Source: Bacillota bacterium (lineage in GTDB: Bacteria > Bacillota > Sulfobacillia > Fermentithermobacillales > Fermentithermobacillaceae). Taken from it: a DNA stretch of 64,000 bases. Positions 1 through 64,000 of this stretch are shown one piece after another (the stretch's first letter is position 1; each line of letters opens with the position of its first letter). The stretch covers positions 309,583-373,582 of the forward strand of contig JBMNKH010000004.1 of assembly GCA_050952085.1 (NCBI GenBank). Reading direction: 5' to 3'. Under the pieces are notes generated by a model, which had not been told where the DNA came from, ran no database searches, and worked only from the letters and a program-made list of their open reading frames with translations. A program made the position numbers and the translations under genes.

Positions 1-386
1 TGAGTGCACAGGAAAAGATTGTCTATCACTTCAGACACGTCATACAAATTCCCGCACGAACGGCAACGATCTCTCCTGCAGCAAGGGGTCAGCACAACCC
101 CCTGGGACCCGTTCCTGATTGCAATACGTTCACCCAGCGACCATCCAGTCTTTTCCCTTACCTCAGCGGGTATGATTATCTTACCGCCGGAACCGAGGTA
201 GCATATCATTTCATCGCTCTGGCCGCCCGCATCAACCAGGATGATGCTTTCCCCTGCAATCTGAGCCCTGAGCACGGTACCTTCATCCCATCCACGGGCT
301 TCCCTGATCTGGGAAGGAAGGGTGAACCTCCACCCGGTTGTAACTGTGCGCACATATTGCCTTTCTTTTTGGCTGCCTGTCGACAC
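1..386 (-). CDS. Tandem AbrB-domain protein with C-terminal Zn-ribbon (3' end runs off the window)
   Basis: Not in the ORF track. Manual translation from GTG at 386 (GGAG upstream): VSTGSQKERQYVRTVTTGWRFTLPSQIREARGWDEGTVLRAQIAGESIILV...YLGSGGKIIIPAEVREKTGWSLGERIAIRNGSQGVVLTPCCRRDRCRSCGNLYDVSEVIDNLFLCT. Two AbrB-like repeats plus CxxC; paralogous to 407..853. Confidence 0.75.
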   Translation of the reverse strand, partial: MSTGSQKERQYVRTVTTGWRFTLPSQIREARGWDEGTVLRAQIAGESIILVDAGGQSDEMICYLGSGGKIIIPAEVREKTGWSLGERIAIRNGSQGVVLTPCCRRDRCRSCGNLYDVSEVIDNLFLCT

Positions 387-406
387 ACTCACTCCAGCAT
401 CCCGCC

Positions 407-853
407 TCATTTTCCCTGCGCCACCCGGTATTCTGCTCCCTTGACGCTCTGTAGTGCTGCCGCTTCAAGCTTTTGGGTGCAAAGCTTGCACAAGTGTACG
501 TTGGGGAGCACTTGCCTCACTTCGTGCTCTGAACCACATGCACTGCACCGGAATTGCTGTTCTTCAGGCTTCACAATGATCTGGTTGCCCGGGAATGTAA
601 AGGACAACACCTGCCCAGGATACAATCTGGCTTCTTCTCTCACTCTGGGAGGAATCAGCACTTTCCCAAGGGCGCCTACACGGCTTATATCCGGGCATTT
701 GACGCAACCGATTTTGGGACAGCAAATGGTTATCTCAAACCCGTCCCAGTGGGCGCATACCTCTGTGCCGTTTTTCCACCCAAGTGTCCGGCGAATGGGT
801 TTTGGAATAGTGACCCGCCAGCCGGAATCAATGAAGCGCCTCCAAGTTTTCAT
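407..853 (-). CDS. Tandem AbrB/MazE/SpoVT-domain protein with C-terminal Zn-ribbon
   Basis: Two AbrB-like repeats (IDSGWRVTIPKPIRRTLGW; VGALGKVLIPPRVREEARL) followed by CSACG...LCKLC as in clostridial AbrB C-termini; GGGAG RBS. Confidence 0.75.
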   Translation of the reverse strand: MKTWRRFIDSGWRVTIPKPIRRTLGWKNGTEVCAHWDGFEITICCPKIGCVKCPDISRVGALGKVLIPPRVREEARLYPGQVLSFTFPGNQIIVKPEEQQFRCSACGSEHEVRQVLPNVHLCKLCTQKLEAAALQSVKGAEYRVAQGK

Positions 854-884
854 AATTGCTTCTCCCGGTCCTGCTCTTTCTCTT

Positions 885-1949
885 TCACTTTACCACTGAA
901 GCTATGTTCTTCTCCAGAGGAGGAAACACTGTTCCGTTTTCTGTAATGATTGCAGAGATGAGTTCTGCAGGCGTGATGTCAAACGACGGGTTAAACGCCC
1001 GGGCACCTGGCGGCGCTACCGCCTTGCCCATGAACTCCAGGATCTCTTTTTCAGACCGTTCCTCGACTTTTATCCCGCTACCGCTGGTCAAACTCAGGTC
1101 AAAAGTTGACACCGGCGCGGCCACGTAAAACGGGATATTGTGGTGCTTGCACAAGCATGCCAGGCTGTATGTACCGATCTTGTTGGCCACGTCGCCGTTA
1201 GCGGCAATCCTGTCTGCGCCCACCACAACAGCGCCTACCTTCCCGAGAGACATGACATAGCCTGCAGCGCTGTCTGCCAGCAAGGTTACACTGATCCCGT
1301 CTTGCATAAGCTCCCATGCAGTAAGACGCGCCCCTTGAAGCCACGGCCTGGTTTCATTAGCGTAAACCATGGCAACTTTGTTCTCTGCCCACGCCTGCCT
1401 TATCACTCCCAGGGCCGTTCCCCATCCGCCGGTGGCCAGGGCTCCTGCATTGCAATGGGTCATAATGGTTGAACCCGCTCTTATGAGAGCTGCCCCGTTT
1501 ACCCCGATTTTGCGGTTTGCCTCTATGTCTTCCAGCTCTATGCGGCGGGCTTCTGTCAGGGCAGCTTCAGCTGCGCCTGTTATTCCCTCCTGTGGGAGTA
1601 CCAGAAGTGCCCTATCAAGCACCCGCTCAACAGCCCAGGAGAGGTTAACTGCAGTAGGCCTCGCAGAAGCCAGCATTGATGCAGCTTCCCTTAGAAATTG
1701 CGTTGCTGCCGCCAGGGTTTGACTGCTGTCGCCCGTGGAGCCAAACTCACCGGCCGCTTCAAATGCTGCCAAAGCCAGCCCGTAGCCCCCGCTTATGCCA
1801 ATTGCCGGGGCCCCGCGCACCACCATGTCAGTGATAGCTTGGGCAGTCTGCCTGTGATCGGTACACGTTACGTACTTCGCGTCCCCGGGCAAAAGCCGCT
1901 GGTCCAAGAGGGACAATACACCTTCATCCCACTTTACGGCCTGTAACAT
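885..1949 (-). CDS. mtnA: S-methyl-5-thioribose-1-phosphate isomerase
   Basis: Motifs VRGAPAIG, RPTAVNL, THCNAGALAT, ETRPWLQGARLT; start ATG 1949 chosen from AGGTGG RBS spacing. Confidence 0.93.
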   Translation of the reverse strand: MLQAVKWDEGVLSLLDQRLLPGDAKYVTCTDHRQTAQAITDMVVRGAPAIGISGGYGLALAAFEAAGEFGSTGDSSQTLAAATQFLREAASMLASARPTAVNLSWAVERVLDRALLVLPQEGITGAAEAALTEARRIELEDIEANRKIGVNGAALIRAGSTIMTHCNAGALATGGWGTALGVIRQAWAENKVAMVYANETRPWLQGARLTAWELMQDGISVTLLADSAAGYVMSLGKVGAVVVGADRIAANGDVANKIGTYSLACLCKHHNIPFYVAAPVSTFDLSLTSGSGIKVEERSEKEILEFMGKAVAPPGARAFNPSFDITPAELISAIITENGTVFPPLEKNIASVVK

Positions 1950-1963
1950 ATCCATGCCACCTT

Positions 1964-2773
1964 TCAAGACAACACTCTTTCCAGTTCTTCATGGCAAGAG
2001 CATTGAGCCTTGGTGGGGATGTTCTCTATAATCTTCCGCATGAGATCTTTGAGTTTCTCATTGTGCTCCATGAACACCTTTGTGACTTCTTCAGCCGTTA
2101 CCGGCTTTATGTCAGGCCTACCTTCAAGCCCCACATCGTAATCGGTCACCAGCGACACGTTCAGGTAGCACATTCCAAGCTCCCGGGCAAGCATCACTTC
2201 AGGGTACCCGGTCATGTTGATAACTTTCCACCCCAATGACGAAAACCATTTGGACTCAGCCCTGGTTGAGAACCTGGGGCCTTGGATTACCACCATGGTT
2301 CCGTCCTGATGGTAGCGTAAACCTAACTCCCCGGCTGCAGCGATACCTAGCTTCCGCAATTCATCGCAGTAGGGGTCTGCCGAGCTCAGGTGAACCGTCT
2401 TAGGTCCGTCATAGTACGTGTCTTTTCTGCCTGTAGTCCTGTCGACAAACTGGTCGCAGAACACAAAGTCGCCTGGATGCACGTCAGGCTGGAGGCTGCC
2501 CACTGCACACGGGCCCAGCACCCGCGATACCCCTAGCTGCTTCAGTGCCCACAAGTTAGCCCTGTAGTTTACCATGTGGGGTGGATACTGGTGCTTCTTG
2601 CCGTGCCTGGGCAGGAACGCGATTTTCCTCCCTGCGATTGATCCAAGGGAAATCGCATCAGATGGATGCCCGTAAGGAGTGTTCACCGTTATTTCAGTTG
2701 CGTTATCAAGGAACTCATAAAACCCTGTGCCGCCTATTACAGCTATCTCAGCCCTTTTGTCTGTGCAAGCCAT
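1964..2773 (-). CDS. mtnP: S-methyl-5'-thioadenosine phosphorylase
   Basis: IGGTG, LPRHG, GPRFST, INMT, VTDYD motifs of MTAP; adjacent to mtnA. Confidence 0.92.
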   Translation of the reverse strand: MACTDKRAEIAVIGGTGFYEFLDNATEITVNTPYGHPSDAISLGSIAGRKIAFLPRHGKKHQYPPHMVNYRANLWALKQLGVSRVLGPCAVGSLQPDVHPGDFVFCDQFVDRTTGRKDTYYDGPKTVHLSSADPYCDELRKLGIAAAGELGLRYHQDGTMVVIQGPRFSTRAESKWFSSLGWKVINMTGYPEVMLARELGMCYLNVSLVTDYDVGLEGRPDIKPVTAEEVTKVFMEHNEKLKDLMRKIIENIPTKAQCSCHEELERVLS

Positions 2774-2793
2774 ACCCGCTTCCCCTTTCTGGT

Positions 2794-4239
2794 TTAACCC
2801 TTGATGACCCCTAAAGGCCTTACCCTTGCCACTTTGGCCGCCAATCCGGCACGATGGGTGGCTTCAACTACGGTGCTTACATCTTTGTATGCGTCAGGAG
2901 CTTCTTCAACCAGCCCCTTCATGGTGGCGGATCTCACGAAAACACCCCTGCTTGCCAGCTCTTCCCTGAGTTCACCGGCAGTAATCGCCTTTCTCGCCTG
3001 TGTCCTTGAAAGCGCCCGGCCGGCTCCATGGCACGCAGACCCGAAGGAAAGCTTCATGGCAGTCTCGGTGCCCCTGAGAATGTAAGAAGCCCGGCCCATA
3101 TCTCCGGGGATCAACACAGGCTGCCCCACTTGCCGGTATTTCCCAGGCACATGTTGGTGCCCTGGCCCAAACGCCCTGGTAGCGCCCTTCCTGTGGACCA
3201 ACACTTTCCGGCTGTTCCCATCGACCACGTGTTCCTCGATCTTGCCGATGTTGTGGGCCACATCGTAGAGCATGTACATCCCCAGGCTTTCAGGCGTCTT
3301 TCCAAAGGTCTGACTCACCGACTCCCTCACATAGTGGGCGAGGATCTGCCTGTTGGCCCAGGCGTAGTTAGCTGCGCTTGCCATGGCGGCGAAGTACTGC
3401 TTGCCTTCGTCAGATGCGATGGGAGCGCAATCAAGCTGGCGGTCAGGGAGGGAAATACCGTATTTGGAGATTGCCCGGCGCATCACACGCAGGTAGTCGC
3501 TGCACACCTGGTGCCCAAGGCCCCTTGAGCCTGAGTGAACCCAGAACACCGCCTGGTCCTTGAAAAGCCCAAAGGTACGGGCCGCTTCTTCGTCAAAAAT
3601 CTCCTCTACATAGCTCACTTCTATGAAGTGGTTTCCCGAGCCCAAAGTGCCCAAACCATCGCTTCCGCGCTTAAGCGCCCTGTCGGACACATGGCCGGGG
3701 TCTGCACCGTCCATACACCCGTTTTCCTCGCAGTGCTCCAGGTCCGAATCCCAGCCGTAGCCGTTTCTTACCGCCCAGCCCGCCCCTTCTGTCAGCACTT
3801 GGGCAAGTTGTTTCCGGGAAAGGCGGATCGATCCTGTCTTGCCTACACCTGTGGGGATATTGGCAAACAGCTTGTTCACCAGCTCTTCCTGGCGCTTCAT
3901 CACATCGTCCCGGGTCAGGTTTGACACCATTATCCTTACGCCGCAGTTGATGTCGTAACCTATCCCGCCTGGGCTCACAACCCCGCTGCTCATGTCAGTT
4001 GCCGCAACCCCGCCTATGGGAAAGCCATATCCTTCATGGATATCAGGCATTGCCAATGATGCCTGCAAGATACCTGGGAGATGAGCTACGTTCCTCACCT
4101 GATCTATGGCCTTTGTCCCTTCTAAATCCTTAAGTATCTCTTCAGTGGCAAAAATAGCGCCGTCTACCTTCATGCCCCCTGACTTGGGCATAATCCACTG
4201 GCATTCCCGCCCTTGAACCATCTTGAGGTTTGTTGCCAT
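2794..4239 (-). CDS. rtcB: RtcB RNA ligase (long, archaeal/eukaryotic-like type)
   Basis: DIHEGYGFPIGGV, GYDINCG, GTLGSGNHF, HSGSRGLGH, HRKGATRAF, SACHGAGR; 481 aa. Confidence 0.95.
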   Translation of the reverse strand: MATNLKMVQGRECQWIMPKSGGMKVDGAIFATEEILKDLEGTKAIDQVRNVAHLPGILQASLAMPDIHEGYGFPIGGVAATDMSSGVVSPGGIGYDINCGVRIMVSNLTRDDVMKRQEELVNKLFANIPTGVGKTGSIRLSRKQLAQVLTEGAGWAVRNGYGWDSDLEHCEENGCMDGADPGHVSDRALKRGSDGLGTLGSGNHFIEVSYVEEIFDEEAARTFGLFKDQAVFWVHSGSRGLGHQVCSDYLRVMRRAISKYGISLPDRQLDCAPIASDEGKQYFAAMASAANYAWANRQILAHYVRESVSQTFGKTPESLGMYMLYDVAHNIGKIEEHVVDGNSRKVLVHRKGATRAFGPGHQHVPGKYRQVGQPVLIPGDMGRASYILRGTETAMKLSFGSACHGAGRALSRTQARKAITAGELREELASRGVFVRSATMKGLVEEAPDAYKDVSTVVEATHRAGLAAKVARVRPLGVIKG

Positions 4240-4281
4240 TCAAATCACGCCCCTTTGACAGCTTGGCCCTGTAATACATTC

Positions 4282-4713
4282 TCAAACATCGAAAGTAACC
4301 CAGGCTTCTGCGGGAGTGAGATGCAATCCGTGAAACGTAGCAGCCTTTATCTGGAGGTTCACCCTTGCCTGCACGTGGGATACGTGCGCCCCGCATAGCA
4401 CCGAATCGAGGCGCACCTCTTCCCCATCCTGGCCTGGTTCAACCCTAATCTGCTCTATTCCCGCCATCACCAGGCCATCTGTGTCAAACAGGACCAGTTG
4501 TTCGTTGAGGAAAGCTACCAGAAGGTCTTCCATATCCATGCCTGTTACTTCGATGTGCCATTTATGTAAAGCAGGGATTTGGGCTTCGCCAAACATCAGA
4601 AACCACATTGCCTTGGACATTTCTGAAAACACATCTTCGAAGCCTGAGCCCCACGCCTTTACCCTTACGTCTGCAACATGATCGGCAACCAGGAATCCCC
4701 GGGACACACTCAA
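4282..4713 (-). CDS. Archease (RtcB activator)
   Basis: N-terminal DHVAD and C-terminal IKAATFH...FDV signatures; GTG start overlaps the gyrA stop (GTGA). Confidence 0.9.
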
Positions 4714-7139
4714 TCACCCTCAATAATGCTGCATGCTGACAGCCGGTCATTCTCCTCTATTTTCATTAGCCTTACGCCCAGGGTATTCCTCCGGGCAACC
4801 TTGACCTCTGACAGCTTTATCCGTATGGCTATGCCTTCAGCCGTTATGAGCAGCGCTTCTTCATCTTCCGGGTTGACAACACGCATGATTGCCAGGTTCC
4901 CGCCTTTTGCAGACTTCTTGATAGCCAGGACGCCTTTCCCGCCCCTTCCCTGGAGAGGGAAATCGCTTACTTCACTTAGTTTCCCGTAACCCTGTTCAGT
5001 CACGAGCAGCACCCTGGAATCAGGTGCAACAGGGTCGGCACCGATGACGAAGTCACCTTTATCAAGCCTGATAGCTATTACCCCTGTAGCTGTCCTGCCC
5101 ATAGGCCTTACATCATCGACCTTCATTCTTATGGCCTTTCCGAAATGGGTACCTATGAGGATTTCATCCCCGTCCTGGGCAAGCCTTGCAAGGATCAAAG
5201 CATCCCCTTGGCGGAGGCTAATAGCTCTCAGCCCGGTTTTCCTCCGGCTTAAGTATTCAGAAAACGGGGTCCGCTTGCACATTCCCTTCTTTGTGACGAA
5301 GAAAAGATCCCCTGCCTCTTCCACGTTTTCAGGGGCAGGAATGAGTGCTGTAACCCGCTCGTCTTTCTCGAGGGAAACCAGTTTGGACACGAGATGGCCT
5401 TTGGCCTGCTTGCTTGCTTCAGGTATATCAAATACCCTTAGCCAATATGCTTTGCCGTGTGTGGTGAACAAGACCAAGGAATCCCGGGTGGTAACGGACA
5501 CAACCTTTTCAACCCAGTCTTCGTCCCGCGTCTGCATGGCTGTGGCGCCTAATCCGCCTCTCCGCTGGCTCCTGTACGCGTTAAGAGGCATTCTCTTGAT
5601 GTATCCCATGCCTGTGAGAATCACGGAAACTTCCTGTTCAATTATGAGTTCCTCATCTGAAATCTCAACTGCCTTGGCCACGATCTTGGTGCGTCTTGGG
5701 TCTGCATAAGCCGCTTTGACATCTTCCAGGTCTTTCTTGATTATGCCTAATATCATTTTCTCAGAGCTTAAGACAGCCCTTAAGTACTCGATTTCCTTAA
5801 GCAGCGCCTGGCGCTCTTCCAGGATTTTTTCCCTTTCCAAGCTTGTAAGCCGCTCGAGCCTCATATCCAAGATCGCCTTAGCCTGGATCTCGTCCAGCAG
5901 GAATCTTTCCATCAGCCTGGTGCGGGCTTCCGCCCCGTTCTGTGAACTCCTGATAATGGCGATCACTTCATCGAGGTTGGCCAGGGCGATTTCCAAGCCT
6001 GCAAGGATATGTTCCCGTTCTTCAGCTTTTCTCAGTTCGTACCTGGTCCGCCTTGCAATGACCTCTTCCCGGTGCATGATGTAGTGGGAAAGCATGCCCT
6101 TGAGGTCGAGCACTCTAGGACGCCCGTCAACCAAAGCGAGCATTATGCCTCCGAAACTTGTCTCCAGGGTCGTGTACTTGAAAAGTTGGTTAAGCACCAC
6201 TTCTGCCTCTACATCTTTTCTTACCTCGATAACTACTCTGAGACCGCTCTTGTCGCTTTCATCCCTCAGGTCTGTTATTCCCTGGATCTTCCTGTCCCTC
6301 ACCAGATCAGCAATGGTCTTGATAAGCTTAGACTTGTTCACCTGGTAGGGCAGCTCATCTATTACAATGCGCTGCCTTCCGTTCTTTTGCGTTTCTATCT
6401 TGGTCTTTGCCCTGACTTTCATTACGCCCCTGCCTGTGGTGTACATGGATTTAATGGGCTCCAGGCCGACAATGATACCGCCTGTGGGAAAGTCAGGCCC
6501 CTTGATGTATTCCATGAGGTCAAGGGAACTGAGATCAGGGTTGTCAATCAGAGCTATCAGCGCATCCACTGTTTCCCCAAGGTTATGGGGAGGGATATTG
6601 GTGGCCATTCCGACTGCAATCCCTGAAGATCCGTTAATCATGAGATTCGGGACCCTCGACGGCAGCACAACCGGTTCTTTGAGAGAGTCGTCAAAGTTAG
6701 GCGCAAAATCAACTGTTTCCTTATCAAGGTCCCTGAGAAGTTCGCCGGCAATCTTAGTTAACCTGGCTTCAGTGTACCTCATAGCCGCCGGCGGGTCGCC
6801 GTCTATTGAGCCGAAGTTACCGTGGCCATCAACAAGAGGATAACGCATGTTAAACGGCTGGGCCATTCTGGCAAGGGCATCGTATATGGCTTGGTCGCCG
6901 TGGGGATGATACTTACCCATGGTCTCGCCCACCAAGCGCGCGCACTTTTTGTGAGGCTTGTCATGGCGCGTGCCCAGCTCATCCATGGAGTAGATTATCC
7001 TTCTCTGGGCCGGTTTGAGCCCGTCACGCACATCTGGAAGGGCGCGGGACACTATGACGCTCATTGAGTAGTCGATGTACGATCGTTTCATCTCGTCTTC
7101 TATAGGCGCGGGTACGAGTCTCTGGGCAATGTCTGTCAT
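4710..7139 (-). CDS. gyrA: DNA gyrase subunit A
   Basis: [18 protein letters not shown], catalytic AAMRYTE, GyrA-box-like QRRGGLG and C-terminal pinwheel repeats. Confidence 0.97.
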
Positions 7140-7157
7140 GCGCAAACCCTCCTCTTG

Positions 7158-9101
<1,944 letters not shown>

Positions 9102-9149
9102 CTAGCACAATTTCTATATCGAATCGATGTTCGGCTGCCGGCAAGGCCG

Positions 9150-10064
9150 TTACCTTCTGCCCGCCCGCACTTTTACCAGGCCCGAAAACCTTTTCCCAAT
9201 CACCCTGTCAAGATCTTCTTGCGTTAACTCGTGGCCAGGTTGTCCAGTGCGCAAGCTCGCCAGTTTCTTGATTACTTCGCCCAGCCGGGCCCGTTCATCT
9301 TTGGCCAGTTTTCTGGTAGATGCAGTGAAATGAGCGCGCCGGAGCTCCCGGTGCCACCTTGAATCAAGGGTTTGCCTGGCCTTTGCAAATATCTCTTTTT
9401 GCTTTATGCCTGTCATCACAGCCAAAGTGAGGTCAGACGTTTCAGGGTGTTGCTCAAGCACGGTAAGCACACGATAGTAATCATTACGTTCTTTCTTTGC
9501 TTTGCAGTAAGGACACATCCGTTCCGGTTGGTAGAGGTACCCGCACGTGTCACACTTATTGAATCCTTGTTTGAGCAAATATTTCTTCCGCTTTTCCATG
9601 GTAGCAGCAAACCTCTGGAAAACGGAACCAAGGGGTGAATCATCAGCTGTGATTGCCAGGGAACTAATCCGCTGCTTTTCATCTGGCGTCAATACATCCT
9701 GAGACATGAATCGCTTATATTCCTTATCAACCCGGCCGTGTTTATCAGGATCACCAAAGTCCTGGGTGGTACCCCATAGGTGCTCGGAAAAACGTATATC
9801 GTTAATGTAATTCCCGCCCAAGTGCGCGTTTATCCGCGAGATAATGCTCTTCCGCATAAGGGTGAGTTCCTGGGCCCATGCAGATGAGGTGGCAGCTACG
9901 TACAATACGTCACCGTCTATCCGCCTGGGCCTGGCGTTCCTGGCAATGTCCCCTACGATCCTGGCCCACGACCAAAACACCAGAAACCGCTTAGCTTTCG
10001 GCAGTAGGCCCATTTTGTCAAGGGATTGCTGTATTAGGTTGCCCACAAGTTCAGGACGCGCCAT
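9150..10064 (-). CDS. DUF721/DciA-family protein with Zn-ribbon-containing C-terminal extension
   Basis: N-terminal WARIVGDIARNARPRRIDGDVLYVAATSSAWAQEL...IRF typical of DUF721; CDTC...CPYC; located between recF and gyrB. Confidence 0.75.
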   Translation of the reverse strand: MARPELVGNLIQQSLDKMGLLPKAKRFLVFWSWARIVGDIARNARPRRIDGDVLYVAATSSAWAQELTLMRKSIISRINAHLGGNYINDIRFSEHLWGTTQDFGDPDKHGRVDKEYKRFMSQDVLTPDEKQRISSLAITADDSPLGSVFQRFAATMEKRKKYLLKQGFNKCDTCGYLYQPERMCPYCKAKKERNDYYRVLTVLEQHPETSDLTLAVMTGIKQKEIFAKARQTLDSRWHRELRRAHFTASTRKLAKDERARLGEVIKKLASLRTGQPGHELTQEDLDRVIGKRFSGLVKVRAGRR

Positions 10065-10108
10065 CGTATCCTCCTGTCATGAATCCGGTTAATACATTTG
10101 CCCGCCTA

Positions 10109-11224
10109 TCACTGACTCCCGTTTCCCCAGGGCTGTACCTCGTTGTTCTCGACACGAAACAGCGAAAACCTCGGTCCTGTGTGTTTCGGCAACTCTGTTG
10201 ACGTCATCAGCACCTGGTACCCGAAATCGCACAATGACAGCACTTTCGACTTTTTCTCCGCATCAAGTTCAGAAAACACATCGTCCAAGAGCAGCACAGG
10301 CTTGGTCCCGAAACTCTGCTGGAGGCAGCGCGCCTCGGCCATTTTCAGCGCCAACATCACGCTTCTTTGCTGCCCCTGGGAACCAAAATACCTGAAACTC
10401 TTGCCGTTCAGTGAGATCGCTAAGTCATCCCTGTGAGGACCGGCAAGGGTTACACCCCTCGCAAGTTCTTCGCGCCTTACTTCGCGGAGCCTATTCGTGA
10501 ACCGAGACCTGATCTCATCTAAGTCAGGCACGATCTCCCCTACTGTGGACGTGTATGCCACGGTGCAACTGCCGTTTGCTATGAACTTGTATGTAGATTG
10601 TGTGTACCCTGACAGCTCCTCCACAAGCCCCAGGCGCTTGTAAAGCAGGCGGGATCCAAGGTTTACCAGTAGTTCATCCAGTGTTTCAAGAGTGCTTTTC
10701 CATGAATTATCCAAACCGGCTTTCTTGAGAGCATTATTGCGCCTGGCGACCGTATCATTGTACCTCTGCAGGGTCTTGGCGTAAACCGGATCCTGCCTGG
10801 ACAAGATCGAGTCGATTAACTTCCTCCTGAGGCTTGAACTCCCTTTCACAATGTATAAGTCGTCAGGGGAAAAATAGACACAGGGGAACAAGGCCAGAAG
10901 TTCTTGCCTTGTCACACGCCTGTCGTTGACCTGGAGCTTCCGTCTCACAGAAGGCGCCACTACAGTATCTATCTTCACAGTTGTGACCTTGTCAGTGTCT
11001 TCAAGCCTGGCCGCCAGTGAAAACGAGTCTGTGCCCCACCGGGCCAAATCAGACTCTCTTTCAGCCCTGGGTGAACTCAGAGAAGAAATGTAATAGCAGG
11101 CTTCGAGCAGGTTTGTCTTTCCCTGTGCGTTTGGCCCCATGAACAATGACGCACCTGGAGGGATCTCAAGCTCCAGGTAAGGATAATTGCGGAAATCCCT
11201 TAGAACCACAAAAGCAAATCGCAC
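10109..11224 (-). CDS. recF: DNA replication and repair protein RecF
   Basis: Walker A GPNAQGKTN, GPHRDD, GSQGQQRS, LLLDDVFSELD. Confidence 0.95.
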   Translation of the reverse strand: MRFAFVVLRDFRNYPYLELEIPPGASLFMGPNAQGKTNLLEACYYISSLSSPRAERESDLARWGTDSFSLAARLEDTDKVTTVKIDTVVAPSVRRKLQVNDRRVTRQELLALFPCVYFSPDDLYIVKGSSSLRRKLIDSILSRQDPVYAKTLQRYNDTVARRNNALKKAGLDNSWKSTLETLDELLVNLGSRLLYKRLGLVEELSGYTQSTYKFIANGSCTVAYTSTVGEIVPDLDEIRSRFTNRLREVRREELARGVTLAGPHRDDLAISLNGKSFRYFGSQGQQRSVMLALKMAEARCLQQSFGTKPVLLLDDVFSELDAEKKSKVLSLCDFGYQVLMTSTELPKHTGPRFSLFRVENNEVQPWGNGSQ

Positions 11225-11227
11225 GTA

Positions 11228-12376
11228 TTAGAATGCTCCCTTAGGGCTCATGGGCATTATCACAAAGGTAGATTTCACAGCACCGCCAGCTGGTTCATCA
11301 TGGACAGGCTCGATAACCATCTGGCTCACCTGGCCTGTCATCCCAAACATGGTGTCTTCTGAATCTATCTTGCTCAGAGCCTGAAGCACATAACGGTGCT
11401 GCACCCAGATTTCAATGTCTTCCCCTTCCACCTGTGCAGGCAGGGCCTCTTCCATTTTGCCTTTCTCAGCAGAACCGGCCCTTATGGTGAGCGTCTGGCT
11501 CTTGTTGTCAAGAATAATCCTCATAGCCCTGTCTTCTTCACTGGCCACAATAGACGCCCTGGAAGCCGCGCCGGCCATAGCTTCCGTCGAAACCTTTGCC
11601 GTGGAAGAGAATGTCTTTGGGATCACCTGTTCGTATGCATAATATTGCCCCTCAATCAGGCGGGTGAAGCACGATATGTTGTTCGATGTGAAGTAAAGGT
11701 ACCCGTCACACAACTCCAAGCTCACTTGTTCCTCATCGTCCTCAGTATCCTTATCCTTGAGGTTCAGCCGCGCCAGGTCCTGCAACACATTGGCAGGCAC
11801 AATCGCCCTGGCTTCCGCGGTTTCCATGGAGGCCTTGGCCCTGGAAAGCGCAAACTGGTCAGTACTTACCATGACCAATTCGCCTCCAAGCAGATCGATC
11901 AGGCATGCCCCCCACAAAGGCCGTGCTGGGTTCGAAACGGCACAGGTTGCACCTATCCTGACCAGCTCCCGGAAAGTGCTGGCTGCCAAAGATATCTTGT
12001 GTCCGCCTGCAGGTTCTGGCCACTTGGGGAAATCATCTGCGGGTACAGCGTTGAGTACCATTTGCGAGCTCCCGGCCTTGACTATGAGGGCCCAAGCTGA
12101 TTCATCAAGGGAAAGGGTGACTTCCCCTGGAGGCAACGTCCTGACTACGTCTGATAGGATCTTGGCCGACACAACCAGCGACCCTGACGAAGAGACCTTT
12201 GCAGGCAAAGATGCTCTTACGCCCCAATCCAGATTGGTACCTGAAAGAACAACCCTGTCTGAAAGCGCTTCTATGAGACACCCCTGGATAGCCGGTAAAG
12301 TGCTCCGTGCAGGTATAGGACGGGATGCTGTTTGTACTAGCCAGGCAAGATCGTGTGTTGGTATTGACAGGTACAT
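11228..12376 (-). CDS. dnaN: DNA polymerase III beta sliding clamp
   Basis: 382 aa with STLPAI, VSTD, TRLIEGQY, VIMPM motifs; follows dnaA. Confidence 0.92.
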   Translation of the reverse strand: MYLSIPTHDLAWLVQTASRPIPARSTLPAIQGCLIEALSDRVVLSGTNLDWGVRASLPAKVSSSGSLVVSAKILSDVVRTLPPGEVTLSLDESAWALIVKAGSSQMVLNAVPADDFPKWPEPAGGHKISLAASTFRELVRIGATCAVSNPARPLWGACLIDLLGGELVMVSTDQFALSRAKASMETAEARAIVPANVLQDLARLNLKDKDTEDDEEQVSLELCDGYLYFTSNNISCFTRLIEGQYYAYEQVIPKTFSSTAKVSTEAMAGAASRASIVASEEDRAMRIILDNKSQTLTIRAGSAEKGKMEEALPAQVEGEDIEIWVQHRYVLQALSKIDSEDTMFGMTGQVSQMVIEPVHDEPAGGAVKSTFVIMPMSPKGAF

Positions 12377-12653
12377 ATGATACGCCTCCCTGTATTGATC
12401 TGTGAGATCACGTTCATTCCTTATCTATATCGGTTGTGTATATTCTAAAAGCAGTAGGAGTAGTAGTTTGTGTGAATTTGTGTAAAACACCCTCCTATTC
12501 CACAGCAAACGCCATTTTTTCGTGTGGAAACTGCTGTGGAGAAAAAGTGGATGATTGTGCATAACTTGTGCATACGGCTAAACCGTCATGGTTATCCACA
12601 ATTCCTCAACAAGCAATCCAAACCTCATCCACAGAATTCTTCACAACCGCAAG
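12377..12653. other. oriC (dnaA-dnaN intergenic) with DnaA boxes and DnaA-trios
   Basis: Perfect TTATCCACA at 12592-12600; one-mismatch boxes at 12535, 12556, 12625; trio run AAG-CAG-TAG-GAG-TAG-TAG 12449-12466 next to overlapping degenerate boxes TGTGAATTT/TGTGTAAAA 12471-12487. Confidence 0.9.
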
Positions 12654-14045
12654 CTAACCCTTTTTGACGCGCTCAATCAGTTCCTCGATGGCGTGATTCA
12701 GATCGGAATTAGTCTTCCTCTCCTCCTCAATTTTGGAACATGCGTGAAGCACTGTGGTATGGTCCCTGCCACCAAAACTCTGGCCTATCTGGGGCAAGGA
12801 AGCGTCTGTCAAAGTCCGGCACAGGTACATTGCTACCTGCCTAGGGAACGCGATGTTTCGCGTACGCCGCTTAGCAGACAGGGCGGCAACGGGAATGTTA
12901 TAATAGTCGGCAACCGTCTTCTGGATGGATTCAGTGGTAACGGGAACCACTCTTCGTTCGGGTAGCAGGTCTTTGAGCACCTCTTGGGTGACGTCAAGGG
13001 TGACATCGTACTTGTGCAGCGCCGTATACGCAAGCACCCTGATTAACGCGCCCTCAAGTTCCCTGATGTTGCTTGGAATCCTTTCGGCGATGTATTGACA
13101 CACTGAAAGAGGAACCATCCTGCCCTCAAGTTCGGCTTTCTTCCGCAAAATCGCAATCCGTGTCTCTATGTCAGGCGGCTGGATATCAGCTATGAGCCCC
13201 CATTCAAACCTTGTCCTCAGCCTTTCTTCAAGGGTGGAAATCTCCTTGGGAGGCCTGTCCGATGAAATCACAATCTGTTTTGAGGCCTGGTGCAGGGCGT
13301 CAAAAGTGTGGAAAAACTCTTCCTGGGTTGCATCTTTACCTGCGACAAACTGGATGTCGTCTACAAGCAACACGTCTGCGCTCCGGTAACGGTTCCTGAA
13401 TTCCTGGGTGTTGCCTTCCTGGATCGCCAGGATGAGCTCGTTGGTAAATGTCTCAGAAGATACATAAGACACCTTAAGGCGTTGGTGGTTGGCAAATACA
13501 TGATGGGCAATAGCTTGCATCAGATGGGTCTTCCCCAGGCCTACACCCCCGTACAGGAAAAGGGGGTTGTACGCTTTCGATGGGCTCTCAGCTACTGCAA
13601 GGCAAGCAGCATGGGCAAACCTGTTGGAAGCGCCGACGATAAAATTATCAAACACGTAGCGCGGGTTCAGATTCCTTAACTGCTGGTACCTGTCGTTGGA
13701 CGGGCGCTTTCTCCTCGGGCTTGCCGCCTGCCCATCCTGGGGAAACAAAGCAGGCGCCTCAGATACGGGTTTTTCAGGCCTGGAAACTGAGAACACAAGC
13801 TCGCACCGGGCGCCGTAAGCTTCTTTCCATGCTTCGGCCAACTCATTTTTGTATCTTGTTTCAATCCACGTCTTGGCAAATTCGCTGGGCACTGCAATAG
13901 TGAGGACGTCATCATCAAGGCTGACCGGCTTTGTATCTTTGAGCCAGTTTTGTATGATTCCAGGGTTTGAGATTCTCATTGATGCTCTGGATAATGTATC
14001 GTTCCAGAGATCTTCAAGCTTTCTGAGCATATCGAAGACCACCAT
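12654..14045 (-). CDS. dnaA: Chromosomal replication initiator DnaA
   Basis: GGVGLGKTHL, LLVDDIQF, RELEGAL, GGRDHTTVLHA; true start may be ATG 14030. Confidence 0.98.
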   Translation of the reverse strand: MVVFDMLRKLEDLWNDTLSRASMRISNPGIIQNWLKDTKPVSLDDDVLTIAVPSEFAKTWIETRYKNELAEAWKEAYGARCELVFSVSRPEKPVSEAPALFPQDGQAASPRRKRPSNDRYQQLRNLNPRYVFDNFIVGASNRFAHAACLAVAESPSKAYNPLFLYGGVGLGKTHLMQAIAHHVFANHQRLKVSYVSSETFTNELILAIQEGNTQEFRNRYRSADVLLVDDIQFVAGKDATQEEFFHTFDALHQASKQIVISSDRPPKEISTLEERLRTRFEWGLIADIQPPDIETRIAILRKKAELEGRMVPLSVCQYIAERIPSNIRELEGALIRVLAYTALHKYDVTLDVTQEVLKDLLPERRVVPVTTESIQKTVADYYNIPVAALSAKRRTRNIAFPRQVAMYLCRTLTDASLPQIGQSFGGRDHTTVLHACSKIEEERKTNSDLNHAIEELIERVKKG

Positions 14046-14250
14046 TCCTAAGAATTATGAAACCCTATAAAAGTACGAGCTGCGCTACATCTTAGAACAT
14101 CCTGCCCGGCGGAGGCAAACAACTTATCTCAACAGGCCTTATTCAGTAGTGAATGAGTTCCACCCTAGCAAGATGGTGTTTCCTGTTGATGAAAATCCTG
14201 AGAATAGAGAAAAGCCTATGCTCACAATGTGCGTATAATAAGCTCACAGG

Positions 14251-14282
14251 TTATGCACAAGGTTATCCACAGGTGTGGATAA
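14251..14282. promoter_or_regulatory. DnaA-box cluster upstream of dnaA
   Basis: TTATGCACA 14251-59, TTATCCACA 14263-71, TGTGGATAA 14274-82. Confidence 0.85.
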
Positions 14283-14430
14283 TGTTAGCCTAGAATAACC
14301 ACATCATGCCTCTCTAATGAATATATCAAGGCATGGGGGACGTGGCAATGAAAAACCTGGTGCGCTGCTGCGGGGAAGCACGGCCGGTGCAAAGCCCGGT
14401 TCAGCAAACTACCAGCAAGAGATGCGTTTA

Positions 14431-14460
14431 TTGACACTTTAAGCCATGCTAGGATATAAT
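14431..14460 (+). promoter_or_regulatory. SigA promoter of the rpmH operon
   Basis: TTGACA-18 nt-TATAAT. Confidence 0.8.
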
Positions 14461-14518
14461 TCGTTGGATTCAAGGAGGATATTAGTTCCAATAATATCCG
14501 TAGGGGGAACAAACTAAG

Positions 14519-14653
14519 ATGAAACGCACATACCAGCCGAAGCGCAGAAAAAGAAAGAAGACCCACGGTTTTCTGGTAAGGATGAGGAGCAAAGGCGGGC
14601 GTAGGATAATCGCCAGACGCCGGGCCAGAGGAAGGAAACGCCTGAGTGTTTAA
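14519..14653 (+). CDS. rpmH: 50S ribosomal protein L34
   Basis: Manual translation [44 protein letters not shown]. Confidence 0.97.
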
Positions 14654-14683
14654 GTCCCGCGAGGACGAAAGTGAGGCTTTTTT

Positions 14684-15010
14684 GTGGTATCAGGAAGGAT
14701 ACCTAGACCATCCTATGGTAGAGTATACGAGGAAGGCCGTTCGGTAGCTAACAAGTACTTGGTGATGTATTACCGGGAGGATCCGCTTCCTGTCAGGCTG
14801 GGGATTGTAACATCCAAGCGGTTGGGCAAAGCATGTGTCCGTAACCGGGTAAAACGCCGGATCAGGGAATGCTTCCGGCATGTTTTGCCTCTCATAAAAG
14901 CGAGAGGTGAATTTGTTTTTATTGCCCGGCGGCGGGCAGCCCTGTGCTCCTATCAAGAGCTGTTGGGCTCAGTCAAACACTTGCTTAAGAGGATGGATTT
15001 GTTGGAATGA
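14684..15010 (+). CDS. rnpA: Ribonuclease P protein component
   Basis: [25 protein letters not shown] (RNR motif). Confidence 0.93.
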
Positions 15011-15264
15011 TATCGAAGGGTTTGCTGTTCTTGATAAAAATCTATCAGAAATACATTTCTCCAGCGAAAGGCCGGGTCTGTAAGTATTACCCCACGTGTT
15101 CAGAATATGCCCGGCAAGCTATCATAGCTCATGGGCCCCTTAAAGGTGTGGTCTTAGCTGTGTGGCGGCTTCTGCGCTGCAACCCGTTTTCCCGCGGTGG
15201 TTATGATCCGGTGCCCAAAGGACGGTTTACGGAGCCAGGGAGGTTTAAGCAATGTCACACATAG
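15007..15264 (+). CDS. yidD: Membrane protein insertion efficiency factor
   Basis: YQKYISP...[11 protein letters not shown]...[14 protein letters not shown]. Confidence 0.93.
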
Positions 15265-15911
15265 TCAACTTAATGCTGGCCGTGATGGATTTTATTTACG
15301 GTGTGGTTGGAAACTGGGGCGTAACAATAATGGGTTTGACAATCCTTGTGCGTCTCGTTGTTTTGCCTTTGACGATTCTGCAAGGGCGTTCGGCCAGCCG
15401 GATGGCGTTAATACAACCGGAACTTGACAAGTTACAGAAAAAGTACGCGGACGATCCTGAAAGGCTGAATCTGGAGATCATGGATTTGTACCGCCGCCAC
15501 AAAGTCAACCCCGCTTCAAGCTGCCTTTTGCCCTTTATACAGCTACCTATACTATGGGCAATGATCCGCGCACTGGAAGCTCATGAACAGATGAAGGGCG
15601 CGTCATTTTTCGGCCTTATCCTGGGAGAACCAGCTATGAAACAGGGTACCGGATACGGCGTGGTTGTGGTCGGCTTTACAGTATTAACTACATACCTTGC
15701 TATGCGGCTGTCACCTGCCATGGCTACAGGCCAGCAGCAAGAGGGCCAGAATGCAATGCTCCTTGGAATGCTTGCATTTATGGCTTACTTTTCAATTAGG
15801 TTCGCTACAGCAGTTTCTGTGTACATCATAACTGCCAACTTATTCGGTTTGGTGGAACGGCTTGCGATACCGCGAGGTGAAACTACCGGGGAGGGAGCTC
15901 GGTCCAAGTGA
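15252..15911 (+). CDS. yidC: YidC/Oxa1 membrane insertase (short form)
   Basis: [40 protein letters not shown]; hydrophobic; conserved context. Confidence 0.9.
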
Positions 15912-16555
15912 CGAGTATTGAAACAACAGGACGTAGTGTAGAAGAGGCTTTGGAAAGTGCCCTCAGAGAGCTTGGGGTATCAGAAGATGATGTGATTGTT
16001 GAGGTAATTGAGGAGCCCAGCCGTGGATTCCTGGGCATCATCGGAAGCAAAGACGCGAGGATCAGAGTTACCCTGAAAAAGGACAAGGCAGAACTTGCAT
16101 ACGAATTTCTCACAGGGTTACTCCACCGCATGGACCTTCACGGGGTTGTTGAAAGCCGTGGCCAGGGGGATACCCGCTTGCTTACTGTAGACGGTGAGGA
16201 TCTGGGCGTTCTAATCGGCCGCCACGGCCAAACCCTGAAGCACCTGGAGTTTCTTACGAACGTAGTATCCTCGAGAGGCATTGGAAACATCAAAAGGATT
16301 TTTGTGGATGTAGCCGGGTACAGGAAAAGAAAAGAGAAAATCCTCGAAGACCTGGCGAGAAATGCCGCCCGGCGGGTTGAGAGAACCGGGAGAAGCACTA
16401 CCTTGCGGCCTATGGAAGCAAGGGACCGCCGTATTGTCCACCTGGCCTTGCAGAAAAACGGAAGAGTGACTACCCACAGCGAAGGTGATGAACCGTTCAG
16501 GAGGGTGGTTATTTCCCCGCGCAAAAACGCAGGGGCGGTTTCAAGGCAGAGGTAG
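15908..16555 (+). CDS. jag: Jag/KhpB/EloR RNA-binding protein
   Basis: Jag_N (GRSVEEAL), KH (IGRHGQTL), R3H (RRIVH). Confidence 0.92.
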   Translation: MTSIETTGRSVEEALESALRELGVSEDDVIVEVIEEPSRGFLGIIGSKDARIRVTLKKDKAELAYEFLTGLLHRMDLHGVVESRGQGDTRLLTVDGEDLGVLIGRHGQTLKHLEFLTNVVSSRGIGNIKRIFVDVAGYRKRKEKILEDLARNAARRVERTGRSTTLRPMEARDRRIVHLALQKNGRVTTHSEGDEPFRRVVISPRKNAGAVSRQR

Positions 16556-16687
16556 TTATAGGCGGCAAAGCAGGATATCTTGGGGCTCTGTATTGCAGGG
16601 CCCCTTATCTGTTTGGCCTTGCTGTGTGGGGTATAATTTAGGCGTAAAGAGCCGGTTGAGGCGTTGATACTCCGGGGGTGAAAAGCC

Positions 16688-18073
16688 GTGGACGTAAACC
16701 ATGGGTTGATGGACACCATAGCTGCCATTGCTACCCCTGTTGGCACAGGTGGTATTGCAATTGTCAGGCTCAGCGGCCCAGATGCGTTCGCCATTGCAGG
16801 CAGGATGATAAAGCTCAGGAAAGGCACTGCCCTTGAAGAGATGAAGAGTTGGTCCATGGCTTTAGGTGATGTGCTGGAACAAGCAAGCGGCCGGCTAATC
16901 GACGAATGCATAGTGCTGGTCATGAAGGCATGTAGGTCGTACACAGGAGAACACGTGGTGGAGATCCAGTGCCACGGGGGCACGGTGGTTGCTGAGAAGG
17001 TGCTGAGCCTGGCGTTTAAGCTTGGTGCAAGGCCGGCCGGGCCCGGGGAGTTCACCAAGCGAGCTTTCATCAACGGCAGGATAACCCTTGATGAAGCAGA
17101 AGCGGTGCTGGACATTGTGACATCTTCGTCGGAAGCTGCCCTGTTCCAGGCGGGCAGGCGGCTTAAAGGCGAGCTTGGAGCCATGGTAAGCCGGTGGGAA
17201 GGGCAGATAGTTGACTTGCTGGCTCTGCTTCAAGGCGCCATTGATTTCCCGGAAACAATAGAAGCGGAGAGGTCTGAGATCCAGGGCATGCTTGAGGGCT
17301 TGAAGAACGATATAACTGCCGTACTCGAAAGGGCGCCGTTAGGGCTTGCGCTTTCACAAGGGGTGGAAGTGTGTCTTGTGGGCAGGCCCAATGTGGGCAA
17401 ATCATCCCTGTTTAACGCGCTATTATCCAGGGACAGGGCAATAGTGACAGATGTCCCCGGCACCACACGGGACGTACTCAGGGAAACCACAGAATGGTAC
17501 GGGCTGCCTGTGGTGTTGCTTGACACTGCTGGCCTTAGGGAAACCGGCGAAGTGGTGGAGGCACTTGGGGTTGAGCGGGCCCAAACTGCTGCAACAGAGT
17601 CAAATGTGATACTTTACGTGCTCGATGACACCCAGGGGATTTGCGCCGAAGACGTGAAATGGCTGGACAAGTGGCAAGGGAGAAATTGCCTGGCGGTGGT
17701 TACCAAGACAGACTTAAATAAGAGCCAGGTAGACATAGAGCAGTTAGAGCAGATTTGCGGCGACAGCTGGGTATACGTGTCAGGAGCTACCCGGTTTGGG
17801 GTAGAGGACCTGAAAAAGAAGGTCCAGTCTATGTTTGCTGGCGTGGGCGACCCTGAAGCCCTGGCGCCTGGCTCAGCCAGGCAGGTTGATTGCCTTGAGC
17901 GGGCACTTGATGAAATCGAGGCAGCTATCGAGTACCTGAACCAGGGATGGACAGACGATGTGATAGCATTAGCTCTTGAGGCTGCAGCAGGGGCGCTGAT
18001 GGAGCTTACCGGCAAGCAAGTGAGCGGCGAAACCCTGGACAGGATATTTTCGCGTTTCTGTGTAGGCAAGTAA
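16688..18073 (+). CDS. mnmE: tRNA modification GTPase MnmE
   Basis: [35 protein letters not shown]-terminal FCVGK. Confidence 0.97.
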
Positions 18074-18095
18074 GTATGCCGGTCAACATGGATTC

Positions 18096-19955
18096 TTGTC
18101 TTTGAAGGGGGCTAACTCCAGTTTGGCAGGAAACGCCTTTGATTTCGATGTGCTGGTTGTAGGCAGCGGGCATGCAGGATGTGAAGCTGCGTTTGCCGCT
18201 GCAAGGTTGGGCATGAAAACGGCCATGGTCACAATGGATGCGCGCAATATCGCAGGCATGCCCTGCAACCCTTCTATAGGCGGGCCTGGGAAAGCGCAGA
18301 TAGTGGCTGAAATCGATGCCCTGGGCGGCGAGATCGCGCTTGCCACTGACAAGACGGCAATTGAGATGAGGCTTCTTAACGCATCAAAGGGGCCTGCGGT
18401 GCAATCGTTGAGAGCACAGGTGGACAAACACGCCTATTCAGCTTACATGCGCAACAAGATCAACGAGCTAGGGATTACGCTGGTAGAAGGCATGGTTACA
18501 GAAGTGATGGTGCGCCACGGGCGGGCTTATGGTGTGGCCCTCGGAGACGGCAGCGTGATCCGCTCCAGGACGGTGGTGCTTTGCACCGGGGTTTACCTTG
18601 AGAGTAGGATTTTCATAGGGTCTGAGGTAATCGAATCAGGGCCTATAGGAGAACCCAGCGCCAAGGGCCTTTCGGCATGCCTGGCGGATCTCGGGTTTCA
18701 ACTGGGGAGGTTTAAGACAGGCACGTCCCCGCGGATCCTGAAAAGCAGCATCGACTGGGACAGGCTTGTACGAGAAAAGGGAGTCGACAAGCCGGTTGCG
18801 CTCTCGTTCATGTCCGTTCCCAAACTGTGGGATAAGGACGTGTGCTATTCGACTTACACCAACGAACGTACCCATGAAGTCATAAGGGAGAATATTGACC
18901 GGGCGCCGCTTTTTGACGGCACCATAAAAGGCGTGGGTCCCAGATACTGCCCTTCGATTGAAGATAAAGTGATGAGGTTCCCTGACAGGAAGCGTCACCA
19001 GCTATACTTTGAAATTGAGTCTGAAGAAAGCGACGATGTGTACATCCTGGGGCTTTCAACCAGCCTGCCTGAAGACGTCCAGTACCAGATGCTTTACACT
19101 ATCCCGGGGCTTTCCAGGGCGAAGATCACCAGGCCCGGATATGCCATTGAATATGATTACATGGTTCCGTCTCAGATCAGCACCACTTTTGAAGTACAAG
19201 GGCTTGAAGGGCTCTTTACTGCAGGCCAGATCAACGGCACGTCAGGCTATGAGGAAGCGGCTGCCCAAGGGCTACTAGCAGGAGTTAACGCGGTCATGAA
19301 GCTGAAAGAAGAGGAGCCCCTGATCCTGGGCAGGAAAGAAGCATATATCGGCGTGCTGCTGGACGACCTGGTGAGCACCGTGATTGAAGAGCCTTACAGG
19401 ATGCTCACGTCAAGGGCAGAGCACAGGCTGTTCTTGAGGCATTCAAACGCAGATATGAGGCTGACTCCTGCAGGCAGAAGGGTTGGACTGGTTTCAGATG
19501 AGAGGTGGCAGGCATTTTGCCGCAAGGCTGAACTCATGGACAAAGGCAGGACTTTGCTGGAACATACAGTATCAGGCAAGGCGGTAAAGGATTTGCTAAG
19601 GAGCCCTGACAAACGTATAGAGGATTTCTTTGATGCAGTTCCAGAACTAGGCATCTTACCTGATGAAGTCCTGTCTGAGATCGAGATTGAAGCTAAGTAT
19701 GCAGGATTTATAGAAAGGCAGGACAGGGAGGCCAGGCGGCTCAGGCGCCACCTTGACAAGAAACTGCCTGAAGGAGTGGACTGGCGCCGGGTCAGGAGTT
19801 TGTCCCGTGAGACCATTGACAAACTGGTAAGATACCGCCCCCGGACCATAGGTAAAGCCCTGTCTGTGGGGGTTTCCCCTTCTGATGCCCTGGTGATACT
19901 GGCCATGCTCAGGGGAGGCAAACTAGGGCGGGGACCTGCAGGCAGGAAGGCGTGA
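18096..19955 (+). CDS. mnmG: tRNA uridine-5-carboxymethylaminomethyl modification enzyme MnmG
   Basis: [52 protein letters not shown]. Confidence 0.97.
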
Positions 19956-20713
19956 GGAGGTTAACAGTGGGTCAGAACAAGTTTCACCCAGAGGCATATG
20001 TCGCCGAAGCGCTTGGTACATTTGACAAAGCCATCCGTGCCATGGGGATACAAGTGCCTGAAGCTGGCCGCCTCCTGGTTGAGGGATGGCTAGAGTTTTT
20101 CGTCACCTGGAAAGGAAGGCGAGTTGCAGGGTTTGATGACCCTTGCGAGTTGGCTGTGAAACTCCTTGCCGATTCGTTTGCGATTGGCCTGGTCGAGGAC
20201 GTGTGCCGTGGGGGTACTGCGGTTGATCTCGGCAGCGGCAACGGCTGGCCCGGGCTTGTGTTGAGCGCCATGAGAAGGTGCCCGCAGGTAAGCTTGCTTG
20301 ACTCAAGGGAAGGTGCGTGCGACTTCCTCAGGGGTTTTGTGCGCAGCAGCGGAATTCCTGGGGTTGATGTGGTGCAGGTCAGGGCTGAAGAAGCCGGCCG
20401 TGATAAGCTATTCAGGGAAAAATACTCCCTTGCTGTGTCCAGGGCAATGGCCATGCCCGGGATTGTACTGGAACTGTGTTCAGGTTTGGTCTCAGTTGGC
20501 GGAAAAGCTGCGCTCTGGATCGGGCCCGGGCAAGAAATACCCCAAGCAGGGCCTGGTTTAGCCCTCACAGGCATGGAACTGGAAACTGAGATAGGATACA
20601 CCTTGCCTTGGGGCATGGGAGACAGGGTCCTGGCAGTGTACAAGAAAGTCAAGGGTTTGGGGGACGGCTATCCCAGGAGGTATGCCGCAATAAGAAAAAA
20701 GCCCCTGGTATGA
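19952..20713 (+). CDS. rsmG: 16S rRNA m7G527 methyltransferase
   Basis: [13 protein letters not shown] motif, RAEE, VSRA; position after mnmG. Confidence 0.85.
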
Positions 20714-20722
20714 CAAAAATAG

Positions 20723-20750
20723 GCAGGGAATAACTGGGAATCAGTCGAAC
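20723..20750 (+). promoter_or_regulatory. Putative SigH promoter of noc-like/parAB genes
   Basis: GCAGGGAAT-12 nt-GTCGAAC, near the SigH consensus RNAGGAWWW-N11/12-RNNGAAT. Confidence 0.4.
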
Positions 20751-20773
20751 AGTCACCGTGGAGGTGGTTTTTT

Positions 20774-21571
20774 ATGTCTACGGTGGCTGCCGGCAAGTTC
20801 GAGAGCATAGAAGTACCTATCAGCGCTATAGATTTGAGGGAAGGGTCGTTCCTACCAGGGGGCGAAGAGGCAGTATCCCGTGCTGTGCTGGTTTCTCTTA
20901 TAAAAGGAACCGGCCAACCTGTGTTGGTAAGGCCGTTAGGAAACAGGTACGAACTGGTGGCAGGCGATCTGGAATACTGGGTTGCCAGGGCTAGGGGTGA
21001 GGAGGTCATCACCTGCTGGGTCCAAGAAATGGACGACGTCACCGCGCTGCTAACCCGGATAGCTGAAGGTGCCAGGCGGAAAGACATTAACCCTGTGGAA
21101 GAAGCCAAACTCATATCTCGACTTGTCCACGACTACGGGATGAGCCATCAGGAAATCGCCATCAGGTGCGGCAGGAGGCAGTGCACTATTTCCAACAAGC
21201 TAAGGTTGCTCAGACTACCAGATAAGATCCTCGACGCCCTTAAATCCGGCCAGATCGGCGAAAGGCAAGCCAGAGCTTTATTGACTGTTCCCGGAGAGAG
21301 CAAACAGCTAGAACTGTTTCGCAGGTGTGTTAGAATGAAACTGACCGCAGGGCAAATGGAAGAACTATGCAAGCTGTCTTCGGGTAAAGCAACTTTGAGG
21401 GGGATGTTGCCCCCGCGGAAACACAAGTTGGTTTTCAAAGATCCCAGGATATTTCAGAACACTCTGCGGAGAATCGTAGCTGAAATGAAAAAGGCAGGAC
21501 TTGATGTTGTATACAGAGAAGAAGTGAAGGAAAAATCGTGGGAGTTTAGGGTGTTGTGTCGAAAGTCGTAG
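20774..21571 (+). CDS. noc: Noc-like ParB-family protein with degenerate CTP-binding motif
   Basis: Noc position; HTH HQEIAIRCGRRQCTISNKLRLL, ERQARAL, C-terminal KDPRIFQNTL; GERR motif replaced by GDLE. Confidence 0.75.
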   Translation: MSTVAAGKFESIEVPISAIDLREGSFLPGGEEAVSRAVLVSLIKGTGQPVLVRPLGNRYELVAGDLEYWVARARGEEVITCWVQEMDDVTALLTRIAEGARRKDINPVEEAKLISRLVHDYGMSHQEIAIRCGRRQCTISNKLRLLRLPDKILDALKSGQIGERQARALLTVPGESKQLELFRRCVRMKLTAGQMEELCKLSSGKATLRGMLPPRKHKLVFKDPRIFQNTLRRIVAEMKKAGLDVVYREEVKEKSWEFRVLCRKS

Positions 21572-22341
21572 CTATTGCTAACCAAAAAGGCGGAGTAGGT
21601 AAAACCACCACAGCTATTAACCTTGGAGCTTGTCTGGGTGAACTTGGCCGGACCATATTGATCGTAGACGCGGATCCGCAGGGGAATGCCACAAGCGGCC
21701 TTGGCATTGACAGGAGCAAGCTTGACTATTCTTTGTACGATTGCCTTGTCCGGGATGTGGAACCCATAGAAGCTCTCAGGGCTACAGAATACCCTGGATT
21801 GTGGCTGTTGCCTTCTTCGCTGGACCTGGCCGGGGCTGAAATCGAACTGGTCGGGATGGAGCAGAGGGAACATAGGTTGAAGAGAGTGGTCGGTAAGATA
21901 AGGGACAATTATGACTATGTGTTCATCGACTGCCCGCCGTCCCTTGGTTTGCTCACAGTCAACGCGTTGGCAGCTGCCGATTCGGTGTTGATTCCTATCC
22001 AATGCGAATACTACGCCCTGGAAGGACTGACCCAGCTCCTAAGTACTATCAAGCTGATAAGGAACAGGCTTAACTCAAGCTTGGAGCTGGAAGGCGTGCT
22101 GCTCACCATGTTCGACGGCCGCACAAACCTGGCTCTACAGGTAGCTGAAGAAGTTAAGCGGTATTTCCGCGATCAGGTGTTTTCAACCATAATCCCCAGG
22201 AACGTCAGGTTGTCTGAAGCACCGTCCCACGGTAAACCCATTACGATTTACGATAAGAGATCAAGGGGAGCAGAAGTGTACCGGGAACTTGCAGAGGAGG
22301 TGTTGCGCCGTGGCCAGGAGAGGTCTTGGAAGGGGCATTGA
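21556..22341 (+). CDS. parA: Chromosome partitioning ATPase ParA/Soj
   Basis: ANQKGGVGKTT, DADPQGNAT, DCPPSLG, IPRNVRLSEAPSHG. Confidence 0.97.
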   Translation: MSKVVAIANQKGGVGKTTTAINLGACLGELGRTILIVDADPQGNATSGLGIDRSKLDYSLYDCLVRDVEPIEALRATEYPGLWLLPSSLDLAGAEIELVGMEQREHRLKRVVGKIRDNYDYVFIDCPPSLGLLTVNALAAADSVLIPIQCEYYALEGLTQLLSTIKLIRNRLNSSLELEGVLLTMFDGRTNLALQVAEEVKRYFRDQVFSTIIPRNVRLSEAPSHGKPITIYDKRSRGAEVYRELAEEVLRRGQERSWKGH

Positions 22342-23164
22342 CTCGTTGATCCCGGCAGTGCTTGAAGACCAGGGCGAAGAGATTTTGCAGGTGGATCCAA
22401 AGGACATTAGAGCTAACCCGTATCAACCCAGGCAGGTTTTTGACGACGCAGCTATTGAAGAATTAGCTGCCTCCATGGTGGAACACGGAATAATCCAACC
22501 CTTAATAGTGAGACGGTATGACGCCGGGTACCAGTTGGTTGCAGGCGAACGGCGGCTGAGGGCTGCGATGCGGGCAGGGCTGGACAAGGTACCTGTGGTG
22601 GTCAAGAGCTTGAGCGACCGGGAAGCCATGGAGCTTTCCCTGGTTGAAAACTTGCAGAGAGAAGACTTAGGGCCCCTTGAGGAAGCTGAAGCTTATAGGA
22701 GATTGTCTGAAGAGTTCGGGCTAACCCAGGAGCAGATAGCCCAACGGGTAGGAAAGAGCAGGTCTGACATTGCTAACACTCTACGGTTGCTGAGGCTGGA
22801 GCCTGAAGTCAAACAACTGATTAACGAAGGGAAGATATCAGGCGGACATGGCCGTGCGCTCGTTGGCCTTCCAAGAGAGCAGCAGCTATCAATTGCCAGG
22901 AGCATAGTCGAAAGAGGGCTTTCTGTGAGAAGCACTGAGGAGACTGTTGCATCCAAGGTGGCCAACAAGAAACCCAGACAGAAGAAGTCACAAGCCATGC
23001 GCATCAGAGAAGCTGAAGAGCTCCTTGCAGCTGCCCTTGGCAGCCCGGTTGTGGTGAAAAGGCAGGGTACAAAAGGCACGATTAGCATTAGTTTTTTTGG
23101 GCCTGAAGATCTAGAACGGTTGATTGAGGTCATAAGCGGGAACAATCCAAGATCCCAGCCATGA
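22310..23164 (+). CDS. parB: Chromosome partitioning protein ParB/Spo0J
   Basis: GTG start (VARRGLGRG) after GAGGAGG; NPYQPR, AGERRLRAA, ENLQREDL. Confidence 0.97.
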   Translation: MARRGLGRGIDSLIPAVLEDQGEEILQVDPKDIRANPYQPRQVFDDAAIEELAASMVEHGIIQPLIVRRYDAGYQLVAGERRLRAAMRAGLDKVPVVVKSLSDREAMELSLVENLQREDLGPLEEAEAYRRLSEEFGLTQEQIAQRVGKSRSDIANTLRLLRLEPEVKQLINEGKISGGHGRALVGLPREQQLSIARSIVERGLSVRSTEETVASKVANKKPRQKKSQAMRIREAEELLAAALGSPVVVKRQGTKGTISISFFGPEDLERLIEVISGNNPRSQP

Positions 23165-23180
23165 TGTTTCACGTGAAACA
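23165..23180. promoter_or_regulatory. parS centromere-like site
   Basis: Perfect palindrome TGTTTCACGTGAAACA immediately after the parB stop codon. Confidence 0.93.
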
Positions 23181-23207
23181 TTGGGTAACATAGGAGGAAC
23201 CGTAATA

Positions 23208-24335
23208 ATGGCAGAACCCCTAAGGCCGGTATGGGCTGAAGTAAACCTTGGCAACTTCAAGAAGAATTTGCATGCAGTGAGGGAACTTGTATCGCCACAG
23301 GCACAAGTCCTGGCTGTGGTCAAAGCCAACGCCTATGGTATCGGAGCGGTGCCTGCCTCCAAAGCTGCCATGGAGGTGCCAGGCGTAGTAGGCCTGGCTG
23401 TAGCTACGCCGGAAGAAGCGGTAGAACTCAGGGAAGCAGGCTTGAGCGATATGATCCTGGTGCTCGGCCCTGTCACAAGTGATGCCGCCCGGGTGCTGGC
23501 GCAACTCGGGATTTCAATCACTGTGACTTCCGTTGCAGGAGTGCTTGACGCAGAGCTGGCAGGCCAAGCCGCAGGTAAGAAGAGCAAGATCCACATTAAA
23601 GTTGAAACCGGAATGGGAAGAGTAGGGTTCCTTCCCGGTGAAGACTTGGGACAAGTTCTTGAACTTATATCAAGATCCAGCCACATTGAAGTAGAAGGAG
23701 TGTTTTCTCACTTCTCAGCTGCCGATACTGACCCGGAATACACCGGTTTGCAGCTTAGGAACTTTGAGAACGCACGTAAGCAGGTAGAAGCGGCGGGTAT
23801 CAAGCCGCGCTTCGTCCACCTGTCAAATTCAGCGGCAATCCTGGACTTGCCTGAGGCACATTTCGATTTGGTGCGCCCGGGAATCATGATTTACGGATGC
23901 TACCCGCATCCTTCCCTGGCAGACAAGGCACAACTGTATCCGGTGGTTTCGCTCAAGGCACGGATATCCCATGTGAAGCGTGTCGGGCCGGGGGCCTCCA
24001 TCGGCTACGGCAGGACCTACACAATCTCACAGCCGGCGGAAATAGCCACAATCCCCATTGGTTATGCAGACGGGTATCCCAGGTCGCTATCGAACAAAGC
24101 TTCGGTCCTGATAAGGGGCAGGAGATATCCCATAGCGGGCAGGATATGCATGGACCAGTCAATGATCGATATTACAGGAGAACCGGGAATAACCCCAGGC
24201 GAAGTGGTTACTCTTATCGGCACTGACGGAGATGAAACCATAACCCTGGACGAGATAGCGGAGCTCGCAGGCACCATTTCACACGAAATCCTCACAGGGA
24301 TGAGTTCAAGGGTGCCCCGCATTTACATTGAATGA
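23208..24335 (+). CDS. alr: Alanine racemase
   Basis: VVKANAYG (PLP lysine), HIKVETGMGR, IGYGRTY, GRICMDQ. Confidence 0.95.
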   Translation: MAEPLRPVWAEVNLGNFKKNLHAVRELVSPQAQVLAVVKANAYGIGAVPASKAAMEVPGVVGLAVATPEEAVELREAGLSDMILVLGPVTSDAARVLAQLGISITVTSVAGVLDAELAGQAAGKKSKIHIKVETGMGRVGFLPGEDLGQVLELISRSSHIEVEGVFSHFSAADTDPEYTGLQLRNFENARKQVEAAGIKPRFVHLSNSAAILDLPEAHFDLVRPGIMIYGCYPHPSLADKAQLYPVVSLKARISHVKRVGPGASIGYGRTYTISQPAEIATIPIGYADGYPRSLSNKASVLIRGRRYPIAGRICMDQSMIDITGEPGITPGEVVTLIGTDGDETITLDEIAELAGTISHEILTGMSSRVPRIYIE

Positions 24336-24398
24336 TAGGATCTGACTTGTGCTGTCGCACTTAGGCGGGACACAAAACTCTCACCTGGAAAGATCCTG

Positions 24399-24425
24399 GC
24401 AGGATTACCGTGAGAAACGTCGAAT
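24399..24425 (+). promoter_or_regulatory. Putative SigH promoter of the M23-bactofilin operon
   Basis: GCAGGATTA-11 nt-GTCGAAT matches the SigH consensus. Confidence 0.6.
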
Positions 24426-24524
24426 GTTATACCGATGGTGTCGCTTTATCCCTTTGGCACCGCGATCTTGGCGGAACAGATCAAAGGGTACATATCTTGG
24501 AGAAGTCTCGGAGGAGTTTCACGT

Positions 24525-25517
24525 TTGTTAGCGAACATTTTTGGCGGGGAATCAAGACCTGGTAGGAAACCAGCTATCAGCAGCCGTGAGCGCAGGTTTA
24601 CCTTCTTGGTGGTCTACTCACACGGCAAGACACATAGGATGAGCCTGAGTCTGACTACGCTCATGTCTGTGCTCACTTTGGCTTGCATTTCTCTGGTTGC
24701 GCTTGGAGCATTTGTGAACTCATATATTCAAACCTCCAGGGAAAATGAAGAACTCAACTATCTCTATGACGTAGCCGGCATCCAGGAGATGCAAATCCAG
24801 CATCTTCAAGAACGTATCAGGGACATGGCAGAAAGGCTGCGCCAGGCCGAACTGGTTGAGAGTGAGACCAGGACCATGCTTCTTGAAGAGGGCCTGATTC
24901 AAGAAGGCGCTTCAGAGATGGCAGTTACGGTTGCAGCCAGGCAGGTCATGGCAGAGACTACGTCCCGATCCGGCAGGAGCATCAACAGAATCCCACCCCG
25001 CGATATTGCTTTGGTCCTAGAGTCTTTGGGACAAGCAGCTTTTGACTTGGACGGTGAGATTGCCTCACTGGAGCAACGCCTGGCAGACCTCCGTGGAAAG
25101 GCTGAAAAGGCTGTGGCATTTTCCAGGGCGCGGCCTAGCATATGGCCTGTATACGGCAATATTACCTCTATCTACGGATGGAGGAGGCATCCAATCACAG
25201 GCAGGCAGCAATTCCATGAGGGGCTCGATATTGGTGCCTCGTACCGTACACCTATACGGGCTACCGCCGACGGAACAGTAAAGTTTGCTGGGTATCAAGC
25301 GGGCTATGGCTGGTCTGTGAGGATAAGCCATGGATACGGGTTTGAAACCGTGTATTGCCATTGCAGTTCCGTGAGCGTTACCGCAGGACAAAAAGTCGAG
25401 CGCGGGGATGTTATAGCCTACGTCGGTTCCTCAGGCACATCCACAGGGCCCCACCTGCACTACGAAGTTTTGAAAGACGGAAAAAAACAAAATCCTATGG
25501 ACTATCTTCCTAAGTGA
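24525..25517 (+). CDS. Membrane-anchored coiled-coil M23 metallopeptidase
   Basis: TM segment, coiled coil, HEGLD (HxxxD) and GPHLH; TTG start 8 nt after GGAGGAG (start uncertain). Confidence 0.88.
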   Translation: MLANIFGGESRPGRKPAISSRERRFTFLVVYSHGKTHRMSLSLTTLMSVLTLACISLVALGAFVNSYIQTSRENEELNYLYDVAGIQEMQIQHLQERIRDMAERLRQAELVESETRTMLLEEGLIQEGASEMAVTVAARQVMAETTSRSGRSINRIPPRDIALVLESLGQAAFDLDGEIASLEQRLADLRGKAEKAVAFSRARPSIWPVYGNITSIYGWRRHPITGRQQFHEGLDIGASYRTPIRATADGTVKFAGYQAGYGWSVRISHGYGFETVYCHCSSVSVTAGQKVERGDVIAYVGSSGTSTGPHLHYEVLKDGKKQNPMDYLPK

Positions 25518-25536
25518 ACCTGGGAGGCATACATCC

Positions 25537-25935
25537 ATGTTTAGGTCTAAAGAACCTGTTAGCCGGGGCGGCGCCTTTGAGAGCCTGCTCGGCAAAGGCA
25601 TTGAGATCCAAGGCACCCTGGCATCAAAAGGCAGTCTGAGAGTAGACGGGAAGCTTCAGGGTAAACTCTACTCTGATTGCGATATTATGATTGGACATGG
25701 CGCGGTTGTAAAAGCTGATATAGACGCGGCTAACGTGACTATCGCCGGAGACGTTGTCGGCAACGTAAAGTGTACCGGCCGGCTGGAACTCTTGTCTTCA
25801 GGCAAGCTGAGGGGTGACATTACTGTCGGCAGCCTGGTCATATCAGAAGGCGCTGTGTTTTCAGGGGTGGCAGAGATGACCAAGCCTATGGAAATCAAGG
25901 GAAAGGTGGCCCCTGACAAGCAGAGGGAGAATTGA
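25537..25935 (+). CDS. Bactofilin (polymer-forming cytoskeletal protein, DUF583)
   Basis: SLLGKGIEIQGTL...LRVDGKLQG...VTIAGDVVGNV...LVISEGAVFSG beta-helix pattern. Confidence 0.9.
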   Translation: MFRSKEPVSRGGAFESLLGKGIEIQGTLASKGSLRVDGKLQGKLYSDCDIMIGHGAVVKADIDAANVTIAGDVVGNVKCTGRLELLSSGKLRGDITVGSLVISEGAVFSGVAEMTKPMEIKGKVAPDKQREN

Positions 25936-26564
25936 TGTTCAAAGACAGGCAACATGCCGGACAGGAACTTGCCAGACTCTTGAAACCCCTAGAACTCAAA
26001 AGGCCACTTGTACTCGCCATCCCAAGAGGAGGTGTGGTGGTCGGGCAGCAGGTGGCCTTTGAATTGAAGGCAGATTTGGATATCGTGATTGCCAAGAAGA
26101 TAGGAGCCCCCTTCAACCAGGAATTTGCAGTAGCAGCAGTAGATCAGGACGGCCACGTAACCCTCCCACCCGGAGGCAGCATGTACGCCTCCCATGACTA
26201 CATACAGAGCCGCGCAGTAGAGGTAAGTGAGAAAATAGCTGAGCAGCTCGCTGATTTCCGCCAAGGCCGTAAAGCCATGAAGATCAAGGGCAGGGACGTT
26301 GTGGTGGTAGATGACGGCTTGGCCACAGGTCTTACGGCCCTTGCCGCCGTCAAGTATGTACGCCGCCTTAACCCTGAAACCTTGGTGCTTGCAGTGCCGG
26401 TTTCCCCGCAAGAAACCCTGCATACCCTTGGTGAGTATGTTGACCAAGTGGTATGTCCACTTACCCCTTTCCCCTTCTACGCAGTAGGGCAATGGTATGC
26501 CGTATTTGATCAGGTTACAGACGAGACTGTGCGCCACATCCTTGCCACAGCCCGATCCCGCTAA
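25935..26564 (+). CDS. Phosphoribosyltransferase-family protein
   Basis: FKDRQHAG, AIPRGGV, VVVDDGLATG PRPP-binding motif. Confidence 0.85.
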   Translation: MFKDRQHAGQELARLLKPLELKRPLVLAIPRGGVVVGQQVAFELKADLDIVIAKKIGAPFNQEFAVAAVDQDGHVTLPPGGSMYASHDYIQSRAVEVSEKIAEQLADFRQGRKAMKIKGRDVVVVDDGLATGLTALAAVKYVRRLNPETLVLAVPVSPQETLHTLGEYVDQVVCPLTPFPFYAVGQWYAVFDQVTDETVRHILATARSR

Positions 26565-26575
26565 AGTCCCTCCAG

Positions 26576-26605
26576 GTATTATTTGACGCCTTCCTGTGCA
26601 TATTT
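26576..26605 (+). promoter_or_regulatory. Putative forespore (SigG/SigF-like) promoter of yyaC
   Basis: GTATT-18 nt-CATATTT, one mismatch per box to GYATA...CATAHTA. Confidence 0.35.
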
Positions 26606-26622
26606 TCCTAACAGGGGTACAT

Positions 26623-27282
26623 ATGTCACAGGTGTGCTTTTCCATTCCAATATCAAAGCCAGACCCGGGCAGGCGGGTAGCTGTGGCGCTGCAGTCGGTT
26701 TTGTCCAGCTTGAAACCAGGTCCGACCTCAGCGCCTACAGTGCTTTGCGTGGGCAGCGACAGGGCAACAGGGGACAGCTTAGGCCCACTGGTTGGAAGCA
26801 TGCTCAGTTGGAACGGCTTTTCAGGCATGGTGTTTGGCACCTTGGAGCAACCTGTGCACGCAGCCAACTTGGAACAAACCCTCATGCTCCTGGACGGCCG
26901 CTGCACCACAATCCTGGGCGTCGACGCATGCCTGGGGACCAAGAAAGAAGTGGGCACGATTATAGTCAGCAAGGGCCCCCTCAGGCCTGGACTTGGCGTA
27001 AATAAGGAACTGCCCCCAGTGGGTCACCTGCATATTGCAGGAGTGGTCAACATAGGCGGGTTTATGGAGCACCTGGTGTTGCAGAGCACCAGGCTGAACC
27101 TGGTAGTCAAGATGGCCCAGGCAATAGCATGGGGCATTATCCTTGCTGCAAAGTGTCTAGAGGATCCATGCCCTGGCACAAATCCTGGGCCACTGCATCC
27201 AGAAAACGGCGCTATTCGACCGGCCCTAACGACCGCCGGACTTCCGCTACAACTTCTTCCGGTGTCCGGCCGGCAGCGGTGA
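26623..27282 (+). CDS. yyaC: Spore protease YyaC (DUF1256)
   Basis: LCVGSDRATGDSLGPLVG, PVHAANL, GVDACLG, PLRPGLGVNKELP. Confidence 0.9.
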   Translation: MSQVCFSIPISKPDPGRRVAVALQSVLSSLKPGPTSAPTVLCVGSDRATGDSLGPLVGSMLSWNGFSGMVFGTLEQPVHAANLEQTLMLLDGRCTTILGVDACLGTKKEVGTIIVSKGPLRPGLGVNKELPPVGHLHIAGVVNIGGFMEHLVLQSTRLNLVVKMAQAIAWGIILAAKCLEDPCPGTNPGPLHPENGAIRPALTTAGLPLQLLPVSGRQR

Positions 27283-27466
27283 TAACAGGCGAACGCCTTG
27301 AGTCATGTATTCCGAGGAAATCGCGATCCATCCCTGAAACTACTACTGCCTGGGCTCCGGACCGGTGCACTTCGTCTGGTTCCTTGACTTCCACCACAAG
27401 AAATCCTGCGGTTTTGAGCGCTTGTTGGAAAGGCCTGAGGCCTTCTTCCACTGCAATCTTGGTCAA
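27212..27466 (-). CDS. ykuS: YkuS-family (UPF0180) protein
   Basis: KIAVEEGL...VVVSGMD...PVITAAGRTPEEV; TTG start after AAGGAGGTG. Confidence 0.8.
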   Translation of the reverse strand: MTKIAVEEGLRPFQQALKTAGFLVVEVKEPDEVHRSGAQAVVVSGMDRDFLGIHDSRRSPVITAAGRTPEEVVAEVRRSLGPVE

Positions 27467-27487
27467 CCGCAACACCTCCTTATCACA

Positions 27488-27517
27488 TACTCTTCACATG
27501 GGCCCTGAGCCCTATAC
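27488..27517 (-). promoter_or_regulatory. Putative SigF-like promoter of ykuS
   Basis: GTATA-15 nt-GTGAAGAGTA on the minus strand versus GYATA-N15-GGnnAnAnTA. Confidence 0.4.
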
Positions 27518-27599
27518 ACACATTAGACCCGGGAGTACCTGAAAGCTTGGAAGGAACCACGGTAGGTCTCCTAGAATCTTTTGGCAACAGGAATGGGGA

Positions 27600-28094
27600 G
27601 TGAGTTCAGTGGGCTTAAGCCTGGAAACGAGGGTTGCGCGGATGGTCAAACGCGGCCAGTATGCCCAAGCGGCAACGATGCTTACCGCCAGCATAGGCTC
27701 TGCCGGCAAGGGGTCTGTTGCCAGGCAAAATCTGCTGGCCGTGTGTAAGGCCAGAATGGGCCGGCTAAGTGACGCGAAGCTAATCTTGCTGCAGCTGGAG
27801 CTTGAGCGTCCCGGGAACCCCAGGGTGCTTAACAACCTGGGAAACGTGGCACTCCTTGAAGATGATGCCCGGACTGCAGTCAAATTGTACAAAGAAGCAG
27901 CGAGGCTAAGCCCCTGGGCGCCAGAACCAAAGTTCAACATGTTCTTGGCTTACCGCCGGCTAGGGGAAATCGAGAACTCCCTCTATTCATATCACGAGTT
28001 TGTTCTGACTAAGCGAATAAGTCTCCTGGGCAAGGCGCTGGCATTCGCAGCCCTGATGGCAGCTGTTACAGCGCTTCTCCGCGCCTTGCTTTAG
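27600..28094 (+). CDS. TPR-repeat protein with C-terminal hydrophobic anchor
   Basis: PGNPRVLNNLGNVAL...AVKLYKEAARLSP TPR pattern; hydrophobic C-terminus. Confidence 0.7.
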   Translation: MSSVGLSLETRVARMVKRGQYAQAATMLTASIGSAGKGSVARQNLLAVCKARMGRLSDAKLILLQLELERPGNPRVLNNLGNVALLEDDARTAVKLYKEAARLSPWAPEPKFNMFLAYRRLGEIENSLYSYHEFVLTKRISLLGKALAFAALMAAVTALLRALL

Positions 28095-28107
28095 CCGATG
28101 TAGGGGC

Positions 28108-29280
28108 TTGGGTATGAGTCTAAGTTTTCCCACTGTGAGAAAAGCAAAGCATGACGGGACGCTTCCAGAATGGGAGCCTGAGCGTCAACAGCGGAAACGC
28201 ATTTCCCGGAAACATGTGATGTTTGCAGCCTGCGCCATGATCGTGGGAATAGCGCTGTCCCTGCTACACATGATCCAAACAGGCACAACACGCCCAAAGG
28301 TCATTGCGTCAGTACCAGGCGGCGAACTAAGGGCAAGCTGCGACTCAGGTTTTGTGATAGCCAGGGACGGCAGTTTGATCTTTCTGGATACAGACGGCAT
28401 TACAGGCCCTCTACCCGGAGACTATGAGACGGTTATCAATTCAGGCGCTTGGCTAGTCGGACTGGAGCCTCCTTTTATGCACCTAATCCGCCCGGACCTT
28501 CCCGGCTCCCAGGTGCTCACCGTACGGTTGGCGCCAGGCGAGAGGCCTGTGCCAGTGTTACAAGGAGATGCGGTGATAACCTACCGGCCGCAACAGGATA
28601 TCAAGTTTGGCGAGCCCTGGTACCTGCGGGCGGTTTCAGGTGAAGGTGCGGTAATGTGGGACAGGCAGCTTCCATACGCTCCTCTCTTCGGGACATCAGA
28701 CGGGCGCCACCTGGTTATGGCAGCTGTGGATATTTCAGGCGGGGGAACACCCTGGGCGCTGTGTGTGTCAATCAATACAGGAGAACTCATGTGGCAGCAA
28801 CCCCTTGGGCCCGGCGCATGGCGCTACCTGGCAATCAGTCCTGACGGAAATGTCAGGGCTGTGCTTGATTCGTGTGCGTACTGCCTCACGGCTGACGGCC
28901 AGGTGGCATGGGCATACCGTCCTGCAGGAATGATAGCGTCTGCCGCGGAACACTCAGGTATCCTTGCTGTATCGGTATCCAACGAGCCAAGCGGGGCAAG
29001 AACCGGGCTGTTTGGAAATGCCCAGGTGATGGCACTTAGCAAAGATGGGGAGGTACTGTGGGAAATGAAAACCACGGAAGCGCTCCCCAGGCTGTTTGTA
29101 TCGGCAGGCCGCCTGATCGTGCTCGAAGCAGGGAAGGTGCTGTGTGTACAACCGGATACAGGAGATGTATTTTTTTGGGCCAAGGTGGATGGATATCCCA
29201 TAACATGTGCAAAAGATGTTATCCTTGTATACAAAGACGACGGCTTTGCCCTTGTTGACCCTGGAATTTCTAGTCCGTAA
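28108..29280 (+). CDS. Membrane-anchored PQQ/BamB-like beta-propeller protein
   Basis: Single N-terminal TM; repeated G..vW motifs (GAVMWD, TGELMWQ, GQVAWA, GEVLWE). Confidence 0.7.
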   Translation: MGMSLSFPTVRKAKHDGTLPEWEPERQQRKRISRKHVMFAACAMIVGIALSLLHMIQTGTTRPKVIASVPGGELRASCDSGFVIARDGSLIFLDTDGITGPLPGDYETVINSGAWLVGLEPPFMHLIRPDLPGSQVLTVRLAPGERPVPVLQGDAVITYRPQQDIKFGEPWYLRAVSGEGAVMWDRQLPYAPLFGTSDGRHLVMAAVDISGGGTPWALCVSINTGELMWQQPLGPGAWRYLAISPDGNVRAVLDSCAYCLTADGQVAWAYRPAGMIASAAEHSGILAVSVSNEPSGARTGLFGNAQVMALSKDGEVLWEMKTTEALPRLFVSAGRLIVLEAGKVLCVQPDTGDVFFWAKVDGYPITCAKDVILVYKDDGFALVDPGISSP

Positions 29281-29291
29281 GGTGATGCGGC

Positions 29292-29624
29292 GTGGTGTCC
29301 AATACCAGTCGGGGTGTGATAGTGACCCTGGTATCCGCTTTCGTCTTAGAAAAGGCGTTGGAACCTCTCAAGGGCCCGTTTTGGTTCGTTGGAGTATTCC
29401 TGGGAGTTTACATAATTGCGGTGTTCTGCTTTCGAAGCAATAACGTACAACTTACGGCGTACTTCGAGGATGCGCTTTTCAAGCTGGCGGTGTGCATCGG
29501 TCTTGGATTACTGGCTTGGTACGCAGACGGGCAGATTTCAATGTACACAGGGAAACACGGCAGCCCTGGGATCCCAGCAGTTATATTTGCATTGGTAGAC
29601 AGGCTAACCACAGAAGCGCATTAG
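29292..29624 (+). CDS. Hypothetical membrane protein
   Basis: 110 aa, several hydrophobic segments, fills the gap in a co-oriented operon. Confidence 0.55.
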   Translation: MVSNTSRGVIVTLVSAFVLEKALEPLKGPFWFVGVFLGVYIIAVFCFRSNNVQLTAYFEDALFKLAVCIGLGLLAWYADGQISMYTGKHGSPGIPAVIFALVDRLTTEAH

Positions 29625-29640
29625 TCCTGCCGGAGGAGGG

Positions 29641-30360
29641 ATGTTCTTGGACTTGAACTTGAACTACGCAGACCTTGCCATAGGAGTCATGCTTGCCCTT
29701 GGCTTCATCAGAGGTTTTCTGGCCGGTTTTTGGGCATCGGTACTGAACCTTGCAGGCACATTCGCAAGCTTCATAGGCGCCTACTTCCTCACAGCACCAG
29801 CTGTAAACTACCTGGAGAGAGCAAGCGGTTGGGTTACCCGTGTTACAGCATGGTGGGACGACATTTTCCTACTCATCCCAAACTATTCGAAAGCCTACGA
29901 TCCCAATGCCGTAGCTGACTTTTTCGCGGGCATTGACTCAACTCCATGGCTCAGGCCGATTTCAGCCCTTATCAAAGATCGTTTCCTGGAAATCGAGGCC
30001 ACTGCAGGGCCCGGCGCAAGCTGGGGGTCCATCCTGTCTTCCTTAATGGCGCAGATTCTAGTGTCAGGTGTGGTGTTTTTCATTCTCCTGACTGTGCTCA
30101 GGTTCGCCTGGTCCCTGTTTTCCAGGACCATTGCGTTTGCCACTGCATTGTCGCTCACCCAAAGGATACTTGGGGGGCTGCTTCAAACAGGCCTCTCCCT
30201 CGTATGGTTGTCCCTGGTTATAGGGGCACTCTATCCTCTGGTGGGGCTGGAGATTCTAGGGCCAGTAAGGGACGTAGTAGCGTCGTCGCACCTTGTTGAG
30301 ATACTCTTAGGCATATATCAAGCGTTGATTCCAGCTGTGCTGTTAAAGATTAGTCCGTAA
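29641..30360 (+). CDS. CvpA-family membrane protein
   Basis: DLAIGVMLALGFIRGF N-terminus and QRILGGLL motif; GGAGG RBS. Confidence 0.8.
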   Translation: MFLDLNLNYADLAIGVMLALGFIRGFLAGFWASVLNLAGTFASFIGAYFLTAPAVNYLERASGWVTRVTAWWDDIFLLIPNYSKAYDPNAVADFFAGIDSTPWLRPISALIKDRFLEIEATAGPGASWGSILSSLMAQILVSGVVFFILLTVLRFAWSLFSRTIAFATALSLTQRILGGLLQTGLSLVWLSLVIGALYPLVGLEILGPVRDVVASSHLVEILLGIYQALIPAVLLKISP

Positions 30361-30387
30361 TGGTGATGGGTAAGGAGGTCCGGTAGC

Positions 30388-30594
30388 ATGCTCTTAAACC
30401 CTCCACTCAGGGCGGGGGATGTGGTACAGCTCAAAAAGCGCCATGCATGCGGCAATGACCTGTGGAAAGTGCTGTTTGCAGGCGCAGATGTGAGGCTCAA
30501 ATGCGAGCTATGCGGCCGGGTAATCTTCATTGACAGGGGTAAGTTTGCATCGAGGTTCAAGAAACGGATTGAGATAGCAGAAGATGGAAACTAA
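30388..30594 (+). CDS. DUF951-family protein (YyzM-like)
   Basis: GDVVQLKKRHACG...GADVRLKCELCGR. Confidence 0.85.
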   Translation: MLLNPPLRAGDVVQLKKRHACGNDLWKVLFAGADVRLKCELCGRVIFIDRGKFASRFKKRIEIAEDGN

Positions 30595-30606
30595 CCGCGG
30601 CGGCCC

Positions 30607-30635
30607 TTGAGCTTGGAGATACAGAAGGCTATAAT
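30607..30635 (+). promoter_or_regulatory. SigA promoter of rpsF-ssb-rpsR
   Basis: TTGAGC-17 nt-TATAAT. Confidence 0.6.
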
Positions 30636-30690
30636 ATTCCTTGCGCCGGTGAGGCGCCGGTTGAGCGACGCGGAGCCAAGTCTCCGGTTA

Positions 30691-30731
30691 CTCCCGCCCC
30701 GGAAGGGGCCGCAAAAGTCCATGGGAGGAGG
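30691..30731 (+). ncRNA. S6:S18 autoregulatory leader
   Basis: CTCCC-GCCCC-GGAA-GGGGC-CGC-AAAA-GTCC...GGAGG: hairpin plus conserved CCG and anti-SD pairing, same layout as the known rpsF leader. Confidence 0.7.
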
Positions 30732-30740
30732 TATAGAGTG

Positions 30741-31169
30741 ATGCGTACTTATGAACTGCTGATCCTTGTGCGTCCCGATTACGACGATGAGAAGATTACT
30801 TCTGTCATTGCCAGGTACACGGACGTCATAACCAATTTGCAAGGTTCAGTCACCACCGCTGAAAAATGGGCCAAACGCAGGCTCGCTTACGAGATCGACC
30901 GTGTAAGGGAAGGAATCTACCTCATTATTGTCTTCAAGGGCACTGCACAGTTGGCAGACGAATTGGACCGCCTGCTGAAGATCGACCAAGAAGTTATGAG
31001 GCACATGATTTGCAGGATCGATCACATTGAAGAAGTGGAGCAGAAGTTCAGGCAGAAAAGGACGCGTGGCCAGGAACGCAGGCGTGAGCCGGATGCAAAA
31101 GGCCAGGCAGCCCCTGAATCTGCCGTCGTGAGCGACGATACCGGCAACGAAGGTTCAAACGGGAATTAG
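30741..31169 (+). CDS. rpsF: 30S ribosomal protein S6
   Basis: MRTYELL, KWAKRRLAYEI, EVMRHMI; charged C-terminal extension. Confidence 0.95.
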   Translation: MRTYELLILVRPDYDDEKITSVIARYTDVITNLQGSVTTAEKWAKRRLAYEIDRVREGIYLIIVFKGTAQLADELDRLLKIDQEVMRHMICRIDHIEEVEQKFRQKRTRGQERRREPDAKGQAAPESAVVSDDTGNEGSNGN

Positions 31170-31202
31170 GTTGGGTCAAGAAAGTGTTTTGGAGGGGAGA
31201 TA

Positions 31203-31598
31203 GTGCTCAACCGGATAGTGTTAATAGGAAGACTAACCAGGCAACCGGAACTCAGGATAACCCCCAGCGGGGTGTCTGTTACCACCATAACCCTGGCAGT
31301 CGACCGCAGGCCAACCCAAACCGGCCAGAAAGAGACAGATTTCATCGATGTGGTACTGTTTGGGAAACTAGCCGAGGTCACTTGCAGGTACATGGACAAG
31401 GGGCGGTTGGTAGCAGTTGAAGGAAGGCTCCAGAGCCGCAGCTATGAAACAAAAGACGGCCAGCGGCGCAGGGTCTGGGAAGTTGTTGCCGACCTAATCC
31501 AGTTCCTTGACAGACCCAGGAATCAGGAACAGGTGCCTTCTGATGTTGTCAGCGGGTCCGGGCCTGATGACGAGGACATACCGACATTCACAGAGTGA
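31203..31598 (+). CDS. ssb: Single-stranded DNA-binding protein
   Basis: LNRIVLIGRLT, DFIDVV, VEGRLQSRSY. Confidence 0.95.
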   Translation: MLNRIVLIGRLTRQPELRITPSGVSVTTITLAVDRRPTQTGQKETDFIDVVLFGKLAEVTCRYMDKGRLVAVEGRLQSRSYETKDGQRRRVWEVVADLIQFLDRPRNQEQVPSDVVSGSGPDDEDIPTFTE

Positions 31599-31637
31599 TA
31601 AAGATCCCAAGCTTTTGTTGTTGAAGGGGGTTTATGG

Positions 31638-31865
31638 GTGCGAAGAGACGGGCGTAGATCGCGCAGGCGCGTTTGCAATTTCTGCGCAGACGGTATCGCA
31701 TATATTGACTACAAAGATACAAATAGGATGCGCAGGTACATTACAGAGCGGGGCAAGATTTTGCCCAGGAGAATCACCGGTAACTGTGCCAGGCACCAGC
31801 GCATGCTTACAAAGGCGATTAAGAGAGCAAGGGTAATGGCACTCATGCCATACACTATCGAGTAA
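31638..31865 (+). CDS. rpsR: 30S ribosomal protein S18 (Zn-binding form)
   Basis: CNFC...IDYKD...[19 protein letters not shown]. Confidence 0.97.
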
Positions 31866-31937
31866 AGAGAAGCGTCAGGCCGGGTGATTCCACATTGCCT
31901 GGCCTGACGTTTGAACATCTTATTTGGGGGGCATCAG

Positions 31938-32894
31938 TTGACCCGGTACAATACGAGAGCTCTGGTGGAAAGCGCACTTCTGGCCGTTATCGGAATGGTG
32001 CTGGTGTTGCTCGGGCAGTACGTACCGTTCCTGGGCATCGCCGCCTTGTTTCTGTGGCCTTTGCCGTCAGCTCTTGTAGTCCTCCGCCACGGCATGCGCT
32101 GGGGAGTAATGGCGTCTATCATCACAGCGCTGTGCCTATCGTTGTTCATGAATTGGATAACCGCTTTGAGCCTTTGGGTTTTGTTCGGCCTTACAGGGCT
32201 CACCTTTGGTTATGCAGTGCTCAAGCAGTTTTCCCCTGCCAAGATCATAGTAGTCACAAGCGCCGCTTTTCTTATGGGAATTCTCAGCGAATTCTTGTTA
32301 GCTTATCTCTTGACAGGGTCACCCATGAGATACCTTGATGAAATGCTCAGGGCAATGCAAGCTTCAGCCGGGCTTACAGAGAAGGCCTTAGGCCCGAGCC
32401 CGTTTACAGATATGTTCAAAGATTTTGACCTATTGAAAGATCAAATACTTAAGGTGTTGCCGTTTACCTTGGTTTTTTCGGCGATGCTACAATCTTACAT
32501 AAACTTTGAAGTATTAAGGCGGGTCTTGGACAGGTTTGGCCATCACCTTGACCCGCTCCCACCGTTTTCCAGGCGGATTTTCCCTGAATATATTGCCCAT
32601 GGAGCTATCATCAGCTACACGGCAGCTGTATTAGGGATACGCTACAAGCTGCCTGTTGTTGAGCAGGTTGGCCAGAACATATTCGCCGGCGTGTCATTCT
32701 TGTTGTTGATCGAAACAGCTTCAGTGGTTTCATACTACATATCACGGCAGGGATTGCCGAAGGTCTTCTCGGTGCTTACAGTCTTCTACATTGTTGCCAA
32801 TCCTGTTCTTAACGTGTTGGCGGTGTTTTTTGGTATGATAGATATACTTTTCGATTTCCGCCGTTTGAGATATGGTTACCTGAATGATATGTGA
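31938..32894 (+). CDS. yybS: YybS-family (DUF2232) membrane protein
   Basis: TRALVESALL N-terminus, multi-TM, C-terminal GMIDILFDFR. Confidence 0.85.
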   Translation: MTRYNTRALVESALLAVIGMVLVLLGQYVPFLGIAALFLWPLPSALVVLRHGMRWGVMASIITALCLSLFMNWITALSLWVLFGLTGLTFGYAVLKQFSPAKIIVVTSAAFLMGILSEFLLAYLLTGSPMRYLDEMLRAMQASAGLTEKALGPSPFTDMFKDFDLLKDQILKVLPFTLVFSAMLQSYINFEVLRRVLDRFGHHLDPLPPFSRRIFPEYIAHGAIISYTAAVLGIRYKLPVVEQVGQNIFAGVSFLLLIETASVVSYYISRQGLPKVFSVLTVFYIVANPVLNVLAVFFGMIDILFDFRRLRYGYLNDM

Positions 32895-32998
32895 CCGCAA
32901 CGGTACTTGACCGCAAAATATTGCCTTGGAATTGCAGCCAAAGGCTGAGAAACAGGGCAGCCGCTTCGCGGCGGCGCTGTGGGGAAGGAGGAACAAAG

Positions 32999-33451
32999 AT
33001 GGACGTCGTTCTCAAACAAGACGTGGCCGGCCTGGGGGAAGCCGGGGATTTGGTGAGGGTTAAAGACGGCTATGCCCGCAACTACCTCATCCCAAGGGGA
33101 CTAGCGGTACCCGCCACTGATGGCGCGCTAAAGCAGAGGCGGACCTTGAAAGATGCCCAACTAAAGAAGGAAGAAAGGCTTAAGGCTGAAGCCGAAAGGA
33201 ACGCTGAAAAACTTAGGGGAAAAACACTGGTATTTCATGCGAAAACAGGGAACGGCAGGATTTTCGGCTCTATAACTTCACAGGATATCGCCAAAAAGAT
33301 AGGGTCTGCCTTCAAAATTCAAGTAGACAAAAGAAAAGTGTTGCTCTCTGAAAACCTAAAAGAACTGGGTGCCCACATGGTACAGATCCAACTCCATCCT
33401 GAAGTGAGGGTTGAAGTTACCGTTGAGATACGACCGGAAGGAGGCAAATAG
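32999..33451 (+). CDS. rplI: 50S ribosomal protein L9
   Basis: MDVVLKQDV...VKDGYARNYLIP, IFGSIT. Confidence 0.97.
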   Translation: MDVVLKQDVAGLGEAGDLVRVKDGYARNYLIPRGLAVPATDGALKQRRTLKDAQLKKEERLKAEAERNAEKLRGKTLVFHAKTGNGRIFGSITSQDIAKKIGSAFKIQVDKRKVLLSENLKELGAHMVQIQLHPEVRVEVTVEIRPEGGK

Positions 33452-33452
33452 G

Positions 33453-35369
33453 GTGGCCCGGAAAGCTGAGAGTCTCATGGGAGTAAACAGTGAAGATTCG
33501 CTGAAAAAGCGCGTCGGCGCTATGTTCAATTTTCTTGCGTCTGTGTACGGGCCTGAAGGGCTTGTGCTCAAAGCCGGCAAGCTCGGGGCTCTCAAGGGGA
33601 TGAAATCCCAGGACCTCCTCCAACAAGTGGTTGCGCTCCAAAAGGTTGTTTACGAGGATCCTACAATCGGGGCTTATCCTTCGCTAGACGAGATTCCGGG
33701 CATTCTTGATGAATGCCAGGAAGAGATTGCGGAACACATTGCACGCCATTCAATTGAGCAGGAAATCGAAGATCTGGTCACCAGGAAAATGCAGGAGAAG
33801 CATGAAGAATACCTGAGAGAGATTAAGAAGGAGATTCTCCTGGACAACAGCAGCCCTGAAACAGAGCAGACACAAGAGAAACTCAAGAACCTCTTGAAAC
33901 TGGAACAACGTTCCCTTTCCAAGTCAGCCTTGACGATTCTAAGGCCAAGGTCGCTTAAGCAGATAATAGGGCAGGACAGGGCAATAGAAGCGCTGCTTGC
34001 AAAGATAGCCAGCCCGTATCCCCAGCACGTTATCTTGTACGGGCCGCCAGGGGTGGGCAAGACTTCTGCCGCAAGGCTTGTGCTTCAAGAGGCTAAGAGA
34101 ATGCCGTTTTCGCCCTTTGCCAAGAATGCTCCTTTCATAGAGACTGATGGTGCTACCTTGCGCTGGGATCCGAGGGAAATAACAAACCCGCTTCTAGGGT
34201 CTGTGCACGATCCAATTTACCAAGGCGCCAAGCAGGACTTTGCCGACGGAGGCGTGCCTGAACCCAAGCTGGGGCTAGTCACTGCGGCAACCGGCGGGAT
34301 CCTTTTCATAGACGAGATAGGCGAAATGGACCCAATCCTTCAAAACAAGTTGCTCAAAGTGCTTGAGGACAAGAGGGTGTTTTTCGACTCGTCGTACTAC
34401 GATCCTGATGACCCAAGGGTGCCTGAGTACGTGAGGCGTTTGTTCAGCCACGGGGCACCGGCAGACTTTGTGCTGGTTGCCGCAACTACCAGGGATCCTG
34501 AGGAAATCAGCCCTGCCCTCAGGTCAAGGTGTGCCGAAGTGTTTTTTGACGCGCTTACTCCCGATCATATAGTAGACATAGTGAAAGGTGCTGCAAGAAG
34601 GCTCAGGGCCAAAACTAGCCGTGAAGCTTCTCAGCTCATTGCAGACCATACCATTGAAGCCAGGAGGGCTGTGGGGCTGCTGGCTGATGCTTATGCAGTG
34701 GCGCTTCACAAGGCAGGCGGATTCCCTGAGCGGGGCTTCCTTTCCATTTCAGCCACAGATGTAGAGTCTGTGATCGAGTCAGGCAGGGTTCAGCCAAGCA
34801 TAACCGCAAAGGCAAGCGGCACCCTTGAGACAGGCAAGGTTTTCGGCCTTGGGGTGCTCGGCTATCTTGGCTCAGTTATCGAGATTGAGACTGTGACCTT
34901 CCCTGCCAGGCAACAGGGCAAAGGTACGATGAGAATGAATGAGACGGCAGGCTCCATGGTTAAAGATTCACTGTTTAATGCCGCATCTGCGTTGCGGAAG
35001 TGTTTTGACATAGACCTCTACAATTGGGATATTCACGTAAATATAATCGGGGGTGCAAGGATAGACGGACCTTCAGCAGGATTAGCCATAACCCTGGCGG
35101 TATTTTCAGCAATAACGGGCTTGCCCATCCGCCAGGATGTGGCAGTTACCGGCGAGGTGTCCCTTACGGGACAGATAAAGCCTATTGGCGGGGTGTACGA
35201 AAAGATTTACGGCGCAAAGCAAGCAGGGATGAAATCGATTGTTGTACCTTACGATAACTCCCGGGGGATAAAGCAGGTCCGGGGGATAGAGGTCGTGTAT
35301 GCAAGAGACCTCAAAGATGCCCTTGACCACATATGCCCAGGCTGGAGAGAGTCGTATTCTTGCGCCTAA
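33453..35369 (+). CDS. lonC: Lon-family ATP-dependent protease LonC
   Basis: GPPGVGKT, FIDEIGE, catalytic DGPSAG with Lys in GGVYEK; between rplI and dnaB. Confidence 0.85.
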   Translation: MARKAESLMGVNSEDSLKKRVGAMFNFLASVYGPEGLVLKAGKLGALKGMKSQDLLQQVVALQKVVYEDPTIGAYPSLDEIPGILDECQEEIAEHIARHSIEQEIEDLVTRKMQEKHEEYLREIKKEILLDNSSPETEQTQEKLKNLLKLEQRSLSKSALTILRPRSLKQIIGQDRAIEALLAKIASPYPQHVILYGPPGVGKTSAARLVLQEAKRMPFSPFAKNAPFIETDGATLRWDPREITNPLLGSVHDPIYQGAKQDFADGGVPEPKLGLVTAATGGILFIDEIGEMDPILQNKLLKVLEDKRVFFDSSYYDPDDPRVPEYVRRLFSHGAPADFVLVAATTRDPEEISPALRSRCAEVFFDALTPDHIVDIVKGAARRLRAKTSREASQLIADHTIEARRAVGLLADAYAVALHKAGGFPERGFLSISATDVESVIESGRVQPSITAKASGTLETGKVFGLGVLGYLGSVIEIETVTFPARQQGKGTMRMNETAGSMVKDSLFNAASALRKCFDIDLYNWDIHVNIIGGARIDGPSAGLAITLAVFSAITGLPIRQDVAVTGEVSLTGQIKPIGGVYEKIYGAKQAGMKSIVVPYDNSRGIKQVRGIEVVYARDLKDALDHICPGWRESYSCA

Positions 35370-35387
35370 ATACGGGGAGGAATTAGC

Positions 35388-36728
35388 TTGTCTCAGGCGC
35401 CACAAAGGGTACCGCCTCAGAACATAGAGGCGGAAGAAGCTGTCATAGGTTCCATGCTGATAGAGCAAAGCGCTGTAATCCTGGCCCTTGAGATGCTCAC
35501 GCCCGACGATTTCTACAAAGAAGACCACAGGATCATTTTCAGGGCTATGGCTGAAATCGCCAACAGGCTGGACCCTGTTGATCTGGTCACTGTATCAGAT
35601 ACTTTAAGGGCTCAAGGTGATTTGGACAGAATTGGCGGGGCTGCAGAGCTGGCAAGGCTGGCCAATTTCGTGCCTACGGCAGCCAACGTTGAGCATTATG
35701 CGAGAATCGTTGCAGAAAAAGCGACCTTAAGGCGGCTGATTGGGGCTGCCACCCAGATTGCAGCCACGGCATACAACTCCCAGCATGATGTTGATGAGAT
35801 CCTTGACATGGCCGAGGAGAGCATCTTCAAAGTTTCCCGGGGGCGGGGCCAGCAAGGATACGTACAACTCAAAGACGTGTTGGTTGAAACAATGGAGAAG
35901 CTGGAGTACCTTGCTTCCAACAGGGGCGATGTGATCGGTCTTGCAAGCGGCCTTAGCGACCTTGATTCGCTCACTCTAGGTTTCCAGCCGTCTGACCTGA
36001 TAATCCTTGCAGCCCGCCCTTCAGTAGGGAAGACCTCCCTGGGGCTCAATATTGCAAGGAATGCAGCGATAAAGGGCGGGTGTACCGTGGTGGTTTTCAG
36101 CCTGGAGATGTCTAGGGAGCAGGTAGCTCAGAGGCTTTTGTGCTCAGAGTCGGCCATCAACAGCCAGAAGCTCCGCAGCGGCTTCATAAGCAGCGACGAT
36201 GAGTGGCGCAGGCTGTCGATTGCCCTGGGCAGGCTCGGTGAAGCCAAGATTTTTATCGATGATACCCCTGGGATTTCAGTCATGGAGCTAAGGGCTAAGG
36301 CCCGGCGCGTCAAAGCTGAACACGGGCTTGGCTTGATCGTTATCGACTACCTGCAACTCATGAGAGGCAGGAAGCTTGAAAACAGGCAGCAAGAGATCTC
36401 AGAGATATCCAGATCGCTGAAAGGTCTTGCGCGGGAACTTGATGTACCTGTTATCGCCATGTCCCAGCTGTCAAGGGCTGTGGAACAGCGGCAGGACAGG
36501 AGGCCCATGTTGTCTGACCTCAGGGAATCAGGGGCTATCGAGCAGGATGCAGACGTAGTGATGTTTTTGTACACAGATCCGGAACTTGAACAGAACAACG
36601 CCATCGAACTCATCATCGCCAAACAGCGCAACGGCCCTACAGCGTCGATCAAGCTGTTCTTCTCGCGCGAGGTTTGCCGGTTCGGCGATCTTGACGTGAT
36701 ACACACTCCCGGGGCAACAGGAGCATAA
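35388..36728 (+). CDS. dnaB: Replicative DNA helicase
   Basis: PPQNIEAE, AARPSVGKT, IDYLQLM, DLRESGAIEQDAD, KQRNGP. Confidence 0.97.
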   Translation: MSQAPQRVPPQNIEAEEAVIGSMLIEQSAVILALEMLTPDDFYKEDHRIIFRAMAEIANRLDPVDLVTVSDTLRAQGDLDRIGGAAELARLANFVPTAANVEHYARIVAEKATLRRLIGAATQIAATAYNSQHDVDEILDMAEESIFKVSRGRGQQGYVQLKDVLVETMEKLEYLASNRGDVIGLASGLSDLDSLTLGFQPSDLIILAARPSVGKTSLGLNIARNAAIKGGCTVVVFSLEMSREQVAQRLLCSESAINSQKLRSGFISSDDEWRRLSIALGRLGEAKIFIDDTPGISVMELRAKARRVKAEHGLGLIVIDYLQLMRGRKLENRQQEISEISRSLKGLARELDVPVIAMSQLSRAVEQRQDRRPMLSDLRESGAIEQDADVVMFLYTDPELEQNNAIELIIAKQRNGPTASIKLFFSREVCRFGDLDVIHTPGATGA

Positions 36729-36805
36729 TAGACTCAGGTTGCCGGCACCTGACTCACGGGTATGCCATATGTATAAGGTGTTCCAAATGTATAGGAGGTT
36801 GGCCT

Positions 36806-38185
36806 TTGACCGTATGGGATGTGATCATCATAGGTGCAGGGCCTGCAGGGATTTTTGCGGCTTTGGAGCTGTCCAGGAAAGCCCCTGGGCTGTCAGTGTT
36901 AATCCTGGACAAAGGGCATGACCTGGAAAAGCGTAAATGCCCTGGGCGCGGCATAATCGGCGGTTGCCTCAACTGCGACCTGTGTTCAATCACCTCAGGA
37001 TGGGGCGGAGCAGGGGCTTTCAGTGACGGTAAACTCACACTGACCAACCGGTTCGGCGGATTTTTGCACCAATACCTCTCACAGGGCCAGCTCATGGACC
37101 TCATACAGTACATGGATGGCATCTGGCTGGAATTCGGGGCCACAGACAGGATATTCGGCACTGAGAAACCTGCGATACAAGAACTCGTACGCAGGGCAGC
37201 TACTGCCGGCCTGGAACTGATACCTGCGCCTATCAGGCATTTGGGCAGCGATAACAGCCCGAGGATTCTCAAGAACATGTACGCGTACCTCAAGCCGCGG
37301 GTTGAGATCAGGATGCTGTCTGAAGTGAAAGAGATCATTGTTCGCGACAACAAGGTGCAAGGGGTGCTTATGGCAGACGGCAGCGAGGAAAGTTGCCGCT
37401 ACCTGATAGCAGCTCCCGGGCGCGAGGGCTCATCGTGGTTTTCCCAGGAAGCCATGCGGCTGGGGCTTACCCAGGAGATAAACCCGGTGGATATCGGCGT
37501 AAGGGTTGAGATACCTGCTGTGGTAGCTGATGACATAACCGAAAAAGTGTGGGAACCTAAGATCCATTACTACTCCCGGGCATTTGATGACCTGATCAGG
37601 ACGTTTTGCGTCTGCCCAAGGGGCGAGGTAGTGGTTGAGAACACAGGAGGGGTCACCACTGTCAACGGGCACTCGTGGAGTGGTTACACTACAGAAAACA
37701 CCAACTTCGCGCTCTTGGTTTCCAAGACGTTTACCCAGCCTTTCAGAAAACCCATAAGTTACGGCAAGTATATCGCCAGCCTTGCCAATATGCTCGGTGG
37801 AGGGGCTATCGTCCAGAGGCTTGGAGACCTGTGGGAAGGGCGGAGGTCAACTGAGAAGCGCCTGGCCAAGAGTATGGTTGAACCAACCCTCAAAGACGCA
37901 ACTCCCGGCGACCTCACCCTGGTACTGCCGTACAGGTACATCCAGAATATCCTTGAGATGCTTGAGGCGCTCAACAACCTTATGCCGGGCATATGGGCGA
38001 AACACACCTTGCTCTACGGGGTAGAAGTGAAATTCTACTCTGCCAGGGTAAAAGTGTCAGAGGATATGAGTACGGAAATAGAAGGTTTATACGCTATAGG
38101 CGACGGTGCAGGGATAACCAGGAGCTTGGCCCAGGCATCTGTTTCAGGCGTGATCGCAGCAGATTCGATACTGGCCAAGGAATAG
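36806..38185 (+). CDS. Uncharacterised FAD-dependent oxidoreductase
   Basis: IIIGAGPAG Rossmann motif, CxxCxxC, GGAGAFSDGKL, GDGAGITR. Confidence 0.85.
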   Translation: MTVWDVIIIGAGPAGIFAALELSRKAPGLSVLILDKGHDLEKRKCPGRGIIGGCLNCDLCSITSGWGGAGAFSDGKLTLTNRFGGFLHQYLSQGQLMDLIQYMDGIWLEFGATDRIFGTEKPAIQELVRRAATAGLELIPAPIRHLGSDNSPRILKNMYAYLKPRVEIRMLSEVKEIIVRDNKVQGVLMADGSEESCRYLIAAPGREGSSWFSQEAMRLGLTQEINPVDIGVRVEIPAVVADDITEKVWEPKIHYYSRAFDDLIRTFCVCPRGEVVVENTGGVTTVNGHSWSGYTTENTNFALLVSKTFTQPFRKPISYGKYIASLANMLGGGAIVQRLGDLWEGRRSTEKRLAKSMVEPTLKDATPGDLTLVLPYRYIQNILEMLEALNNLMPGIWAKHTLLYGVEVKFYSARVKVSEDMSTEIEGLYAIGDGAGITRSLAQASVSGVIAADSILAKE

Positions 38186-38237
38186 CATCTCTTGCGTTAA
38201 CCTTGCGTTATCATACAGTTACAGTGGCGCGACCTCG

Positions 38238-38266
38238 TTGATTTTGGGTGTCAGATGTGATAATAT
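38238..38266 (+). promoter_or_regulatory. Putative SigA promoter of the tRNA cluster
   Basis: TTGATT-17 nt-TAATAT with TGn extension. Confidence 0.4.
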
Positions 38267-38276
38267 TTGCATCCGG

Positions 38277-38304
38277 AAGCCGGATATGAGGTGCCCGGCT
38301 TTTT
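38277..38304 (+). terminator. Terminator-like hairpin before tRNA-Ser
   Basis: AAGCCGG-11 nt-CCGGCTT followed by T-run. Confidence 0.45.
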
Positions 38305-38313
38305 GTATCCGGT

Positions 38314-38403
38314 GGAGGGGTGGCAGAGCGGTTGAATGCGGCGGTCTTGAAAACCGTTGAGGGTTCACGCCCTCCGTGGGTTCGAATCCCACCCCCTCCG
38401 CCA
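38314..38403 (+). tRNA. tRNA-Ser(TGA)
   Basis: GGAGGGG/CCCCTCC acceptor stem, CT-TGA-AA loop, long variable arm, G-CCA end. Confidence 0.96.
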
Positions 38404-38474
38404 CTAGCATGAAACATCAAGACATGTTAATATATCTGTGCGGCAAATGCCGTAAGTGCAATGCGGTAAATTGC

Positions 38475-38565
38475 GGAGAGGTCGCCTAGAGGCCGAGGGC
38501 GACGGTTTGCTAAACCGTTAAGGGGGCACACCCCTTCGAGGGTTCGAATCCCTCCCTCTCCGCCA
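38475..38565 (+). tRNA. tRNA-Ser(GCT)
   Basis: ACGGT-TTGCTAA-ACCGT anticodon arm, long variable arm, CCA. Confidence 0.96.
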
Positions 38566-38577
38566 TCGGATTAGGAT

Positions 38578-38654
38578 GCGCCTGTAGCTCAATTGGATAG
38601 AGCGACAGACTACGGATCTGTAGGTTGTGGGTTCAAATCCCGCCGGGCGCACCA
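38578..38654 (+). tRNA. tRNA-Arg(ACG)
   Basis: ACAGA-CTACGGA-TCTGT, 77 nt cloverleaf, CCA. Confidence 0.96.
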
Positions 38655-38691
38655 TCATATGACACCATAAGACTGCATTGCAGAGAAACGT

Positions 38692-38770
38692 GCGCCCGTA
38701 GCTCAGGCGGATAGAGCGGGGGATTCCTAATCCCCGTCTGCCGGAGGTTCGAGTCCTCCCGGGCGCACCA
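38692..38770 (+). tRNA. tRNA-Arg(CCT)
   Basis: GGGGA-TTCCTAA-TCCCC, GGAGG-TTCGAGT-CCTCC, CCA; 79 nt. Confidence 0.93.
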
Positions 38771-38800
38771 ATTCTTACTAGCCAATGTGAGGCCGGTAGT

Positions 38801-39313
38801 TTGAACGATGTAAAGGGCGGTCAACCCTGCCAACCAGCTAAGATTGAAGATGCCGGCGTCCACGAATACGGCATGGAGCTGGCACTGGAGCAAGCGCGAA
38901 AAGCGCATTCCATGGGCGAGGTGCCTGTAGGGGCAGTCATCATCAAAGACGGTGTTGTCATAGGCCAGGGGCACAACCTCAAGGAGACTCTGAAAGACCC
39001 TACAGCTCACGCAGAAATTCTCGCTATACGTGAAGCGGCAAGGCACCAAGCAGGGTGGAGGATCCTGGACGCAACCATGTACGTGACCTTGGAGCCTTGT
39101 CCCATGTGTGCAGGCGCCATAGTGATGGCCAGGATTCCCCGGCTTGTCATAGGCACCATGGATCCGCGCACAGGGGCATGTGGTTCGTTGTGGAACATAG
39201 TATGTGACAAACGGCTCAACCACAGGGTTGAACTTATAACCGGAATAAAAGAGGATGAATGCCGGAAACTGTTAGAGGAGTTCTTTGAACAGCTCCGGCA
39301 GGGAGATACTTGA
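38801..39313 (+). CDS. tadA: tRNA adenosine(34) deaminase
   Basis: GEVPVGAV, HAE, TLEPCPMCAGA; start uncertain. Confidence 0.95.
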   Translation: MNDVKGGQPCQPAKIEDAGVHEYGMELALEQARKAHSMGEVPVGAVIIKDGVVIGQGHNLKETLKDPTAHAEILAIREAARHQAGWRILDATMYVTLEPCPMCAGAIVMARIPRLVIGTMDPRTGACGSLWNIVCDKRLNHRVELITGIKEDECRKLLEEFFEQLRQGDT

Positions 39314-39366
39314 AAACCTCATATACTCTAAAGTAATCTTAGTAGGGCAGCTTTTTCGATTCCCAG

Positions 39367-39456
39367 GGAGGGGTGTCGGAGCGGTTGAACGAGCCCGCCT
39401 CGAAAGCGGGTAGGCGTGCAAGCGCCTCGTGGGTTCGAATCCCACCCCCTCCGCCA
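39367..39456 (+). tRNA. tRNA-Ser(CGA)
   Basis: CCCGC-CTCGAAA-GCGGG, long variable arm, CCA. Confidence 0.96.
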
Positions 39457-39479
39457 TAAGTGCTGCCACAGGTGTGTAC

Positions 39480-39570
39480 GGAGGGATGTCCGAGCGGCTG
39501 AAGGAGCACGCCTGGAGAGCGTGTAGACGTGTTACGCGTCTCGTGGGTTCAAATCCCACTCCCTCCGCCA
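39480..39570 (+). tRNA. tRNA-Ser(GGA)
   Basis: CACGC-CTGGAGA-GCGTG, long variable arm, CCA. Confidence 0.96.
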
Positions 39571-39598
39571 AAAAATTCTGACCTTGCTAGAAAGTTTG

Positions 39599-39865
39599 GC
39601 CGTGCTAGACGGGGAGTTAGCGGTGCCCTGTAACCCGCAATCCGCTATAGCGGGGTTGAAGCCTATCCGAGGGTGTTCCTTTTTGAGGCCGGCCGGCGCG
39701 GGCAGCGTTGAAGGCCGGGGCCTGCGCAATGAGAACCCGTGAACCCCGTCAGGTCCGGGAGGAAGCAGCGGTAAGCGGTCACTCTCATGTGCCGCAGGGG
39801 TTCCTGGCTGGAGCCAGCCATGTCCGGTATCGCTTGGGGAGGGCATTCGGAGATAGGTGCACGGT
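39599..39865 (+). ncRNA. ffs: Large bacterial SRP RNA (with Alu domain)
   Basis: 5' GCCGTGCTAGACGGGGAG..GCGGTGCCCTGTAACCCGCAATCCGCTATAGCGGG, S-domain TCAGGTCC-GGGA-GGAAGCAGC, 3' GCACGGT; upstream of dnaX. Confidence 0.95.
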
Positions 39866-39911
39866 CAATTCAGTATTGCCTACAGGGATCTCAATTTCGG
39901 GGGAATGAGTC

Positions 39912-41543
39912 TTGTCCTACACGGCCCTGTACCGCACCTGGCGTCCCAACAAATGGGAAGATGTGGTTAACCAAAAGCCGGTAATCAAAATCCTGCAAAA
40001 CGCACTTACAGAAAACAAAGTGTCCCACGCTTACCTGTTTTCAGGGCCGAGAGGAACGGGCAAGACCACAGTAGCCAGACTACTTGCAAAATCAGTCAAC
40101 TGCAGCAACCTCCAAGGTTCCGAGCCTTGTAACGGCTGTGAGGCATGTGAAGCGATTTCCGCCGGCAGTTCGGTAGACGTAATGGAAATAGACGCCGCAT
40201 CAAACAGGGGCATTGATGAGATGCGGAGCCTCAGGGAGAGCGTAAGGTACTTGCCTGTAATGGGCAGGTTCAAGGTGTATATAATCGACGAAGTCCACAT
40301 GCTTACCCAGGAAGCCTTCAACGCTTTGCTCAAAACCCTGGAAGAACCCCCGTCCCATGTGATTTTCATCCTCGCTACCACTGCGGCACACAAGATCCCG
40401 GTAACCATCACATCCAGGTGCCAGAGGCTGGAGTTCAGGCGGCTTTCTATTAGGGACATAGAAGGCAGGTTGGAGCAAATCCTGGCATTTCAAGACGCCC
40501 AGTGGGAGGAAGGTGCCCTCACGCTCATAGCCAGGGCTGCTGAGGGTTCCATGCGCGACGCCTTATCTGTGCTGGATCTGTGCCTGGCTTACGGTGACGG
40601 CAAGGTGCTTGAAGCAGATGTCCGGGAGATCCTGGGTGCAGCCGCGTCTGAAATAATGGATGAACTCTTCAGTGCTATTGCTGCAAGAAACGTCAAGACC
40701 ATCCTCAGCATCACCAAAGATTGTTCAGAGCGGGGCAAAGACATGGGCGAGCTGTGCCAGGAGATAGGCGCATATGCCCGTGACCTGCTTCTCGTGGCAT
40801 CAGGCGCTAATACAGCCGACCTGGGGAGGACCCGGCAGGAAGTCGCGAACATGTCTGTTCTTGCCCAAACCCTGTCTGAAGACATGTTGATAAGGGTTCT
40901 GAAAGCCATGTCTGGTGCAGTTTCCGAAATGAGAAACAGCGATAATCCCAGGCTTGTAGTGGATATGAATTTGTTGGGATTGCTGCTTGAGGACGAGGCT
41001 GCCGGGACGGGTGAGATGGCGACAGGCACGATAGTAAGCAAGATGTCTGCCAAAGCTGAACGCCAAGTTCAGGACACAAGCCAGGACACAAAGCCGCCCC
41101 GTGAGCCTTTCGTATCTGGCGATACCGCTGATACGAGTGCTTTAAGTATAGGCCCGGAAACGCGTGAATCCCTGTCCGGAACTGCAGGGCAGTCTGAGAA
41201 TGTTAAACACATATGGGACTCATTGCTTGAGCAACTGCAGAAAGACAGGAAAATCCAGGCGAGAGCTTACCTGTTGCCTGCCCGCCCCTTGAGGGTGGAT
41301 GATGACAGACTACTCGTCCTGGGCTATCCCCAAGGGTATGCTACCCACATGGAACAAATCCTTTCTCAGCCACATAAGCAGGTAGTGCAGGAATATCTTG
41401 AGAAATTGACCAAACGCAAGATGAATATCAGGGTCGAGGTGCTAGATAACGAGAACGGTAACGGCGGCAACGGCGGAACAGGTGAGGAATTGCATCCCCT
41501 GGTCAAAGCTGCAATAACTATACTGGATGGCAAGGTTACTTAG
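39912..41543 (+). CDS. dnaX: DNA polymerase III subunit gamma/tau
   Basis: GPRGTGKTT, CNGCEAC, EIDAASNRG, IIDEVHML, SRC. Confidence 0.96.
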   Translation: MSYTALYRTWRPNKWEDVVNQKPVIKILQNALTENKVSHAYLFSGPRGTGKTTVARLLAKSVNCSNLQGSEPCNGCEACEAISAGSSVDVMEIDAASNRGIDEMRSLRESVRYLPVMGRFKVYIIDEVHMLTQEAFNALLKTLEEPPSHVIFILATTAAHKIPVTITSRCQRLEFRRLSIRDIEGRLEQILAFQDAQWEEGALTLIARAAEGSMRDALSVLDLCLAYGDGKVLEADVREILGAAASEIMDELFSAIAARNVKTILSITKDCSERGKDMGELCQEIGAYARDLLLVASGANTADLGRTRQEVANMSVLAQTLSEDMLIRVLKAMSGAVSEMRNSDNPRLVVDMNLLGLLLEDEAAGTGEMATGTIVSKMSAKAERQVQDTSQDTKPPREPFVSGDTADTSALSIGPETRESLSGTAGQSENVKHIWDSLLEQLQKDRKIQARAYLLPARPLRVDDDRLLVLGYPQGYATHMEQILSQPHKQVVQEYLEKLTKRKMNIRVEVLDNENGNGGNGGTGEELHPLVKAAITILDGKVT

Positions 41544-41558
41544 GAAGGAGAGCTTCTT

Positions 41559-41894
41559 ATGCCAAGATTCCCAGGGCCCGGCGGGTTCGACATGCAAAGG
41601 TTAATGAGAGAGGCACAAAAGCTTCAAGCGGAGATGAAGAGGATAGAAGAAGAGCTGGCTAACAAAGAGATTGAAGGCACTTCAGGCGGTGGAATGGTTA
41701 AAGCCACTGTAACATGCGGGCTTGAGGTGAGGGCCATTGAGATAGATCCTGAAGTGGTGGATCCTGACGACATAGAGATGCTGCAAGATCTGGTAGTCGC
41801 TGCAGTGAATGCAGCCATCACCGAAGCAAGGAAGGTCAGCGAGGAAGAGATGTCCAAGGTGACCGGCGGCATGAATATGCCTTTCAAATGGTGA
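41559..41894 (+). CDS. ybaB: YbaB/EbfC nucleoid-associated protein
   Basis: GTSGGGMVKATV, DIEMLQDLVVAAVNAA. Confidence 0.95.
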   Translation: MPRFPGPGGFDMQRLMREAQKLQAEMKRIEEELANKEIEGTSGGGMVKATVTCGLEVRAIEIDPEVVDPDDIEMLQDLVVAAVNAAITEARKVSEEEMSKVTGGMNMPFKW

Positions 41895-41898
41895 TCCC

Positions 41899-42504
41899 AT
41901 GCAAGCTTATCCCAAAGCGATTTCCGGGTTAATAGACGAGCTGCGAAAGCTGCCCGGAATCGGGCCTAAGACAGCGCAGCGCCTGGCATTTCATCTGGTT
42001 GTTTCCGGGAAATCATCTATCAACCAGCTCATTGACAGTCTGGCTGAAGTGAGGGACACAATCGGGTATTGTTCTGTATGCGGCAACCTCACCGATGTTG
42101 ACCCATGCGGGGTTTGCCAGGACCCTCAGAGAGACGCTTCCACCATATGCGTTGTAGGTTACCCCAAAGACGTGCTGGCCATAGAAAGGGTTGGCGGATA
42201 CCAGGGCATGTTTCACGTGCTCCATGGGTATATAGAGCCTCTCAAGGGGGTTGGCCCTGACGACATCAGGGTGAAAGAACTCATCGCCAGGGTGAAACAC
42301 AATAACCATCAAGTTAAGGAAGTCATTCTGGCTACAAACCCTGACATTGATGGGGAAACCACTGCCCTCTACCTGGCCAGGGCGCTTAAGCCCCTGGGCG
42401 TCAAGGTAACCAGGCTTGCAAGGGGACTTCCCTTCGGTGCTGACCTGGATTATGCCGATGAAGTCACCTTGGCCAGGGCACTTGAGGGGCGTAGTGAGAT
42501 ATAA
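41899..42504 (+). CDS. recR: Recombination mediator RecR
   Basis: LPGIGPKTAQRLA, CSVCG..CGVC, TOPRIM EVILATNP. Confidence 0.97.
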   Translation: MQAYPKAISGLIDELRKLPGIGPKTAQRLAFHLVVSGKSSINQLIDSLAEVRDTIGYCSVCGNLTDVDPCGVCQDPQRDASTICVVGYPKDVLAIERVGGYQGMFHVLHGYIEPLKGVGPDDIRVKELIARVKHNNHQVKEVILATNPDIDGETTALYLARALKPLGVKVTRLARGLPFGADLDYADEVTLARALEGRSEI

Positions 42505-42623
42505 CCGTTAACATACCTAAGATGCCCAGGCTCCAAGAGCAGATTGCAAATGGCTTGGCTATGGACAACCTCGGACAAATTTGGCGTGTCGACTGGAGAA
42601 CTACATAATGGGAGATTGTTAGT

Positions 42624-42776
42624 ATGCCTCTTTTCAAGATATGAAATGGTAAGGCAAAGAAGCTAAGTCTCAAGGGCTTGAAAAAGGAAAAGGACCTTCA
42701 GAGATTTGTCGAAGCAAACTGTGATGAGCTATTAGGAGTGCGCTTTATTGTCTCGACAAACTCTGTGAGTCTATAG
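42624..42776 (+). pseudogene. Remnant of a NucS/DUF91-like (DUF5655-associated) nuclease gene
   Basis: Manual translation after GGAG RBS: MPLFKI*NGKAKKLSLKGLKKEKDLQRFVEANCDELLGVRFIVS; internal TGA; family call from recalled N-terminal pattern only. Confidence 0.45.
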
Positions 42777-42878
42777 ATACCGGCAATACAAGCAGTGCTT
42801 TACGCAACCCGTGTCTGAATGGATCCCTCTGGCCACACTTCTCTTGGTGTTCACCATGTCAGTAAGGGGAGAGTCTAT

Positions 42879-43634
42879 ATGAACAACAAATATACAGACA
42901 TAAACTCCAAGGTCATTGATAAATGGGTAGAAGAAGGCTGGGAGTGGGGACAGCCTATCAGTCATGAGGTTTTCGAAAAAGCAAAGAACGGCGATTGGTA
43001 TGTGCTGTTAACACCTACAAAACCCGTCCCAAGGCATTGGTTTTGCGAAATGAAAGGCGCTGAAATATTAGGCCTGGCGTCCGGCGGCGGCCAGCAAATG
43101 CCCATATTTTCCGCGTTAGGTGCAAACTGCACTGTAATGGACTATTCAGAAATGCAGCTACTCAGGGAAAAAGAAGTCGCAAAAAGGGAAAACTATGAAA
43201 TTCTACTGGTGAAGGCAGACATGACAGAACCTTTCCCTTTTGAAGATGAATCCTTCGATCTCATTTTTCACCCCGTCTCCAATTGCTACGTTGAAGATGT
43301 TTTCCCCGTTTGGAAGGAATGCTACAGGGTGCTCAGAAAAGGTGGCATTCTCTTGGCCGGTCTGGATAATGGCATTAATTACGCATTTGATGATGAAGGC
43401 AAGACGCTTATCTGTAAACTGCCATATAACCCGTTGAAAGACAGACAACTGTACGAAGAGGCCACAAAGAATGATTGGGGGATTCAGTTTTCCCACACCA
43501 TCGAAGAACAAATCGGAGGACAGCTGAGGGCAGGCTTTGTCCTTACAGATATATACCAAGACACAAACGGCCAAGGCGGGCTTCATGAATTCAACATCCC
43601 CAGTTTCTATGCGACAAGGGCAGTCAAGCCGTAG
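42879..43634 (+). CDS. Class I SAM-dependent methyltransferase
   Basis: LGLASGGGQQ motif I, DMTEPFPFEDESFDLIFHPVS; AT-richer than flanks. Confidence 0.88.
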   Translation: MNNKYTDINSKVIDKWVEEGWEWGQPISHEVFEKAKNGDWYVLLTPTKPVPRHWFCEMKGAEILGLASGGGQQMPIFSALGANCTVMDYSEMQLLREKEVAKRENYEILLVKADMTEPFPFEDESFDLIFHPVSNCYVEDVFPVWKECYRVLRKGGILLAGLDNGINYAFDDEGKTLICKLPYNPLKDRQLYEEATKNDWGIQFSHTIEEQIGGQLRAGFVLTDIYQDTNGQGGLHEFNIPSFYATRAVKP

Positions 43635-43658
43635 GATTTCATGAGGCGGGAAGTGAAA

Positions 43659-43757
43659 ATGGAAGACTATGATGTGGTGAAAAATAATTTTGATGAAATA
43701 GCGGAACTCAATGACCCCAAATGGAACCATAAACTCAAGAGAGGCTTGACGGTGTAG
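43659..43757 (+). pseudogene. 5' stub of a gene (possibly a second methyltransferase) fused to the oppA remnant
   Basis: RBS plus MEDYDVVKNNFDEIAELNDPKWNH, then abrupt transition into oppA-derived sequence near 43733. Confidence 0.4.
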
Positions 43758-44914
43758 CAGATCATACTGAAGGGCTAAAAGTGATCGATGATTACACAGT
43801 TGAGATAACTCTTGAGACCAGTTTTGCCCCATTCCCGGCTGGCTTGGCTGTTCCCGGCTGTTCAATCTATAACCGCGAAGCAACAGAAGCCAAAGGAACT
43901 GACTCCGGTCTGGAACCTGCCGGAACCGGCCCATTTAAGCTGGTCAAATGGGATTACAACAACGAAATAGTCTTGGAGGCTCATGACGACTACTGGAACG
44001 GCAGAGCCAAGCTGGACGGGATAACAATCAAGATTGTCCCGGACGCAGAGACCCAGAGAATGATGTTTGAAAATGGCGAACTCGATGTTTTTGACCTGGA
44101 TAGCGCAAGGTCACAGATTCCTTACTTCAGAGACAACCCCAACTACAAAATCGAGGACGGCCTTAGGGTAGGAACTTATTATCTGTGTCTGAACCAGGAC
44201 ATGGAACCTTTCAACAACATAAACGAAAGAAGAGCCATTCAATACGCGATTGACAGGGAACTGCTTCTCGAGACCCTGTACTACGGAACCGGTGTCCCGG
44301 CAAAAGGCATACTAGGCATGGGTCTCGCTGGATACAACCCTGATCTGCCCGGGTTCGAATTTGATCCTGACAAAGCAAAGGCCCTTCTTGAAGAGGCTGG
44401 ATACGCTCCTGGTGAATGTCAACTCGAGATCTGGCAGACAGTTGATAGTCCCCAGACTCTAGCTTTCAACGAAACGCTTCAAGCCATGTTGGCCGATGTG
44501 GGCATTTCCGTTACAATCAAGCAGGTAGACAGCGCCTCCTTCTATGCCATTAGGGGCGAGGGAGAAGTCCCGATGTACTTCTCGAGCTGGTCTGCCGACT
44601 TTAACGATCCCGACAACTTCTTGTACACGTTCTTTGGAGCCCAGAATCCCAAGTCAAGGTCTTTCAACTACTGGGATGAGGAAGTCAGAGGTATTTTGGA
44701 ACAATGCCGTCAGATAAGCGATCCTGAAGAGCGTTACCGTCTGTATCAAGAAGCTGAATACAAGATCGTATATGAAGATGCCGCTTGGGTTCCGCTGTTC
44801 CACCTGAAACACCTATTCGTGGTTCAACCTTGGGTCAACAATTTCCAAGTATCATGGAACGGCTGGTCCAGCATGTCCTATTACAGCATCGATATTGATA
44901 CGAATCTAAAGTAA
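43733..44914 (+). pseudogene. N-terminally truncated peptide ABC substrate-binding protein (OppA/DppA-like)
   Basis: Frame opens after TAA at 43730-32 with QERLDGVADHTEGLKVIDDYTVEITL; GTGPFKL, WSADFNDPDNF; no signal peptide or N-terminal region. Confidence 0.8.
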
Positions 44915-45002
44915 GTTAGCAGCTTAGGGCTACCTCAGGCAATATATAGCGGTTTATCCGGTGTCCTGAGGTAGCCCCATGTATTCAGCGGGGGTGAGGA
45001 AG

Positions 45003-45503
45003 ATGGGACGCTTTATTATTAACCGTTTGTTGTGGGCAATCCCAGTTTTCATTGGTGTTACGGCATTAACCTTTTTCTTGTTGAACGTCGTGCCTTCTTT
45101 GATTATGCCGGCATTGGTATTGGGATGGAGTTCAGCCGCCTCTATTAGCAGGCTTACTCGTTCAAGCCTTCTTGAAGCCATCCAGATGGATTATATAAGG
45201 ACTGCAAGGGCCAAAGGCTTGAGAGAAAGACTTGTCTTGACCAAACATGCGCTCAAGAATGCTATGCTGCCTGTAGTTACGATTATGGCTCTGCAAATCG
45301 CAGGCTTGTTATCAGGAACGGTCATTACAGAGAGCGTTTTCGGGATTCCCGGAGTCGGCCGTATTTCCGCCGGCGCCATTCAAAACCGGGACATGCCTTT
45401 GCTCCAGGGCAGCGTCATTTTTGTGACAATATTAGTAATCCTGGGAAATCTGGTGGCAGACATTTCTTACGGACTGCTTGATCCAGGAATCCGGTATGAA
45501 TGA
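45003..45503 (+). pseudogene. OppB/DppB permease with large in-frame internal deletion
   Basis: N-terminus (RLLWAIPVFIGVTALTFFLLNVVP) joined directly to LIMPALVLG...TARAKGL; only 166 aa. Confidence 0.8.
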
Positions 45504-45515
45504 AGGTGAAAGTAC

Positions 45516-46419
45516 ATGAGTGATGAAAGGGAACGCATTCAGATTACAGCAGAGGAATATGACGACGATGGAGTAATCGACCGCACCATGCTGCAAGAAG
45601 TATGGTTCCGGTTTAGGCGAAGTAAGCTTGGAATGGCAGGTGCAATCGGAGTACTGATAATGATCGCCGTGCCCTACTTGCACCTGTAATATCACCTCAC
45701 GATCCTTATCATGTGGATCTGCACAAACAGTTTCTCCCTCCTTCACGGGAGTATTTGTTTGGTACCGATTTTTATGGCAGAGACGTGCTAAGCAGAGTTA
45801 TTTACGGAAGCCGGATCTCACTATTAATCGGTCTAATACCCAGTTTTATATCAATGTTCATTGGCACTATAATGGGATTGCTGTCGGGTTATTACGGCAA
45901 GTGGGTTGACACTCTCATAATGCGCTTGGTAGACATTCTCCTTGCTTTTCCCTCTTTGCTTTTAGCCATGGTTATCATATATACTCTTGGCGCTTCACTA
46001 GCCAACCTGTTCATCGCTTTGGCAGTGGTCGGCTGGGCAAGAGCGGCAAGAGTAGTCAGGTCCCAAACGCTATCCCTGAAAGAACAAGACTTTGTTCAAG
46101 CCGCCAAAGCTATAGGAGTCAAGGACTGGACCATCCTGATAAGACATATATTGCCTAACTGTCTTGCTCCCTTAATCGTACTCCTTACTATGGGGATTCC
46201 TTCGGCAATTATGTGGAAGCAGGGTTGAGTTTTCTAGGCGTCGGAGCGCAGCCACCTACTCCCAGTTGGGGACTTATGGTTTCCGCTGCTAAAGAATACC
46301 TGTTTACAGCTCCCTGGAATGCCGTATTTCCAGGATTGGCGATTTTGTTCACTGTGCTTTCTTTTAACTTCCTAGGTGACGGGCTCCGCGATGCTTTGGA
46401 TCCGTTTATGAAGCGTTAG
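45516..46419 (+). pseudogene. OppC/DppC permease with two frameshifts
   Basis: VWFRFRRSKLG frame breaks near 45672; GTDFYGRDVLSR frame breaks near 46213 before EAGLSFLG. Confidence 0.85.
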
Positions 46420-46445
46420 AACTATGCTGAGAGGAAGAGGGTCAC

Positions 46446-47471
46446 ATGGAAGAACTTTTGCGAGTAGAAAACTTGAGCGCCAGCTTTGCCGCAGACTATG
46501 GAGAAGTCACAGCAGTTGACGGTGTAAGCTTTTCCATCTCACGAGGCGCCACTTTGGGCCTGGTCGGTGAATCAGGTTGCGGCAAATCTGTTACCGCCTT
46601 ATCGATAATGGGCCTTTTAGCCAAGACCGCCATTATCGAGTCGGGGAAGATCATGTTTAGGGGCGAGAACCTTCTGGAAAAAAGTGTTGATGAGATGTGC
46701 GATATCAGGGGAAATCGTATCTCCATGATATTCCAAGAACCAATGACTTCCCTAAATCCTGTGCTTACTATAGGAAACCAGCTGATGGAAGCGATTACGA
46801 CTCACCAAGACGTGTCTTCCGAATAAGCTCGCGAAGAAGCTCTAAAGATGCTGTTGCTGGTTGGCATAACAGACGTGGAGTCAAGAATGAATGCATATCC
46901 TCATCAGCTATCCGGAGGAATCCGGCAACGCGTCATGATTGCCATGGCTTTGGCACGCAAGCCCGAATTGGTAATAGCAGATGAGCCTAGTACTGCTTTG
47001 GACGTGACTATTCAGGCCCAAATATTGAGACTCATCCGCGACATTCAAAACAAGAGTAATATGGCTATGCTAATGATTACCCATGACTTAGGCGTAATAG
47101 CTGAAGTGGCAGACGAAGTATGTGTAATGTACGCCGGGCAAATCGTTGAACGTGCTGACGTGTTTACTCTCTTTGAGAAGCCCCTGCACCCATATACCAT
47201 AGGATTGTTGAGAGCCAGGCCGTACATTGTAATAGGACAGGAGAAACCAAGACGGCTGGACGCTATTCCTGGAACCGTGCCAAGCATGATAAAGGTACCT
47301 CCGGGATGCCGGTTTGCACCCAGGTGTGAACATGCCAAAGACATCTGTCGTACTACTTCCCCGTCTTTGATGCACATGGGCCAAGGCCATTATGCCAAGT
47401 GTCATATGATGTCTGAAAATACTTCTGCGATAGGCGGTGTTAAACAACATATGTACGCACAAGGAACCTGA
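46446..47471 (+). pseudogene. OppD/DppD ATPase with in-frame nonsense codon
   Basis: GESGCGKS, premature TAA at 46824-26, same frame resumes with [25 protein letters not shown]. Confidence 0.85.
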
Positions 47472-47538
47472 AGAAGTAGAAGTCGGTGCAGGCCATACCG
47501 TGATGTGCCATATGGCCGAAACAGCAATTGCTGTGTAA
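47449..47538 (+). pseudogene. C-terminal remnant of OppF/DppF ATPase
   Basis: Manual translation ICTHKEPEEVEVGAGHTVMCHMAETAIAV* matches the C..P...H.V.CH tail of these ATPases; the rest is missing. Confidence 0.65.
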
Positions 47539-47566
47539 CCTGATGGTCGCTGCATAACCTGGTAAG

Positions 47567-47596
47567 AAGAAGGCGGTTCCGGGCAACCGCCTTCTT
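47567..47596. terminator. Bidirectional intrinsic terminator
   Basis: AAGAAGGCGGTT-CCGGGC-AACCGCCTTCTT, 12-bp stem between convergent genes. Confidence 0.8.
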
Positions 47597-47598
47597 AT

Positions 47599-48471
47599 CT
47601 ACAGTTCTTGCTCAGGTTCGACATGGGCTATCACTTGTGAATTGGCACAGAATCTTGCCCTGATAGCATCTTCAATATCGTGGACTAGTCTATGTGCGCT
47701 TTCAACATCCAGTCTTGGGTCGACTGTTATGTGTAAGTCAATGTTCAGATTATTCCTGCTGCCCCTGCTTCTGATGTTATGAACATTCTTGACATCTTCA
47801 AACCCCATTACAACCTCTCGTATTTCTTCTGAATCCACAGCCACACCGTCAACCAGCACATCGCTGGTCTCCTTGAAAATCTCATAACCTGCATGAAGGA
47901 TAAAGCCGGCTACTACTAATGACACAATAGGGTCGATGATGGGGGGGAGCCCTAACCTAATGCCTGTCAGAGTTGCCAAGACCCCTGATGATACGTAAAT
48001 GTCACTTCTCGTGTGCATTGAATCTGAAATAAGAATCGGACTGTCGAGTTCTTTCCCCTTCCTATATTCCACAACACAGACAACGATATTGATGACCAGT
48101 GTAGCAACTAGCAATATGAGGCTTTCGGTTGAGATTTCGGGAACGATTGGCTCTTTGAATCTCTCAATTGCCCCCAAGACAACCTTTCCGCCGGCAAACA
48201 GAAGCATGATTGAAATGAACAAGCCTGCCAACGTTTCAAACTTGTTGTGTCCGTAAGGATGTTCATCATCTTCAGGCTGGGAAGCAAAATGAGCACCGAT
48301 TAACCCAACAATGTTAGAAAAACCGTCTGAAAGCGAATGAAAGCCGTCAGCAGTCATGCTCGCACTCTGAATAACTGAGCCCGCAATGATTTTTGTACCG
48401 GCTATCAGCAGATTGGCCAGTAAGATGACGAGGAGCACTTGTTGCACTTTCCTGTAATTGACCTTTCCCAC
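47599..48471 (-). CDS. Cation diffusion facilitator (CDF) transporter
   Basis: ADGFHSLSD, DDEHPYGHNKFE, SDSMHTRSD, C-terminal AHVEP; GTG start after GGAGG. Confidence 0.92.
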   Translation of the reverse strand: MGKVNYRKVQQVLLVILLANLLIAGTKIIAGSVIQSASMTADGFHSLSDGFSNIVGLIGAHFASQPEDDEHPYGHNKFETLAGLFISIMLLFAGGKVVLGAIERFKEPIVPEISTESLILLVATLVINIVVCVVEYRKGKELDSPILISDSMHTRSDIYVSSGVLATLTGIRLGLPPIIDPIVSLVVAGFILHAGYEIFKETSDVLVDGVAVDSEEIREVVMGFEDVKNVHNIRSRGSRNNLNIDLHITVDPRLDVESAHRLVHDIEDAIRARFCANSQVIAHVEPEQEL

Positions 48472-48596
48472 ACTAATGCCTCCCATCATCATTATAAGAA
48501 ATCCGCGTGGAACAAGATACTACCCGGCTATCAGGCGCGTCTTAGCCCGGCCCTAGCCTTGAGAACGGCCTTTTCCTTGAGTTGGGCCCAATATGT

Positions 48597-48622
48597 ATAA
48601 AATTACCACCCCAATCCCATAC
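48597..48622 (+). promoter_or_regulatory. Putative SigE-like promoter of yaaL-bofA
   Basis: ATA-18 nt-CATAC. Confidence 0.3.
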
Positions 48623-48685
48623 TGGAAATAGTATCAAATGTAATCGATGCTGCGTACACATATGAATGTGGGGGCGACCAGGCGG

Positions 48686-48934
48686 ATGCAACTGTTTGAC
48701 TTGTTCTCAAGAAAGCAAGAAGGCCAGGATAACGAAATGGCCCAATTGCTAAGAGCCCTTAGGCAAGCCCAAAAGGACTACGACGTGGCGGCGTCCTGTT
48801 TTAGGGAAGCCACAGAAGCGGACAGGGTTGACGAAGCTATCTTCCTGATGGAAGCAGCCAGGAAGAAATACTCCTATTACCTCAGAAAACTCCGGGAGTA
48901 CACGGCGCAGAACGACCAAAGCATGTGCCAGTAA
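48686..48934 (+). CDS. yaaL: YaaL-family (DUF2508) protein
   Basis: A..F.EATEADRVDEAIFLMEAARKKYSYYLRK pattern; next to bofA. Confidence 0.8.
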   Translation: MQLFDLFSRKQEGQDNEMAQLLRALRQAQKDYDVAASCFREATEADRVDEAIFLMEAARKKYSYYLRKLREYTAQNDQSMCQ

Positions 48935-49005
48935 CTTCGCCGACAGGCTGATTTCCCAGAATACAATCCTGCTCACATTCATAGGCATTTCTTGGAGGGA
49001 TTTTC

Positions 49006-49266
49006 TTGGATCTCAGCTTAGCTTTAGGTTTTGCTGTGGCCTTGTTGACCGTATATGTCATACTCAGGCTGCTTGCCGGCCGCCTCAAACATCTTGGCAA
49101 GGTGGCGCTTAGATCCCTGGTTGCGTTTTTCGGGATATGGGCGGTGAACATAGCCGGGGGATTTTTCGGGTTTCGCATAGGCCTCAACCTGGTTACTGCC
49201 CTTACCGTAGGCATCCTGGGAGTTCCGGGAGCGCTGCTGCTCCTTGCAGTCAAGTACTTCATCTGA
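49006..49266 (+). CDS. bofA: Pro-sigmaK processing inhibitor BofA
   Basis: IGLNLVTALTVGILGVPG motif; small hydrophobic protein. Confidence 0.88.
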   Translation: MDLSLALGFAVALLTVYVILRLLAGRLKHLGKVALRSLVAFFGIWAVNIAGGFFGFRIGLNLVTALTVGILGVPGALLLLAVKYFI

Positions 49267-49351
49267 CCTGGCCCTTTGATTGGTTTGCAGCATAGGGACC
49301 CGGGAAGACTGAAACACGGAGCGGCACGCAATGAGGTCCTGGATCAGGCGG

Positions 49352-50086
49352 CTAAGGCAAGTAATAATTGGGATCTACCGCGCGGCCTCCGATTTCCACT
49401 TCAAAGTGGCAATGAGGGCCTGTGGCATTCCCTGATTCCCCGACGTAACCGATGATTTCGCCCCTGGTTACCTTCTGCCCTGAGGAAACCACATACCTGG
49501 ACAGGTGCCCGTACTTGCTGCGGTATCCTTCCCCGTGGCTTATGATGATAATTCTCCCGTATCCTTCTGACCATCCTGTGAATTCAACCGTCCCGGCTGC
49601 AACAGACCTAACCGGTGTACCGGACCGGGCTGCTATGTCAATCCCGTTGTGAAACTGCCTCTTTCCTGTAATGGGATGTGTCCTCCAACCAAAGGCATCT
49701 GTGACTTTGCCTTCCACAGGCCATATAAATGAAAGGGCTCTCGACTCGGATTCATCTGCCCTGGTACGGCTAGCACGCAGCAAACCGAGAAGGTCATCGT
49801 ATTCTTTTGCTTCGTTAACGGCAATGTTTTCGCTGAGATCTTGACCGGGGTCAGGCAGGAGGAACATCACTTCCGCGGCAGGCAGCTCCGGTGAAACAGC
49901 AGGTTTATCCAATCCGGCCACGGCGGCGGAGGATTGGATGGCCAGTTGGGAGTGGACCCCGGCGCTCATGCCTGCTACCAAACAAAAAAGCGCCAAGAGC
50001 GGCCGCCAAGACCTTCTCATCCTGAATATGTAGACAGTTTCGTGGCTCTGCCTCCGGTCCATAAATGGCAACACTCTCCTGTCCAT
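49352..50086 (-). CDS. Secreted M23 metallopeptidase
   Basis: Signal/TM region, HNGID and GPHCH motifs. Confidence 0.85.
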   Translation of the reverse strand: MDRRVLPFMDRRQSHETVYIFRMRRSWRPLLALFCLVAGMSAGVHSQLAIQSSAAVAGLDKPAVSPELPAAEVMFLLPDPGQDLSENIAVNEAKEYDDLLGLLRASRTRADESESRALSFIWPVEGKVTDAFGWRTHPITGKRQFHNGIDIAARSGTPVRSVAAGTVEFTGWSEGYGRIIIISHGEGYRSKYGHLSRYVVSSGQKVTRGEIIGYVGESGNATGPHCHFEVEIGGRAVDPNYYLP

Positions 50087-50156
50087 ATAATATTTACCTG
50101 TTTGGGGAAATTATAATAACAAGTTATCTATGGCATTAATTAGCGTCAAGGAGATT

Positions 50157-50184
50157 GCAGGATATCCAAACCAACAGAGGGAAT
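50157..50184 (+). promoter_or_regulatory. Putative SigH promoter (distal)
   Basis: GCAGGATAT-12 nt-AGGGAAT. Confidence 0.45.
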
Positions 50185-50344
50185 CAAGAGGCAGAAAGGA
50201 TTGATATCCCAACCCTATCATTTATAATCGATTATGTATTCTAGTCAGGCTCTTAAGATAGAACCAACGCTTTAGACCCATGTAAGGACCTGCAGCTTGT
50301 GTCTGTTTTGAACGAGTCTGCATAATATGCCTTACGTTAACCGG

Positions 50345-50373
50345 GCAGGAATTTTCTCCTCAGGAGAGAATAT
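50345..50373 (+). promoter_or_regulatory. Putative SigH promoter (proximal)
   Basis: GCAGGAATT-11 nt-AGAGAATAT, full match to the SigH consensus. Confidence 0.55.
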
Positions 50374-50526
50374 TGCCTTTTGCAGAACAAAAGTAATCCA
50401 GGAACGACAGGTGCGTAAGGCGCATGGCCACCGTAAGCAAGCAACTTTTTCGAGAAGGAGGGAAGGGCTGCACTTTAATAGGAGGAAGGGCCACGATATC
50501 AAGCGGAGTCAGAGTTTGGCGGGTTT

Positions 50527-52017
50527 GTGTTGAGTGCGGCAATACAAATGGATGAAACTTGTATGAACGTGGAGAAAACCGAATCAGGCCTGCCGCCTAA
50601 AAGGCGGCTGAGACCGGGAAGACCGAATGTGCCGGATGCGTCAGGGGCCGGTGACAAGAAGCTCAGGACGCGCAAGCTTAACAGAAATGCCATATACATA
50701 ACCCTGGTGGCGGCGGCGGTAGTTCTCTTAGCAGTTGCAATGACTAACGCCAACCGCCCGTGTTTGTTCGCAGTCACGATTGACGGCGAACTTGTCGGAT
50801 ATACCGACGACGAAGCCCTTGTAGCCGAAATGGTGTGGAGGCTTTCAGAAGAGGAATCGTTCAGGGTTGGTGCAGAAGCCGTCCCTTCGTGTCAGATCGA
50901 TTGCCAGAAAATCAAGTGGGAAAAAGGTTTGGAAGCTACCGATCCAGATGAACTCGGAGAGATTCTCAAGGAAAAGATCGGATTTGTCGCGCCAGGCTAT
51001 GTAATATGTGTAAACGGGCAGGATGTAGTGGCCTTGTGTTCTGAAGACGCGGCACGTGGGGCGCTGGATGATCTCAGGAAGAATTACATTAACAGCATCG
51101 TAAAAGCGGGTCATGCAACCGTTGAAGAAGTGCTCATAAAGGAAAAGATCGACATAGTCGAGCAAGAAGTTGCCACATCCTTGTTCCGCAGCAAACAAGA
51201 AGCAGTCGATATCCTTACCAGGGGCACTGACAAGATGCTCAGCTACGTTGTCCAGCGAGGAGACAGCTTGTGGGCTATTGCCCAGGCCAACAACATGACC
51301 GTCGACGACCTGAGGAAAGCAAATCCGAATATCCAAGGCGACCTCATCAAGGAAGGTGAGAACCTCAACCTGATTGTGCCCGATCCTTATGTCACCTTGT
51401 ACAGCCGCGAAGTGGTGACCTACACAGTCTCGATTCCCTATTCCACAGAAGTGACCCATGATGACTCTATGTGGCCGTGGCAGGAAACTGTGACACAAGC
51501 GGGCCAGAGCGGCCAAAAAGAAGTGGTAGAGGAGATCATGAGGGAAAACGGGCAAGAAGTTTCCAGACGCAAGATTTCCGAAAGGATCCTCTCTTATCCT
51601 GTAACCCGGAAGCTTGTGAGAGGCAGCAAGCAAGTGCCTGAAATGGGTTCAGGCGAACTGGCATGGCCTGTGCAGGGTACGATAACTTCCAAGTTCGGCC
51701 CAAGGTGGGGTTCATACCACAGGGGAGTCGACATTGGGGCTGCATCAGGCACGCCAATTATAGCGGCAGATTCAGGAATGGTTGTTTTCGCAGGATGGAA
51801 CGGAGGTTACGGTAATCTCGTCAAGATAGCTCACGGGAGCAATATGCAGACATGGTATGCCCACTTGTCTAAGTTTGCAGTATCCACAGGTCAAGAGGTA
51901 AAGAAGGGCGACGTTATCGGATACGTGGGCAGCACTGGTGTGTCTACAGGCCCGCACCTGCATTTTGAAGTCCATGTTGATGGTGTTGCGAATGACCCGT
52001 TGGGTTTCTATAAATAA
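50527..52017 (+). CDS. LysM/G5/M23 peptidoglycan endopeptidase
   Basis: TM helix, LysM (YVVQRGDSLWAIA), G5 region, HRGVD and GPHLH; start uncertain. Confidence 0.88.
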   Translation: MLSAAIQMDETCMNVEKTESGLPPKRRLRPGRPNVPDASGAGDKKLRTRKLNRNAIYITLVAAAVVLLAVAMTNANRPCLFAVTIDGELVGYTDDEALVAEMVWRLSEEESFRVGAEAVPSCQIDCQKIKWEKGLEATDPDELGEILKEKIGFVAPGYVICVNGQDVVALCSEDAARGALDDLRKNYINSIVKAGHATVEEVLIKEKIDIVEQEVATSLFRSKQEAVDILTRGTDKMLSYVVQRGDSLWAIAQANNMTVDDLRKANPNIQGDLIKEGENLNLIVPDPYVTLYSREVVTYTVSIPYSTEVTHDDSMWPWQETVTQAGQSGQKEVVEEIMRENGQEVSRRKISERILSYPVTRKLVRGSKQVPEMGSGELAWPVQGTITSKFGPRWGSYHRGVDIGAASGTPIIAADSGMVVFAGWNGGYGNLVKIAHGSNMQTWYAHLSKFAVSTGQEVKKGDVIGYVGSTGVSTGPHLHFEVHVDGVANDPLGFYK

Positions 52018-52070
52018 ACAACCGGTTTATAGCGAATCACAGTATAGCAGATGATTGGGAGAATGAAACC

Positions 52071-53324
52071 ATGGCAAAGCTTGTAATCCAAGGACGTAAC
52101 AAACTCAAAGGCAGAGTCAAAATCGGAGGTTCCAAGAACTCCTCGGTAGCGATAATACCGGCGGTACTTCTTGGTGATGGCCCGTCTACCCTTGAAAACG
52201 TCCCTGCTATACGTGATGTTCAAGTGTTCGCCCAGATCCTTAAGGATCTGGGCGCGCTTGTTTCGTTGAACCAAAACACCATGACCATCTCTCCCAACGG
52301 TTTTGCATCCCATGTTGCCCCTTATGACCTGGTGCGGAAACTCAGGGCCTCGTATTACCTTATGGGTGTGCTCCTAGCCAAGTTCGGGAAAGCAGAGGTA
52401 GGGCTCCCAGGCGGGTGCGATATAGGCCCAAGGCCCATAGATCAACACCTAAAAGGCTTTAAGGCATTGGGTGCAGCCGTATCTCTCGAAGGCGGGGTTG
52501 TGCGCCTCCATGCAAACAAGCTGCAAGGCGCTCCCATATACCTGGACATCCCCAGCGTGGGAGCTACCATCAACATCATGCTGGCGGCTTGCATGGCTGA
52601 AGGCACTACCCTGATTGAGAACGCAGCCAAAGAACCCCATGTGGTAGACCTGGCCAACTGCCTAAACGCTATGGGTGCCAGGATACACGGGGCGGGCACG
52701 GACATCATCAGGATCAGGGGGGTTAAGTCCCTTAAGGGGACTTCCCATTCGGTTATCCCAGACGACATAGAAAGCGCAACTTACATGATGGCGGCAGTAG
52801 CTACAGCCGGCGACGTTGAAGTAGAGGGCGTAATAACCAAGCACCTTGAACCTGTGGTGGCGAAACTCAGGGAAGCAGGTGCTTCTATCGAGCAAAACGG
52901 CGATTACATCAGGGTTATCGGGCCTGAGCGCCCTGACCCGGTGAATGTGAAAACCCTGCCATACCCCGGTTTTCCCACAGACGCACAGCAACCCCTTACC
53001 GCGATGCTTACCAGGGCGCGTGGGGTCAGCGTCATCCATGAATCAGTCTACGAAAACAGGTTCGGGTACGTGAGCGAGCTCATTAAGATGGGCGCCAACA
53101 TCAAAGTCCAGGGCAAGACCGCTGTGGTAGAAGGAACCTCCAGGCTCGTGGGCTCACCTGTAAGGGCAACTGACCTGAGGGCAGGCGCCAGCCTGATGGT
53201 GGCAGGGCTGTCTGCTGAAGGCACCACCGAAGTATATGGGCTTGAGATTATTGAGCGCGGCTATGAGTCAGTTGTTGAGAAACTCAAAGGCCTGGGCGCG
53301 GATGTCCGGCGGGTTGAAGACTGA
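52071..53324 (+). CDS. murA: UDP-N-acetylglucosamine 1-carboxyvinyltransferase
   Basis: GSKNSS, LRASYY, LPGGCDIGPRPIDQH (catalytic Cys), PGFPTDAQ. Confidence 0.96.
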   Translation: MAKLVIQGRNKLKGRVKIGGSKNSSVAIIPAVLLGDGPSTLENVPAIRDVQVFAQILKDLGALVSLNQNTMTISPNGFASHVAPYDLVRKLRASYYLMGVLLAKFGKAEVGLPGGCDIGPRPIDQHLKGFKALGAAVSLEGGVVRLHANKLQGAPIYLDIPSVGATINIMLAACMAEGTTLIENAAKEPHVVDLANCLNAMGARIHGAGTDIIRIRGVKSLKGTSHSVIPDDIESATYMMAAVATAGDVEVEGVITKHLEPVVAKLREAGASIEQNGDYIRVIGPERPDPVNVKTLPYPGFPTDAQQPLTAMLTRARGVSVIHESVYENRFGYVSELIKMGANIKVQGKTAVVEGTSRLVGSPVRATDLRAGASLMVAGLSAEGTTEVYGLEIIERGYESVVEKLKGLGADVRRVED

Positions 53325-53513
53325 TACCGAGCCCAAACCCCTGTAAGCAGGCATTTGTTCCGATTGCCCACTGCAAATACCTTTACTTATTTACCCAATT
53401 ACCCTTGAATGGGATGTATAATAGTCTTAAACGCAATTTGCGTTTGCGATTCTGTAAACCAGGCCCAAGTGGACATTATAGAAGTATAATCTGTGTGTTT
53501 TGGGGGTGAGGTT

Positions 53514-54731
53514 TTGGATATTCAACCTCAGGCGATCCACGAAACCGACGGGCCAAGCACAAGCACAAGCAGCACAAGAAACACAAGGCGGCCCAGGTTA
53601 TGGTCATACCTTCTGGCAGGCTTGGTAGGTGCCATCATAGGGGGCTTGCTCACAACGGCTATAGTGCCCCATCTAATAATAGGGCAGATGGAAGGGCTGC
53701 AGCTCTCGGTACCGTCTTCTGGTGGGTTTTGGGAAGACGGATCTTCATACTCAGGCATTAAGTCAACTGACTACACACCTTCCAGCGATCCCTGGCAAGT
53801 GGTTGTAGATGCGGCTGAAAGAGTAAGCCCGGCAGTTGTGGGCATAGTCAACACAAAGGCAGTGTACGACCTTTTCGGCAGGCAGTACGTGAGGGACACG
53901 TCTGGTTCAGGCGTGATCATCACAAGTGACGGGTATATAGTCACAAACAACCACGTGATAGCAGGCGACTCCAGGCAGCTAACTGTGTTTCTTTCAGACG
54001 GGCGGACCATGGAGGCGAGAATCATCGGAACAGACCCGGCCACTGACCTTGCAGTGATCAAAATCGACGGTTCAGGACTCCCGACGGCTGTTTTCGGTGA
54101 TTCAGACAGCTTGAAGCCTGGGCAGCTGGCTATTGCCATCGGCAATCCTTTGGGCATGGAGTTCAACAGGTCGGTCACAGTTGGTGTGATTTCAGGACTG
54201 GACAGGGTACTCAGGATCGGTGACGGGTACATGCGGCTGATTCAGACTGATGCTGTGATCAACCCAGGCAACAGCGGTGGGCCCCTGATAAACGGCGATG
54301 CGCAGGTTATTGGGTTGAACTCAGCTAAACTCAACGTTGAAGCTGTGGAAGGTATGGGGTTTGCCATCCCATCAAACCAGGTAAAGCGCATAGTAAGGGA
54401 AATCATGGAGACCGGCAAGGTACGCAGGGCGTTTGCAGGGCTGAGCCTTATGGACCGCACTGAAGTAAGGATATACAAGCCCACTGTGAAGATAGACCGT
54501 GGTATTTACGTGTACGACGTAGTGTCCGGAGGGCCTGCTGCTAAGGCGGGAGTTCGTCAAGGTGACGTGGTGATTGAATTCGCAGGACATACTGTAAACG
54601 ACGTGGGCACCTTCGTAGCCCTGATATCCGAACTGTCGCCAGGGAAAACCGTTAAGATAAAGGTGCTCAGGGACGGGCAAGAGCTGGAATTTACCATAAC
54701 CCTTGTTGAGGCACCGTCAGATACCAGGTGA
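53514..54731 (+). CDS. htrA: HtrA-family serine protease with PDZ domain
   Basis: TM, VTNNHV, TDLAV, NPGNSGGPL, C-terminal PDZ. Confidence 0.93.
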   Translation: MDIQPQAIHETDGPSTSTSSTRNTRRPRLWSYLLAGLVGAIIGGLLTTAIVPHLIIGQMEGLQLSVPSSGGFWEDGSSYSGIKSTDYTPSSDPWQVVVDAAERVSPAVVGIVNTKAVYDLFGRQYVRDTSGSGVIITSDGYIVTNNHVIAGDSRQLTVFLSDGRTMEARIIGTDPATDLAVIKIDGSGLPTAVFGDSDSLKPGQLAIAIGNPLGMEFNRSVTVGVISGLDRVLRIGDGYMRLIQTDAVINPGNSGGPLINGDAQVIGLNSAKLNVEAVEGMGFAIPSNQVKRIVREIMETGKVRRAFAGLSLMDRTEVRIYKPTVKIDRGIYVYDVVSGGPAAKAGVRQGDVVIEFAGHTVNDVGTFVALISELSPGKTVKIKVLRDGQELEFTITLVEAPSDTR

Positions 54732-54859
54732 TAGTGACCGGTAATTGATCCCGTGGGCGGGATTATGGCACCACCGGTATTATTGGTTCGCGCCTGGTGT
54801 GGTCTGGACGCCCAAACGTCTGACGTGCGCCTAAGCGCCAAGGGAACAGGATGGGCAAG

Positions 54860-54888
54860 AAAGCGGCTGTCAAAGTCAGCCGCTTTTT
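54860..54888. terminator. Bidirectional intrinsic terminator
   Basis: AAAGCGGCTG-7 nt-CAGCCGCTTTTT between convergent htrA and PBP genes. Confidence 0.8.
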
Positions 54889-54916
54889 GTTTGACCCTCT
54901 GTGGCTGGATGTCAAA

Positions 54917-57319
54917 TCAGGGTTTCAGGGGGACGGCCGCCTCAACTTCTTCTCCATCAAGTTTCTGGTCCTGTTCTGGTTCGTCCTGATCACCGGGCCT
55001 ATCTGGGTCACCAGGTACGCCAGGCTGTATACCCGGCAAGTCCGGTTGTACATCCGGCAAAGCCGGTTGTGCGCCTGGCAAGGATTGGCCCGGTTCCAGT
55101 TCTCCATCCCCGGGTTCACCGCTTGGCCAGACGAAAGGCAGGCCCTCGTCTGTTTCGTCCTCCTCAAGGCTGGCAGATGCAGCCGCAGGCGCGTCTTTCG
55201 GGATGAAATAGGGTACCCCGTTGGTTCCCGTGTTTTCAGGTTCGTCATCGAGGTTTCTCCTAAGCAGGTACTCAAATACGTGGTTGGTTTGGCAGACCGG
55301 CGTAATTGTGCCTTGCTTGAACAACTCATAGTGCCAGTCAAAACACGTTATGTTCGCCCTCTGCCCTGTCTTGTCGCAAACCCTTCCCCAATACAGGTTA
55401 TCAGGCATATCCCAACCCCTAACCGGCTTACCCGAAAGTGCATTACCCATGAAACTCGCCCAGATAGGTCCTGCTACTGAAGAACCGGTGCCTGACAACG
55501 ATTCCTCCCGGTTGTCCCAGCCTACGTATACTGCACAAGCGAGTTCCCTGGTGTACCCTACGAACCACGCTTCCAGGTGGCTGTCTGTAGTGCCGGTCTT
55601 GCCTGCGACCGGCCTGTTTCCCAGGAAACCTTCAAGCCCCGAGCCTGTGCCGCCTGGGCTGAACACTGATCGCAAAACGCTGGTAAGCATGTATGCCGTA
55701 TCCGGGTTCAACGCTTGCCTGGTTTCAACCTGGTTTTCCAGCAACACCTTTCCATTGGAATCAACAAGTTTCAGGATAGCTATTGGCTTGGCGTACGTGC
55801 CTTGGGCAGACAAAGCTGCACATGCTGCTGCCATTTCAAGCGGCGCAACCTCGGATGCTCCAAGCGCCAGCGGTATATTAGATTCAAGAGGGCTCTCTAC
55901 CCCCAGTTTTCTTGCGTACTGGATAATGGTGCCTGGGCCGACCTCTGATGCCCACTTGGTGGCAACCACGTTGTCCGATATAGCAACTGCCTGGCGGACA
56001 TCCAAAGGTGCGTAATGATATGGTTGCCAGCCAAAGTCCCTTGGCTTGTACACGTCGCCTGAAGATTTTCCGGGAAATTCAACAGGTTCACACATTTGGG
56101 TGTGGCTGATCCCATACCCTGAATCCAACACTGCCGCATAAAGGAAAATCTTGAACGCAGAGCCGGGTTGCCTTCTTACCTGGTAAGCGCGGTTAAGCTG
56201 GGTTTCGCTGTAACTGCGCCCGCCGATAAGCGCCTTCATATGCCCGGTATACGGCTCAACCGCAACCAGGGCACCCTGAGGCTGTGTTATGCCTTGTGCG
56301 TCTTGAGTGCCTTCAGGCATGTAGCGGGAGAACGCCTGTTCAGCAGCTGCCTGCATGTCAAGGTCCAGGGTTGTGTAGACCTCATATCCGCCCCGGTATA
56401 TCTCTGAAGCTACGTCCGGGTTCCATTCACGGATTTGCGCCACCACAAAGTCAACGAAGTATGCAGCACTACTCTTTGGAATGCCTGCAAGCTGGATTTC
56501 TTCTTGTTTAGCTTCTTCGGCCGTGGCCTCATCGATCATCCCCTGCTCTACCATCAGATTGAGTACTATCGCTTTCCTCTCTTCAGCCTTGTCCATATCG
56601 TGGTAGGGGGAGTATATCTCCGGCCCTTTGATAATCCCGGCCAACATGGCCGACTCTGCCAGTGTGAGGTCTTTCACCGGTTTGCCGAAATACAGCTTGG
56701 ACGCTGTTTCACAACCATATCTCCCATGGCCGAGATAAATGATATTCAGGTACATTTCCAGGATTTCTTCTTTGGTGTAGCGCATCTCAAGCTTAACCGT
56801 GTAGATTGCTTCGAGTATCTTGCGCTTTATGGTTCTTTCGTGGGTGAGGAACAGGTTCTTGGCAAGCTGCTGGCTGATTGTGCTTCCTCCCTCAACTACC
56901 TCTCCCGCTTTGAAGTTCCTAAGCAAAGCCCTGGCAAGGGAGTTCAAGTCAATCCCTTTATGGGAGAAAAACCGCTTGTCTTCTACCGCCACCACTGCAT
57001 TCTTAAGCGATTCAGGTATCTCGTCGTAGGGGACTACCACCCGGTTTTCAACGAAGAGGGAAGAAACAAGGTCACCGTTAACGTCATATATGCGGGTAGC
57101 TTCAGGTATCGACAGTTCAGGCAGGGGCAGGAACGCGAAGAGGGCACCAATGAAGCCAATGAATAGGAGGACCATTACTACACCTGCTTTTACCAGGGTG
57201 AGCAACGTGCTTCTTAGGCGGAAGGTTTCCGCTTTGGATGTTGGTCTTGCCGCGCTGTCCGGCCTTGACATATTTTCCGGCTTTGCACTGCGCCTGACTG
57301 TGTCTGATGCGTCTGCCAT
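54917..57319 (-). CDS. Class A penicillin-binding protein (PBP1A family)
   Basis: EDKRFFSH, GGSTISQQL, SAFK (SxxK), SDN, KTGT; acidic/Pro-rich C-terminal tail. Confidence 0.93.
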   Translation of the reverse strand: MADASDTVRRSAKPENMSRPDSAARPTSKAETFRLRSTLLTLVKAGVVMVLLFIGFIGALFAFLPLPELSIPEATRIYDVNGDLVSSLFVENRVVVPYDEIPESLKNAVVAVEDKRFFSHKGIDLNSLARALLRNFKAGEVVEGGSTISQQLAKNLFLTHERTIKRKILEAIYTVKLEMRYTKEEILEMYLNIIYLGHGRYGCETASKLYFGKPVKDLTLAESAMLAGIIKGPEIYSPYHDMDKAEERKAIVLNLMVEQGMIDEATAEEAKQEEIQLAGIPKSSAAYFVDFVVAQIREWNPDVASEIYRGGYEVYTTLDLDMQAAAEQAFSRYMPEGTQDAQGITQPQGALVAVEPYTGHMKALIGGRSYSETQLNRAYQVRRQPGSAFKIFLYAAVLDSGYGISHTQMCEPVEFPGKSSGDVYKPRDFGWQPYHYAPLDVRQAVAISDNVVATKWASEVGPGTIIQYARKLGVESPLESNIPLALGASEVAPLEMAAACAALSAQGTYAKPIAILKLVDSNGKVLLENQVETRQALNPDTAYMLTSVLRSVFSPGGTGSGLEGFLGNRPVAGKTGTTDSHLEAWFVGYTRELACAVYVGWDNREESLSGTGSSVAGPIWASFMGNALSGKPVRGWDMPDNLYWGRVCDKTGQRANITCFDWHYELFKQGTITPVCQTNHVFEYLLRRNLDDEPENTGTNGVPYFIPKDAPAAASASLEEDETDEGLPFVWPSGEPGDGELEPGQSLPGAQPALPDVQPDLPGIQPGVPGDPDRPGDQDEPEQDQKLDGEEVEAAVPLKP

Positions 57320-57548
57320 GCCCAGTCCTCCTTTTCCTGAACACCCCGTCACTGAACAACCAAGCTTATCAACCTTCTGTTAGAAAGGCAATATGCATTG
57401 GATCTGCATGCCCTGGGTATCGTCCCCATGTGCTCTTCCGGCACACAAGTCTCGTCCCTATGCGCCGCTCTGGCACAGGCTCCCGGACTGTCCCCGGGCA
57501 CCATCTAATGTCCCCCAAAACCCTTATTGTCAACAGGGAAGGCCGTAT

Positions 57549-57577
57549 TTCACCGGGCTGTCCTTTTCTGATATAAT
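57549..57577 (+). promoter_or_regulatory. Putative SigA promoter of speE-speB
   Basis: TTCACC-17 nt-TATAAT with TGn extension. Confidence 0.5.
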
Positions 57578-57632
57578 TCCCTCGATGTTTGGCGAGGATA
57601 TTTGTACTAATGAACCCGGGGGTGGGATTCAG

Positions 57633-58469
57633 GTGAAAGTATGGTTCACTGAAGAATGGGTCACAGGCTTTATGATCGGGATACAGATAGAGTCTGTGGT
57701 TTACATCAAGCGCACCAAGTACCAGCACCTGGCTATTTACGATACCGTGGAATTAGGCAGGATACTCACGCTTGACAACGTGATCCAGACAACAGAGAAG
57801 TACGAGTACCTGTACCATGAAGCCATCGCACATGTTCCCCTGTTTAGCCATGAGAGCCCTGAGCACGTGTTGATTATCGGCGGAGGGGACGGCGGAACCC
57901 TCAGGGAAGTTATGAGACATCCTGAGGTAAAGCAGGCTGTAATGGTGGACATTGACGGCGACGTTATCGAAGCTTCAAAGCAGTACCTACCCCTTTGGAA
58001 CACCGGGTTCAACGATCCACGGGCCACAGTCTTGGTTGAGGACGGGCTCAGGTTCGTTGCGGAAACAGACCAGAAGTTCGATTTGGTGCTGGTTGATTCA
58101 ACAGACCCTGAAGGCCCCGGCTTAGCTTTGTTTACCCCCGAGTTCTATCAGTCCATAGGCAAGATACTCAAGCCAGGCGGTATGCTGTGTGCACAAACTG
58201 AAAGCCCGCTTGCGATGCCTGCTATGGTCAGGGAGATATATCAAAGGATAGCTAAGGTATTCCCAGTGGCCAAACTTTACACTGCCCCGGTTCCCAGTTA
58301 TCCGGGATCATTGTGGAGTTTCACTTGTGCATCGTTTGAGGCGGATCCTGAGAATCCATTGCGCGAGCCTGACGATTCGTGGAACCTGAAGTTCTACTCG
58401 CCTGAGATTCACCGCAGTATGTTTGTACTCAGCCCTAAGATTAAGCGCGACGTAGGCATTACATACTAG
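57633..58469 (+). CDS. speE: Polyamine aminopropyltransferase (spermidine synthase)
   Basis: WFTE start, YHEAIAH, IIGGGDGG, VDSTDP. Confidence 0.93.
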   Translation: MKVWFTEEWVTGFMIGIQIESVVYIKRTKYQHLAIYDTVELGRILTLDNVIQTTEKYEYLYHEAIAHVPLFSHESPEHVLIIGGGDGGTLREVMRHPEVKQAVMVDIDGDVIEASKQYLPLWNTGFNDPRATVLVEDGLRFVAETDQKFDLVLVDSTDPEGPGLALFTPEFYQSIGKILKPGGMLCAQTESPLAMPAMVREIYQRIAKVFPVAKLYTAPVPSYPGSLWSFTCASFEADPENPLREPDDSWNLKFYSPEIHRSMFVLSPKIKRDVGITY

Positions 58470-58495
58470 ATAGGATAATTTGGAGGTACATTGTA

Positions 58496-59374
58496 TTGTT
58501 CGAAGCACCTGGCACTGAATGGGTCAGCCCGCATAAGCTTCTGTGGTCGTCTTTCAACCAAAACGCACCCTGTGTAATCATGGGAGTTCCTCTAGACGAG
58601 ACTACATCGTTCAGGCCGGGTACCAGGTTTGGGCCGGCTGCAACAAGGGAAGCGTCAATGGCGCTTGAAGACTTCTCTTTGTGGCAGAGACGCACCCTGG
58701 TGGCGGAAAACTACTATGATGCAGGCGACCTGGTGCTGCCAATGGGAAACGTGGAAAACGCCCTTGGGGTGATAGAGGTTGCCGCCAGGGAGATCGTCCA
58801 CAGCGGCCGCAAGTTCATGGCAATAGGGGGAGAGCATCTCATTACATACCCGCTGGTACAGGCGGTGCTCCAGGCATATCCTGACCTTGTGGTAATACAC
58901 CTTGACGCCCACGCAGACTTGAAATCCAGATTCACCGGGACAGAGCTTTCCCACGGCACTGTAATGCGCAGGATCGTAGAATTGCTGGGACCGGGAAGGG
59001 TATTCCAACTTGGGATACGTTCTGCAACAGAAGAGGAACTGCAGGAAGCCCAAGGCCTGTCTGAAATCCATTTTTTCAATGTGATAGAACCCCTGAAATC
59101 AATAATGCCAAGGATAGACGGCCGTCCAGTATACCTTACAATAGATATTGATGTAGCTGATCCTGCGTTTGCTCCTGGGACAGGTGTTCCGGAGCCAGGC
59201 GGGATTACATCCCAGGAACTGCTGGAGGCAGTCGCATACCTCGCCGGAAGCAACATTGTAGGCGCAGACCTGGTTGAGGTGGCGCCTGCTTACGATAACA
59301 CAGGCCAGACAGGGCTGCTTGCTGCAGCTGTTGTGAGAGAATGTCTCTTACTGCTGGCTCCTGACGGGAAGTGA
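58496..59374 (+). CDS. speB: Agmatinase
   Basis: SFRPGTRFGP, GGEHLIT, DAHAD, SHGT, DIDVAD. Confidence 0.92.
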   Translation: MFEAPGTEWVSPHKLLWSSFNQNAPCVIMGVPLDETTSFRPGTRFGPAATREASMALEDFSLWQRRTLVAENYYDAGDLVLPMGNVENALGVIEVAAREIVHSGRKFMAIGGEHLITYPLVQAVLQAYPDLVVIHLDAHADLKSRFTGTELSHGTVMRRIVELLGPGRVFQLGIRSATEEELQEAQGLSEIHFFNVIEPLKSIMPRIDGRPVYLTIDIDVADPAFAPGTGVPEPGGITSQELLEAVAYLAGSNIVGADLVEVAPAYDNTGQTGLLAAAVVRECLLLLAPDGK

Positions 59375-59411
59375 AAGCAGCTGGGTAAGCTGCGAAAGGA
59401 GTTGTGCCCCG

Positions 59412-61109
59412 ATGGATGAGAGCACGAGTGTCATAAACCAAGTTAAGACTGACATTAAGAAGAGAATTGCGGAAGCCATCGACAAAGCAAGGCAAAAAGG
59501 AGATTTGCCTGGGTACGTAGAGGCTGACATCAAGATACATATGCCTGCCAAGCCTGAGCAGGGCGACTTCGCCACAGGTGTGGCAATGGCCCTGGCAAGC
59601 GAGATGAAATCTGACGGCCGGTCTGTAGCAGGCGCCATTGTACGCTACCTTTCATTGGAGGACTCGTGGATTCAGCGGGTTGACATCGCCGGCCCGGGGT
59701 TTCTGAATTTCTTCCTTAGCACCGGCTGGCTGCAAGAAGCTATGGCGGATATCTGGAAAAAAGGGCCTGTTTTCGGCTCTACCGGATACGGTGCAGGGAA
59801 GAAGATCTTGCTTGAGTTCGTAAGCGCTAACCCTACAGGCCCGCTCAACGTTGTGAATGCACGGGCGGCTGCTATCGGCGACTGCCTGGCATCTTTGCTT
59901 GAAGCTTCAGGCTACCAGGTATCCAGGGAGTTCTACATAAACGACGCAGGCAACCAGGTGGATGTGCTTGCTGATTCCCTGGAAGCGCGTTACCGGCAGC
60001 AGCTTGGCCAGGACGTGCCCTTCCCTGAAAACGGGTACCGCGGCGAATATCTCATAGACTTTGCCAAGGAGCTTATTGAGGAAAAAGGAGACAGCATCCT
60101 CGAACTCCCTGATCCTGAAAGGCATGAGTGGCTCAAGCAGTATGCTGTGTCCCGTATGGTAGGGAAACAAAAGCAGACACTCCTGGAGTACGGCCTTGAG
60201 TACGACACCTGGTTCTCTGAAAAAAGCTTGCGCGATGAGGGCGCTCCTGAAGCTACCCTGAGGCTCCTGGCTGAGAGAGGATTCATATACGAAAAAGACG
60301 GGGCCCAGTGGCTCAAGTCGACCAAGTTCGGGGATGACAAGGACCGGGTGGTGGTCAAGTCAGACGGCGAGATGACGTATCTTGTGCCCGACATCGCATA
60401 CCACAAGAACAAGTTTGAGCGCGGTTTCGACCACCTTATTGACATCCTCGGCCCGGACCATCACGGGTATGTAAGCAGGCTCAAAGCCGGAATCGCAGCC
60501 CTAGGTTACCCACCTGAAAGCCTTGAGGTGATTATTGCCCAGACGGTGAGGCTCATCAGGGGTAACCAGGTTGTGAAGATGTCCAAGCGTGGCGGCGAGT
60601 TTGTGTCCATGGACGAACTCCTGGAAGAAGCGGGCAAGGACGCATGCCGGTTTTTCTTCCTCATGCGGGCGCCGTCCAGCCACCTGGATTTTGACTTGGA
60701 CCTTGCGCGGCTCCAGTCAAATGAAAACCCTGTCTACTATGTGCAGTATGCCCATGCCAGGATAGCCAGCATCTTCAGGCAGGCAAGGCAGGAAGGGGTT
60801 GTGCCTGCATTAGGCCCAAATGAGATCGATTTTTCGCTGCTCAGGGAGCCTTCTGAAATCCAGCTCATGAAGCTCCTGGCTGCTTTCCCTGAAGAGGTGT
60901 ACGAAATCAGCCAGGCCAGGGAGCCTAACAGGCTGATAAATTACATGATGAACGTGGCTTCGGCGTTCCATTCTTTCTACACCCAGTGCCGGGTACTAGG
61001 GGAAGACAAGGAACTTAGCGCAGCCAGGCTGTATCTTGCCAGGGTGTGCCAGATAGTGCTTGCAAACGCGCTCAGGATGGCGGGAGTGTCCGCCCCAGAG
61101 GCAATGTAA
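59412..61109 (+). CDS. argS: Arginine--tRNA ligase
   Basis: EFVSANPTGP, DIAYH, KMSKR, YVQYAHAR; speE-speB-argS context. Confidence 0.95.
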   Translation: MDESTSVINQVKTDIKKRIAEAIDKARQKGDLPGYVEADIKIHMPAKPEQGDFATGVAMALASEMKSDGRSVAGAIVRYLSLEDSWIQRVDIAGPGFLNFFLSTGWLQEAMADIWKKGPVFGSTGYGAGKKILLEFVSANPTGPLNVVNARAAAIGDCLASLLEASGYQVSREFYINDAGNQVDVLADSLEARYRQQLGQDVPFPENGYRGEYLIDFAKELIEEKGDSILELPDPERHEWLKQYAVSRMVGKQKQTLLEYGLEYDTWFSEKSLRDEGAPEATLRLLAERGFIYEKDGAQWLKSTKFGDDKDRVVVKSDGEMTYLVPDIAYHKNKFERGFDHLIDILGPDHHGYVSRLKAGIAALGYPPESLEVIIAQTVRLIRGNQVVKMSKRGGEFVSMDELLEEAGKDACRFFFLMRAPSSHLDFDLDLARLQSNENPVYYVQYAHARIASIFRQARQEGVVPALGPNEIDFSLLREPSEIQLMKLLAAFPEEVYEISQAREPNRLINYMMNVASAFHSFYTQCRVLGEDKELSAARLYLARVCQIVLANALRMAGVSAPEAM

Positions 61110-61116
61110 GACTTCC

Positions 61117-61630
61117 CTGGTTGATTCTAGTACCAGGTTCAGCGCCAACCTGGTCGGTTTTGGTACCAGGTTTGCTCCTAGAGTGATCGATTTTGGTACC
61201 GGATTGGGTTGGAACTGGCGGATTTTGATACCACGTTCAGGTCAGAAGTGGTCGGATTTGATACCAGGTTCGCTTCCAAGGTGGTCGGTTCTGGTACCAG
61301 CTTGGTTGTAGGCTGGTCGGTTTTAGTACCAGGTTACGGGCAAAGGTGATGGGTTTTGGTACCATGTTTGTCCACAAGGCGGTCGATTTTGATATCAGGT
61401 TAGGCTAGAGCTGGTCGATTTCAGTACCAGGTTTTCAGCGGAAGTGATCGATTCCGGTACCAGCTTGGGCAGCAAGCTGGTCGATTTTGGTACCAGATGG
61501 GCGAGCAACTGGTCGATTCCAGTACCAGGTTTGGTGCAAACGTGGTGGGTCTTGGTACCAGATTTGCTCCTAAGGTGGTCGATTTTGATACCAGGTTGGG
61601 TCAGAGCCGGTTGATTTTCATACCACGTTT
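61117..61630. repeat. Non-coding tandem array: 16 units, 33/33/32-bp spacing, 98-bp higher-order repeat x5
   Basis: Core TGGTCGATTTTGGTACCAGGTT; TACC anchors at 61131, 61164, 61197, 61229, 61262, 61295, 61327, 61360, 61393 (TATC), 61425, 61458, 61491, 61523, 61556, 61589, 61621. Confidence 0.95.
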
Positions 61631-61717
61631 GGCTTGGAAGTGACCATTCTGAAACAATTGCGCAGGCAATACCACTGTCTGGCAGCATAATCACTGGAAC
61701 AGGGGAGACAATATGAA

Positions 61718-61762
61718 GGGTGTGTCTCAAAACTGAACGGGTATGCAATCTGAGACACACCC
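61718..61762. repeat. 12-bp inverted repeat (terminator or IS/MITE scar)
   Basis: GGGTGTGTCTCA-21 nt-TGAGACACACCC. Confidence 0.6.
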
Positions 61763-61860
61763 ACTGTTTTCTACGATATTCCGATTTCTACTATATTCCG
61801 CCAGGAAGACCGGTCAGCAACCAATATGACGAAGGAAGCATCCAGACAGACATGAACCTG

Positions 61861-63267
61861 TCATCCCCTGGATCTAGACCTGGGTGCCTTGAGCCCGTGG
61901 ATTTTCATCCGGTACTGCAGCGTCTGCCTTGGTATCCCCAGAATCCTTGCGGCCTGGGATACTGAACCGCCCTGTCTCAAAGCTTCTTCTATAGCAGCCT
62001 TTTCGTGGCTCTTGAGCTGGTTTCGTATCGAACCCTTAGATAGCGTGGTTGTGGCGGTGATACCCCTTACAGTCGGGGGTATGTGTACCAACTCAATGGT
62101 GTTGCCCCTTAAGAATGCAAGGCTTCCTTCTATAGCGTGTTCAAGTTCGCGCACATTTCCGGGCCAATCATATGTGAGGAAAGCGGACATCACTTCAGGT
62201 GATATACTGATGTTCCTTCCTTTGCCGTGCTTGCGCAAGAAGTGGGAGCACAAGAGGGGAATGTCTTCCTGCCTCTTTCTTAAAGGCGGTAGCCCAATCT
62301 CGACGACTGCCAGGCGGAAATACAAGTCAGGCCGCATAAGCCCTTGTTCCACAGCTTGCCGCGGGAGTACGCTGGTTGAGCCGATTATACGTACGTCTAC
62401 AGGCCTCTCCCTCACATCGCCAAGGCGCCGCACTCTCTTTTCCTGGATTACCCTCAGCAGTTTTGCCTGGAGCCCCAGGGGCATAGAGTCAATTTCGTCA
62501 AGGTACAAAGTGCCTCCTGAGGCCAGTTCCAAGAGCCCCGGACGGTCCTGGGCACCTGTGAACCCGCCTTTGGAGGTGCCGAACACCAGGCCTTCCAGCA
62601 AACCTTCAGGCAGGGCGGCGCAGTTCTGGGCGACGAAGGCAGATCCCGCCCTTTCTGATGCAGAATGAATGGATTGGACAACCAGCTCCTTACCAGTGCC
62701 GGTCTCGCCCCAGACAAGCACATTGGATTGGGTGCGGGCAACTTGAACCACTTGGCGCCTTACTTCCCTCATCACCGCCGATTGCCCCACTATGTCGTCT
62801 ACAGTGAATAATTTCCGGGAAATCTTAGCAGAAGCCCTGGGTCCGCCGGTGTCTTCCGCGCACTCCTTGATCCGGAGTTCCTGCCGCAAGTCGGCAATCC
62901 TTTCGGCCATTTCTTTGATCCTGGTGATATCTGTCGAAATCTCACACGCCCCGATGATCTTGTCCCCGTCTGTGATAGGGTATGTTGAATTTATGGTAGT
63001 GATTTTCTTACCCTTATAGTTAGTGAAAGTCTGCTGCTTTGCTATCTCAGGCACCCCGTTCCTGAGCACCCTGAGCAAAGTGCTTGAGTCATGGGTGAGA
63101 GACGGGAAAACGTCCAGTATATGCTTGCCCAGCACTTCTTCGGGCAAGAGGCCGTCAAACTCTGAAGCAGCCTTGTTGTATACAACGGTTACGCCTTGTT
63201 CATTTACCACATGGATACCCTCGCTGGCCACTTCCAGCACTTTGAGAAGCGCAGTTAATAGATCCAG
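61861..63267 (-). CDS. Sigma54-dependent activator, PAS-AAA+-HTH (RocR/KamR-like)
   Basis: PAS (GIHVVNEQG), GETGTGKE, NCAALP, GGFTGA, WPGNVREL, Fis-type HTH; start CTG 63267 or GTG 63240. Confidence 0.92.
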   Translation of the reverse strand: MDLLTALLKVLEVASEGIHVVNEQGVTVVYNKAASEFDGLLPEEVLGKHILDVFPSLTHDSSTLLRVLRNGVPEIAKQQTFTNYKGKKITTINSTYPITDGDKIIGACEISTDITRIKEMAERIADLRQELRIKECAEDTGGPRASAKISRKLFTVDDIVGQSAVMREVRRQVVQVARTQSNVLVWGETGTGKELVVQSIHSASERAGSAFVAQNCAALPEGLLEGLVFGTSKGGFTGAQDRPGLLELASGGTLYLDEIDSMPLGLQAKLLRVIQEKRVRRLGDVRERPVDVRIIGSTSVLPRQAVEQGLMRPDLYFRLAVVEIGLPPLRKRQEDIPLLCSHFLRKHGKGRNISISPEVMSAFLTYDWPGNVRELEHAIEGSLAFLRGNTIELVHIPPTVRGITATTTLSKGSIRNQLKSHEKAAIEEALRQGGSVSQAARILGIPRQTLQYRMKIHGLKAPRSRSRG

Positions 63268-63314
63268 GGTTCATCCTCCTCATCAGGCACAGCCTACAAC
63301 TCTCGCCGGACCGG

Positions 63315-63453
63315 CGGCAGCCTTACTATTGGCAATTACCGTCACTGGCAGCCATCCGGCTATCAGCAATCACTGCCAGGCCGGCAGCCACCTGACTACC
63401 GGCAATCACGGCCAGGCTGGCAGTTATCCCGGTCCAGGCGACTACTGCAGATC
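63315..63453. repeat. Degenerate 36-bp tandem repeat
   Basis: GGCAG-starting units at 63346, 63382, 63418 (36-bp period) plus a shorter degenerate copy at 63315. Confidence 0.7.
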
Positions 63454-63705
63454 GGTAATTCTAGTCCGTCAATCCTGCCCGGAACTGCCGGTAATTTGGC
63501 GCCTGCACATAATACACATGACCAAGATTCGGCAACCCTGACGCCGATTCCTGCCGGGATGAATGAAATCCTTGGATTATCCCTAAGAGCTGCGGCGCGT
63601 CCCACAAGGACACAAACCCCCTTACGCAGGCTTTCAACCGGTTGTTCAAGTGCTTGGAAATATCAGGTAGCAGGGGTGTTTGCTTAACGCCCGGCCGGAA
63701 CCTCG

Positions 63706-63720
63706 TGGCACGGAAATTGC
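63706..63720 (+). promoter_or_regulatory. Sigma54 (-24/-12) promoter
   Basis: TGGCAC-GGAAA-TTGC, 64 nt upstream of the kdd start, divergent from the activator gene. Confidence 0.85.
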
Positions 63721-63784
63721 GTTGATAAAGGGTATGAACGATTCGCTCGAGATGAACTACTTACTGATGACCGGAGGTGTTCAA

Positions 63785-64000
63785 ATGACAAAAGAGTACA
63801 AATGGGGATGTCCTTACGGCTGTCACAGGGTAATCGAACCTCAAGGCGTGCTGCCTCAAGCAGCGTGGAAGATAGACAATTCCCCGGAAATCCGGCGCAA
63901 CGAAATACTTATTGACGTGGAAACTCTTAACGTGGATGCTGCAAGTTTCAAACAGATGGTGTCCCAATGTGACCCAGATGCTGACGATGCAAAGAAAGAA
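63785..64000 (+). CDS. kdd: L-erythro-3,5-diaminohexanoate dehydrogenase (lysine fermentation), 5' part
   Basis: Manual translation after GGAGGT: MTKEYKWGCPYGCHRVIEPQGVLPQAAWKIDNSPEIRRNEILIDVETLNVDAASFKQM, matching the Kdd N-terminus; runs off the window. Confidence 0.85.
   Translation, partial: MTKEYKWGCPYGCHRVIEPQGVLPQAAWKIDNSPEIRRNEILIDVETLNVDAASFKQMVSQCDPDADDAKKE

Follow-up and report, generated by a model that had tools for sequence, protein, structure and literature searches.

The stretch of DNA analysed here (64,000 nucleotides, hereafter the window) includes argS, which encodes a 565-aa arginyl-tRNA synthetase (59412..61109, + strand; open reading frame (ORF) list, with Pfam matches to Arg_tRNA_synt_N, tRNA-synt_1d, and DALR_1), a tandem array on the same strand (61118..61640), and a convergent gene for a PAS / sigma-54 AAA+ / Fis-HTH activator (61861..63240, − strand). 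The activator, identified from its Pfam matches (Sigma54_activat at 198 bits, PAS_4, and HTH_8), lies outside the element and forms its right-hand boundary. The array comprises five 98-bp higher-order units (33+33+32) and one extra unit; the basic unit is a 22-nt core with the consensus TGGTCGATTTTGGTACCAGGTT followed by a 10-11-nt linker, and the G/T-rich sense strand of the array is the argS coding strand. A fuzzy match to a previously described core (≤5 mismatches) recovered 16 cores between window positions 61118 and 61629, starting at 61118, 61151, 61184, 61216, 61249, 61282, 61314, 61347, 61380, 61412, 61445, 61478, 61510, 61543, 61576, and 61608, that is, exactly five rounds of 33,33,32 intervals, while Tandem Repeats Finder (TRF) reported periods of 33, 98, and 196. 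Core number and rhythm are as described in an earlier note on this DNA, which had placed the first core 7 nt past the argS stop, a gap that we measured at 8 nt. The linkers, 11/11/10 nt long, fall into three position-specific classes, and this combination of higher-order units with position-specific linkers bears out two of that note's claims, namely that linker sequence depends on position and that a 98-bp trimer was amplified.

The array is real, stable, and non-coding. No ORF in the ORF list spans it as a whole, the longest overlapping ORFs reach 83 aa (+) and 121 aa (−), and a 98-bp period is not divisible by 3. The 751-nt spacer between argS and the activator gene showed 0 differences across 7 independent public assemblies (Logan, JGI, and ENA), the assemblies compared being those that encode an identical ArgS; listed are four Logan runs (one ending within the array), three JGI metagenomes, and one ENA assembly. 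At this shallow depth, no copy-number variation was seen among the 7 assemblies, and no 20-mer recurs inside the array, so that an assembly artefact, the first concern raised in the earlier note, can be set aside. No ArgS at 91-99% identity, i.e., from a sister lineage close enough for a rate comparison, was present in the database. Sequence inspection located no terminator between the argS stop and the array, also as previously proposed. A hairpin with a T-tract (GGGTGTGTCTCA...TGAGACACACCC then ACTGTTTTCT; 61718..61772, + strand) follows only after the array, from which it is separated by ~75 nt of unique sequence. Because this hairpin is kept in relatives both with and without an array (alignment of 7 species), we identify it as the native argS terminator, so that the array is enclosed by the argS stop on one side and this terminator on the other.

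Within the array, cores have been retained while linkers diverged, as the earlier note had stated. For pairs of units that share their phase within the 98-bp period, identity is 0.80 for cores and 0.50 for linkers; for out-of-phase pairs it is 0.77 and 0.41, respectively. Indels are absent from the 16 units at argS, and also from sister arrays of 14 and 7 units elsewhere in the genome. Conserved positions include the non-symmetric G6, T8, T9, T21, and T22, which makes the core an asymmetric motif, and all units of the argS array are in direct orientation. This pattern of cores and linkers without indels exceeds what would be expected from neutral decay and is in this respect unlike plain junk; since the core and the 32/33-nt spacing outlast the linkers, it points to a sequence-specific constraint.

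The repeat is not confined to argS. In the same genome (G000), the identical core type and the 33/33/32 rhythm occur at ~9 other loci, with tandem unit counts of 3 at C1:338k, 4 at C1:434k, 3 at C3:89k, 3 at C3:276k, 7 at C3:350k, 1 at C3:377k, 3 at C4:101k, and 14 at C4:468k, the last of these arrays, upstream of cdaA, being a member of the same repeat family as the one at argS. Two other long arrays retain both the 33/33/32 cycle and the three linker classes (e.g., TGCTCCYAAGG-like). A second subfamily, at C5:5.6k, C1:465.7k, and C4:668.7k, is built on a 21-nt core (GAAGTGGTCAAT..GACCAGG) with a super-period of ~105 bp (33+32+40). No boundary sequences are common to the arrays of this genome, the argS copy included, and no tRNA gene was found within 5 kb of any of them. 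Recurrence of core and rhythm at ~9 unrelated loci speaks against the dedicated centromere-like or oriC-associated role entertained in the earlier note.

A purely local origin fares hardly better. Under such a reading, the array would be a neutral slippage product (VNTR) born at argS and unrelated to mobile DNA; block duplication typically leaves such a higher-order structure, and no IS ends can be proven at the argS locus. This reading is nevertheless contradicted by the dispersal of the family, given that the core, the linker classes, and the rhythm recur at ~9 other loci and in another genus, while both the better conservation of cores relative to linkers and the constant copy number over 7 assemblies also count against it, and we consider it highly improbable.

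Nor does the neighbouring activator appear to be the key to the array. The proposal that tandem sigma-54 promoters, or an enhancer array, are served by this activator draws on two units, TGGTACCAGGTTTGCT and TGGTACCAGATTTGCT, that fit the GG-N10-GC pattern (TGGYAY-N5-TTGCW), and the only 2 matches of the 64-kb window both lie inside the array. However, just 2 of the 16 units match, 2 matches are also reached in 4 of 100 shuffles, and the motif is not conserved in the units of G012, a genome of another genus with a large complement of this repeat. The array is moreover downstream of both flanking genes, other arrays do not adjoin activators, and several relatives have the activator beside argS but no array: its 3′ end is recognizable just downstream of argS in at least G005, G004, G012, and G016, all array-free at this site. 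With the family present at ~9 unrelated loci as well, targeting of the array by the adjacent activator, as suggested previously, can be given almost no credence.

Across 33 species-level genomes of the taxonomic family, canonical cores are strongly concentrated, with 45 in G000, 115 in G012, 6 in G016, and at most 2 in each of the other 30 genomes; the core was absent from viral contigs. G012 is a metagenome-assembled genome (MAG) of a different genus, recovered from an anaerobic membrane bioreactor, and some 22-mers are identical between G000 and G012 (e.g., TGGTCGGTTTTGGTACCAGGTT). The search of genome and relatives that the earlier note had called for thus gave a divided answer: the core is found at ~9 other loci and in G012 and G016, while the argS spacer is short and array-free in G005, G004, G002, G012, and G016. 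Diverged arrays do occur at the argS site of three congeners, where they were missed by nhmmer and TRF and found via manual patterns. That of G001 consists of 17 units of the 21-nt subfamily with a repeated (33,32,40-42) spacing, G006 has ~6 related units, and the array of G003 is in the opposite orientation; in both G001 and G006, a hairpin terminator stands between argS and the array. Judging from these sequences, either the argS site was hit more than once or one old array was remodelled, and the diverged arrays of G001, G006, and G003 could reflect long retention, hinting at function, instead of repeated insertion.

G000 harbours an active insertion sequence (IS) of 1.5 kb in ~10 copies, with a 451-aa transposase that reaches 415 bits with the NCBIfam model ISNCY_2 (cut-off 250) and with perfect 16-bp target duplications around 3 of the copies. 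With its helix-turn-helix (HTH) and DDE transposase, ~26-bp ends starting TGT/TGC, and 16-bp duplications, this IS fits the IS1202 family, ISTde1 subgroup, in the definition given by bioRxiv 10.1101/2022.12.17.520857; homologues are present in 11 of 41 relatives. In G012, no transposase of this IS family is detectable, and the arrays there are carried by elements with ends of the resident-IS type. A lead-in (...cttgataccggtactggcattagg) and a tail (TGGCCGGTTTTGGGGCCAGTAAtgcttttagaggggg...) are common to these arrays, which are bounded by the terminal inverted repeats TGTCAACGGACTACGATTCTTTCACC ... GGTGACAATATCACTCTCTGGTAACA, both of which are clear at L014 and L012. On either side of a 749-bp G012 element lies one copy of a direct repeat of ~16-17 bp, now decayed (CAAGATTTCCCTATTGAG vs CAGAATTTCCCTATTGCA, 14/18). 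The initial 160 nt of the G000 IS, read in reverse, align with the 3′ flank (tail) of the G012 arrays at 74% identity (E ~1e-20), so that the T-rich sense strand of the array is antisense to the transposase gene. The G012 arrays therefore form the interior of non-autonomous IS1202-family elements, and the earlier note's statement that the array matches no element class no longer holds.

In G000 itself, elements with IS ends also contain a second repeat, a palindromic 53-bp unit distinct from the 33-bp units. A decayed element at C4:100341-101312 contains the IS left end and subterminal repeat, ~14 53-bp units, and then three 33-bp units. Intact elements of 625 bp and 1089 bp have both IS ends with the 53-bp repeat inside, and the order of 33-type units and then 53-type units is seen again at C5:5560-6160. 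No canonical-type array of G000 lies between two intact IS ends, and full-length copies of the G000 IS contain no array. Based on the G012 elements, the decayed C4 element, the 625- and 1089-bp elements, and the order of units on C5, the 33-bp and 53-bp families of G000 both represent interiors of non-autonomous IS1202-family elements.

At argS, the traces of such a carrier are faint. A possible left-end remnant of an IS1202-family element, GCAGGCAATACCACTGTCTGGCAGCA, lies 22 nt past the last linker (61662..61687, + strand) and matches the reverse-complemented IS left end at 19/26 positions (7 mismatches), including 17/21 at the tip. Both its orientation and its position are as expected were the array the interior of a decayed element. 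Its local-alignment score is 26, the 99th-percentile value for random 300-nt segments of the genome, and orphan IS-end matches number a handful genome-wide, which by a rough estimate puts the probability of one beside an array by chance at ~1e-3. On the other hand, the stretch can be partly aligned in array-free outgroups, which weakens its reading as an IS remnant. No right IS end was found at the argS array, and no target-site duplication is visible there, the array beginning 8 nt after the stop. IS remnants had also been suspected by eye beside the argS arrays of G006, G001, and G003; these candidates were discarded, since the whole IS, compared by BLAST with the regions downstream of argS in relatives, yielded no E-value below 0.19. 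An IS origin would still be the most economical account of the argS copy, towards which the sequence evidence leans only slightly.

Taken together, these results make it probable, in our judgement, that the argS array is an orphan copy of a minisatellite family carried and spread by non-autonomous IS1202-family (ISTde1 subgroup) derivatives; the explanation as a whole, in which the family is restricted to Ca. Fermentithermobacillaceae and relatives, is one that we hold with moderate confidence. A defective element of the IS1202 type would have inserted downstream of the argS stop codon and ahead of the argS terminator, and its repeat block would then have grown by duplication of a 98-bp block of three units, via slippage or unequal exchange. 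The transposon ends would later have decayed or been deleted. Given where it lies, the array probably lengthens the transcribed argS 3′ UTR by ~600 nt, up to the old terminator, and it would serve no function specific to argS, oriC, or sigma-54.

The location of the array, past the stop codon but ahead of the native terminator, is also the starting point for an RNA-level explanation, in which the array is co-transcribed with argS and its serial weak hairpins and U-tracts act as leaky terminators, barriers against 3′ exonucleases, or a protein sponge. Several observations are in line with this possibility. Three units resemble terminators (ACCAGGTT-loop-AACCTGGT then CGATTTT), a terminator-like hairpin in the same sense is found in each G012 172-bp unit, and the T-rich sense strand is co-directional with the gene reading into the array at most G000 loci, a tally that relies on crude gene calls and is confounded by gene strand bias. 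The + strand further folds better than its shuffles (z = −5.3), but so does the − strand (z = −4.9), as would be the case for any partly palindromic repeat. More critically, hairpins within cores and across linkers pair no better than shuffled or shifted partners, and compensatory changes, a check proposed in the earlier note, are absent for both candidate hairpins. For the hairpin within the core (TGGT-N10-ACCA with its outer extension), the idea of a selected structure was rejected in view of uncompensated variation, e.g., C4/A15 in 32 of 82 G012 units. Serial terminators formed by an across-linker hairpin and T-tract, which looked appealing in units 1, 6, and 11, were rejected likewise, since almost every position paired only as often as with shuffled partners, and partners from unit i+2, taken as a control, equalled those from unit i+1. 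Rfam 15 returned no relevant match on window positions 60500-64000 at E-values up to 10, and only isrK on the G012 modules, at 17.6 bits vs a gathering score of 50; no sigma-70 promoter was predicted in the G012 units. Arrays elsewhere also argue against an RNA-level element: a hairpin terminator parts argS from the array in G001 and G006, the array of G003 is oppositely oriented, and the copy near cdaA in G000 sits in a divergent promoter region. Overall, an RNA element seems unlikely to us. Of the earlier note's proposal of an argS 3′ UTR RNA, co-transcription stays plausible from the position of the array, while a dedicated role as an RNA sponge does not survive the dispersal of the family.

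A transposon origin of the array does not by itself account for the constraint on cores and spacing, and our best guess for the source of this constraint is a candidate DNA-binding protein, encoded by the element or by the host, that would read the asymmetric core head-to-tail. In its fullest form, this suggestion describes a phased, iteron-like platform, with a putative host protein or the N-terminal HTH of the transposase on each core and selection keeping the register; co-option of the arrays, for example to insulate or to organise the nucleoid, would be one possible outcome, and service as an internal enhancer of transposition another. Core identity of ~0.77-0.80 vs 0.41-0.50 for linkers, 16 units free of indels, and an asymmetric motif repeated in direct orientation are what such a platform might look like, RNA covariation was not found, argS-site arrays occur in four congeners, and G000 and G012 share identical 22-mers even though their IS sequences are only 74% identical. 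The case is offset by the array-free argS site of other relatives and by the possibility that gene conversion among copies mimics constraint, and no candidate protein emerged. Inspection found no convincing similarity between the core and the IS terminal repeats, and a proposed resemblance of the core to IS terminal or subterminal repeats (TGGACAGT... in GACC-type cores) was dropped as just 7-8 nt are common to both. The super-period also varies among arrays. G012 has super-periods of 65 bp (33+32), 173 bp (42+33+32+33+33), and 172 bp, the last made of 3.5 units and a terminator-like hairpin, and the only constant feature across arrays is the 32/33-bp unit; given this range (65, 98, ~105, and 172/173 bp), the 98-bp period records which block was duplicated. 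We rate a selected iteron-like platform as improbable. Improbable too is the narrower idea that the cores are putative head-to-tail sites, either for the transposase HTH, with the array enhancing transposition or serving as a scaffold for synapsis, or for a co-opting host protein. If true, selection for binding would explain the surviving cores and register, the cores common to two genera, and the arrays behind argS, and the arrays would constitute a new class, that of phased 'iteron' arrays carried by transposons, to which the 53-bp repeats of these elements would be a sister family. Should a binding protein exist, the arrays would also provide a clean natural system for phased multi-site DNA recognition.

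Other known types of prokaryotic repeat were compared with the array. CRISPR arrays consist of 23-47 bp repeats with unique spacers of ~26-72 bp between them, and the linkers found here are 10-11 nt long and belong to three related classes. REP/BIME and STAR elements are likewise short intergenic repeats, dispersed and partly dyad-symmetric, that may cluster and are frequent at gene ends; REPs form stable, G+C-rich palindromes whose orientation alternates and which are tied to RAYT transposases, and STAR is not known to have a transposon carrier. The dyad of the array is by contrast weak (TGGT/ACCA plus GGTACC), being limited within the core to TGGT/ACCA with other positions pairing at shuffled or control level, and its units are direct, so the REP/BIME class was rejected. 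A REP/RAYT mechanism was rejected as well, since PF01797 (Y1) is unmatched in G000 while control genomes do match, and the Y1/RAYT gene is thus absent from this genome. A link to restriction-modification, for instance as a decoy via GGTACC or CCWGG, was not borne out by genome-wide site counts, which are as expected (GGTACC, 557 observed vs 602 expected). Finally, four G012 arrays are associated with tRNA genes, but this does not extend to the G000 arrays and was abandoned as a rule.

The closest parallels are instead with transposon-derived composites. BOX elements of Streptococcus pneumoniae are dispersed, intergenic, MITE-like composites with a boxA - boxB(n) - boxC structure, in which tandem modules in variable number make up the interior and the termini look like those inverted repeats that bound a resident IS; they are transcribed with neighbouring genes and occupy a narrow lineage (PMC3049150). 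The G012 form is laid out alike, as an end, a lead-in, n repeat blocks, and an end. It differs from BOX in its 32/33-bp unit, its rigid register and higher-order blocks, and a parent IS of the IS1202 family, and the argS copy is without terminal modules; BOX length varies among strains, whereas the argS array is identical in 7 assemblies. [quoted passage not shown] The likeness is that of a short-unit tandem minisatellite enclosed in a MITE, and the differences are that a 22-nt core here alternates with 10-11-nt linkers and that a partner IS is identified for the arrays described here, while the abstract on BrickBuilt ties it to no autonomous one. By analogy, the most fitting description of the argS array is that of an orphan member of a minisatellite family which, as with BOX and BrickBuilt, transposons carry.

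The transposon-borne reading would have several consequences. The 33-bp and 53-bp families, 'CRISPR-like' or 'centromere-like' in appearance, of this uncultured digester lineage would receive an ordinary, shared explanation as cargo of defective IS1202-family transposons, and in genome annotation such arrays should no longer be read as locus-specific regulators. The recently defined IS family would gain internal minisatellites and MITE derivatives, of which a term search of bioRxiv 10.1101/2022.12.17.520857 turned up no mention, the word 'tandem' referring there to tandem IS copies. The strict conservation of core and spacing would persist as a small residual problem that keeps the iteron-like reading alive at low probability. 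Beyond their origin, the arrays also act as substrates for rearrangement, as shown by an 8-kb inversion between two of them.

In the source genome of the window (G000), the 1.5-kb IS1202-family (ISNCY_2) insertion sequence was found in about 10 copies at loci outside the window (e.g., C1:31048-32557, C3:393637-395145, and C6:697-2205). The element has 26-bp ends and perfect 16-bp target duplications, and at the left end the end motif recurs as a subterminal second copy 27 bp inward. Internal deletions have reduced several copies to 1.1-1.2 kb. The same genome carries a family of 53-bp palindromic repeats, with the unit ATGGTGCAC-N3-GTGCACCATTTT, at C4:239007-239631, C3:366163-367251, C4:100341-101148, and about 14 further loci. 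Since these units fill the interior of elements bounded by both ends of the insertion sequence, the 53-bp family is, like the 33-bp family that includes the array downstream of argS, cargo of the same IS1202-family defective transposons.

In a related genome from another genus (G012), tRNA genes or tRNA clusters lie ~200-300 bp downstream of four array-bearing elements (L013, L018, L019, and L010), which have the same direction as these genes. No tRNA gene was found within 5 kb of any G000 array. Beside the L013 array, the N-terminus of another HTH transposase (MSVYALEDRMRAV..., L013:1950-2100) survives as a remnant interrupted by stops, which suggests that mobile-element debris accumulates at these sites. 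A contig region from G016 (L017, C10:8500-12800) was 98.8-99.7% identical to G012 DNA, and this near-identity despite the different genera suggests either mis-binning or recent transfer. In L017, the flank of one array is fused to the flank of an opposite-orientation array located 8 kb away in G012. Judged by comparison with the two G012 loci (L014, C4:100.5-105k, and L018, C4:92.2-96.5k), this junction reflects an inversion through recombination between two arrays.

Around argS, the order spermidine synthase, arginase-family protein (probably an agmatinase), and argS (window ~57390-61109) ties arginyl-tRNA synthetase to arginine/polyamine metabolism and was kept in all public contigs examined. 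In the related genome G003, a separate tandem repeat (ATGTAGGATGCT, 6.9 copies, L031:392-474) fills the first 100 nt past the argS stop, followed by a hairpin terminator and an inverted 33-bp-family array. Finally, a 36-bp tandem repeat (2.1 copies of GGCAGCCACCCGACTACCAGCAATCACGGCCAGGCC, window 63347-63423) is located in the stretch from which the sigma-54 activator gene and the KDD_N/ADH_zinc_N gene downstream of it diverge, and might represent the binding region of the activator itself.
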